A stretch of 64,000 bases of DNA. Origin: Eledone cirrhosa (Eukaryota). Positions 1 through 64,000 of the stretch are shown piece by piece. Location of the stretch: NCBI GenBank assembly GCA_964016885.1, contig OZ024740.1, forward strand, positions 257,052,001 through 257,116,000, in the 5' to 3' direction. A model generated the notes under the pieces. The model did not search any database. It saw only the letters and a list, made by a program, of their open reading frames with translations, and was not told the DNA's origin. The translations under genes were made by a program, and so were the position numbers. Within the stretch, counting starts at the first letter, position 1, and the number at the start of each line of letters is the position of its first letter.

Positions 1-149
1 CGTGGCTGAGGTTATAGATGAAGTGAATGATGCAGTGGGCGAGGAGGGGGTGACAGGTGAAGAGGAGGTGAAGTAGGGTTTGGGGTAGGCTGCGGATGGT
101 AGTGAGGGAGGGGCGTGTGAGGATGTGTTGGGTTGAGAGTGGTGAGTAT

Positions 150-608
150 TAAATATATTCAGTTTTATTTGAAAACAGGAAAAATCGTTGTTGATCAGAA
201 GTTAAAGAAACATTTATTTCAAAGTGATACGTACATTATTCCGATTTCTGTCACTTTGAAAATATTAAAGTTAATGAAGTAACTTTATTTCGAATCTGGA
301 AGAATCGCTGTTCAGAAGAAGTTAAAGAAACGTTTATTTCAAAGCTATACAAATGTCTTAAACGTTATTCTGATTGCATATTGTAGCGTTATTTGCTGTC
401 AATTTGGAAATATTTTTACTTCACTTGCTCTCTTTCCACCTCTTTCACGTATTGTTGTATTTATGTATTTGATTTAAAAAATAATTATAGCTCACCATGG
501 GAGTGCGCGCGTATGTGTGTGCATGTATACATATATACATAAAAATGTTTCTTTAACTTCTTCTCAACAACGATTCTGCCTGTTTTTAAATAAAACTGCA
601 TATATTTA
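150..608. repeat. Degenerate MITE-like fold-back with ~65-bp imperfect inverted ends
   Basis: 150-215 (aatatattcagttttatttgaaaacagg...aagttaaagaaacattt) is an imperfect reverse complement of 543-608; internal partial duplication near 183 and 303. Confidence 0.4.
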
Positions 609-1282
609 ATTATCGCTATTTGAGTCGAATTAACATTATAGGGGTGAACTTAGGGCATATCTAAGCTATAATAAAGGACGGGATGTGGGACTGCGTACGG
701 TTTATTTCTTTTAATCCAGTTAGTAAAATAAGTTGGATTACTTTGAATAAATAATGAATAAATATTACATAATTTATCTACTAAATTTCGAAACTAAATT
801 TCGTAAACATAAATAATTTAAAATTGACTTGTTTTCAAATTTTCATTCACATTTCTACACTTCCGGTATATCATCGCCACCACCACTTCAACTACCATAT
901 ATATAGAAAGAGAGAGTGTGTGATGAGAGAGATAGAGAGAGATTACGATTTTCTACACGCTGACGCGTATGAGTGTGGACATACATACATCTATATGTAT
1001 GAGTATATAACTATTATGAGTATATAACTATAATCGCGCAAACACAAACTTATAAAAATAGACGCTCACGAACATTCACGTAAATACACATACATTCACA
1101 CATACTTTCACACAAACATACATACATTCACACATATACATTTACACAAACACGCACATACATTCATGATAGTGTTTGGTGAAATGGGAGTGTAAAACAA
1201 GTATAACGCTTTATTTATTTATTAACTCTTTTTTTTTAAAACTCATTTAATATAATGGTTAAAGAACGAAAACACTAACAAA

Positions 1283-1630
1283 TATAATTGTTTCTACTTT
1301 TGGCACAATTATCCCAGTGTATTACTGGTAATTTATTTTATCGACCCCGTAAGGATGAAAAGAAAAATTAACATCGGTGGTATTTGAACTCAGATCGTAA
1401 AGGGCCGTAACTCTATGCTGCGAAGCATAGCATCCGACCCTCTAGCGATACTGCCAATCCACCATCCTTTTAATAATTGTTTCTACTTTTGGCACAAGGC
1501 CAGCAATTATTCTAGTGCATTAGTGGTACTTTATTTTATCGACCCCGTAAGGATGAAAGGCAAAGTTAACCTCGACGAGATTTGAACTCAGACCATAAAT
1601 AGACGTAACTCTACCGATACTGCCAATTCA
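1283..1630 (-). mobile_element. Two tandem tRNA-derived CORE-type SINE copies (Octopus OR-like)
   Basis: Reverse complement shows B-box gagttcaaat, CORE-like ctttcatccttacggggtcgataaaataa and tail gtgccaaaagtagaaacaatt, twice (about 1283-1468 and 1471-1630). Confidence 0.85.
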
Positions 1631-1799
1631 ATATAATATATACAAAGGAAAGGGAAAGGAAAAAAAGAAAGAGAAAAATTACACAAGCAGGTAATACACA
1701 CATCTTAGACAACATAGAACAAAATGCAGACGAAAGAGTGGGAAAAAACGAGCCGCTACCAGAGCAAAAGATAGCAATATAGCGAGGAGCACTGGGAAA

Positions 1800-2125
1800 C
1801 CTCTCTAATAATTTTTGAGGCAAGCCAGCACGCTCGCAGCGTTACCTGGGGTGATGGCGACGCTGAGGTGCTGGAACAACCAAGTGCCCTCACGAGATCA
1901 CCAGTTACCTCTGTTTGGCGAACTGCTAGTGAAGATAAGAATCTCGCTGTCAGTAGCCCGACTCTCCCAAACATCTCGAACGCCACAGGCTGAATAATGT
2001 CGTTAGAATGTCTAAGTAAAGAATCGCTGGACATATTTTACAGGCAAAACCAACGGGCAAGAGACCCAGAATTAGACCCTGAGCAAGACAGTGGGATAAC
2101 ATCCATGAGATTGACTGGTTTTATA
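1800..2125 (+). mobile_element. RTE-clade LINE 3' fragment, degenerate
   Basis: Translates with stops as HLERHRLNNVVRMSK*RIAGHILQAKPTGKRPRIRP*ARQWDNI, matching the RTE C-terminal GHxxRM...GKRPRGRP.RW.D motif. Confidence 0.65.
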
Positions 2126-2148
2126 AATATAGTTTCCATTTATTTAAT

Positions 2149-2186
<38 letters not shown>

Positions 2187-2187
<1 letters not shown>

Positions 2188-2358
2188 CGTTTCCACGAAC
2201 CAAAGTATCAAAGAATCGTCTTCCTGTCTTCCTCCGGTTGCAACATTTTTTAAATATCCACTTCTGCGTTCACGGATTGACTTTGTTAGTTTCAGAAGAT
2301 CCCGTTAAGGGTGAAAGTAGCGATTCTTTGCTTAAACTTTAATCTGTTATTTTAATAA

Positions 2359-2360
<2 letters not shown>
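2187..2360 (+). mobile_element. PLE family 1 short 3' pLTR fragment between (TA)n tracts, with CAGAAGA hammerhead (2288-2338)
   Basis: Near-identical to 5000-5170 and 35595-35762. Confidence 0.85.
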
Positions 2361-2395
<35 letters not shown>

Positions 2396-3287
2396 TAAGT
2401 TAATATGTCCAGGGATACTAGGTACCCCTAGAAATACATAGGTTGTCTATGATTCAGGGTTGTTCAATGGTGTTAATTTGATACACCAGAACTTTAATAT
2501 TAAGATAAGCAGAACAAGTAAAATTCAATCAATTTTTCAAAATACATTAAAAAATATAATATAAATATTTACCTCTTCTAGTGGCCCTTACTGATCAGTT
2601 TCGCTTTGTAAAACCTCATAAATCCGATGGATTCATGATGGAAAACCAAAGCTCATCAGAGAAGCATTTTCCCATCCTAGGGCTAAACGTCCCAGGAACG
2701 ACAAAATATACAACCTCCTGCCAGCTAATAAAGGTCTGAAAGGTCGTAAAAGTGACCCGTATGTAAACTGGACCGAAGTAAAAGCGGGAAAATCAAAGAC
2801 TTGCTGTCTACAATTACTACTAAAGAAATAGCAGCCTAGTAAAGCAACAGATTTGTTCTCAACGGACGGAGAAAAAGGTATAAGTTAATATGTCCAGGGA
2901 TACTAGGTACCCCTAGAAATACATAGGTTGTCTATGATTCAGGGTTGTTCAATGGTGTTAATTTGATACACCAGAACTTTAATATTAAGATAAGCAGAAC
3001 AAGTAAAATTCAATCAATTTTTCAAAATACATTAAAAAATATAATATAAATATTTACCTCTTCTAGTGGCCCTTACTGATCAGTTTCGCTTTGTAAAACC
3101 TCATAAATCCGATGGATTCATGATGGAAAACCAAAGCTCATCAGAGAAGCATTTTCCCATCCTAGGGCTAAACGTCCCAGGAACGACAACTGATCAGTAA
3201 GGGCCACTAGAAGAGGTAAATATTTATATTATATTTTTTAATGTATTTTGAAAAATTGATTGAATTTTACTTGTTCTGCTTATCTTA

Positions 3288-3292
<5 letters not shown>
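2396..3292 (-). mobile_element. 485-bp-unit tandem retrozyme-like element (about 1.6 units plus an inverted ~100-bp piece)
   Basis: taagttaatatgtccagg at 2396 and 2881; 3190-3292 is the reverse complement of about 2497-2599; flanked by (TA)n; no ORF; one HHR per unit. Confidence 0.85.
2583..2665 (-). ncRNA. Type I hammerhead ribozyme (second copy at 3068-3150)
   Basis: gcttct-CTGATGA-GCTTTG...CAAAGC-GAAA-CTGATCAG-TA-agggc: canonical core, palindromic stem III, GUA cleavage triplet. Confidence 0.9.
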
Positions 3293-3383
<91 letters not shown>

Positions 3384-3385
3384 GT

Positions 3386-3442
<57 letters not shown>

Positions 3443-3533
3443 CATACATATATATATATATGTTTAGGCATATATATATATATATATATTTTTACGCATA
3501 TATATATATACTTACACATATATATAGAGAGAG

Positions 3534-3606
<73 letters not shown>

Positions 3607-3652
3607 AGGCATATATATATATTTACACACATATATAGAGAGAGACATATAT

Positions 3653-3700
<48 letters not shown>

Positions 3701-3705
<5 letters not shown>

Positions 3706-5253
3706 TAACAGATTTAAGCAAAGTTTAAGCAAAGAATCGCTGCTTTCACCCTTAACGGGATCTTCTGAAACTAACAAAGTCAATCTGTAAATGCAGAACT
3801 GGATATTTCAAAAAATGTTGCAACCTACATAGGGTTAACCGCCAATATTTTCAAGTAGCGTCTTTACATGCATACCCATTCTTTTCGTTACCCTCTAAGA
3901 AGGAATATGACGTCACTTTCAGCTTATATCTGCAGTCTAAAAGACAACCACACCCAATATAAGTTACACTGGGAGATCCTAGCTAGGGCTAGATCGTATA
4001 ACTGAAATAAAAGACCATGTGACCTCTGCGCCGCTGAGGCCCTGGAAATACTCTACGCTACAGACCACATCTTAAACAAAAAATCTGAGGCAATTTCGGC
4101 TTGTAAACATAAATTGCACAAAACTTTCCTGTATTAGAGCCCCACATTATACCCTAACGGATAGCACGATCTATACGTGGATATTTTACGTCTTGATGTG
4201 GGAGCTAAGTATATGTTTTGTTTATTCCTTTACTTATTTGCATAGGTAAGTATATATTACCCGTATGTTATGTGAAGGTATGTATACCTTCTCGTACGTA
4301 TATTTGACTGTTATAGCGTATCATTTTTACATATTCTGGTATTTAGGGTTTGGCTATGTGTATACGGGAGTTTTGCGTCCGCGTGAGTGTGCAGGTTCGT
4401 ACGTATGGTGCGTGTGTGTATATGTGTACTTCTTGTTTTAGTTGACTTACGTCTCCGAACATTCGTGTATTTATATGTAGGTATGCGTGTGCGCTTGTTA
4501 TATACGTATTTATTTACTTATATACGTTTATATAATTATTTATTTATTTGTACACAAGCATACACACACACACACACATATTTATATGTGCGTGGTTTTG
4601 TATACCCATGGTAAGGTTTTGCGTATGCTTGTGTATGTACGTATCTGTTTGCGTGTATGTATTTATTTGTTTCTATTATCTCTGTATTGTATTTATTTAC
4701 TTTGTTCTTAACTCTGTAGCGGAGATTCATTTGGTCTCCTAGTTAGAATTTTAGTCTACGATTTCTGCTATACCATTTACGTGGTTTTGTCTTTGCGCGC
4801 TATTGTTCTCCACGCTCCACATATGACTTATTATCTTCGTTTTTTCGTTCATTGCCAGAGAACATCTCTATGCACCACGTAAGAGAACATTAGTCTACGA
4901 CCTCTTTTATACCATAAACGTGGTTTTGTCTTTGCGCGTAATTGTTTTTCACCGCTCCTATTAATGACGTATTATTCGTTTTTTCCCGTTCTTTGCCAGC
5001 GAACGTAACCACGAACCAAAGTATCGTCTTCCTGTCTTCCTCCGGTTGCAACATTTTTTGAAATATCCAGTTCTGCGTCTACAGATTGACTTTGTTAGTT
5101 TCAGAAGATCCCGTTAAGGGTGAAAGCAGCGATTCTTTGCTTAAACTTTAATCTGTTATTTTAATAAATATTTGTTCTACGGTTCTTATATATTTGATAT
5201 ATATTTTCCTTATCGAGCCCTCTTTGGATTTTAGTCTTCAATTTTATTATTAT

Positions 5254-5260
<7 letters not shown>
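3701..5260 (+). mobile_element. PLE family 1, 5'-truncated (GIY-YIG end + 3' UTR/pLTR) with inverted 5' pLTR piece 3701-3825
   Basis: 3827-4163 is homologous to the GIY-YIG-coding end of ORF 33744-35444; HHR motifs at 3722-3772 (-) and 5097-5147 (+); (TA)n on both sides. Confidence 0.9.
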
Positions 5261-5304
<44 letters not shown>

Positions 5305-5311
<7 letters not shown>

Positions 5312-6580
5312 TATTAATTAAAATAACAGTTTAAAGTTTAAGCAAATAATCGCTGCTTTCATCCTTAACCGTATCTTCTGAAACTAACAAAGTCAATATG
5401 TGAACACAGAAGTGAATATTTCAAAAATCGTTGCAACAGGAGGAAGACAGGAAGACGTTACTTTAGTTCGTGGAAACGTTCCCTGGCAAAGAACGGGGAA
5501 AAACGAATATAATACGTCATTATTTGGAGCGGTGAAAAACAATTACGCGCAAAGACAAAACCACGTTTATGGTATAAAAGAAGTCGGAGACTAATATTCT
5601 CTTAGGTGGTTCATAGAGACGTTCTCTGGCAATGAACGGAAAAACGAAGATAAAACGTCATATGTGGAGCGTGGAGAACAATTGCACGCAAAGACAAAAC
5701 CACGTAAATGGTATAACTGAACTCGTAGACTAACATTCTAACTAGGAAACCGAATGATTCTTCCGAGTTTAAGAATAAAGGAAAGAAAATACAGAGGTAA
5801 TTGAAATTAAATAAATACATGTACGCATCCATATACGTACATACACAAGCATACCCGAAAACACTCGCCATAGGTATACAAATACACGCACATATAAATA
5901 TGTGTGTGTGTGAGTGCGTGTATACAAAGAGTTAAATAAACGTATATAAATAAATAAATACATTATAACAAGCGCACACACATACCTACATGTAATTACA
6001 CATATGTTCGGAATACGTCAACCAAAACACGAAGTACACATATACACACACCCTACATACGTACGAACCCGCATACTCACACAGACGCAAAACTCACGTA
6101 TACACATAACATATGTACCAGAATATATGTACCAGAATATATAAAATATACGCCATAACATATACAATCAAATATACGTACGAGAAAGTATAAGTACCTT
6201 CACAAAATATACAGGTAATACAATATTAGTCTACGACTTCTTTTATACCATAAACGTGGTTTTGTATTTGCGTGTAATTGTTTTTCACCGCTCCAAATAA
6301 TAACGTATTATATTCGTTTTTTCCCGTTCATTGCCAGGGAACGTTTCCACGAACTAAAGTAACGCCTTCCTGTCTTCCTCCGGTTGCACTGTTTTTTGAA
6401 ATATTCACTTCTGCGTTCACAGATTGACTTTGTTAGTCTCAGAAGATACGGTTAAGGGTGAAAGCAGCGATTCTTTGCTTAAACTTTAATCTGTTATTTT
6501 AATAAATATTTGCTCTACTGTTCTTATATATTTGATATATATTTATCCTTATCGAGCCCTCTTTGGATTTTAGTCTTCAA

Positions 6581-6610
<30 letters not shown>
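5305..6610. mobile_element. PLE family 1 3' UTR/pLTR fold-back (minus 5305-6222, plus 6223-6610)
   Basis: Same sequence as 4250-5260 in both orientations; HHR motifs at 5335-5385 (-) and 6435-6485 (+). Confidence 0.85.
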
Positions 6611-6611
<1 letters not shown>

Positions 6612-6650
6612 GCTAAGTTAAAAAAATCGCGGAGGATATTTAAGAATCCG

Positions 6651-6835
6651 CAGGGCGGTGGATTGGCAGTATCAGTAGAGGGTCGAACGCCATGCTTTCC
6701 AGCATAGTTACGTCCCTTTTCGATCTGAGTTTAAATCCCGCCGAGGTTGACTTTGCCTTTCATCCTTACGGGGTGATAAAATAAAGTACCAGTAATGCAC
6801 CGGGTAATTGCTGGCCTTGTGCCTAAAGTACAAAA

Positions 6836-6845
<10 letters not shown>
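6651..6845 (+). mobile_element. CORE-type SINE
   Basis: ggcggtggattggcagtatc A-box region, gagtttaaatcccgccgagg, CORE-like segment, (TTA)n tail. Confidence 0.85.
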
Positions 6846-6868
<23 letters not shown>

Positions 6869-7011
6869 TGTGTACCCCGGCATTCGCGGAAGTTTCCATA
6901 GAACCTACCTAATAACTCTTCGTGGAAACGACCACATATTTGCTGATTCGTAAATATCTTCCGCGATTTTTTTAACGTAGCAATATATATATTTTTAACG
7001 CTAAATTATTA

Positions 7012-7190
7012 ATAATTGTTTCTACTTTTGGCACAAGACCATTATTCAGCAATTACTCAGTGTATTACTGGTAATTTATTTTATCGAGCCCATAAGGATG
7101 AAAAGCAAAGTTAACCTCGGCGGATTTGAACTCAGAATGGCAAGGGCCGTATGTCTATGAGTCAAATCATGGTGTCCCCCACCATCTAAC
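7012..7190 (-). mobile_element. CORE-type SINE
   Basis: Reverse complement matches the 10253-10438 copy. Confidence 0.8.
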
Positions 7191-7447
7191 GATACAGGAA
7201 ATCCACCGGAATATACCGTATTTGCCAGCCCATTGGACGCCCCTTCGTATAAGACGCCCCCTCCTTTTTTTAAAATTATATTTTCCGTTAAATTTTGACG
7301 TTTATAGGAATCATTATTGACCACGTCTAATACTCTCGGGTTTTCACTCTTCGCGAGTGCTCTAGTCACATAACCGCATTGAATACTGGTGGACAGCTGT
7401 ATATATTTATATATTTATATATCTATTTATATATTTATATATCTATT

Positions 7448-7481
<34 letters not shown>

Positions 7482-7491
7482 AATATATATA

Positions 7492-8661
7492 TAAGCGGAA
7501 AAATTGAAACGAAATTTCATTTCTCACTCTTAGTACGGCTGTTACTTAAATATAAGTATGTATACGTACATACATATATGTATACAGATGTACAGTAGTA
7601 TGCATATATATATACATACATGCACACATATATATATGTACGTATGGATTCACCGAACATTTATTATAATGCCCGGTGTGTTTATAAATAAACATACCGA
7701 AGTAAGCCGTACTGTGTCTAGCAACCATCGTTGCTCATTTGTTCAACACTGACAAAGGAACGCTGTACTAGTTTCAAGCTTATTAGCTATCGTCAGCAAC
7801 GTATACCTTCCTGCCAGATGGTTGAACGTCTGAAAGTATATACTTTCCTAATGCATATTAACGGCTGAGCAGCCTAATTTGCATATCGAGTGAGTTAATC
7901 GGCCGGGCGCACCGGAAGCGATAAACGGAAAAAATGAAACGAAATTTCATTTCTCACTCTTAGTACAGCTGTTACTTAAATATAAGTATGTATACGTACA
8001 TACATATATGTATACAGACGTACAGTAGTATGTATATATATATACATACATGCACACATATATATATGTACGTATGGATTCACCGAACATTTATTATAAT
8101 GCTCGGTGTGTTTGTAAAAAAACATAATAAATGTTCGGTGAATCCATACGTACATATATATATATATGTGTGCATGTATGTATATATATATACATACTAC
8201 TGTACGTCTGTATACATATATGTATGTACGTATACATACTTATATTTAAGTAACAGCCGTACTAAGAGTGAGAAATGAAATTTCGTTTTATTTTTTCCGT
8301 TTATCGTTTTCGGTACCCCGGCCGATTAACTCACTCGATATGCTCAGCCGTTAATATGCATAAGGAAAGTATATACTTTCAGACGTTCAACCATCTGGCA
8401 GGAAAGTATACGTTGCTGAGATCAGCTAATAAGCTTGAAACTAGTACAGCGTTCCTTTGTCAGTGTTGAACAAACGAGCCACGATGGTTGCTAGACACTG
8501 TACGGCTTAATTCGGGATGTTTGTTTACAAACACACCTAGCATTATAATAAATGTTCGGTGAATCCATACGCACATATATATATATATATGTGTGCATGT
8601 ATGTATATATATACACATACTACTGTACGTCTGTATACATATATGTATGTACGTAAACATA

Positions 8662-8670
<9 letters not shown>
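7492..8670. mobile_element. 431-bp-unit tandem plus fold-back retrozyme-like element
   Basis: Unit restarts at about 7492 and 7923; orientation flips near 8120; HHRs at 7761-7801 (-) and 8411-8451 (+, damaged core); (TA)n flanks; no real ORF. Confidence 0.85.
7761..7801 (-). ncRNA. Minimal type I hammerhead ribozyme
   Basis: cgttg-CTGACGA-T-AGCT-aata-AGCT-T-GAAA-CTAG-TA-cagcg; palindromic ACTAGT stem III. Confidence 0.88.
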
Positions 8671-8705
<35 letters not shown>

Positions 8706-8709
<4 letters not shown>

Positions 8710-9125
8710 TAAATTTAGTCCTTCATCAATGCTCTTCCTACCTTCATTGGTATTTCATCGCTTTAAAGAACATATACCTCCGGTTGGTGCGAGCAACGGC
8801 TAAAGAAAGTCGTTGGGACACGTAAATAGGGGGAACGAGCGTGAGAGTAAACAATCAAAGATGGTAATGCAACGAAAAGTGAGGAAGAAGGAGTCAAGTC
8901 CCTGAAATCGATGAATATAAGTTCTGTGAAATCGTAGACGAGAGAGAATAAAGACCATCCCACCTGGTCAAAGTGTACGTGAGGAAAGCATCTCGCACAG
9001 GTCAAACGGGAGGAAGTAGGAGAGGGAGTAGCAGAGAGTGAGTGAGTGAAAGTGTGAGGAATAGGTTAACAGAGAGTGTGACTGTTAGAGGGGGTAAATG
9101 GAAGTGAGAGATACAGAGAAACAGA
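8706..9125 (-). mobile_element. Family D non-coding repeat carrying the permuted hammerhead (8716-8822)
   Basis: Reverse complement aligns with 30890-31308, 56385-56605 and 62515-62840. Confidence 0.8.
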
Positions 9126-9158
9126 TATATATATATATATATACATATACATACACAT

Positions 9159-9210
<52 letters not shown>

Positions 9211-9928
9211 AGATTTGAATGGATACAGTTTAGTTGAAAGGAATTTATTGACACGTGTTTCTATAACAGTTACATAACCTAAAACAGCTATCTACAAACT
9301 TTTAGTTATGCAGACATTCAATATTTCAATGTTATTATTTACTGTCATTTCATCAGAATAATATTACTGAGGACCTATTTAGTTTTTATAGAGAATATTA
9401 GGAGGGAGGGGTGAAGTTGTTAGAAGAATAGTTGAAGGAGTGGTTTTTCGATAGCAGTGAGAATTCTTGGTGGCAGTGAGTAATTAGATTCCCATCTGTT
9501 GTTTTGACATTTTTTATAGAATATATTATTGGTTATTTTTCTAAATCTATAGAAGGATTAGAGATAGTAAAGATATGCGTGGTTGGTTTTGTGTTTGCAC
9601 TTAACATTCAGACTTAAATTTTTCTTTCAAGTGTACGTATTCTTTCACCCACGCATTCACACACAAATATATTTGCACACCTCTACAAAATACATATACT
9701 CACAATTCACATATTCATACTTACATATATATACACATGCATACACATATATATACACACATGTATTCATGTACATACATACGCGCTCATGTGTATACAT
9801 TTTCATACTCAACTTATCTTTATATATACACACGTATAGACACACACATATATACATACACACTCTAGTCCATGTGTACACACATACACATACATACACA
9901 TCCATATACACATACATACATACACATA

Positions 9929-9986
<58 letters not shown>

Positions 9987-10252
9987 CATACATATACATA
10001 TATACACATATATACATATACACACACACATATATATATATATAAGCACTTTAATACATGAATACACTTACATCTAACTATACACATCAAACATATATAT
10101 ATATTTACTTATTTATATACATTTTCACATATATATACATACTTATGGACGTTTTTAGACACATTCATTATCGCATATTTGTACCTATTCTCATCAGCAT
10201 ATCTTTTCATTATTAGTATGGTAATTTAAGGTTATTAATATATGTTGAGAAG

Positions 10253-10438
10253 GGCGGTGAATTGGCAGTATCGGTAGAGGGTTGGACGCCATGCTTTGAC
10301 GCATAGAGTTACGGCCCTTGCCATTCTGAGTTCAAATCCCGCCGAGGTTAACTTTGCCTTTCATCCTTATGGGGTCGATAAAATAAAGTACCAGTAATGT
10401 ACTGGATAATTGCTGGCCTTGTGCCAAAAGTAGAAACA
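10253..10438 (+). mobile_element. Full-length CORE-type SINE with 19-bp target-site duplication
   Basis: ATTAATATATGTTGAGAAG at 10234-10252 and 10439-10457; A/B-box-like head and CORE-like segment. Confidence 0.93.
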
Positions 10439-10518
10439 ATTAATATATGTTGAGAAGAGATTGTTTTTATATTTTTCTAACTAGATTAAGGTTTATATAG
10501 TTGGGGGATGTCCCTCTT

Positions 10519-10975
10519 TTATGTAATATTCTGCTTGTAGTGGGAAAAAAGGGTTTTAGTTCTGTGACGGCAGAATAATGTTCGTTCAATTCTGTTATTC
10601 AGCAGTTTCTTCTTGTGTGTGATTATGTAATAAATCTCAAGATTACACAATTTGCAGAAATTTTGGCTCCTGGAAAAGCTTTGGGTTTTAGCTAATTTTT
10701 CCCATTTTAGGGTAAACTTTTGATTGCTATCCCTGAGCGTCCAAGCTTTTTCTGCTAAAGTTGTTACATTTCTTTGGCTCTGGTGTTTTATTGAGTAAGA
10801 ATGCCTATACAATCGAGATTTAAACGATGTTGCCGTTGATCCCACGTAATACCACTCGTTGCCTCCGGATTTAATGGTACACTTATAAATAATATTTTTT
10901 TCCAGGCAGTTATTGCCGAGGGGGCAGTTGTCAGGATAGGTGCAGTTACAGTTGTGTACGTTGGGTTTTCTCTGA
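10519..10975 (-). pseudogene. PLE C-terminal Cys-rich linker + GIY-YIG endonuclease fragment
   Basis: CNCTYPDNCPLGNNCLEKNIIYKC...YYVGSTATSFKSRL...CKLCNLE...CRH. Confidence 0.88.
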
Positions 10976-11190
10976 TATGCTGATGAGAATAGGTACAAAT
11001 ATGCGATAATGAATGTGTCTAAAAACGTCCATAAGTATGTATATATATGTGAAAATGTATATAAATAAGTAAATATATATATATGTTTGATGTGTATAGT
11101 TAGATGTAAGTGTATTCATGTATTAAAGTGCTTATATATATATATATGTGTGTGTGTATATGTATATATGTGTATATATGTATATGTATG

Positions 11191-11246
<56 letters not shown>

Positions 11247-12079
11247 TATATGTGTATGTATGTATGTGTATATGGATGTGTATGTATGTGTATGTGTGTA
11301 CACATGGACTAGAGTGTGTATGTATATATGTGTGTGTCTATACGTGTGTATATATAAAGATAAGTTGAGTATGAAAATGTATACACATGAGCGCGTATGT
11401 ATGTACATGAATACATGTGTGTATATATATGTGTATGCATGTGTATATATATGTAAGTATGAATATGTGAATTGTGAGTATATGTATTTTGTAGAGGTGT
11501 GCAAATATATTTGTGTGTGAATGCGTGGGTGAAAGAATACGTACACTTGAAAGAAAAATTTAAGTCTGAATGTTAAGTGCAAACACAAAACCAACCACGC
11601 ATATCTTTACTATCTCTAATCCTTCTATAGATTTAGAAAAATAACCAATAATATATTCTATAAAAAATGTCAAAACAACAGATGGGAATCTAATTACTCA
11701 CTGCCACCAAGAATTCTCACTGCTATCGAAAAACCACTCCTTCAACTATTCTTCTAACAACTTCACCCCTCCCTCCTAATATTCTCTATAAAAACTAAAT
11801 AGGTCCTCAGTAATATTATTCTGATGAAATGACAGTAAATAATAACATTGAAATATTGAATGTCTGCATAACTAAAAGTTTGTAGATAGCTGTTTTAGGT
11901 TATGTAACTGTTATAGAAACACGTGTCAATAAATTCCTTTCAACTAAACTGTATCCATTCAAATCTTTCTATTTTTCTCCGGATTACTTTTGGAACTACA
12001 ACTGGAACCGTCGAGCAAACTCTACGTGAGCTGATAATCTTCTGTGTGTAATATTTATATTACAACACAACGGAAAATA

Positions 12080-12165
<86 letters not shown>

Positions 12166-12415
12166 TTTAGTACGGCATCAACGAAGCTTTTGGCAGCAGT
12201 CAAGCCAACGAATGCAGATTCGGTGTGCAGCTAAGCACTCAATGGAGAAGTTATAACATTACGTTTATACAGCTTTGCTAATCAAAAACACCGACCGATA
12301 GTCTGGCCGCATTGCCATAGCGACGAAAAAAATTGAACTCAGTAAACATTTATATATATATATATATATATATATAAAACTGACCTTAGGAAAAATGTAT
12401 ATATATATATATATA

Positions 12416-14163
12416 GTGAAAAATTGAAGAATAACATGGTAAGCTGTACAAAAAGGGATTTATTTACAGTATTAACAATTGTTTCATTGATTAGATATCT
12501 CTAAAGGCCGCTAATCCCTCGAAGTTGTGTCACTCGATCTTAAATACAGTGTTTGTCTGATCAAATCATCGGAATACTAAATAATTCACACGCGGTGTTT
12601 GAATTTATAGATACAACGGAGAATCCGAACAACAGCATCAATAATAAAATAAAGAGAAAAAAATAAATAAAGAAGTTAGAATGAAGATGATAACAAATAA
12701 GTAAATAAAATATATACGTGAAAAAATACGAACATAAGACGATTGTTGATAATAGTGGTGGTGATGGTGCTGGTGGTTAAAATTATAGTGGTGAGTAAGT
12801 ATAAAGATGTGATGAGGGTATAAATACTATTAATATTATTAAATTTATACATATGTAGTGGTTAAATTTCAGAGAGTTAGAATAGGAGGAAAAAATATAA
12901 TAAAAAATAACCGATAAAAGATAAAAATAATAAATTAGAAATTAAGTGAAAGGTGAAGAGATAGCATAGGATACAGAGAGTGGGGGTGAATAGCTTTAGG
13001 GAGAGAGTGTGAGAGAAAGGTTAGGAGATTTATGATGTTGATTTAGTGATTAGTTGGTCTGTTGACAGTTAATAATAGTGGGTTGGGGTGGTATATAGTT
13101 ATTATAATATACTCTAAGTGGTTCAGTTTGAATTATGTGATTTCTGGATCGAATCATGTTGGTTTGAAATTTTCAAATTTAGTAGCTGCTTTGTGCCTAC
13201 AGAAAATTGATCGTTCTATTTTGCTGCTAAGCAGCATTTTGTCATACTTTAAAATATGGAACAGATCCATATTGCAAAGTCCGCAGTGGGACATTCCATC
13301 ATCGTAGTCCTTTGCTCCCGATAATTTCGACCAGCTAATCCTGTATTCTTTATTCTTGGCTTGTGTCCCTAAGCTGCCAGATTCTATTGGCCAGCGTAGA
13401 TGAGGTCTCTACTCTACAGTTCTTCAGAGAATGTCTGTGAACATACAATCTTTTTTTGAATTCCCCAGCCGTAGAACCTTTGTAGTGTCATGCTAAGTTG
13501 CTCGAATTGATAGTACACAGGTACACTATACTTGATTCCAGGCATCTATTTTGTAGTGGATGCATCCGGTAAGTGGCAGTTACATTCGGAGACCTTCCTG
13601 TGTGCAGGTTCTTCGTTGCGGCTTTTATATTGTTATGGGTGGGTTGAGATTTAGGATAGTTGATGTTTTGTTGTGATGTGTTCTGACGTGTGTGTGGTTG
13701 TGATGTTGTTATGAGTTTGCGTTTTCTAATTGGTGCTATGGTGTATGTTGATAGGTTATTTTAAATAGTTGATTTTATGTATGTGTGATTCTATGTTGGC
13801 TGCAGTAGAGTAAGAGAGTTTGATAGTTTTTCTGATAAAGATTTTATGGTATTTGTGTAGATTAGGGAAGTGTTTGTCAATTAGCTTAAAGAATGCAGAA
13901 GGTAGTTTGTTTTTTTTAGAGGAGTTGAATATTGGATTGAACCATGAGTATTTCCTGTCTCTGGATTTTCTATAGTTCCTAGGGGTCTCTATATTAGTGT
14001 TCGGTTCAGTTATTTCTGGTGCTCGTTGTCTATTTCTATGTTTAGTCCTATATTGCTATTTCTATAGGTGTGGGTAGTGTAGCTGTCGCTAGGTATGTTG
14101 CTGTTGTCTCCATTTGGTATGTATTTGAGCCCCTCCTTATGGCCTGCCTTAAGTAAAGCTATG
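12416..14163 (-). mobile_element. PLE family 3, 5'-truncated and frameshifted (RT-thumb linker, GIY-YIG, 3' UTR)
   Basis: Reads RKYSWFNP..FKLIDKHFP..IKLSYST, then CNC..RCLESSIVYLCTI..YKGSTAGEFKKRL; homologous to ORF 33744-35444; (TA)n at both ends. Confidence 0.85.
12469..12577 (-). ncRNA. Type I hammerhead with long stem II and CCGAUGA core
   Basis: gtatt-CCGATGA-T-TTGATCAG...CTAATCAA-T-GAAA-CAATTG-TT-aatac. Confidence 0.72.
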
Positions 14164-14267
<104 letters not shown>

Positions 14268-14315
14268 GTAGAACATTGGAAGGTAATATCCGTAGTGGTA
14301 GAGCACTCAGTGGAT

Positions 14316-14358
14316 TACGAGCTGAGGATCCCCTAAGGTGAAACAATTGTTCTCGGTA
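14316..14358 (+). ncRNA. Minimal type I hammerhead in a ~125-bp insert (14264-14388) between (TA)n tracts
   Basis: cgag-CTGAGGA-T-CC-cctaa-GG-T-GAAA-CAATTG-TT-ctcg. Confidence 0.85.
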
Positions 14359-14383
14359 TGGTGAACTAACTGATGTGTAACCA

Positions 14384-14472
<89 letters not shown>

Positions 14473-14861
14473 GACGTGTGTAACCACTTCTATATACGAC
14501 GGGCTTACGCAGTTTCTGTATAAGCTTACTTTCTATTTGTACTTGTTTCAAAACTTGACTTCATACTTTGAATGAACACGGGCTTGACTGAGTGGTTAAG
14601 GAAACTACTTTCAAATCATGATATCCCATGTTCAATCTCACACTAAAACATCGTGATACCGTAGCAATAGATTGATACAAACACTGTGACAGAAATAGAG
14701 GAGAGACAAAAATGTGAGGAAGCCCGTCGTAAGCATTATATCTGTTTGTCACACTTTGTTTACACATTTTAAGATTGGGAATTATATCAATGCTAAACTT
14801 GCCTGTGGAGTACTCAGCAGCTGTCATGTTCATGGTAATTTAGTGTCATTACTTAAATTCA

Positions 14862-15080
14862 AGGGTGGTGGATTGGTAGTATCGGTAGAGCGTCGGACAA
14901 GATGCATTGCGGCATATAGTTACGTCCTTTTACCTTCTGAATTTAAATCCCACCGAGGTCTGCTTTGCTTTTTATCCTTATTGGCTCTATAAAATAAAGT
15001 ATTGATAACGCCCTGGAGTCGATTAAATCGTTTTCTCCCTTAATACGGTGGGCCTTGTGCCTAAAATCAAAAGAATTATT
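14862..15080 (+). mobile_element. CORE-type SINE, diverged variant
   Basis: gggtggtggattggtagtatcggtagagc...gaatttaaatcccaccgagg...ggccttgtgcctaaaat. Confidence 0.75.
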
Positions 15081-15899
15081 TGTGTTCCCGTACTGGTGAA
15101 ATCCATATGCTGTATAGAGAATACAAACTTGTAACGATATGTTTTAAGATTGCTTCCCGTAGATAACCATACCATCCAGACAAATCTATTAACAACACTA
15201 ATGTTACCAAAGTGATATCTTATGTCAAACTTTCAATTGCTTATTTTCTATTCCTACATTCAATCTATATTCTCTGTTCTTAATGTTTTATCTTTTCGTG
15301 TTTTCCTGTTCTTACCTGGCTTATCAAAACTGTACCTTACTTAATGAGATTATTTTTAATAATATAATTAAAATGATGTAGATTATAGAGAGATAATGAA
15401 ACTTAATGATCGGGTCATAGTTCTGAAAAAAATGATTTTAATATAATTTACCTATTGAAAAAGAATTAATTTTCTAAACTAAAAATCATCAAAATTAAAC
15501 GGTCAAAATCCCTAAACAAAGGTGGCAAAATAATCAAAATTTCACTTTTATAAATCTTCGCATTCATAAATAACTTTTTCCTTTTCTCGCATTTCTATTT
15601 AGTCAGTTAATCTTTATTTAGATGTATCAATTATCTCAGAATATATAATGAAATTCTGTACTTTGGATAATAAATGATATCAGGAGAGACTTTTTTTACG
15701 ATTTCATTTAACTTGTGAAATCTCTTGATTAAAGCTGCACTTTCATTAATTACTACAGTAATTAGCAAGAAAAATTAGAGTATAAACAAAAATTTGACAC
15801 GAATTTCTAAGGTTTTATAAGATTTATTAATGTCAATGTTTACATTGAATCAACATACAAATAGGCATACATACATCCACATTACGCGCGTGCACACAC

Positions 15900-15999
<100 letters not shown>

Positions 16000-16104
16000 T
16001 GAGAATGGGAAGCTATAGTGGGTTAGACATCACACCATCACAATTTTATCTGATATATCATTTCGTATCATTTCTAAAATGTGTTTATACCGTTGTTATG
16101 GTAG

Positions 16105-16350
16105 TGTGTGAAGGCACGTCGTTTAAGTGATAGTGTATTAAGTTCACACTCGTAAGGTCGTGAGTTCATTTCCACCGGTGCGTTATCCATCTCATGTTTT
16201 TCCAAACCTGTCAGCTGGGGAAAAATATAATTCAGTGTTGTCATGCTGAATATCTTCGAAAGCTACATAAAGAGTATACGTGTTTGTAGAATGCTCAATA
16301 CACTGGAACATTTCTCGTTGGAACCAACGGAGATCCAACAACATCACAGA
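16105..16350 (+). mobile_element. Second tRNA-derived SINE family, degenerate
   Basis: Head gaaggcacgtcgtttaagtg...aaggtcgtgagttcatttcc with A/B-box spacing. Confidence 0.45.
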
Positions 16351-16787
16351 TCTCGGTAATGTAGTGGTGCTGTGGTTCTATTGTTGGCGTGTGGTATGAT
16401 GGTATTTTTGTTTGTGTGGTGAGGGTGGTAGTAGTTGAGTATTGGTATGTATAGTGGTATCGCAGGAGAAGTTTGGTGGTGTTTTACAGAGGTTTTGTGG
16501 TAGTTATTGTAGTTAATGTCGTGGCATAGATGTTATATCAAGGCAGAGATGTAGCTGTGTTTTAAAGAGATATCAAACAAGACCTCGTCACGGACCACAC
16601 TTAAAGACCAGCCGGGTTTGACCTTCCAAGAAAGCAATGGTTGTCTCTTAATCGGAGCCGCAAAACACATGGCCGGACATCCCATCATCTCCATCGAGAT
16701 GAAAGACAGACCATCATGTGACAGGCAGTACTGTAAGTTGTTCTAGACTGTCCTCTCAGACGTTTTCGTGGCTGCTTGGAGACAATA

Positions 16788-16890
16788 GATAATTGTTTCT
16801 ACTTTAGGCACAAGGCCAGCAATTACCCAGTGCATTACTGGTACTTTATTTTATCGACCCCGTAAGGATGAAAGGCAAAGTCAACCTCGA
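16788..16890 (-). mobile_element. CORE-type SINE 3' half
   Basis: Matches the 3' half of the 10253-10438 copy. Confidence 0.8.
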
Positions 16891-19057
16891 TAATGCTGAA
16901 AATGACGTCTTGGTCTGGCTCGACTATTGTGCATGTCAAACGACAAGAAGAAGAGAGATGTCGTGTTAGCCGATGCTGTAGCATTGTAGAAGTAGTTGCT
17001 CTCGTGGGAGTGTATAAACAGATATATGATCTAAATTGTTAAAACAGTTACTTTCCTGTTTTTTCAGAGGAATGTATTATCCAAAGGGTCCTTCCACTTT
17101 TCAGAATGGTAGGATGTAATTTGAGGAAATTTTGGCTGCCATTGCCAGCAGATCGAGTGATTATGTCGTTGATTCATAGAGCTAAGAGATTAATTTTATT
17201 GTTTATTTTATAGGTTTGCAGGATTATGTTTAACTTGAGGATGATGCCTATATTGACAAAGTGTTACCTTCTATAGGATATTTGAGAGTATTACGTCACG
17301 TCACCTGCCTAATGTTATGCTGGAGATAGATCTAAGTATGTACGGTCCCTTAATTCCTGATGAAGTCGTAAAGACGCCATATTGACATATGGTGTTTCTA
17401 TGGTATTTTAAAACGAGGCAGAGCTCATTTCCACTCCAGGTCTGGATACAGCACATTTTTTCCAGAGAAGGTTAGAATGAAAGAAAAGAAGTGAGAAAGA
17501 GATATAAAGGAAAAATCGAACCGACCCCAGTACAATACTGGTACTTTATTTAACGACCTTAAATATATGAAAGGCAAAGTTGACCTCAGCAGGATTTGAA
17601 CTCAGATCATTCTATCTGATATTCTAATGACTCTGCTAATTCGCCGCCTGGTGGAGCTAGATACGAAACACTAAATTAATAAAAAGAACACTGAATCCCT
17701 TAAACCCCGACCTAAAATGTCGATTGTTACAATGACACAGTCATTACGGTGTCGAATTACCATGCCTCAGTATTTATTGCAACTGATTGTACTCTGAGTT
17801 CAAATACCACCTATGTCAACATTGCCTTTCATCCTTTTCCAGTTTATAAATAAATGATCATTCCAGTATTACATTGGATTCTTCTTAATTTTTTATTTCA
17901 CTTTCTCTCTGTCTCTTACCTTCTCAGGATGAAATCGGTTGTGTACAGTCAGAGATTTGGATGTGCTCCACTGAAATAAACAGCCCAAGAGATGGTTTGG
18001 AGCCTCTGCAAGTTCATCAGGAGAAACGTTCCTTCCTATTCTTTGTAGATACATATAAAATGCGATCAGCAGTTGCCCAGAGTTGTCATCAAGATATTAC
18101 CTTGTAATGCGGCATTATGCTATTGTTAAAAAAGACATTCAAAATTGCCATCCGTAAAGAATCCCCCTGTCCTGGTGAAAATGTAACACATTGAATATAT
18201 ACATAAATATCAACAGGTAATATATATCTGTGTAACCTTTCCAGCAACATATTCTTCAAGTATAAAGACTGCGAGCTTCACCAGAAGATGATAACTTGTC
18301 AACTAAAATCAGCGAAAAGGCCAATATTTACGGATCAAAACCACAATAATACCAATAATAACTTCGTTACCCACATGTCTAAAAGACAACAGTAATAAGA
18401 ATAAGCACAATATTTTACAGACACATTTGTATCGTATACAGGAACAGACAGCACAAACACCACAACAATACCAGTAATAGCTTCGTTAACAACTCTAAAA
18501 TACAACAGTAAAATAGCAAAGACAATATTTTACGAACGCATTTTTAACATATATAGCAAAAACAGACGGCGTAAGTGGATTTATGGTATTAGATGTCTAA
18601 CGTAACTATATTAGTGGCATTTAACAGATCTTTGGGTGATAAATAAGAGATTATAAACACGACTTAAGTCGTTTTAATGTATAATGATGATAATATAAAG
18701 TATTATCTTATCGTCAAAGAAATTCTCAAGTTGCTCTCTGTTCTATCAATATTCTCTCTATGATTTAGGTTTAACTCTTTATATACACACAACATTTTAT
18801 ACACACGGGCCCCACACATAAGGAACTAGAATGCTTTCCTGAAGAAGAAGGGAAGAGTACCACAGCAAAAATAAGGTAGTGAAAACATCAAGTACAGAGT
18901 GTACATTTATTTCAAATGGAAATGACATCTAATAGACAGGTACAGTTTCATACGGTTGAAATCAACAGGAAATCATGGTTTTAATGGATATGTTCTTCAT
19001 ATATCCATGATAAAACCCACGGACATTATGCAGTGCTCTGCTATTTACTGCAGAAAG

Positions 19058-19156
<99 letters not shown>

Positions 19157-19289
19157 CACACACGCATATATACACAAATATCTTCTATGCTTAAAGGAAC
19201 TACGAAACATGTGCCCTCGAACCTCCGCCTTGGGAAGCAGATTTTGAAAGTCAAATCCGTTTTTCTCTGGATCGCTCAGTTTCGGAGCC

Positions 19290-19700
19290 TATCTGTGACA
19301 TGACGATTGCAGCGTCTTCACAGACGATTGTCGTCACCTATTGATTGTTCATTGTCATCGTATCTGCGTTCATGAATTCATAGATGACTTTGTAGGTCAG
19401 CTGTAGATCTGCATGGTTTACGACACAGGTGACAGAAGAGAGTTGTGCTTTCCAGAGGACCGGTGGTGCCACTCTGTGGGACACAATCTTTATGTACCAC
19501 CATGTTGTTTTAGTACGGAACTAGTTCTACACAAGTTGTTGCATATCATGCACGTTGTTTCGCCAGGTCTTTGTTGAGTGATGTTGCAGGTGGTTATCCT
19601 TTGATGTGACTTCAGGTGATTAATATAACCAGCCTTTATATAACCAGTACAGGCTGACAGAAATAGCATGCCCAACTACCGATGACATCATCAAGACAGC
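19290..19700 (-). pseudogene. Degenerate C2H2 zinc-finger-coding stretch, probably a LINE C-terminal tail
   Basis: ...AGYINHLKSH, CMICNNLCRTSSVLKQH and CHLCRKPCRSTADLQSHL*IH across frames; no TGEKP linkers. Confidence 0.45.
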
Positions 19701-20099
19701 GAGCACAGCCCTTCCGGAGCTGACGCTTCTGCCACGTACATACAAACATACAGTAAAAATATGTAAAACATTCCAAAAATCCTGCATGCATACACATCTG
19801 CCTAGTTGATATTGTTTAAATTCCAATGAGAGAGTATTCTATCTATGTTAGAAACCGACTTTCTCTATTGGTAAACATTTATAAAATTATGAAACCAGAA
19901 GAACATGCATACATACACTCTCAAATGTGTGTACATACATACATAAAACAGTCAACGCGATCAGTCGCACATTTTGGTGTGGGAGACTATTCATTAAATT
20001 TAAGGTGAATACTATCTCCGACAGTAAAGCCAGATAACTGGATATTCTTCTAACTATATCCACTGAAGAGACCTTTTATTCGAATTCATAGAGATATCC

Positions 20100-22050
20100 G
20101 ACTAAATACATAATTCAATTTACAAGGATTTGCTACAAATAGTATGGCTGAGCACAACATCAACAACAACAACATTAGTGGAATACCGAAGAAAAACAAC
20201 AACGAATAAGGTAAAAAAAATTATTCAGTTGTAGCTACAGAAGGAACCGAAATTATAAATCGCATTTCTCTTGGAGTTGTAAACTTAAGGATGATTTATT
20301 TAATTGTTATAAAATGGCAACAAAAACATCCCTCCATTGGCTATATGAACAGAATGAAGCTACACTGGGACGAAATGCACCCAGAGCTAAATTATTTCAC
20401 AGCAAAACAATTACGCCAACAAGCGACGTTTGTTGAACGTAAAAATAAGATAAATATTATTAATTGTAAGTCTTTCAGGACAAACATGGAATCAACTACA
20501 CGTGCTACAGGTAACCATACTACTAACCCTCCTGGCAGCCATGTCGAACAGTGCCTTGAAACAATCATGCCTGTAAGAAATTTGACACCACCATCTAAAT
20601 CTACCTCGAATGCTGGGGAAAAAATACTATCAATAATAATAATAATCAATGTATAAACAATTGAAAATTTCCCTCAACGAAATCTTCCAGAGAGAAATTA
20701 ATTCCTGTATAAACATTTCACTTGCTGAACGTATTACAACAATATTTAATAAAATAAAACCAAAATAATGAAATATTACATGCTATTGACGAAATAGGGG
20801 ATGAATATTTACGACGGATAAAAACCCCAACATTTTGGCAAATCAACGCCTGTTTATATGCCTTAGCAGCGACAGTGAAGCATTATCTTGATGATAGCAG
20901 AAATATTAACAAGAACAAAACACCACTAAAAATACCCTCACATATAACTAAAATAGAAAAAAAGATTGCTGACCTACGAAAAACCATAGGATATGTGACA
21001 ATGCTCCTTACATGCAAACAAAAACAAAAAACTTTACTCCTCACCAACAAAGAGTGAAAAATAAAATAGAAACGATGTTTGGTAACAGTAGAACCAGAAC
21101 TCTCCAATATAAGCTGATCACCCTCAAACAGGAATTGAGAGCTGTCATCGAGAAACGTCGATACCAGAAGAGGGTGGCTGAAAGAAAAGTGCTTAATAAA
21201 AGATTCAAACGAAACCAAACATCAGTCTATAGAGATATGAAGGGCAAAATAATAAGTGTCCCTGAGGCCCCATCCCAGAAAGACTTAGATTCCTTTGGAA
21301 GAAAAATATGGAGTGGAAAGAAGAATTTCAACCAAGATGCAGTGTGGCTAAAAGAAATCCAAAAGAACTATTGCCCCTGCACTACAACAAAAACATACAA
21401 AATAAATGAGGATAGCCCTGAGACTGTGATAGGAAAACTCCAAGATAAGAAAACACCAGAAAGACACATAATTGTCGGCTACTGGTACAAAAAACTGATA
21501 TTCTATCGGAGGTATCTTATCGCCATCTACTAAGAAGTTCTCAAGGTAGATACACTTATATCAGAATGCTTGATATTAGCACAAACAATACTGGTCCCCA
21601 AGAACAAAGACACTCACTCGGCAAAAAACTACCGACTCATTGCATGTCCATTGATGTATAAGATGAATACAGCCTGCCTGAACCTATTTCTCCAAGATGA
21701 CTGAAAATAATATCATCATCACAGATGAACAAGCAGCTGGAAAGAAAGGGATTTGGGTGTGTGCTAAACAACTCCTAATCAACAAAAGTGCGATGTCGGA
21801 GGTGCGACAACTTAGGAGGAATATAGTTACAATCTGGCTGGACCACAAGGAAAGCTTTTGATTCTGTACCCCACTCTTGGATGATAGACGCCCTCCGACT
21901 TGCTGAAGTCCCAGACATTATTATCAGAGCCTTAGAGAGGCTGTCTTCTTCTTGGGCTACTATCCTAAAGTTAAAAACAGAGAAGGAGGACTCTATTTTC
22001 ACCGATAAAATAGAATATCCCAGAGGTGTATTTCAAGGAGACAGTCTCTG
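20100..22050 (+). mobile_element. R4/Dong-clade non-LTR retrotransposon, degenerate 5' half, truncated in RT
   Basis: GYMNRMKLHWDE.., PKNKD...KNYRLIAC, EQAAGKKG..QLLINK..WLD..KAFDSVPHSW, RGVFQGDSL; many stops and frameshifts. Confidence 0.8.
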
Positions 22051-22985
22051 AAGAAATAAAATTAAAAGTGGAAGACGATTTTATTACGAAAATGAGCAGA
22101 AAAATAAATAAAAATATGTAGTTTGCAGAATGCAATCCAGATTCGAATTCATACTCAGTTTGTGACACTGTACTGATGTATGCACAAAGGGTAGTAATAC
22201 CAGTCACACTACAAAAGCGAATATTAAAAGAATTTCACTTTGGTCATCCAGGAATATCAAGAACGAAAGCTCCTACCTATAATAATTTATGTATACTGTC
22301 CCTAAATGGATCAAGAGAAAAGTTGAGAAGTCGGTAAAATCATGCAGATGTTGTGCTCTGGCAGCAAAATCGCCCACCACAAAATTTGAACGTCGGCCAA
22401 AGACTAATATTCCATGATCCAGACTATATATATATTTCGAGTCCACTAAACAGATCTTATTATCTTGCAGCGGCAGAGAACTTTACTAAGTGTCCTGAAA
22501 TCTGTAAGAGTAAAGATCTAACCTCTTCAGTTACAGTGCGTTTTTTACATGAATTAATTGCAAGATACGGTATTTCTGATACCATAGTTCCTAGTAATGG
22601 GACACAATTCACTGCGTATCAATTAAAAAAAGAATTGTAAAATGTTCTCTATTGAACATGTTATCACTCCGCCGTATCTTTCAAGCGGAAGAAGAAAACA
22701 ATGAAATAATAGATGATTTAGCACTTCAACAACTCTTATGAGTATACCATGTAACGCCTAATCCTAATACCCCGGCAGGCATGGCACCTTCGGAATTGAT
22801 GTTCGCAAAGAAAATTAACTCAGTGTTTGACAAATTGTCACCGGGTCGAGAAATTGGCGACAAAGTGTCTTTTTAGAATGTATAAAAATGATAAAGAAAT
22901 TTGGGAACACGGCCTGATAAATAAACAAATTGGAAAAATGCTGTATATGGTAAATGTCACAAATGGGAACATAAGAGACATATAA
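22051..22985 (+). mobile_element. Ty3/Gypsy integrase remnant
   Basis: RVVIPVTLQKRILKEFHFGHPGI...VKSCRCC (H2C2 zinc motif) and ARYGISDTIVPSNGTQF. Confidence 0.8.
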
Positions 22986-23067
22986 ATCAGTAAAACATTA
23001 TTATTATTATTAAACCAGTAAAACATTATTATTATTATTAAATCAGTAAAACATTATTATTATTATT

Positions 23068-23265
23068 GCGGTTTGATTGGCAGTATCGGTAGAGGGTCGG
23101 ACGCCATGCTTTGACGCATTGAGTTACGGCCCTTGCTATTCTGAGTTCAAATCCCGCCGAGGTTAACTTTGCCTTTCATCCTTACGGGGTCGATAAAATA
23201 AAGTACCAGTAATACACTGGGTTATTTCTGGCTTTATGCCAAAAGTAGAAACAATTATTATTATT
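23068..23265 (+). mobile_element. CORE-type SINE preceded by three 28-bp AT-rich repeats (22983-23067)
   Basis: Near-identical to 10253-10438; upstream (taaatcagtaaaacattattattattat)x3. Confidence 0.9.
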
Positions 23266-24115
23266 TTCTTGGAGTCTCAGTCATTTAACTGCAAAGTCTG
23301 TTGAAATGAACATCAAGCCGCTACCTGCGGCCTCAGATATTCAGGACGTATCCGAGGGTTCCTGCTGCTCTTTGCAAGCATACTTTTTGAAGTGTTCCAA
23401 AAAAGGGGCTGGACTAATATTCTTTAACAATCCTTGAAAACTCTTTGAGATAGTACCTAGTGCGCCTATGACAATCGGGACGACCTTGATTTCATGGCAT
23501 TTCCAAATCCTTTTTAACTCCCACTTTAAATCCTGGTATCGGTTAATTTTCTCCTTTTCTTACACTCTTGTGTCAAAGGAGCAGGCTATATCTACAATCA
23601 GGCACGTTCTTTTTTCCTTATCAAAAGTAGCAATCCCTCTGTAGCTGTTTTAAGGTCTTCTCTTTTTAATCAGCTCCATTTCTGTGGATCTCTGAATTCC
23701 GTTTTCTTAAAAAGGGTGCTATAACAGGCTTTTTCGTGAAAGATGCTCTTCTTCTTTGTTATTACTTCCTCCTTGAACATCCTCTGGTCTATTGTCTCCT
23801 TCAGTACAACTTTCAGCATCGACTCCTTACTCTCAGACACATATTTGTGCAGACTGCTCTTCTCCATCTGAACACAGTCCTCTACGCTGATAAGAACTCT
23901 TCCAAATTCAGATTTCTTTAAGTAGAGTCTATCAACACCAGTCATCTTATGGAAAATGCTGTAGGTAGTCATTAGCTTCCTAGTCTTTCTATCCATTCTT
24001 CTAGATCAGTAACATTCCATTTGAGAATTCCCACACTGTACCTAATAATAGACACATCTCAGGAATTTACTGCACTTATGATATTCCTACTATTTAGATG
24101 TGATTTTCACATTCT
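23266..24115 (-). mobile_element. R4/Dong-clade 3' fragment with restriction-like endonuclease region
   Basis: MDRKTRKLMT..VDRLYLK..GR.LIS and CLIVDIAC..EKINRYQDLKWELKRIW..VVPIVIGALG; 3' end abuts (TAA)n. Confidence 0.85.
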
Positions 24116-24439
24116 ACAGCATTAAACATGAACAATAAACAATTATAACACTACATCCAACACAGCACCAGCATCACAGAGAAAAACTACACAACATCCC
24201 AAAAAGTCACACCATCCACACACTTACAAATCACACGTATCTCACGGAAATCATGCACAATCCTAAAGAAGAATACCCCAAAGACATCGGAGGTTTCAGA
24301 CAAACACTTTTCTGGAGGATATATAAGACATCCTTCTGGAGAGGGCCACAGACAATCAGAAGGGCGGAAAAACCATCATTCCCCCACAAGAACTGAGGTT
24401 AGTGATCTTTCCAAGCTTTTGCCACTCTTTTTCAACGTG

Positions 24440-27400
24440 ACCTTACTCAGAAAAGGCAGCATAAATGCACGTGGCCTGGAGTCATTATGGAAGCAGGGTC
24501 ACTTGCTCAACGACCTCAGGTCAATGAACATAGATGTGGTGGCTATCAGGTACACTAGATAACTGCCTTCGCACCCATCTTCGGTGGTTACAATGAGAAC
24601 GCATCTCCAAGCCGGTCGGGATCGGGAAACGGAGTCGCTGTGTTGTTTCGGAGAGGCCTGGATCTTGTGATACGGACCATCTTCCGGGACCAAGAAGGTG
24701 AATCGGTGGTGCTGGACGTGATCAGCAGCGAATGCTATGCATTTAGGCTAGTGGCTGTTTATGCCTCGACAAGGGCAGGACGGCCTGATTTCTTCAGGAG
24801 ACAGGAGACCTTCCTAGGAATGTCCCTCTCTTTAATGTTAGTGGGCGATTGGAACAGCATCTTGGATGCACGCTGGGATTGTGTGGGATTAGCGGATAGG
24901 GGAGGAGGGTGTAAAAGCCTCGCAAACCTGATCAGACGTTTCCAGCTGTAAAACAGGTACCGACTGAATTTCCCGAATGTTCTAAGGAGGACATAGAGAA
25001 ACCGCACCGGCTCATCCAGATCGTATCTAGACAGGGTATTTTGTAAGGAAACAGATAAATAAAGCATAGGTTGTCCACAATTGAAGATAATCGACTACAC
25101 AGAAAACACATTCGTGATCTGTGTTGTTCACTTAGATAGGTTTAATAGAAAGGGACCTGGCAATTAAACGCGTCGATGACAACGCGCAAAGCTTGAAGAG
25201 ACCGGATTAGTCAGCTAGTTAAGCGGCCCTTAACGGAGGATTAACCAACAACAAATAGTTGTTCGCCCTGAAGTGGGCGATTAGAATAGAATCCATTAGG
25301 TTTAGTAAGCCGTTAGCAATAGAGAAAAATAGAGCAGAGAGAGAATTAGTTAGAAAACTAGATGCGGCGTTTATTAAAGGCATCGCGACCGTCTTGCTTG
25401 CGGCGAGATTGTCCCTCGACCAATTCTTCAACGAAAATACGAAGGCTGCATTGTCAGAGCAAGGGCGCGTGCTCTTTGATACGAGGGGACGAAAGCCATT
25501 CGATGTGTCTGGGTGGCGGAGGCGCGTCGTAACAACAAAGCAACGATCCGGTCTTTGGAGGACCACGACGGGTGTATGTTACTCGAACCCGGGAAAATGT
25601 GTGCCGCTTTTCAGCGGCACTTCGCTCAGCAGTTCGGGGGCAGTAGCGGTGTGTCGGATAGTAGGATGGAATTTAGCGCCTACCTTAATGGCTTGCCGCG
25701 GCTCTCGGCCACTGAGGTAGAGCGTTACAAAAAACCGATAACAGCCGCTGATGTACGGGAGGCAATGACTGACTCCATGATGGGTAAATCGCCTGGTTTG
25801 GATGGTCTGCCCTACGACCATTACGTACATATGCCAGACTTGTTCGGCGACCTCTTGGCGGACGTCTCCTTCCACTTCCTGCAGAACGGAAGAATTCTCA
25901 GCTTTATGAGCCGAGGAGCGGTGGCGCTGCTGAGAAAGGACCCGAACAAGTGGGGCAACATGCATAATCGCAGGCCCATAACTCTGCACCAATGATGTCT
26001 TCTCCCGTCCCCGTTGTACGTATTGACTTTCGAACCATTATTGCACAAACTGGAGACGTTGCGGTGCATCCTGCGTGTACTGAGATGCGGGAGAGCTATG
26101 TCATCATATACCGGGGACGTCACCGTAGTGGTGTCGAGCGCCAAACATATCGAAGCGATCGGCATTACTCTAAGACAGGGGTCCCCAACCACCGGCCCGC
26201 GAAGGGTTTCAATCTGGCCCGCGATGGCCTTTATCCTGCCCGCGAGTGTTCTAAAAATGGTACAGTTTGCAATAAATTCGCACCCGATATATCGGTATTG
26301 CCGAATAAAACAATGTTTAAATGTATTTTACTGCTTGGGATAGCTCTAAGTATCAATATTGAATTTTGTTTCAAATCTAACATAAGGGATAAATAAATGA
26401 TTACTTATTTGTATATAAGTAGTATTAATTGCGCATCCGGCCGGCGGAGCCACCGCTGCATGGCTATCCGGCCCGAGGACCAAAAAGGTTGGGGACTCCT
26501 GCTCTAAGAGAATACGACGCGGTGACAGGAGCAATTATTAACCAGGAAAATCGGTTGGCCTGCGTCTCGGGACCTAGAGAGGGATGTCCATGCCGTCCAA
26601 CAGCATTGTCGGGCGTTGGACGGACGGACCCGTAAAATTGCTAGGGGCTTGGTTCGGTTCGGAACTCCAGACGGATAAAAACTGGGACGAGGTGACGAGC
26701 AGGTGGCCTCTCCCACCCACAAATCGGCCGAGAGAAAGCTATCCCTGACAGATCGAGGGGAGGTGGTGAACGGATTTATCGCGTCCGTCATCTACCGCCT
26801 GACCGTCGTGCCTTGTTCTACGCCTCGACTGACTGCACTGGAGCATTTTCTCTGTCGCGTTTTGTGGAAAGGACGCGCTTCGATGGTCAGGTGGTTCATC
26901 TACTGTTAACACCCGCTACTTGGATTGCATGAGGGGCCTGATGATGTGCCGCCATGCATTCCATCTACAGCATCTCCATTTCTTCCACGACGGTGATCAA
27001 GTGTTGTCGCCGATTGCCAGACATGTTTTTCTCAGCTCGTCTCTTTGACGGAGCTGCAAGTACTGGATCAAGCGTAGACCGAAAGGAAGCGCTTGGAGAT
27101 TGGAATGTTTTCAGGAGCTCACAGCCTCGACCAGTCAGGTGATGCGATCGGTGGAAACTTCATCTTGGCGTTCTATAGAGGGTTAGTGGAGAGCAAGTGC
27201 GACGACGTCTTTGGGGAAGCTCTGAGTGTTAACGAAAACAAACTAGCTATTCTCTTCGGAAGAACTTTCATTCCAGAGCCAATGTAGAACTTCCAGAAGT
27301 CGCTGACATGGCAGTGTTACTGGGGAGCGTTGCTAGTTCGAGATAAACTTTACAGGTATGGAAGGGCCATCAACCGCGCTTGCCCGAGATATGCGTCGGG

Positions 27401-28045
27401 GGAAGAGACCGTCCTGCAAGCACTCGTCCAGTGTCTGAGCATCGCTGACTTGTGGGTTTATGTCGAACATCTGCTGTCGCGTGTAGGACGGATCCGGCTA
27501 TCAGCTGAGTCCATCGTGAAGATTGCCACGCTGTCCACATTTAACCAGGAGGAGCAGGGAGTTTTTGTCTGCCTGGTGGCCACGGTAAAAGAGGTCGTAT
27601 GCAGGATGCGTTTGAAAGTGTGGAAGATGAGCACTTTCTTTTTCGGTGACACCCTCATTAACTTTTCTATGTTTCACCTGAAAAGGGAAATCAGGGTGGA
27701 GAGAGAAGTGTTGCCTTCCAGACAGTTTGTTGAGAGGTGAGTGAGAGAGGCGAGAACGGCCCATGTGAATGTGCCTGTCCTGAGCTTGTGTCTGTAGTAT
27801 CTTAAGTGTAAAACTGGGCGAGGGCGCTTACCCTCATGGTCAAGGTTACCGGGGCGTTTTGGGGGATTTCTCCACGAGTGATTCTCGGAAGTCTCCCCAC
27901 TATTGTGGAATTTTTCCTGCTTGTTGTTTTGTTACATCATCTGCTTTTGTTTTTTACACGTAGAGATGCCCATTTTTATCGTCCTGTATTGTCCTGTGCT
28001 GTTCTTAATGTTATACTTTGTGTCAACCTTCGTGGTTAATAAAGC
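24440..28045 (+). mobile_element. L1/Tx1-like LINE ORF2 (APE + RT + Cys-His tail), degenerate, internal RT deletion near 25990
   Basis: INARGL, RLVAVYA, LVGDWNSILD, SYLDRVF, GKSPGLDGLPY, RPITL joined directly to LYVLTFEPLL, YTGDVT, CPRYASGEETV; AATAAA at about 28037. Confidence 0.88.
26176..26501. mobile_element. hAT (Charlie-type) MITE inserted in the LINE
   Basis: TIRs CAGGGGTCCCCAACC / GGTTGGGGACTCCTG; 8-bp TSD CTCTAAGA at 26168-26175 and 26502-26509; LINE sequence resumes after it. Confidence 0.93.
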
Positions 28046-28049
28046 CCGG

Positions 28050-28835
28050 TGCCTATGGACAACTTCCAGAAATCCTTGACTCGGCAGTGTTACCGGGTAG
28101 CGTTGCCGGTTAGAAATGATCTCTACAGGCACGAGAGTGCCGTCAGCCCAACCTGTGCGAGATGCGCCTAGGGCAACGAAACCGTTGTGCACGCACTCGT
28201 TCAGTGTCCGAGCATTGCTGACTTGTGGGGCTATGTCGAAAATTTGCTGTCACGTGTAGGACGGATCCGGTTATGGACTAAGTCTATTGTGCAGATAGCC
28301 CCTCCGTCCTCCTTTCAGGAGGAGGAAGGACAAGCAGTCTTCATCTATCTGACGGCCATGGCGAAAGATATTGTATGGTGGACAAGGTTGAAAAAATTGA
28401 AACGGGCATTTTCCTCTTCGGCGGATCACAGATCAACTTTTTCAAATTTCACTTTAAAAGGAAAAATCAGGGTGGAGAGACAAGTGCTGTCTTCTAGTAA
28501 GTTTGTTGAACGGTGGGTGAAAGCAGCGAATCTGGTCTGAGTGAACGGGCCCGTCCCGAGTATGCGCCTGTAGACTGATGGGTGTGAGAACTTAAGAGGG
28601 CGCTTGCCCTCGTGGTCAGGGTGGCCGTGGTCTTTTGTGGGGTTTTCACCACGTGTGACCCTCGTAGGTTTCCTCCTTTTTAGGGAATTTTTGTTGTTTG
28701 AATTCTTTTGATTTGTTTTTATACATTTCTATCTCATTTTTACACCACCACGACCCACTTTGTATCGTCCTGTACCATTCAGTACAGTCTGTAATATTTT
28801 TCGTCATGTTAGCCCTTGTGGCCGATAAAGAAACC
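28050..28835 (+). mobile_element. Second, diverged L1/Tx1-like 3' end in tandem
   Basis: Parallels 27280-28045 (HALVQCPSIADLW..SRVGRIRL..IRVERQVL..FVERW). Confidence 0.85.
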
Positions 28836-29005
28836 ATTATTATTGTTCTTTGAGTCTAAATCATTGATGTTATTTAACTGGAAAGTATGTTGGAATGAAT
28901 ATCAAGCCGCTAATTGCAGCCTCAGATATTCAGGACGTATCGGAGGGTTCTTGCTGTTGCCAGCAAGCATGCTTTTGAAGTGTTCCAAAAAACGGGGCTG
29001 GGTAT
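28836..29005 (-). mobile_element. R4/Dong extreme 3' fragment
   Basis: Similar to 23266-23415; ends at an (ATT)n run. Confidence 0.75.
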
Positions 29006-29477
29006 ATAGTTTTATTATAGTTGGTTGCTAAAAACAACCCTAACTAGCTGACTTCATTCGAGGACAACTCACCTAAGAAATTTAATTGATTTGGTATTGG
29101 GATGGTGAAACTAAATCTGACCAATGGGAAGATGGTAGATTCTATTGATGCTTGAATTCGTTCATTCTAAATCATATACCATCAGTACTTTGAGAAAACA
29201 ACATCATACTTCAGCACTGGGCATATATCAAAATATCGAAATAAAAGAGGTGAACATTGTTCCATCATTATGTTTTTCTGTTGCAATTCTAGCTGCCTGA
29301 TGAGGTCATGTCTGTTGCGTAATGGTTGTCACCAAAATATATATAACAGCGAATATGATTAAACGATGTTAATTTTAACCAGTTGACTTCTTGTTTATAT
29401 ATAAATATATGTTCATATGTGTGCGTGAAACTATATAAATATGTGTATAAATGTATGTACATAAGTATATGCATACA

Positions 29478-29511
<34 letters not shown>

Positions 29512-29716
29512 TAAATATATATATATATAAATATACATATGTGTATGTGTGTGTGTGTTTCTATATATATGTATATGTTTCAATTTTACTATGCCTTGTG
29601 GGGTATCACTCTTTTTTATTATTCTAGATTTTATGGATAGTATAGTTTTGATGTAGGTTTCTTTGCTTTCGAGTAAAAGCAGTACATACATGTACATGTA
29701 TGTCTGTATACACCCA

Positions 29717-29796
<80 letters not shown>

Positions 29797-30182
29797 TACA
29801 CACACACACGCACACACACACACACACACGTATATATATATATATATATAAACATATATATATATCTGTGTGATGAAACAATATATATATATATATATGT
29901 ACATATAGTAATGCATGATCTTCAAAAAAATAAAATGTTATCAGTGTAAAGAGATGTAAGATAGCTGTTGTTACAGATAGGACTCTATCAGAATATGTGA
30001 ACAAATATGCAGGAATGTGATTCTTATCAAGCTGCATTTGGTTTGGAAAGATTTGACTCGGAACTTGAAAACGGACAGCGATAAAGTCAGAGATTTTGAA
30101 AGAGTAACGGTTGATACAAGTTAAAGATTTCATATACGAAACTGGTAAATAAGATTCCGCCTTTCTCTCTTTCTCTCTCTCC

Positions 30183-30240
<58 letters not shown>

Positions 30241-30271
30241 GTATATATATATATATGTGTATATATATATA

Positions 30272-30450
30272 ATGAAGTAAGGAACAGGTGGACCATAACG
30301 CACCAGAGTACTCGATACTTTGGGTAGTAGAGTGGGTAATAGGAAAAGAGTCAGGACCCAACGGCAGAGCTCAAGCCGTCTCGACGGCTATTTCTGAATA
30401 ACCGTCGAAACGGCTTGAGATCTATCGTCGGGGTCCTGACTCTTTTCCTA
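30272..30450 (+). repeat. Family E ~200-bp element with long terminal hairpin (also 35816-36020 -, 37030-37205 +, partial 54905-54960)
   Basis: taggaaaagagtcaggaccc...gagctcaagccgtctcgacgg / ccgtcgaaacggcttgag...gggtcctgactcttttccta. Confidence 0.8.
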
Positions 30451-30471
30451 TATATATATATATATATATAT

Positions 30472-31417
<946 letters not shown>

Positions 31418-31614
31418 CGGCTCGAAACATCTTGTTGAGTTCGGTGGCTATAATTACCGCTCTTATTTCTAGAGGTATTATCTCTTCCCCTTAACGTGAT
31501 TTCACCATGTGCACCTCAACACGACGGCCGAGTTAAACTTAGTTGTAGATATTCCCAGGTATATTGATTTATTTACCATCTTCATTCTATATTTCTCAAT
31601 AGAATAGTGAGACT

Positions 31615-31767
31615 AACCCTCTGAAGAGTACATGAGTCTCATGTGGTTTAATCATAATTGATAGTTTGTCTTCGATGATCGATTATATTGATTTATTTTT
31701 TCGATGATCGATTACATAGATTGATTTTTAGCCAGACTCTCCAGGTACGAAATAGTGCCATGAGGTT
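31615..31767 (+). ncRNA. Degenerate type I hammerhead with long stem II
   Basis: cct-CTGAAGA-GTAC...GTAC-GAAA-TAGTGCCA-TG-agg; G at position 17 suggests it is inactive. Confidence 0.5.
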
Positions 31768-32211
31768 TCACTTATACATATTCTTCTATAAAACATGTAT
31801 TTGATATAAATACAATATACCATGTCTATTGCTCGATATATGGCTCTTTCTCTCTCTGTATACACATATATCTTTTCATTTGGTTATACATCATGGATCA
31901 CAGGCCTCACGAACCATGACTGAACAAAGTCTGATTCCCTGCATTGGGTCCTATTCCCCTCTTGGACTCTAATCACCTCCCCAATTTCTCTAATACCCCG
32001 TCCATTATCGCACCCCTAGATTCCTATCGCTTTCTCTTGATCATTAGCAGCTTCTATTACAACTAATACATGCCGACTATATATGCTTTGTATACACACA
32101 TACACACCCTTACATTAACAAACCTTTGCTCATAGCTTCGTACTTACATGCACACGAACTCTTTTACTCACATATACACACACATTTCTTATTAGCTTCG
32201 TACAGACGTAT

Positions 32212-32300
<89 letters not shown>

Positions 32301-32531
32301 CACATGCTTACGCACGTGCTCAAGTATAGCTCTTTTTACAAAACGGTATTTTTCCATTTCAGGTAGACGCGCTCCATCATCCACTTTTCTAAAAAGATAT
32401 ATTATACACAACGTCAGCACCAACAGTTTTGACAGAGATGTTAACATGAATGAACGTCTTATTTTTATCTAAAGACATTTTTTCCAATTCCTTCCCGCCC
32501 GTCTCATCAATCTATCATATTTCTCATTCTT

Positions 32532-32567
32532 TCTTCTGATGAAGGACTAGCTTCCGAAACGTTAAGA
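32532..32567 (+). ncRNA. Minimal PLE-type hammerhead
   Basis: tctt-CTGATGA-A-GGA-ctagct-TCC-GAAA-CG-TT-aaga. Confidence 0.82.
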
Positions 32568-32650
32568 CCCTCTTCCTGCTATATCAAGCGTTAGACTAAT
32601 ATATCCTTCACAAATACTGTACCGATTGAGTTGTTATTTATGTTTACCTT

Positions 32651-32766
<116 letters not shown>

Positions 32767-32780
32767 TTATATATATATAT

Positions 32781-35757
32781 AGTAACAATAATAACATTGA
32801 AGACTAAAATCAAAAGAGGGCTTGATAAGGATAAATATATATCAAATATATAAGAACCGTTGAGCAAATGTTTATTAAAATAACATTAAAGTTTAAGCAA
32901 AGAATCGCTGCTTTCATCCTTAACAGGATCTTCTGAAACTAAAAAAAAAAACAATCTGTGAACGCTGATGTAAATATTTCGAAAAACGTTACAACCTAAG
33001 GAAGACAGGAAGACGATACTTTGATTCGTGGAAACGTTGCTTGGCAAAGAACGGAAAAAAATTAGGAGCGGTGAAAACAATTACAAGTAAAGACAAAACC
33101 ATGTTTATGGTATAACTGAAGTGGTAGACTAAAATTCTATTTAGGAAACCGAATGATTCTCGGCTTCAGAGTTAAGAATAATGTAAATAAATTACAGAGG
33201 TAAATGAAATCAACAAAAATTAAATATATACTTCCACGCTTCCATATACGTACATACACTTGCATACGCGAAAACACTCGCCATGGGTATGCAAAAGCAA
33301 GCACGTACACAAAAAAACACGCACGCACATACAGAACCCACGCAACGCCTGTTCCCGCACACATACGAACGTATATAAATATACACACATAAATACGTAT
33401 ATAACGCACGCACACACATACCTACATGTAAATACACATATGTTCGCTAAACGTATGTCAACTAAAACACGAAGTACACGTATACACACACCCTACATAC
33501 GTACGAACCCGCATACTCACACAGACGCAAAACTCACGTATACACATATGCACATGTACCAGTGTATATAATATAATATATACGCCTATAACATATACAA
33601 TCAAATATACGTACGAGAAAGTATACGTACCTTCGCAAAACATACAGGTAATATATACTTACCTATACAAATAAGTAATGGTATAAACATTACACATACT
33701 TAGCTACCACATCAAGACGTAAAATATCCGCGTATAGTTCGTACTATCCGTTAGGGTATAATGTGGGGCTGTAATACAGGAAAGTTTTGTGCAATTTATG
33801 TTTACAAGTCGAAATTGCCTTAGATTTTTTGTTTAAGATGTGGTCTTTGGCGAAGAGTATTTCCAGGGCTTCAGCGGCGCAGAGGTCACATGGTCTTTTA
33901 TTTCCGTTATACGATCTAGCTTCAGCTAGGATCTCCCACTGTAACTTATATTGGGTGTCGTTGTCTTTTAGATTCCAGATATAAGCTGAAAGTGACGTCA
34001 CATTCCTTCTTAAAGGGTTAAGAAAAGAATGGGTATGCATGTAAAGACGCTGCTTGAATCTATTGGCGGTTAACCCTATGTAGGCCCTACGGGACGTGAG
34101 TGTTTCAACTTTACATTTGTAGACAAAGTTACAAGAGAGGTATTTCACGGATAGGGGGCAGTCAACCCGATTCCTACAATTACAGTTAGTACTAGCTACT
34201 GGGTTGCACGTGTTCCTACGGCTAGGTAATTTAGCTACAGTTGAAGCTGTGATGTTATATGCAAGGTTAGGAGTCGTAGAGTAAGAAATGTTAATGGTAT
34301 TTCTATTAAACATTTTATTATGTTTATGTGCTGGGCGGAAATGCTTCATAATAAGGGAGAGATAGATCAGAGCTAATGGTGTGACCACCTCCATAATATA
34401 TGGTGAGTTATACCATATAATGCGTCGGGATCTCTTTTTCCTAGGTCTATTCTCATACTTTGTATATGCTACCTTATCGACAAATCCACTCCGAGCAAGA
34501 GTTTCATTGTAATACGTGGAATGGTCGGTGAAAACATTCTCGTTTGTAGATAGACGGGAAACCCTCAATGAAACGTTTCTTACCAGGTTCTTGGTTATGC
34601 TGGCAGGATGGGTAGAATGCTTACTTATGTAATTAGGTGTATAATTCGGCTTTCTATACGGGTAGTGCAAGCCATTCGACAAATTGAGGGTAACGCCGAG
34701 GTAACTAATGACCGAGAGGTTGGCCTTAACCTGTATGGAGGGGTTGAAGCCTTTAAAGAAGGCTGTATGTTCTTTTCTGAACCTGTCGCAAGCACGTGGG
34801 CTACACTTTGTCATGGTCAAAAGACCGGCATTACGGTACAAACCACCGCCCACGTTGGGGAATTCTTCCTTGATAGAGATAAGAAGGAAAAGGCCGACAA
34901 GATCAGTAACCACCGCAGAATTGATGGCGCCCATACTCACGTTGAATGGGGTACTATTAGATTTTTTAATCCAAATAGAGTCGACAAAATTAATCACCGA
35001 CTTACGGGCATTGAAAATGACATGAACTTCGAAATCCTTAACCACTGTGAGTGTTTTAGCGAAATTGATATCTCTGAGAAGAAGTATTAAAGTGATGGAG
35101 GAGTAGTAATTATTGATGTCGAATTGGATAAAACGGCAATGTTCCTTGTTGCATATGCCGTTGAACCAATCAATCACCGCGAAAGAATTGTTCCACAGTG
35201 CAAGAGGGGCCAAACTTCTAATTTCAGGTATAATTCTATCTAAAATCCTTTTACTAAGTCTACTTAAATCGGACTTCGTAGGGTTAATAAGCCGAATGGA
35301 GGGGTTGTTCGGGAGATTGGATTTCTGATCCTTCAGGATAAAGTGGGGGAGAAATAGGGTCCAGAGGTTCAGTCTTTTGTCTTTGCGCGTAATTGTTCTC
35401 ACCGATCCACATAATGACGTATTATCCTCGTTTTTTCCGTTCATTACCAGAGAACGTCTCCACGAACCAGCTAATAGAATATTATTCTACGATTTCATTT
35501 ATACCATAAACGTGGTTGTGTCTTTCCGTGTAATTGTTTTCACCATTCCAAATAATGACGTATTATCTTCGTTTGTTTCCGTTCTTTGCCAGGGAACGTT
35601 TCGACGAACCAAAGTATCGTCTTCGTGTCTTCCTTCGGTTGCAATGTTTTTCAAAATATTTACATCTGCGTTCAAAGATTGATTTTTTTTTAGTTTCAGA
35701 AGATCCTGTAAAGGGTGAAAGCAGCGATTTTTGCTTAAATTTTAATCTGTTATTTTA

Positions 35758-35765
<8 letters not shown>
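32781..35765 (-). mobile_element. PLE family 1, longest copy, with inverted 5' pLTR (about 35372-35762)
   Basis: RT + GIY-YIG ORF, ~960-bp 3' UTR, inverted repeat of the 3' end at the 5' side, microsatellite flanks; HHR motifs 32890-32940 (-) and 35692-35741 (+). Confidence 0.95.
33744..35370 (-). pseudogene. PLE reverse transcriptase-GIY-YIG polyprotein, 5'-truncated, catalytic aspartates lost
   Basis: RLINPTKS, FIQFDINNYYSSI, SMGA..DLVGL, GLYRNAGL (YRDD expected), CNCRNRVDCPL, FVYKCKV..AYIGLTANRFKQRL; the first ~25 aa of the track ORF come from the inverted pLTR. Confidence 0.92.
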
Positions 35766-35818
<53 letters not shown>

Positions 35819-36018
35819 AAAATGTATGACCCAACGGCCGAGCTCAACCGGTTTCGACGGCTATTTCTGAGTCCATTTCTGGACTCAGAAATAGCCGTCG
35901 AGACGGCTTGAGCTCTGCCGTCGGGGTCACACATTTTCCTATTACCCACTCGTCTACCCTAAGTATTGTGTACTCCGATGCGTTATGGTCTATCTGATTC
36001 CTTACCACAACTCCTTCG

Positions 36019-36600
<582 letters not shown>

Positions 36601-36753
36601 GATGTATGAACATTTTAAACAAAAATATGATTCCATGCACTTAGGATATAAAAAGTAATTTACTGAATAAAGAAAATAAGGTAGCAAACACGTATAACAA
36701 CCACAAATCTAACCAGGAGACGATTATAGTAATATGTTTGTTTCCTCCTTGAA

Positions 36754-36809
<56 letters not shown>

Positions 36810-37200
36810 AAATGATGGGTAAATATTCTATGGCTGTTGATCACAAATAAGTGGCTATCGTTTATTTATCTATTATTTCTTAACAGGTGCCTTTTAATCT
36901 TATAGCCTGGTTTAATTGTTTTTTTGTGTGGTTCATTATGCTAATTGGGACAGAAAATTGAGTATATATCTTATCAAATGATTCTAAGGACATAATTTAT
37001 AGTGTATATATTTATATATATATATAGATAACGAAGGAAATGTGGTAAGGAAACAGGTGGACCATAACGCACCAAAGTACTCAATACTTAGGGTAGTAGA
37101 GTAGGACCCCGATGGCTGAGCTCAAGCCGTATCGACGGCTAATTCGTCCAGAATTAGCCGTAGAAACGGCTTGAGCTCAGCCGTCGGGGTCCTACTCGTT

Positions 37201-37240
<40 letters not shown>

Positions 37241-37247
<7 letters not shown>

Positions 37248-39075
37248 TAAGGTAATGAATTCTTTTACAATGGAATTAGCTCGAAGGAGGAAAATACCCC
37301 CTGAGCAGTGTATAAATTAATATGTATGTGATGAAACACAGATACCAACACATCTGTATATATATTGGCAATAGAGTTCGCCTTCGTTGATTTATTATTT
37401 TAAATCGATATGGACAAACTGTAGTATAATAATTAGTATACTTCAATCTGGCTAAATTTTTCTTTTGCAATATATATACAGATGTGTTGGTATCTGTGTT
37501 TCATCACATACATATTAATTTATACACTGCTCAGGGGGTATTTTCCTCCTTCGAGCTAATTCCATTGTAAAAGAATTCATTACCTTATTAATTTTAACTG
37601 CTCCTAGTTTGAGCTGCAAGCCGCCTCATATATACGACTGTTATTTCTAGCAGTACGGTTATGAGACTAGTTAGATACTGTAAAACCATGTGCGTCACGC
37701 AGTTTTTAAATTATTTAGAAGTGAAGCATATCAATTTGTCCCTGGATGTTTACTGAGGAGAGCAGGACATGATATTCCTACACTTATTTAACTCGAAACA
37801 TATTTGGATCTTAAAGTTTAAACTTATCTACGGAACAAGTTTGATTTTGAAATTTAAATGTGTCTAAACAACACAGCCTCTTGGCAATACAGTTCGCCTT
37901 CGTTGATTTATTATTTTAAATCGATATGGACAAACTGTAGTATAATAATTAGTATACTTCAATCTGGCTAAATTTTTCTTTTTCAATATATATACAGATG
38001 TGTTGGCATTTGTGTTTCATCACATACATATTAATTTATACACTGCTCAGGGGGTATTTTCCTCCTTCGAGCTAATTCCATTGTAAAAGAATTCATTACC
38101 TTATTAATTTTAACTGCTCCTAGTTTGAGCTGCAAGCCGCCTCATATATACGACTGTTATTTCTAGCAGTACGGTTATGAGACTAGTTAGATACTGTAAA
38201 ACCATGTGCGTCACGCAGTCTTTTAAATTATTTAGAAGTGAAGCATATCAATTTGTCCCTGGATGTTTACTGAGGAGAGCAGGACATGATATTCCTACAC
38301 TTATTTAACTCGAAACATATTTGGATCTTAAAGTTTAAACTTATCTACGGAACAAGTTTGATTTTGAAATTTAAATGTGTCTAAACAACACAGCCTCTTG
38401 GCAATACAGTTCGCCTTCGTTGATTTATTATTTTAAATCGATATGGACAAACTGTAGTATAATAATTAGTATACTTCAATCTGGCTAAATTTTTCTTTTG
38501 CAATATATATACAGATGTGTTGGTATCTGTGTTTCATCACATACATATTAATTTATACACTGCTCAGGGGGTATTTTCCTCCTTCGAGCTAATTCCATTG
38601 TAAAAGAATTCATTACCTTATTAATTTTAACTGCTCCTAGTTTAAGCTGCAAGCCGCCTCATATATACGACTGTTATTTCTAGCAGTACGGTTATGAGAC
38701 TAGTTAGATACTGTAAAACCATGTGCGTCACGCAGTCTTTTAAATTATTTAGAAGTGAAGCATATCAATTTGTCCCTGGATGTTTACTGAGGAGAGCAGG
38801 ACATGATATTCCTACACTTATTTAACTCGAAACATATTTGGATCTTAAAGTTTAAACTTATCTACGGAACAGGTTTGATTTTGAAATTTAAATGTGTCTA
38901 AACATCACAGCCTCTTGGCAATACAGTTCGCCTTCGTTGATTTATTATTTTAAATCGATATGGACAAACTGTAGTATAATAATTAGTATACTTCAATCTG
39001 GCTAAATTTTTCTTTTTCAATATATATACAGATGTGTTGGCATTTGTGTTTCATCACATACATATTAATTTATAT
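37241..39075 (+). mobile_element. 517-bp-unit tandem retrozyme-like array (about 3.3 units) with inverted 5' piece 37241-37366
   Basis: ggcaata(c/g)agttcg at 37367, 37883, 38400 and 38917; units nearly identical; one HHR per complete unit; (TA)n flanks. Confidence 0.9.
37748..37823 (+). ncRNA. Type I hammerhead (also 38265-38340 and 38782-38857)
   Basis: gttta-CTGAGGA-GAG...CTC-GAAA-C-(16-nt loop)-G-TT-taaac. Confidence 0.78.
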
Positions 39076-39249
39076 ATATATATATATAGTATTAAGGATA
39101 CTATTTATGGTTATGTATATACAAAAACCTTTAGTAGTTGTATATATTTTTACAAACCCTAAATAGTGATAGGTAGTAATATATTACTACCTTATTACCA
39201 GTAAGCTAAATAGCTCAATGTAATAACATCAGTTGTTTTACAGAGCAGT

Positions 39250-39333
<84 letters not shown>

Positions 39334-39682
39334 TGTAAAAGTTCTATTTAAATTGTGAAGATACAACAAGCAGATATTTTTATAACTGATATAAAGCACT
39401 CAACAAATAATTGGAGTAAAAATACAATATTAACAAATGGAAACTATATTTATAAAACCATATTTATTTCAATATACATATTTCAAGAACACCAAGTTAA
39501 ATTATGGTGTGCTTTCTCTTTCTCTTTTCTCCGTAACCCAACGGCTTATTTAAAAATATCCAATACTAACTTACCTAATAGTATAATTAAAGATATAACT
39601 CCACTACCCGGGAGCTTCCAACAGTAATGGTTGCATTCTTAAGGGTATGTCAATATTTATTTATAAAACTGCTCTATATTAT

Positions 39683-39745
39683 ATTTTATCTGACGAAAGC
39701 ACACCATAATTTAACTTAGTGACCTTGAAATATGTATAATGAAAT
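39683..39745 (+). ncRNA. Type I hammerhead inside fold-back insert 39335-39790
   Basis: attttat-CTGACGA-AAGCAC...GTGacCTT-GAAA-TATGTA-TA-atgaaat; partial inverted copy at about 39425-39514. Confidence 0.8.
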
Positions 39746-40264
39746 AAATATGGTTTTATAAATATAGTTTCCATTTGTTAATATCGTATATATATATATA
39801 TATATTTATTTATTTATTTATCTATTTATATCGTTCAAGGAGGCAAGAAACAGTGGTACAACATGTCTTATTAGTTTCACACTTTATATTGGAAAGTGTA
39901 AAGAAAGATCGTCGTGTCTGTCTTAAGCCTTTCTCCAAAATATAGACAGGATCACAGTAGAGAAAAAAAAGGTCCGAGTATAGATAAAATAATTCGAAAA
40001 TGAAGATATATATTACATCTCGCACAGCACTTTGGTTGTTGCAAACGCTGGGAAATCAAGGTGGAGCAGCAATACCATTGCTAGTGGTCGAAACTGCCAA
40101 ATCCCCTCTCAAAGGCTGAAGACTCTGGGCTTCTCTGTCTTTCATTTGTATTTTTGTTTCCAAAATATATTTTTCTAATCTTTCCCCTTCAAAATATTGT
40201 TTTTGCTTTTGCGTTGATTTCATTCGTTGTCTTGCCTTCTATCTATCTTTGTTAATTTTCGAAG

Positions 40265-40329
<65 letters not shown>

Positions 40330-40361
40330 CACCTTGGAAAATTATATATATATATTAATAA

Positions 40362-40410
<49 letters not shown>

Positions 40411-40415
<5 letters not shown>

Positions 40416-41537
40416 GGAAAAAATGAAACGAAATTTCATTTCTCACTCTTAGTACCGCTCTTACTTAAATATATGTATGTATACGTACATACTTATATGT
40501 ATACAGACGTCAAGTAGTATGTATATATATACATACATGCACACATATAGATATGTACGTATGGATTTACCGAACATTTATTATAAAGCTCGGTGTGTTT
40601 GTAAACAAACATACCGAATTAAGCCGTACAGTGTTTAGCAACCATCGTTCCCCTTTTGTTCAACACTGACAAAGGAACGATGTACTAGTTTCAAGCTTAT
40701 TAGCTATCGTCAGCACCGTATACCTTCCTGCCAGATGATTGAACGTGTGAAGTATATACTTTCCTTATGCATATTAACGGCTGAGCAGCCTACTTTGTAT
40801 ATCGAGTGAGTTAATCGGCCGGGCACACCGAAATCGATAAACGGAAAAAATGAAACGAAATTTCATTTCTCATATATATATGTGTGCATGTATGTATATA
40901 TATACATACTACTTTACGTCTGTATACATATATGTATGTACGTATACATACTTATATTTAAGTAACAGCCGTACTAAGAGTGAGAAATGAAATTTCGCTT
41001 CATTTTTTCCGTTTATCGTTTTCGGTGCGCTCGGCCGATTAACCCACTCGATATGCAAATTAGGCTGCTCTGCCGTTAATATGCATAAGGAAAGTATATA
41101 CTTCACACGTTCAATCATCTGGCAGGAAGGTGTAGGTGCTGACGATAGCTAATAAGCTAGAAACTAGTACATCGTTCCTTTGTCAGTGTTGAACAAAAGG
41201 GCAACGATGGTTGCTAAACACTGTACGGCTTAATTCGGGATTTTTTGTTTACAAACACACCGAGCATTATAATAAATGTTAGGTAAATCCATACGTACAT
41301 ATATATATATATATATATATATAAGTGTGCATGTATGTATATATATACATACTACTGTACGTCTGTATACATATATGTATGTACGTATACATACTTATAT
41401 TTAAGTAACAGCCGTAGTAAGAGTGAGAAATTAAATTTCGTATCATTTTTTCCGTTTATCGTCTTCCGTGCGCCCGGCCGATTAACTCACTCGATATGCA
41501 AATTAGGCTACTCAGCCGTTAATATGCATAAGGAAAG
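40411..41537. mobile_element. 431-bp-unit retrozyme-like tandem/fold-back array, interrupted by the Gypsy element
   Basis: Same family as 7492-8670; flips orientation near 40870; HHRs at 40678-40718 (-) and 41134-41174 (+). Confidence 0.85.
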
Positions 41538-42292
41538 TTTAGACAAGCGATGGTCTTCAGTCATCCCGTCTAATTGGATAGTGTTTACTGGCACATAGTC
41601 AAAGAAGGAATAAGGAACATACCTCAATTTTATGTTATAAAAACATCTTTTATATAGGAGCAATTACAGAATATATACAAATATATTAGTGCTCCTAGGT
41701 GGGGATATATTTAAGTCGTCATATACTGCCGATGGTGTGATGTCATCCTTTGGATCACTGCATGTAGATAGCACGATAGAGATAGCACGTCTATTTACCC
41801 CGAGGAGATCATCGTTTAATAAATATTGTTTCAGCTACTGACGTCAGAACGTGACGTCAGAACTTAGGGCAGTTATCGACTGCTTTCACAGTCGACGCTA
41901 GATGGCGTGATCTTCTACATGACCCCCGACCAGATTTTTAGAAAATTAAATAAAGATCGGTTCATCGAATCATGTATGTAAAAAAACCGATTAGCAACCA
42001 GCAAAAATCCCAAACCAAGGAGCAATCAGCCCAACCGAGCGTGAAAGGCACAACAAATTTCAAAAATACACATAAAACAAGCATGCAAGAAGGTGAAAGG
42101 AAACAACATATGTAATAAAATGTAAATCCAATTTCCTAAAAGTTCCAATAGTCACTACAGGATTAAAGCGCCGCACAATAGCAGTTTATAAATATACCAT
42201 GCTACACAGTTTTTTGGGCCTAACCCTCCGACCGGAACGGGTCGTAGTCTTATATCTTGGTTATGGGGGGGGGGGAAGAAACAGGTGTGTGT

Positions 42293-45070
42293 TTACAAAA
42301 GGAAAGATGGGGGTGTATGTGTCTCAGGTCTGTGAGCATCTGTGTGGGCCCGTTTAAGTCTATCAACCACAATGGTCTCTCGGGATCCCTTAATGTCTAC
42401 AGCGAAATGTTTATCAGAACGAGCCAACACACGGTAGGGTCCACAGTAGGGTTGTGTGAGAGGTGGTTTCACGGCATCGTTTCTCACAAACACATGGGTC
42501 CACGAGGCAATATCCCTCGGGACTGCAAATTTTACAGTTTGCTTCCTCGTATCCATCGGCGGCAGGTCCTGAAAATAAGAACGCAGACGGGTTACGTAGG
42601 AAAGCGGATCTTGTTCAGCAAGTTGTCGCTGGAAACGCTTCACCATTCCATTAGAGGCAGGATGATATGCAGTCGTTCGGATGCGTTTAGCGCCGATGAT
42701 TTTCGTTAATTTATGGAAGAGATTCGATTCAAACTGTCTTCCACGGTCCGTTGTAATCGTGGTTGGCACTCCAAAGCGGACAATCCATCCTGATACTAGT
42801 CGTTTCAGCAGTGATGTATTTCAAGGGGATAGCTTCACGCCATCGCGAAAAACGATAAATAACAGTCAATAGATAAGTATGACCACCACTGACTGGCCAA
42901 GGTCTCACGATGTCCACATGAATGTGCCAGAAACGGGCGTCCGAGCGGAGCCTTAACGTGTTTATGGATTTTCGATTTCTGGCAAGCGATGCAGGAACGG
43001 CACCAAGCAGTAATATCGCGCCTCATATTTGGCCAGAAGAATCTGTCTGTTATGAGCTTTACTGTGGCAAAAGATCCTAGGTGGGAAATGCTGTGTAAAG
43101 CAAGAAACACAATACGACGATGGCTTAGCGGGACGAATGGTCTCGGTGAATCCACAGAAACGTCGCAGAGAATCTGTCCGTCTGCGGTGGGCAATGGCAG
43201 GTATTTCAAATTACTCGTCGCAAATTCGGCTGATGTAATATCCAACGTTTCCAGTGCAGGTTGGTCTGCTGCCAAGTGATTTAAATCGATGTCGTGGGAT
43301 GACGCAATTGAATTGATCGGCAATCGAGACAGGGCGTCAGCCGCTGTGTTCAATGAGCCTGGAATGTGTTGGATGTCATTTGTGAATTGCGAGATAAAGT
43401 CGAGATGCCTTGTTTCTCTGGGCGAGTACTTGTCGAACTTTGCCATAAAAACGAAGGTCAAAGGTTTATGGTCAGTATAGATTGTAAAACACCTTCCATC
43501 GATAATATGTGAAAAATGTTTCACGGAAAGGTAGATGGCTAACAGCTCCCAGCCAAAAGTGCTGTAGCAATTTTCTGCAGGCTTCAACTTCCTGGAAAAA
43601 AATTCCAATGGTTGTTGGTGATCGTCACTACTCTGTTGTAAGACTGCACCCACTGCAGTATCCGACGCATCAACACAAAGCGAAAGCATTGGACACTGGG
43701 TGGACCAGCAAAGATGCACTAGACAATGCTGAATTTGCTTTTTGAAAATCCTCGAGCTGAGTCTGAGTCAAAGAGAGGTCCTTATTTTTCTTGTGGCAAT
43801 TTTTCAGAATCTGAGTAAGAGAGAAGAGTAGATTAGCACAAAGCGGAACAAAACGTCTATAGAAATGTATCAGTCCTAGGAATTGTCGCAACTGACGAAG
43901 TGAGGTCGGCGGAGGCAAATCCTCTATATCCTGAACTCATTGAGGGAGGGGTCGAATACCCTTGGAGTCAATGATATGACCTAAAAAATTCAGCGATTCC
44001 GCACCGAAAACACATTTTGTGATATTTATTTGAAGACTGTAATCCTTGAGTCGACAAAACAAAAGATTCAAATGACGTATGTGTTCTCTGGAGGAACTAG
44101 CAATAAGCAGATCGTCAATGTAAGTGTAGACGAAGTCTAAAACACGAGTGACCTCATCCATAAACCGTTGAAAGGTGCTAGCAGCATTCCTACGTCCGAA
44201 AGGCATGGTAAGAAATTCGAATGATCCAAATTGAGGCGTAATGGCCGTTTTCAGAATATCTTCTTTCTTGACAGGAATCTGATGATAGGCTCGCACCAAA
44301 TCGAGCTTCGAGAATATTTTACATCCCTGCAATGACGATGCAAAATCTTGCAGGTGTTGAATAGGATATCTATACGGGACAGTTATAGCTTTTAACTTCC
44401 TATAATCCCCAGTGGGTCTCCAGTCGCCAGAAGTCTTGGGTATCATGTGCAACGGAGAAGCCCAAGGGCTCGTAGAAGTGCGAATTATGCCTAGCTGCAG
44501 CATGTGGTCAAACTCGGACCGTGCTGCCTTCAAATTGTCCGCAGGGAAGCGACGAGGACGTAAGAACACTGGGGCGCCAGTTGTAGAGATAAAATGCTCC
44601 GTTGTGTGAGTTGGTTCGACAACTCGAAAATTTCCCTGAGTAAGCTGTGGGAAAGAATTCAACAATGCATGATAGGGATTCCCAGCATTAGCGATGAAAA
44701 AGGTCGGGCTAACTGTTGGAAAATTAGCTTTCTAGCCACGAAGAGAAAAACCAGTAATGTCATCAGTAGATGACATTACTGGTTTTTCTCTGACGTCCAC
44801 CGTCAATGCAAACTGGTGTAGAAAATCCGCTCCCAAGATCGGATATGGTAGGTCAGCACTCCATTTGAATTCTCGTCGAAGATTTCTGAATTGCAGAGGA
44901 AGCGAGATTTGTCCAAAAGTCTGTATCAGCGAATGATTGACAGCTTGTAGATTCATTGATGACCCAGGAGGAGTTATTGTCATACAATTGACAGGCCAAA
45001 TACTGCACGAAGCTCCTGAGTATACGAGGAAGGCTCTTCCAGACAGGAGGTCCTCTATGAAGAAATGGCG
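42293..45070 (-). pseudogene. Gypsy pol (protease, RT, RNase H, integrase), frameshifted
   Basis: FLVYSGASCS / PILGADFL (PR); [21 protein letters not shown] (RT); DASDTAVGAVL, YTDHKPL (RH); H2C2 and [10 protein letters not shown] (IN). Confidence 0.93.
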
Positions 45071-45189
45071 GTTCTGTTGTGTCTCGCAGAGTTCATTTGC
45101 CGCCTTTAGTGACTCTGATCTACATTTCCCGAAGCTGAATATTTACATGGAGGCCGGCAATTGTTTGCCTTATCCGTGAAGGTGGCATG

Positions 45190-45885
45190 ATACCAGCAAA
45201 ATAATGGATTGCTGGCGGGCGAATTAGTATGCTGACGTGGAGTCGCGAAAGAACGCGAACGACTCCTAGGCCGCCAGGAATACGGGCTATTTATTCTCCC
45301 TGCATAATCGAGCGACTTGCTACGTCAAAGTGTCAATAGCCTTCAACATGGCATCCTTGAGTGTCGAGACGGGCAGGTTCAAATGAGAGGAAGCAACATG
45401 CGAGTCCGAGGCGGTAGCCTTTTTAAAAAATTCCACGATTCGATCTGCGGAGGCAACAATTTGCTCCAAAGAGCTGGTGTCCACTATATTTGCCAAAATA
45501 ATTTGAACGTTGTTTGGCAGGCGAGAGAAAAATATTTTTTTAATAAAGGAATTATCATGTTCAGGCGATTCACTGAGGTCCCTAATGTGGCGCAAAAATT
45601 CGGACGGCGACCTATCGCCTAGACACTCATCCTCCAACAATGAACGAAATCTGCTCTCAGCAGAACGACTGTCCCTTCGAAGAATTTCTTCCCGCAACGA
45701 ATCATAAGAAATACTAGCCGACGGGTTCGTAATCAAATCTTTCACTGTTACAGTGAGTGAAGAAGGAATACCACTTATCAAAAAGTTGAGCTTTTCTCGG
45801 TTTTTATTTCGTTGGCAGCAAAATAAGCGTCCAGCTGCACAAACCAGAGTTTAGTATCACCTGAGAATGCAGGCAAACCAGGACC
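45190..45885 (-). pseudogene. Gypsy gag remnant
   Basis: LPAFSGDTKLWFVQLDAYF, LGDRSPSEFLRHIRDL..FFSRLP..ADRIVE, CWYH knuckle remnant near 45190. Confidence 0.85.
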
Positions 45886-46586
45886 ACTCATCGTCAATCT
45901 ATTACCGCATGGACGAATAAAAGTAAGTAATGTTCAAAACTACGGGAAAACAGCACAATTGGTGGTATCTGTGATTCGAGATAGTCATTATGAAACAAGA
46001 TAGCGTCGCATTTCTTTGCCAAAACAAGGATATGGTCGCGTGACGAGGCTAAGCCAATCGGATGGCTGCATTTGAAGAAGAAAGACAATGTGCGGGAAGG
46101 TTAGCTGTGTGTGCAATGTGTAAGACGAACAATTTTCTATTTAAAAACGAATGGTGAAATTAAGCAGGCTCCGTTTCATATTTAATTGTCGAGGGTCACG
46201 ACTTTAGACAGGCGATGGTCGTCAGTCATCCCGTCTAATTGGATAGTGTTTACTGGCACATAGTCAAAGAAGGAAAAAGGAACATACCTCAATTTTATGT
46301 TATGAAAACATCTTTTATATAGGAGCAATTACAGAATATATACAAATACATTAGTGCTCCTAGGTTGGGATATATGTAAGTCGTCATATACTGCCGCATG
46401 GTGTGATGTCATCCTTTGGATCACTGCATGTAGATAGCACGATCGAGATAGTAAGTCTATTCACCCTGAGGAGATCATCGTTTAATAAATATTGTTTCAG
46501 CTACTGACGTCAGAACGTGATGTCAGAACTTAGGGCAGTTAATCGACTGCCTTCACAGTCGACGCTAGATGGCGTGATCTTCTATA

Positions 46587-46925
46587 TTTAAGTAACAGCC
46601 GTACTAAGAGTGAGTAATGTAATTTCGTTTCATTTTTTCCGTTTATCGTTTTAAGTGCGCCCGGCCGATTAACTCATTCGATATGCAAATTAGGCTGCTC
46701 AGCCGTTAATATGCATAAAGAAAGTATATACTTTCAGACGTTCAATCATCTGGCAGGAAGGTATGCGGTGCTGACGATAGCTAATAAGCTTGAAACTAGT
46801 ACATCGTTCCTTTGTCAGTGTTGAACAAAAGGGCAACGATGGTTGCTAAGCACTGTACGGCTTAATTCGGTATGTTTGTTTACAAACACACCGAGCAGTA
46901 TAATAAATGTTCGGTAAATCCATAC

Positions 46926-46982
<57 letters not shown>

Positions 46983-47044
46983 CATGTATGTAAATATACA
47001 TACTACTGTACGTTTGTATACATATATGTATGTACGTATACATA

Positions 47045-47050
<6 letters not shown>
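46587..47050 (+). mobile_element. Continuation of the 431-bp retrozyme-like array; HHR at 46766-46806
   Basis: cggtg-CTGACGA-T-AGCT-aata-AGCT-T-GAAA-CTAG-TA-catcg. Confidence 0.85.
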
Positions 47051-47112
<62 letters not shown>

Positions 47113-47191
47113 AATATACATGTATATATATATATATATACATATATGTATATATATATATATATATAGTATATATATATATACATATATA

Positions 47192-47241
<50 letters not shown>

Positions 47242-47316
47242 AAAGGAATTGTGGTAACGAACCAGATGGTAAGAATACAAACATATATATATATATATAT
47301 ATATTGTAATTAACAA

Positions 47317-47377
<61 letters not shown>

Positions 47378-47382
<5 letters not shown>

Positions 47383-48205
47383 ATACTTTGGGAGGGTCAT
47401 GTTGCCAATAAGAAACACACGCACCAGTTGCTGTCACTTCAATTTATTATAATAAATTCATAAATTTAGGAATTTATAAATTTCTGGTTGGTTGGTTGGT
47501 TCCATAACCAGATATTTGTTTATATATTGTCAAAGTTCTTTCGTCACACATTCTGTGACCTCTTCAGTGACTTGGGATTCTTTTCTTTGTTTTTGTGCCG
47601 CTCCTTTGTTCTGTCCTACGCCATTTTGTTTCTGTGTGTGTGTTGTGTGCTCAGTCTGCGCATGCGCCACATCCGGGTGTCTGTGTGTGTTTATATTCGT
47701 TTATTTGTTTGTTTATTTACATGTTATCGGTTGGTTGTTTGTTCTATGTGCGTGTGTGTTTTCATTTTGTCTTTAATTGTAAGTTGTGATGTTGCTGTTC
47801 CACTCATATTTTCTATTTAATTTTGGTTGTAATTCATTTATGTTTATTGCCTCTGTGATTTGTCTAAACATTGCGTCTTTTCTGTGTGTAGATTCTATTT
47901 TTATTTCTATGTTCTCTAATTTACCCGTATGTTCTATTTTAGCATGTTGGTAGAGTACAGATGATTCTTTACTATCTTGAAGGTCTCGCCAGTGTTCATT
48001 ATCCGTTGCCCTACACTACGAGCTGTCTCACCTATGTACACTATATTTTTGTCTCTACATTGTCCTTCAGTACATCTTATCCTATATACTACATTTCTAG
48101 TTTTACAGTTAATATGGGGTCTTATTTTACAGGTTATACATTCTTATCTATACAGGGGGGTCTTGCTAATAAGTGCTTTTACGGAGGTACCAAATTCAGA
48201 AACGA
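47378..48205 (-). mobile_element. PLE family 2-related 3' fragment (GIY-YIG end + 3' UTR); HHR at 47529-47571
   Basis: RNVVYRIRCTEGQC..VYIGETARSVGQRI; gtca-CTGAAGA-G-GTCACA-gaatg-TGTGAC-GAAA-GAAC-TT-tgac. Confidence 0.85.
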
Positions 48206-48230
48206 AATATATATATATATATATATATAT

Positions 48231-51200
48231 ACCAAAGGAATTGTGGTAAGGAACCAGATGGTAAGTAACAACCACAATGGTAGAAATAACAGTAACAACA
48301 ACAATAACGCTGAAGAAAACAACAACATACATCTAGCAATCACAGCAACAATGCATCTAGCAATCATAACAACAATACATCTAACAATCACAGCAACAAT
48401 ACATCTAGCAATCATAACAATAATAATAATACTAATGATAGGAACAACAACAACCACCATAATAACAATAATAGCAACACACACAACTATGACGATAGAT
48501 ATAATGACAACCCCTTAGAGAAACCATTCTTCAACCCAGCTGACAAAACATATAAGATGGGTAATATTTATCCTACGAGGTTACCCTTTAATAAAAGAGT
48601 TTGCATACCACAACAAATAGATGACGAGACAGAGGCACAGTTCACCATAGCTAGAAATAAGATTAGACAAATAGTAGACCGGTACACTAAGAGACAGAGC
48701 AGACCAGAGGTCCAACAACTTGGGAGGAAACCTGTAGAAGGCTTGGTTAGCATCAAGCAGTGCACAAGGGATGGTGAGGTAGTATGTCTAACCCACGGAT
48801 AAGTCTAGTAGGATGTCAATAGACAGCATACCGAACTACATCAAGGCTATGCAACCCCACATCCCCAACACGAGCGAAATTGCACAGCAAATACATGACG
48901 GGAAAGAGAAAATCCTCAACGCTCACATGATGATGTGGACCGACATCCTAAAGCCAAGCAGACGCACTGCCAACAACTTCCAGGCGTCTAACAATGTATG
49001 GGCTCAGCAAAGACCACAAGACAGTCGACGACCCGACAACAGGACCACGAACAAGACCCGTATGCGGAACAAATATAGCTAGCAACTACAGGATCTCCTA
49101 CTTACTCTCAATGGTTATATGCCCCACAATCAAGATGTCCCCAGATGTATGTGACAGTACAGAGGACCTCCTCAGCAGAATCAGTGAGTGCAACAAAATC
49201 AGGAACCTATCCAACTGCATAATAGGCAGCATGGATGTGGTATCACTGTACCCATCCATTAACATGGATTTTGCTGTGGAAAAATGTGTGGAGATGATCA
49301 TTGAGAGTGAGGTGGAGTTCTGCGACGTCGACACAGACGAACTGGGTCTCCTACTTAGACTTACCTACGACACTGACTACCTAGACAGCCATGACCTTAG
49401 ACGTTTCAGCCCCAGTAGACCTATAAGAGGTAGACCCCCTACAATAACCTCAATGGCTAAAAAGACTCCCATGGGAAGGTGGATTGGGTGGACCAAAGCT
49501 ATACGGACCCCCCAAAACAATGATCAGGTAAGAAAAATGGTCCCACATGCAATAGGGGCTAGTATCAAAACTAACTTAAGGGCCACATATTCACGTTCAA
49601 CGAGAAGATCTACACCCAAAATGAGGGAGCAGGCATTGGCGTCAGCATAGCTGGTGACGTTGCCAACCTTTTTATGGTATGGTGGGAAAGGAGACTTAAA
49701 GATCTCCTTAATGAGAGCCCCCATAGACCTCATCATGTACTCTCGTTACGTAGACGATATCAATATAGTTATAAGAATATCCCCACAAGAGAGCACTAAC
49801 AAGTTTGATTTAGAACGTAGCACAATGGAAAGCATCCAGCAGATAGCTAATTCCATACACCAGAGTATAACTGTAACTATCGACTACCCTCCCAAACACC
49901 CTAACAATAGACTACGTGTATTAGACACGGAACTCTGGATTAACACTATAGACGAGAGAGCCCAAATTCTCCACTCACACTATGCTAAACCCATGGCCTC
50001 CAAATACCAGATACTCAAAACTCAGCAATGTCCAGTAATGCTAAGTTTAATATTCTGATCGCCGACTTGGTACGAGTGATGAAGAACGTGTCTCGTATGT
50101 GCGACCCAACAGAAATGGAAAGACACATCCAACACTTCATCAACCGCATGCAGTTCTCTGGCTACAACCATAGAGACGGAATCAGAGTATACAAAGGAGC
50201 CACGGAGAAGTATAAGAGCCTCATAGAACTGGACATTTGCCCATTATACAGGAGCAAATCATGGAATAGCTTAGATAGGGCTAGACATAAGATAGGGAAA
50301 GCCACCTCATGGTACGACAACCAGAGATCCCAGAGTGTCATGTTTGTGGACGCTACCCCTTGAGGGAAATTAGCTAACCAGTGTAAAAAGGCCCGGAGAA
50401 AGACCCACTTAAAGATTAAGGTGGTAAAAAAGCCAGGAACCACCATAAAATCCCTTATCAGCAAAACCTACCCTTTTAAGAAAACCCACTGTACTAATAG
50501 GAAATGTATTATATGTAAGGTAAACCCCGGATAAACTGTAAAACTAGAAACGTAGTCTATAGCATAAGATGTACAGAGGGTACTTGCAGAAATATGACAA
50601 CACCATACATAGGCGAGACAGCTCGTAGCATAGGTGAAAGGATAGACCAACACTGGGGGGACTAAAAGGACGAAAAAACGGTTCAGTACTATACAAACAT
50701 TCCAGACAACAACACTACGGTAACATAGACAACATAGAAATTACAATAATATCTAAACATAGAAATGACCCAGCAAATAGGCAAATCAGAGAGGCCAGTG
50801 AAATAGAACTTAAAGGCCAAGGCTAAACAGAAAAAAATGAATGGAATAACAACAACACCCAAACAAACAACACTGACATAAGAGAAGTATAAATAAATAA
50901 ATAAATAGATAAATAAATAAATACATACACAAGCACAATATAAACAAACACATATAAACACACACTTGTAAAGATAGAATACATTAACCAATACAGTCAC
51001 CCAATCACGAACACACATCAAACAAAACACTATACACACACGCAAACGCATGCGCAAAGAAGACAAAAAAAATAAACAAATAAATAAGTATATAAATAGA
51101 CTAAATAAAGATGACGTAGAAAATACAATGCAACGGGAGGAAACAATAGCACCACTGACGATGTTGCAGAAGTGCAACGAAAAACTTTGATAAACTATAT

Positions 51201-51396
51201 ATATGTGTTTGTGTATATATTGTATCTGTGTTTTTGACCGTTGGTCAGTCAATGGCAACATTGAGGACCGAATAAATTAAATTACTGATATAAAAGACGC
51301 AGAAGCGAAAAACGAAAACCAACCAAACAGTGAGTGTGTTCTGTTATTAATTCTGGCAATATTACACAAATATGACCCTCCCCAAGTATAACAATA
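48231..51396 (+). mobile_element. PLE family 2, long degenerate copy (RT + C-terminal GIY-YIG); HHR at 51151-51192
   Basis: MYGLSKDHK..TRPVCG, IGSMDVVSLYPSI, YSRYVDDI, VLDTELW, RMQFSGY, YIGETARSIGERI; CTGACGA-T-GTTGCA-gaag-TGCAAC-GAAA; (TA)n at both ends. Confidence 0.9.
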
Positions 51397-51879
51397 TATA
51401 TATATTAAAATACAAATATTAATAAAATAGATGTTCTTTTATTAATATATTTATTTATATTTGTCTTTTAATATTAATAACTCTGGAAAAATATTTACTG
51501 TAGAGTGCTTCCAATCTACTGTAAAACTCATTGAATCTTGTTTAACTCTTTAATATATATATTGGAAAATGTATGAGATCCTCGGTACAGTTGGGTATAT
51601 TTGAAAAAAAGGAAAATAATGACTTCACTTGTAGTTCTAAACAATTTGATTTAATTTTATAATATTTAGACTAGATATATATATATATATATATATAATT
51701 TTATGTACACACGTACAGGCAAGTGTGCAAACACAAACACACAAATGCACATAAGCATATATATATATATATACATATATACATACGTATATAAATTGTT
51801 ATTGATAGAAGTATATATATGAATAATTAAAGCGTATGAATGCCTTTAAATATTTAATCATATATATAGATATACATGT

Positions 51880-52245
51880 CCGCACATGACTCCACACATA
51901 GAAACACCACCGCAATGATGACTGTTATCACCACCACAATCACTATTTTCACAGCCACCATTACCATTGATAAACATCACGTCCACAATCACTTCACTAG
52001 CAACATTATAACCACTAATCGCACCACAATTTTCACAAAAAACATTATCAGCAGCACCATCCTCATAATCCCCTCCGCCACCCCCATCAATACTACCATT
52101 GTCGCCAGCCCCATCGTTATCATCATCATCTTCAACAAAAACAACACTGTTGATAGGCTCCACTACACCACCTTCATCAACAACATAGACACCAGTAGCT
52201 CCATTCTTCTATTATACTACCAACAACCTACCGCCATCATTATAT
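51880..52245. repeat. Degenerate (ACC/ATC)n low-complexity tract
   Basis: Imperfect trinucleotide repeats producing spurious Thr/Ile and Gly/Asp-rich ORFs. Confidence 0.7.
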
Positions 52246-52274
52246 TAATGAATTTATTTTGATATAAAAACTAT

Positions 52275-52715
52275 TGTTTCTTCTTCTTCTTCTTCTTCTT
52301 TTTCTTCTTCTTCTACCTGGCAGGATCTTGGGGGGGGGGGTGTCCTCAAACATACCTTCTCGTAGGTCTTGTCAGAAGCAACGGTCTCCAACTGATCCGT
52401 TTGCATCCCAAGCGTGACCCGCCGCGTTCATGTATATTACACAACCATCCTGTTTGGGATCTATTCCTGAGTTTGCTTTCGATAGGTTTTGCCCTTAATA
52501 TCCGTTGAGCGATTCTTTCCTGATATATTCTAACTCTATGCACATAGTATCGGAGCTCTGTTCTCTCAATTCAGATACGTAGCGGCTCTACCTGCTGCGA
52601 TTCTCCGAGATACGCTCTCTATCAGGTTATGTTACTCCAAGATCCCTTCAGAGGAGCCCTATTTCGGCCGCTTGTCTTCGCGATCGTATTCTTTCAGTCA
52701 TTACAAAAGATTCAT
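52275..52715 (-). mobile_element. RTE-clade LINE 3' fragment with (GAA)n tail
   Basis: RIRSRRQAAEIG..VEPL..IERTELRY..VRIYQERIAQRILRAKP. Confidence 0.7.
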
Positions 52716-54708
52716 AATAGAATCTGAGATGGTTTTTTAAGGGCTTGAATTTGACTCAATGCCGCAAAACCTACAACTCCAGATGATCAACTCTACATTG
52801 TTGCAGACGCAGCACAGCCGACTTGTTAAAGAGTTTGCCTTGTAATCATGACGTCCCATTTGCCATAGACTCGGGATAATTCATGCATTATGACTGAAAT
52901 TGCGAAGACCGAAGCCAAATATCGGCCCTAAAGAAAGTGCTGAAGCATTTGCTTGAGAGTACCTTATTCTCTGTTGACCTTCTGCTATTCTATTTTCCTT
53001 AGAGTTTCACTAAAGGGGAAAGCATTTACTTTGCTTTATATGTAAACCTATAAGTTTTATCTATCTCTTATTCTGTATTATTTTTATTCCGTGTTATTTT
53101 TTATGTTAACATATTACTGGCAAAAATGTGCATTATCACATTTTTTTTCTGTTTGTTAAAATGAAACCTGAAACACAGAAAAATCTAATCCGACTATTCG
53201 AAAATATCGGAGATAATTTTGCGTTGTTGTTCTTATATAGACATGGGATCAAGAGGGCCCTTAAATCATGATCTAGTCAAAGGAACGTCCGAGGGAGATA
53301 CAGCGTTCCTCCGGTATTTGCAAATGGTGGAGTGTATGACTCACCTTATTTTAACTCAGCCGGATTTTTACAAAGAAACAGATAGTAAAAGAAAAGAAGT
53401 GAGAAACATATTTGATTTAATTTTATGATAAAAGGCAAAGTTGATCTTGGCGGGATTCGAACACAGATGGCAGAGATGGAATGAATACCGCCCGACGTTC
53501 TAACGATTCTGAAAATTCTTCGCCTTCATAAACATACATGCAACTAGCATCACGAATATTGTGCTGTGCAGGGGGAAATAAGAAGGGACCACAACCAAAA
53601 CCACTCAGTCGATTGCTTCTTTGAGATTTGAAGTGACTGTGTTTATTAAAATATATGTATTTCCCCCTCTTTATCCTCCGTCGAACAAAAACCATCTTGC
53701 AATACTTAATACTACCCTAAACGACAACTTGACTGTTGTAGTATATAAAGAACTGATTGATGTCTCGTCAAATTTATGGTCCACCCATCCACTATTTCGT
53801 ATTTTATAGCACATTTCCGGTTGCTCTATACCAAAAATAAAATGTAAACATTTAAAATAGCTTCATAATTTCTTTTGCTCCTTCCTTCTTAGAAATAATT
53901 TTTCGATTATACTCCTCTACTACAAACAGAATTGAGACTCGTATTAGTGTGACTTATGCCACTAAAGCTGCGTCATGAACAAAATATGGTTATAATTAAA
54001 TTTATCTTCCAAGTAACTTTTCTCATATTTAAGAAATCTCACATTATATGATTTTGGTTGGGATGTTTGATTCTATTTTTTTATATGACAATTGTGAAAA
54101 AAAGGCACGTGGGTTACAGGTTTCTAACGAGACAATCATTGATATCACAACATTTTTAACTACAGTTTTGAATATAAGCCACTGGAAACAAACAAAAAAA
54201 AAAGATGTGGACAGCGTCACACCTGCTCTATGTAATGTGGATGTGCAACCATTACACTCAAGTGAGGCTGGCCACTTCTTTTCGTTTTTTTAATGTTTAT
54301 CAATTGGCCAACTGTATATAGAAAGAAATCCGGTTTTAGAACCGTTGAGTGACTTACACATTTTGAATATTAAAGTAACTTCAAGTTAAGGACATCAACA
54401 CACATAAATACGTTGGGAATACATGCCTCTGGTGACGGTAAATGTAAACAACGTTATGTTATATTTGTGGATGGTCATGTTGCCAGTATTGCTAATAAAA
54501 AACAAAAAGACAAAACATACATATGCAACATACGATTGTCACTTTATATTTATTATTAGTTATTTGTTATTTTGTCGAAGTTCTTTCGTCACGCATACTT
54601 TGACCTCAATGAATATCTGTTCGTTTTCGTGTCTCCTCTTCTTTCTGCTCTTAACGTATTACTCCTTTAAGAATCTTACAAAAGAAATACATAAAATTAT
54701 ATATATAT

Positions 54709-54868
<160 letters not shown>

Positions 54869-55168
54869 TTATATACATATGTATACACATAAACACATAT
54901 ATATATAGGAAAAGAATCAGGACCCCGTCGGCTGAGCTCCGTCCCTTTTCGACAGGTAAATATATATATAAAGAATAAGAAACACCAAAGAGTCGGTGTG
55001 CTGTCAGACTAACACATGTTTCAACCGATGGAGATTCATCCCGAGGATGTGAGATTATAAAATCAAAATTTTTAGAATTTTCTTAAGAAATTATTTTTGT
55101 CAAAAGTTCCCTTATGATTTTATACTTAAACCATAAATATATATATATATATAGTAGTTATATAGTAG

Positions 55169-55218
<50 letters not shown>

Positions 55219-55323
55219 CTACTATATATATATATATTTATGGTCTATACAGACGTACAGTAAGGGAACTTTAGACCATAAATATATATATATATAGTAG
55301 TTATATAGTAGTTATATATATAT

Positions 55324-55370
<47 letters not shown>

Positions 55371-55539
55371 TAGTTAAACGGAGAAAGCTATTAGCAATAC
55401 TCCGACCAATGTCCAACTCACTCAACAAACATTAGGAAATACCGGAGTATATTCCCAATTAAAGATTTGAGTGCTAACTACATAGTATTGTGTGAATATT
55501 GGCTGTATTATTTTATAAGATATATTAAAGATCTCATTT

Positions 55540-55662
55540 CCCAAACGAATCGTTTCATTGTAAGATTTTAACACGGTGGGTGAAAGTTAACCAAGTTATG
55601 TAGAAACTTGCGTAAAATCGATGGATTCTTATGCAAGTGGGCTCTTACAGATCTTCAGTAGG
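55540..55662 (-). ncRNA. Type I hammerhead with long stem II in (TA)n-flanked insert 55366-55812
   Basis: ccta-CTGAAGA-TC-TGTAAGA...TCTTACA-AT-GAAA-CGATTCG-TT-tggg. Confidence 0.72.
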
Positions 55663-55809
55663 TGCCCAATATCACCATCAGTGCTAGAAAGAGCAGCAGT
55701 TCGAAAGAAAATCTCACACTGTCTCCAAAATGGGAGGAGGGAGGTGGATATCTTGAAAAATAATATACACGCAGGTCATTGAACTCTGACAAGAATTCAT
55801 GCCTCGTGC

Positions 55810-55860
<51 letters not shown>

Positions 55861-55950
55861 GGAAAATTTGAACAGGAACAAAACAGAGAGGCAGTACAAC
55901 GAATGTTTATTAATTTCACGCTCTTGAGAGTGGGTGGGGTGGTGGTGGGG

Positions 55951-55984
55951 AACGACGTTTCGGGCATAAGCCCTTCTTCAGGTG
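55951..55984 (-). ncRNA. Minimal PLE-type hammerhead
   Basis: cac-CTGAAGA-A-GGGC-ttat-GCCC-GAAA-CG-TC-gtt; stem I weak. Confidence 0.75.
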
Positions 55985-56384
55985 AAAAGTGTGTGGGAAG
56001 AGAGTTCAAAGGGTGTGTAGGGGAGTGGTGGAGAGACATATAGCGAAAAGGGGGTGGGAGGAAACGGTGCGAATGAAATTAAAAATAAAAGCATGATCAA
56101 AATAAAATTAAAATGGGGTAAAACAGGTGGTGGAAGGGTGTGGGGCGTGTAGGGGTGGTGGCGGGTGGAGTGGGGAGAGGGAGACGAGGTGTCCGAGCGG
56201 GGAGGATGGAAGGTGGTGTGTGTGTGTAGGTGTACGTGTGTGTGTGTGTGTATGTGAAAGCAATGGTTGGGGGAAGAACGGGGTTGTATGTTCAGGAAGA
56301 AGTTTGTGTGTGGTGGGGTGTAGGTCGGAGTGTGTGTGCGTGTGTGGATAGAGGGGTGGGGGCACGGTCTTGTTTCTCCTCTTC

Positions 56385-56605
56385 CTCTCTTTCCGTTGCA
56401 TTACCTCTATGTTTGTTTACATGTCTCGCTCGCTTCTCCCTATTTTACGTGTCCCAATAACTTTCTTTAGTTATTGCTCGCACCAACCAGAGGTATAAGA
56501 TCTTTAAAGCGAAGAAATACCAATGAAGGTTGGAAGATCACTGCTGAAGGACTAATTTTATTCATATGTAACCCTTGTGCAATCACGCAGCACGCCATTT
56601 TTCAT
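56385..56605 (+). mobile_element. Family D fragment with permuted HHR (56449-56552)
   Basis: Aligns to 31150-31308 with compensatory changes. Confidence 0.8.
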
Positions 56606-56646
56606 ATATATATATATATATATACATACATATACTCATATATGTA

Positions 56647-56688
<42 letters not shown>

Positions 56689-59497
56689 TGTGTGTGTATA
56701 TACCTGTAAGGATATATATATATATATATATATGTGTGTGTATGTGTGTGCGTGTGTGTATATTTACATGTGTATATATATATAATATAGATCGGAAATT
56801 ACAATGTGCCTTTATATATCATTGAATACATTTCAAATATTTCAAAACATATTTCTTTCGGTTTTTGTTTGTGTGTAGTTATATTTCTATTGATGTCATT
56901 GTATTGATTTCATTTGTGAGTATATATGTCAACCCATTTTATATATGTGTGTATATATGTAAATGTAATTTGTAATCTCAATATGTATAAGTCAATGCAT
57001 GATATATCTGAGTGTATATTTGATCGTATGTTATATAAGCATGTACCTATGAGAGTGCCATATAATTTGCTGCGTAAATCACGACATTTTTGGAATTGTT
57101 TCATATAGTCACACAATAACAAAAATGAATATAGACAGAAAAGACATATTGGAGAAGGATATTTAAATACACAGATCATTGAAACATGAGACGGTATAAA
57201 AGGAAGAAAGTTAGTATTTATTTTTAAACCGAAATGTGTATAATGAAAATGTGGGTCACTCGTTCTAATTCCGTTTGGTCTCGCATATCAGTGTTTTTTC
57301 AAAGGATTGAAAAGAGTATTAAATTCTCTACATATTGGATATTGTAATTATAATATTAGTTAGAAAATACCTGCATAAATACGCATTTTTATGTAATATA
57401 TACGTATATGTGATTAGTGATATTGCGTTTCTCATTCACCCGTTTAAACAAAGCATGTAAATTCCAGTTTTATTCGGTCAAATATTACGTTGAATAGTTT
57501 CCGAAACATAGAGTCAGCTTTACTTATTTTTTTATATTTTGCTGTTTGATAACATACTGTGAGGAATTGGGAGGAGTGGTTGGGTTATTTAAAGTCGGTT
57601 TCCGTGGTGTTAAGCGATTGAGAGTAAAATACTCATTGTATAGGACGCATACAAGACTCTTCCTGGTCTATTACAGGATTATCTACCCAACTAGTACTGG
57701 TACTCACTCTCAGCTGAGTGAAATGTAGTAACGTGAAATAAAGTGTTTTGCTCTCCGGTCCAGAAATTGAACCGACGACATTATGGTCGGACGTAAAAAA
57801 TCCTAAAGAGTGCCTAGGTCATCGGATTAAATATTTCAGTATATATCCCGATATATGTACAAATTCCACTTTGATCAATTTTTCCTTTCGTCATAGCTAA
57901 GTTGATAAATAATATCCTGGTCCAGTACTGGGGTCGATTCTTTGGTCTTTTTTCCCTCTTACTAATTTTCTTTCACTCTCTGCTTCTCTCCGTGAGAAAT
58001 TGACGATGGTCAGACCTAAGAAGCATCGGTCCCACCAGGACGGCACCTTAATGACGCCAACAGGAGGTATTGGCCATTTCCTCTTTTGATGACATATGTG
58101 ATATGATTTGACACCTTTGATACCAAATCGCCCGAAACCACTCCTACTTGTATACAAATTGTTTGTTTTATATTGTTTATATTATCTAAAACTTTCCATT
58201 TTAATCTTATGTAAGAACTTTTGCTATGTTCCAAACCCTAGCTTAAGGACAACGTTAGTTTTATTCTTAAATTTCCCCCAATTCTGGATTATGTTCAACA
58301 TAATTATGATAATGAGGTGGTTAAAAATATTATGTAAAGAAGTGGGCTCAACACAGTTGTGAACTATTATTCGAGAGGACTGAAAACAAATGTACTCCAG
58401 GGGAGCTACTTAATTTAAGGAATAACCGCAAAATCCATCCACTCATTTGTAACTAGTTTAGTAATAATATCCATTTTTTCTTCATGTTCAATTTAGAAGA
58501 AGGAAGAGAAAAAAGAAGAAATACGTGTGACAAAGAAGGTAGAAATAAATATAAAGTGGGAAGTATGAAAAGGGGGAAAGTTTACACTCGTGGCTAAGCA
58601 GTACATTTCAGTAACTACCAACAAACAAGATGGCTATTGCATTGCTTCGGAGAACAGCCAGCAATACCTGCTGCATCAGTCATTCCGTCAACGGAGTTCC
58701 CTCTTCAGGTGAGAATATCCCTTCCCGAATTGGTGGAGGGAAACGATAGCCCATGGACCTCGGACCTCGCTGATCTCGTTGGCGACTGAGACAGACACAT
58801 AACGGTCACTCAATGATTATTATTAATTATTTTCCGCTCTTCTGCTTGTAAGACAGTATGTACATGAAATGTCGCATCATTACTCCTATAGTTTTCCTGG
58901 TCACGTACTGATTTTTTACCTCGGGATTTCAATCCCTTAGGGATCTATGAAGTTTAGATGGTGTGAGTTAGTGTTATGCAACATTGTGATTCAGACATTT
59001 CATATATATATATATATTATACTAAGGGGTTAACCGAACAAGGATCTGCGGACCTCTTAGAGGTCTGTCGGTTGTGAAGTAGATAAAGGAAAGCGCCCAA
59101 CGACCTGCATAAAAGTGGAAACTGGAGCATTATATATCAATAAAATGTATATAAACAACATGTCTATTTATTTAATTAAAACGACGGAAGTCCGGACTGG
59201 AAACAGGTCTTTAAATGTTCGTTTTAATGTTGCAAAAAATAATATATATTTCAATGTCCTGGTTGTTTTAATTAAATGAATATTTAACTGCGTTCCTGGA
59301 CCTGCCATGGCATTCAACATCTACGATGGATGAATTGCATAACGTAATGTGCTTTTCTTACTATTATATCATGGTTAACTAAACGGAATGACCAGTTGTA
59401 GCCATTGGTGAACCACACAACTTGTGTGCATGTGTGTTGTGTGTGTGTGTGTTTGTTCCTGGTTGTGTCTGTGTGATTAATATAAATAAATATATAA

Positions 59498-59528
<31 letters not shown>

Positions 59529-59959
59529 CATATGTGTGTGCGTGTGTGTGTGTACACACAAGCATACATGTATATGTGTACATACATAGCCATCATAAAG
59601 AATCACATGTCACAACGATGAAGGCGGCAGTAGTTACTTGTTAACATATCCCGTCTGTAAGCACTTGAAATGTCCAGGTTTTCATGATATTCTCCTCCTG
59701 ATGCTGTTTACTTCCTACTCTAAATAAATCTAATTCTTTCTCTTTATAATACCACAAGCTAAACACAATCACATAACTGCTACACTTTACTCTATAATAC
59801 TCACAGTTAAACATTGCTATCGTTGTTTTTGTTAGTATTCTTGTTGTTGGTTGCCAATATTTGTTTTATCATTCGTCTACTCCAAATATTTATTATTCAC
59901 ATGCCTTACGTAACACAGAGTAATTAGGATGTCATATAAAATGCCTTTCGGTATTCAAT

Positions 59960-60378
59960 CCAGCTCTTTCCATTCTGAGTTCAAATATAGCCGAGATCAA
60001 CTTTACCTTTCATCCATTTGAGGTCAATAGATAAAATAACAGTCACATACTAGGGTCGATTCCTCTCTATTTCTAACAGTGATATTTTAGTTTACTGAGT
60101 TCGGAAGGACAAAGAACGAATTTGAATTTCGGGGGATTTGAAATCAGGACATAAAGAGCCGTAACTAAATACCGCGAGGTAGGTTTCTGATGCTCTCATG
60201 ATTCTGGGGCTCTGAACGACTGGTGGAATCGTAACTGGTACTTTATTTTAAAGACCTAGTAAAGATGAAAAGCAAAACTAGCCTAGGCGGGATTTGAACT
60301 CAGAACTTAAAGGGCCTTAACAATATATCACAAAGCATATTTTCAATACTCTACCGATGCTGCGAATCCACCGCCCGA
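59960..60378. mobile_element. Cluster of three degenerate CORE-type SINE pieces
   Basis: ctgagttcaaat...ctttcatcc on + near 59975; gggatttgaa(a/c)tcag, i.e. minus-strand copies, near 60133 and 60290. Confidence 0.65.
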
Positions 60379-60741
60379 ATAATGGTTTCCGATTAAGGGG
60401 TAAGTCGAGTAAATATAAGAAGAAGAAGAAGAAATCCGTCGACATGTAGTTATGGAAGTGGTGCTGGTAGTAGTGGGGTAAATGAAAAGACGCTTGCCTA
60501 AGACGCCACGCTGTAGGATTGAACCTGGAGAGAAAATGTTAATGTCAGAGCCATGTCTTGATATACTATACATAAATGTATCAACACCGTTTCTTCTCTA
60601 TATATGACTCTCTCTCTCCCTCCCTCTCTCATTCTCTCTCTCTCTCCCTTCATATATATATATGATATTGTGTTCACGTGTCTGTGTACATGAGTATGTA
60701 TTCAGTAAATGTAATAGTCCAGCTGTCGGTAAAACCATATG

Positions 60742-60782
<41 letters not shown>

Positions 60783-60850
60783 ACACAAAGGCTGCTTTTG
60801 TGTTTCTATGTGAATGTGCCTGTATGTCTTACCTTGTCTGTGTGTATGCC

Positions 60851-60894
<44 letters not shown>

Positions 60895-60915
60895 GTATAT
60901 ATATATATATATATA

Positions 60916-60962
<47 letters not shown>

Positions 60963-61247
60963 TGTGTTCGTGTGCGTGTGTGTTTGTTCTTCCTCACGTG
61001 TTGAAAAGCTTCCATCACGTGTGTGGCAGGATAAGAGATTTTACTTGTATTTCAGTACCAGTTGAAAGAGATAATGGAGGGTAGTTATTTCTGAGTGACA
61101 ACATCAGTATTGAAACCTGTATGTGACATCAACGATATTTGTACATTTTATTCATCTGTCGACGGGAAACTTCCAGGACATAGAACAGATATTGAACAAC
61201 AGGTGATCCTAAGACATAAAATGAGAAATCAGTATGATGAAATTATA

Positions 61248-61311
<64 letters not shown>

Positions 61312-61874
61312 ATATTATACATGTGTATAGGCGTATATGTGTATTCGTAAGCACACGCCACTTATACATTCATAGGCACACCTACACAATACACAAACAC
61401 ATATATCCATGGATGTGTTAGTGTGCATGTATTGTATGACAGTATGTACTGTAGTTGCTGTGTGTGTGTGTGTGTGTATGTGTCATACTTATACATACAC
61501 ATCCCACCTACTTACCCAGAAGAATGATATAAATGTCGCCAAGAATATCAGCAAAGATCCAGAATGCTGCCAGTTGAATTTACCATTTTATATGGACTGT
61601 TTTATTAGATAGCTAAATAGATTGATAGATAAAGAGGGGGAGGGGGGGGAGCGGCACATAAATAGGCTGTAAGAATAAAAGATAGAATTGGTGAGAGGGA
61701 GATGTCGAGTGGGAAGAGGAAATGTGAAGCTATGTTTTGCTGTAAACATGTCTTGGAGAAGTGTTTCCGTTAAAGAAGGATGCAGTGGGTAGGGAATAAC
61801 CAATATCATCTGCTACTAAAATACTGACTTGTTCTGTGTCTTATAAACACGAAATACACGTCGGATTCTAACGA

Positions 61875-62030
<156 letters not shown>

Positions 62031-62397
62031 AATATATATATATAATATATATATATATATATGTATATATACGTATATGTATACACACACACATTTATAT
62101 ACATATATATATATATATTGGGGTGAGGGTGTTGTGCAATGAAAACTAATTGGGAAGATTAGAGCATAATGAGTTCCTCGTTTTACAATCGTTTCAGGAG
62201 GTTCATTGATCACTATTATTGTGTCTATATCTCCAGAACATCACGTAGCCCTTTAATGTATGCCTGTATCCGTAACTCCTAATGGAGTCGTAGTAACGTA
62301 CAGTGTTTCTTGGGTATTTAAACCTGGTGGAGCCCATCTTCTTTCGAGGTCTGAATACAGCAGAGTTCTTCTAGAGAAGGCGGGGTTATATATATAT

Positions 62398-62505
62398 AAT
62401 AATTGTTTCTACTTTAGGCACAAGGCCAGCAATTACCCAGTACATTACTGGTATTTTATTTTATCGACCCCGTAAGGATGAAAGGCAAAGTTAACCTCGG
62501 CGGGA
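62398..62505 (-). mobile_element. CORE-type SINE 3' half
   Basis: Nearly identical to 16788-16890. Confidence 0.82.
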
Positions 62506-62554
62506 TAATAATAATGGAGCTGCGGCGCTGCAAATGGGTTACATATGAAAAAGT

Positions 62555-62660
62555 GTGTCCTCATCAGTGGCCTTCCAACCGTCGTAGGCATTTCGTCGCA
62601 TTAAAGGCCATATACCTCAGGTTTGTGCGAGCAACGGCTAAAAAAAGTCGTTGGGACACG
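62555..62660 (-). ncRNA. Non-circularly permuted hammerhead-like RNA, intact core (family D, 62515-62840)
   Basis: GGTA-TA|TGGCCTT ... C-GAAA-TGCC ... AAGGCCA-CTGATGA-G; all core nucleotides present but strands in the order S1-S3-S2. Confidence 0.75.
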
Positions 62661-62856
62661 TAAATAAAGGGGACGCTAGGGTAAACAAACAAAATGGTTT
62701 AAGCAGCAGAAAGTGATGAAGAAGAAAGAAACAAGTCCCAGATTTCTATGAATATAAATTCGGTGGAATCGTGAACGAGAGAATAAAGACCATCAAACCT
62801 GGTTGAAATGTGAGCAAGGAAGGAATTTCGCACAGGTCTAATATATATGTGTGTGT

Positions 62857-62947
<91 letters not shown>

Positions 62948-63298
62948 GCGAGAGAGAGGGAGACTGGGGTTGATAAAACGGGAGTGAGAAAGAGATATGG
63001 AGGATGAATCGAGCCCAGTAGTCGACTGATTTTTTGTATTGACTTCGAATGGATGAAACGTAGAGGTGATTTTGGCGGGATTTGAACTCCGAGTGTAAAG
63101 AGCTGGAACAAATACTGCAAAGCATGGAGACAATAAACGAACGGATAAACGGAAACAAGGGAAACAATACAGATTTCCCAATCAGTTTCACACATTTCTG
63201 GACAGCATCGCTTTTATCGTGATCGAAAGCATGTCAAACAACCATGGAAACACACAGACAAATATTTAACAATTCATTTAAATAAAGCGCACTTAATA

Positions 63299-63470
63299 TA
63301 TATAGTATAGATAATATAAGTTATATAAACTGTATATAGTATAGATAATATAAGTTATATAAACTGTATATAGTATAGATAATATAAGTTATATAAACTG
63401 TATATAGTATAGATAATATAAGTTATATAAACTGTATATAGTATAGATAATATAAGTTATATAAACTGTA
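63299..63470. repeat. 34-bp minisatellite, 5 copies
   Basis: (tatatagtatagataatataagttatataaactg)x5. Confidence 0.95.
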
Positions 63471-64000
63471 TGATACACTGCACAGCATTTAGGGAAAATG
63501 CCATCAACTACAGATTTGGGTTGACCAAACTCCTGAGGGAAATTGGGGAGACGGAAAATATTTCGATGGTTATTACCTGTAATTCAAAGGGTGAGACTTC
63601 TCTCACTCACCGACATGCTGAATCTTATAGAGAGTTACATTCAGGATGTCCCTGCGGAATGCTTAGACACTTACACGTCAATTTCACAAGAACTTTCATC
63701 GAACAGCTGGAGTTCCGTTCTGTGATAAACTTTTCCACTCTTCAGTGGCCTACTACTCTCCTTATGTTCTTTTGTCTGTCTATCTCTCTCTTTCTCTCAA
63801 CCCCCCCTCTCTCTCTATATATATATATGTGTGTGTGTGTGTATACATATGTATATATGCATATATTTATTATACATACTAGCAGAAAAACCACCCTTCG
63901 GCTGGTTTTCTGCTAGCATGTGTAGTGTGTATATTGATATTATACGCAAGTATATATGCATGTAGATATGATACATCAAATTAAAATCGTAATTGACAAT

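Follow-up and report, generated by a model that had tools for sequence, protein, structure and literature searches.

The stretch of DNA considered here (the window) comprises 64,000 nucleotides of the 3.0-Gb, (TA)n-rich assembly of an animal, Eledone cirrhosa. Five copies of one motif lie within this window (Table 1), all of them relatives of a single repeat. An intact core and an intact C helix occur together only in the copy at 62.6 kb, which also carries a private A·G mismatch in its NC helix; among the five there are two copies with a damaged C or NC helix and three with a mutated core. As read along 62556-62657 (minus), the 62.6-kb copy begins with GUCC, a 7-bp hairpin, UCGC, A, a 6-nt strand, U-G-A, GGUA-UA and the 5' strand of stem I, and then continues with UAAU, GCGA, C, GAAA, UGCC, UAC, GA, C, GGUUGG, the 3' strand of stem I, CUGAUGA and finally GGAC. 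The hammerhead core, i.e., CUGANGA, GAAA and UH, is thus present in the order S-G-C, and cleavage is predicted to fall between 62611 and 62610 (minus).

Beyond stem III the strands have the makings of a kink-turn (K-turn), that is, a C helix, a 3-nt bulge, the pairs G1b·A1n and A2b·G2n, and an NC helix beyond those G·A pairs. The initial annotation had described two such strands, each with its GA dinucleotide, and this is indeed how they read both at 62575-62626 (minus) and in the copy at 8.75 kb; its matching of them to the K-turn consensus likewise holds, the element being a standard K-turn with conservation that follows the published rules. Also as had been claimed, GA is found on both strands in five of the five copies, and the probability that the window's composition alone would place the two dinucleotides in this register is 0.0036. 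The bulge that had been described as varying, by contrast, takes just two forms within the window, AAU in four copies and UAC in one. As the copies are related and display those two bulges only, the five by themselves were no evidence of selection.

Table 1. Features of the window discussed in the text, with positions counted from the first nucleotide of the window
Feature	Position	Strand	Remarks
5'-truncated copy of ~625-nt unit, lineage A1	62505..62841	-	blastn against the L020 tandem unit, 95.7% and 97.5% identity
Helix IIa 5' strand GUCC, pairing with GGAC after CUGAUGA	62654..62657	-	exit helix of the stem II four-way junction
Hairpin X, 7 bp, stem II four-way junction	62632..62653	-	blind RNAalifold; 4/7 pairs two-sided
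Helix IIb 5' strand UCGC, most of stem II	62627..62630	-	UCGC/GCGA, UUGC/GCAA, ACGC/GCGU
K-turn NC helix 5' strand	62620..62625	-	6/6 pairs two-sided; 92.6% paired; blind RNAalifold
K-turn non-bulged 3n(U)-2n(G)-1n(A)	62617..62619	-	1n A 221/227; 2n G 211/227, U 12/227
Stem III 5' strand/K-turn C helix GGUA, U16.1, A17	62611..62616	-	hammerhead block S
Stem I 5' strand	62604..62610	-	6/7 pairs two-sided; tip pair often open
UAA(N) linker, stem I to stem II	62600..62603	-	UAA in 183-184/184
Helix IIb 3' strand GCGA, position 11.1, catalytic GAAA (block G)	62591..62599	-	G12-A15.1: 0 internal changes
Stem III 3' strand/C helix UGCC, bulge UAC, G1b-A2b, 3b=C	62581..62590	-	copy counts (n=227) in text
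K-turn NC helix 3' strand	62575..62580	-	adjoins stem I, 0-nt linker
Stem I 3' strand and catalytic CUGAUGA (block C)	62561..62574	-	
Position 10.1/helix IIa 3' strand	62556..62560	-	10.1-11.1 paired in 72% of cells
62.6-kb K-turn non-bulged strand, C-C-U-G-A-G-G-U-A	62613-62621	-	
62.6-kb K-turn bulged strand, U-G-C-C-UAC-G-A-C-G-G	62579-62590	-	
Sister copy, lineage A2	8718..8822	-	3b·3n = A·G; C3 -> U
Sister copy	31192..31296	+	core intact; C helix broken (UAUA in place of URCC)
Sister copy	30694..30776	+	NC 5' strand deleted; core mutated
Sister copy	56448..56552	+	A6 -> C; 3b·3n = A·A
Second hammerhead-like family	7796(-), 8416(+), 40713(-), 41139(+), 46771(+)		five copies
Minimal type-I-like hammerhead motifs	32536(+), 55981(-)		extra A after CUGANGA
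PLE-like RT and GIY-YIG-type ORF remnants	33744-35486(-), 10519-11115(-), 48952-50363(+)		
Perfect 999-nt inverted repeat	9205-10203/10974-11972		flanks one PLE-like remnant
Broken LTR-retroelement-like pol and LINE-like fragments	~42300-45850(-), ~24100-28500(+)		RVT_1 match 43940-44731
517-nt tandem repeat (3-4 copies, 99%) and 34-nt AT-rich minisatellite	37365-39214 and 63265-63505		

Other elements of the window include a second repeat family, flanked by TA tracts, that carries a classical-order, minimal hammerhead-like motif (CUGACGA, a short hairpin, GAAA). Two further minimal motifs are type-I-like. One of these, at 32536, agrees with the permuted ribozyme of lineage A2 in block C and in the bases that follow, which hints at a possible origin from a hammerhead of the Penelope-like element (PLE) type. 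Open reading frames that we take to be PLE-like, on the basis of GIY-YIG/CCHH-type motifs, yielded no match either to Pfam or to PDB sequences. Broken remains of LTR-like and LINE-like elements and two kinds of tandem repeat are present as well. No Rfam hammerhead was matched over 62500-62845 at E values of up to 10, and among the best 150 of 207 Rfam matches to the window, which are microsatellite noise, there was neither a hammerhead nor a K-turn-bearing family.

Genome-wide, the motif is hosted by a non-coding repeat. Two non-overlapping patterns yielded 12,017 plus 962 matches, versus 0 and 2 in controls, and the repeat is present in at least ~13,000 copies. Its unit is 470-679 nt long as measured over 33 tandem units, with one hammerhead sequence per unit and with a longest ATG-initiated ORF of 48-137 aa in the nine of those 33 units that were checked. 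Units form tandem arrays of up to nine, and are found also as inverted, 5'-truncated partners, with (TA)n as flanks. The nine-unit array (L292, G000:C1:43917000-43925500) has a spacing of ~740 nt, C·C at 3b·3n and CAG as its bulge. At least five diverged lineages have kept the K-turn. Among 19 random 10-kb stretches, nhmmer detected one copy only, i.e., the window's density of copies is atypical. Contigs from three sequencing runs of unrecorded kind, all on one sample, contain the repeat too, which speaks to its presence rather than to its expression. A very young subfamily (L247-L276, e.g., G000:C1:91792569-91794735) consists of near-identical copies with 533-nt tandem spacing, and in the unit of locus L005 a stretch of ~130 nt is present twice in diverged form (at ~245-390 and again at ~377-515 of the unit), with 515-nt units carrying one copy fewer.

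The ends of these copies speak to how the repeat may be propagated. In an end mapping of lineage A whose anchor spans the predicted cleavage site, and to which copies ending exactly at that site therefore are invisible, 120 of 149 copies enter (TA)n either 61-70 or 100-121 nt beyond the site; the remainder are mostly internal tandem units, and 5' ends are scattered. As lineage-A copies span the cleavage site, the template would have been a religated circle or instead an uncleaved multimer. PLE-like ORFs occur within the window, and also lie close to certain copies, in either orientation, and tblastn over the retrieved loci, with L038, L048 and L183 also read individually, found no autonomous PLE that is continuous with the unit.

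Conservation of the K-turn can be assessed with patterns that are agnostic as to GA. Of 7,342 such matches, 7,161 carry GA on the bulged strand (97.5%; control 165), as do, over diverged lineages, 5,509 of 5,792 (95.1%; control 16). On the non-bulged strand, GA is seen in 97 of the first 100 listed among the 12,017 matches. In lineages C/D, as counted by eye in the first 100 listed among the 962, 1n is A in 98, and 2n is G in 65, U in 32 and A in 3. Position counts were made on 227 of 244 core-anchored copies, with truncated and chance rows dropped, a set that is not an unbiased sample since it was gathered in part by similarity or with GA-containing patterns: G1b is found in 224 and A2b in 225 (A1n, 221), -1b is C in 218, -1n is G in 224, L2 is a purine in 224, and 13 different bulges each are seen at least twice.

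A tree points in the same direction. It was built from 167 unique sequences, out of 197 of 214 anchored rows, with the tested columns included in the alignment and with internal change counted on clades of at least three leaves. Positions 1b, 2b, 1n and -1n display zero internal-branch changes, as too do the invariant core bases and the UAA linker, and elsewhere such changes number six at L1, three at L3, five at 3b, six at 3n, two at L2 and one at 2n. U at 2n has a second origin in lineage E, and A2b·G2n is standard in most lineages, with a non-standard, Kt-23-like pair in two. In the available portions of PMC5061560 and PMC2790904, 2b·2n is the K-turn pair that is most often substituted, U being common at 2n in Kt-23. 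As judged from sequence, the conservation pattern is that of published K-turns, 2n=U is a known, tolerated variant, and the K-turn sequence is real and under selection at the level of lineages. GA loss genome-wide had been offered as what would speak against a K-turn; retention holds at 1b, 2b and 1n, and fails solely at the tolerant 2n.

Pairing was considered in a structure alignment of 72 of 193 own-genome rows, spanning lineages, with truncated and near-duplicate copies omitted. A pseudoknotted model of 34 pairs, which derives from the same sequences and so has an advantage over slid controls, has 91.0% of its cells paired versus 79.3% with shuffling (0 of 500 shuffles as high) and 30-46% when slid, and a covariation score over the 72 copies of 0.39 versus 0.19 shuffled and at most 0.115 slid. 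The two measures that are least inflated by relatedness are weaker, with 17 of 500 shuffles being as high for pairs changed on both sides and 266 of 500 for further pair types, the latter a null result for these 72 copies. RNAalifold, run blind, predicts the NC helix as well as hairpin X. Five different NC helices occur among copies, and six two-sided NC changes each map to a single internal branch of the tree. Stem III is 95.8% paired, with two-sided change in two of five pairs, and helix IIb 93%, with such change in two of four. Helix IIa (GUCC/GGAC, UUCC/GGAA, AUCC/GGAU) has the weakest support among the helices, with 84% of cells paired and one of four pairs two-sided. H17 is A or C in 184 copies and never G or U.

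Spacing within the motif, though close to constant, is not rigid. There are 824 matches at +1 nt (control 9), mostly from the young subfamily, which carries an extra bulged U in its NC helix and makes up the majority of the 100 listed among those 824, and 771 at -1 to -4 nt, chance matches included (control 117). Thermodynamic folding provides a less favorable picture of the fold. Nested folding gives the NC helix a probability of at most 0.1 in 28 of 33 natural units folded as circles, and the minimum-free-energy structure of the 62.6-kb region places the K-turn strand inside a different hairpin, a long one (z -2.4), these being programs that cannot score pseudoknots or K-turns. It may be that the active fold is short-lived or forms during transcription, or that pseudoknot energy escapes these programs. 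At 62555-62660 (minus), the lineage-A1 sequence also allows the 3' strand of hairpin X to pair with the K-turn/NC 3' strand instead, and the resulting long hairpin is, on such modelling, a possible inactive conformer of the circle.

As to hammerhead type, stems I and III covary and an interaction helix that adjoins stem I is present, as expected for type SGC. A continuous stem II, i.e., the strand before GAAA pairing with the strand after CUGANGA, is missing: next to the core, where stem II is weak, only 10.1-11.1 are able to pair, and the rest of the GAAA-side strand pairs instead with an upstream strand, giving helix IIb. Because continuous stem II is missing, the RNA may be viewed as a variant that works like SGC rather than as a plain member. 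It is not of type I, the type of non-LTR retrozymes, the block order being SGC.

Our main reading, to which we would assign a probability of about two in three, is that the conserved K-turn sequence acts as a structural hinge within a type-SGC hammerhead, closing a triangle made up of stem III, the 6-bp NC helix and stem I, with self-cleavage predicted to rely upon metal ions and the RNA's own tertiary contacts, and upon no obligatory protein. Underlying it are the block order, the invariant core, conservation of the K-turn type, and covariation of the NC helix, stems I and III, helix IIb and hairpin X (IIa more weakly). The RNA would be a circular permutant of published type SGC, with the free ends of the latter joined by the N-G-A strand, and with the chain opening instead within stem II, through a four-way junction made up of IIa, X and IIb plus 10.1-11.1. 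A kink of ~50 degrees would then bring the interaction helix back to the tip of stem I. Cleavage of tandem transcripts would release unit-length RNA that is then ligated to a circle, and a Penelope-like RT/GIY-YIG enzyme would copy this circle into (TA)n tracts, with priming at CAUA-like sites found 60-120 nt beyond the cleavage site.

Simple arithmetic bears on that triangle. Given a helix rise of 2.8 Å per bp, and treating helices as axes only, an NC arm of 9 bp that is set on a C arm of 5 bp ends 19.4 Å, or 6.9 bp, from the core at 50 degrees, versus 34-39 Å at 120-180 degrees. A gap of 6.9 bp matches the 6-7 bp of stem I, and it is suggestive that, in this toy model, the triangle would close only near the K-turn angle, which is 50 degrees in the available portions of PMC5061560. 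The initial annotation had proposed that extended stem III runs with no linker into the tip of stem I, and this has stood up, with 0 nt between the NC helix and the 3' strand of stem I, full covariation, and toy closure near the K-turn angle. It had proposed also that the K-turn makes the permuted topology feasible. That part is retained for this RNA, in which both strands are continuous from stem III into the interaction helix such that a kink, and hence the K-turn, would be required, but not for SGC in general, with its free ends and protein-free cleavage.

Whether a protein participates is the alternative most closely tied to the K-turn itself. It is unlikely, on our weighing, that the K-turn, though real, needs or is gated by a protein of the L7Ae family (15.5K/Snu13) in at least some lineages, with that protein controlling cleavage or circularisation. 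Such control would fit with retention of G1b and of a purine at L2 (224 of 227 copies each), both being points of L7Ae contact, and with an active fold that nested folding disfavours and that a chaperone could help. Lineages B and D, moreover, combine U·U at 3b·3n with U at L3, in resemblance to K-turns of box C/D, which fail to fold with ions alone. 15.5K prefers U at L3, whereas in amplified lineages any of the four nucleotides (U, C, A or G) is found there. All 16 variants of Kt-7 at 3b·3n fold upon L7Ae binding, according to the portions of PMC5061560 available, in which it is stated as well that K-turns fold in Mg2+ when 3n is G or 3b is C, and fail to do so when 3b·3n is Watson-Crick. 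Among 204 standard copies, 136 belong to the ion-folding 3b·3n class, including C·U in the 62.6-kb copy and A·G in the 8.7-kb copy; three are Watson-Crick, and 65 (48 with U·U, 15 with A·A and 2 with G·A) are covered by no ion-folding rule. That distribution is to be set against the 97% of U4 K-turns that are non-folding (same portions). Published contacts of L7Ae are with G1b, G2n (through N33) and L2, and G2n has been lost in two amplified lineages, i.e., to the U of those 32 lineage C/D matches in the first 100 listed, and in lineage E. Seven of the 12 copies with U at 2n carry C·G at 3b·3n, a combination that fits neither ion nor protein folding and, by analogy, points to tertiary stabilisation, just as tertiary context can fold impaired K-turns in, e.g., the SAM-I riboswitch (PMC5061560 and PMC2790904, portions available). 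Published SGC ribozymes, too, need no protein as described in the available parts of PMC10085705. Protein-dependent cleavage, which the initial annotation had raised, thus is not favoured, given ion-folding 3b·3n pairs in two thirds of the standard copies, avoidance of Watson-Crick pairs, and loss of G2n from two lineages. We would put forward, as a doubtful but pointed extension, that a K-turn-locked, further circularly permuted SGC hammerhead might have its cleavage or circularisation switched on by 15.5K/Snu13 in U·U lineages, with lineages tuned to either ion or protein folding.

Two other explanations differ as to what the conserved elements are doing. Quite improbable is that these helices do form but that the active species is a dimer with swapped domains, or two units of a tandem, the loop of one copy being paired to the stem I/CUGAUGA tail of another and K-turns setting the geometry of the dimer. 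Covariation is blind to pairing in cis versus in trans, arrays run to nine units, and PLE hammerheads reportedly cleave as dimers, a report ascribed to Lunse et al. 2017. Furthermore, the two helix ends lie far apart in the classical crystal structure, as Eckert et al. note in the portions of PMC10085705 available. Arithmetic does, though, let a monomer close at the angle of a K-turn, the alignment shows no evident palindromic stem, and units are ~500-680 nt apart. More improbable still, indeed very much so, is that no folded K-turn serves catalysis, GA/GA and the 3-nt bulge forming a flexible internal loop instead, or being kept for some other purpose such as recognition by a mobilising RT. 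Its helices rarely form in nested folding, and a 3-nt UAA linker is equally invariant such that other, unexplained constraints do exist. The flexible loop must contend, however, with a point-by-point K-turn match (G1b, A2b, A1n, C-G at -1b,-1n, a purine at L2, a tolerant 2n and a non-Watson-Crick 3b·3n) and with covariation of both flanking helices. The UAA linker just mentioned (62600-62603, minus), which in every lineage varies no more than the catalytic core does and is similar to that of the published SGC variant, is probably a tertiary contact.

Candidates for relatives elsewhere were considered as well. The full pattern was matched 0 times in viral contigs, 13 times in metagenomes and four times in prokaryotic genomes, and these 17 metagenome and prokaryote matches are taken to be chance, none forming the NC helix plus stem I plus IIb (best: NC 6/6, I 3/6, IIb 2/4). 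A snoRNA origin, suggested by the resemblance of lineage D to boxes D'/C', was rejected, other lineages being without boxes and no Rfam snoRNA matching over the motif.

In literature searched, i.e., outside of most subscription journals, Dfam/Repbase and bioRxiv supplements, no natural hammerhead with a K-turn is reported. Within the same limits as to repeat databases and subscription journals, no SGC hammerhead is reported from an animal genome, with type SGC itself appearing only in Eckert et al. Published work that combines kink-turns, hammerheads and L7Ae concerns, by title and start of abstract, engineered switches, structure methods, reviews and other RNAs. Both components thus are known, and it is their combination, topology and genomic setting that appear to be new. 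If our main reading holds, then a K-turn joining both strands, kept across at least five diverged lineages, would suggest how far ends come close. A ribozyme closed by a K-turn would be a compact, rigid construct for structure work, and the natural series of K-turns (A·G, C·U, U·G, U·U, A·A, 2n=U) within one catalytic scaffold would allow ion versus protein versus tertiary folding to be read as cleavage rate. The repeat reveals, too, a large class of retrozyme-like elements in animals to which Rfam and motif searches for types I/II/III are blind. Should switching by 15.5K/Snu13 in U·U lineages be true, then this would be a natural, host-protein-gated, self-cleaving ribozyme.

The closest known ribozymes are those of type SGC (HRIMA-1 and the SGC variant; Eckert et al. 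2023, PMC10085705, in the parts available), which come from metatranscriptome contigs, none being from a known organism's genome, and which cleave protein-free in vitro at 0.007-0.19 per min. Their alignments run from stem III', UH, stem I', a short linker, stem II, GAAA and stem III through 0-44 nt to an interaction helix, stem I, CUGAUGA, stem II', one or a few nt and interaction helix'. The RNA described here shares with them its S-G-C block order, a short linker between stems I and II, and a full hammerhead core. As in HRIMA-1, a stem II strand is followed by one nt, mostly a purine, and then by the interaction helix, with 0 nt on the other strand to stem I; the 6-bp NC helix, that is, has the connectivity of the published stem I-II interaction helix. 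In published SGC, however, stem II is a continuous 5-6 bp, whereas here it is split by a four-way junction with an additional hairpin, and published 5' and 3' ends are free at stem III and at the interaction helix, whereas here these are joined through the K-turn. Eckert et al. flagged it as a puzzle that stem III and the interaction helix are sometimes joined directly at their distal ends, even though these lie far apart in the classical structure. In the two published SGC alignments there is no K-turn motif at the free ends, and the word "kink" occurs 0 times in the available text and supplement of PMC10085705. Previously seen only on metatranscriptome contigs, the type here has at least ~13,000 copies as part of an animal retroelement.

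As a K-turn, the element is like HmKt-7 and the SAM-I riboswitch type, with C-G at -1b,-1n, a 3-nt bulge, a purine at L2, G1b·A1n, A2b·G2n and a mostly non-Watson-Crick 3b·3n, and, in its natural U at 2n, like the non-standard Kt-23. Unlike known K-turns, it is built on stem III of a predicted self-cleaving ribozyme, with both arms tethered. As a repeat, it resembles the animal non-LTR retrozymes, the organisation of which is given by Cervera and de la Pena 2020 (PMC7229834) and Li et al. (bioRxiv 10.64898/2026.07.22.740005), the available main texts of which mention neither cephalopods nor a kink. Like these it has non-coding tandem units with one hammerhead each, GC below about 46%, co-occurring Penelope-like elements and, by analogy, a likely circular RNA intermediate. 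Described non-LTR retrozymes differ in bearing type I (circularly permuted) hammerheads in units of 150-450 bp, versus the non-circularly permuted type SGC in units of 470-680 nt here (~740 in one array). The tandem and inverted, 5'-truncated copies with their (TA)n ends fit, lastly, with the microsatellite-biased insertion of PLE type that is described in published work.
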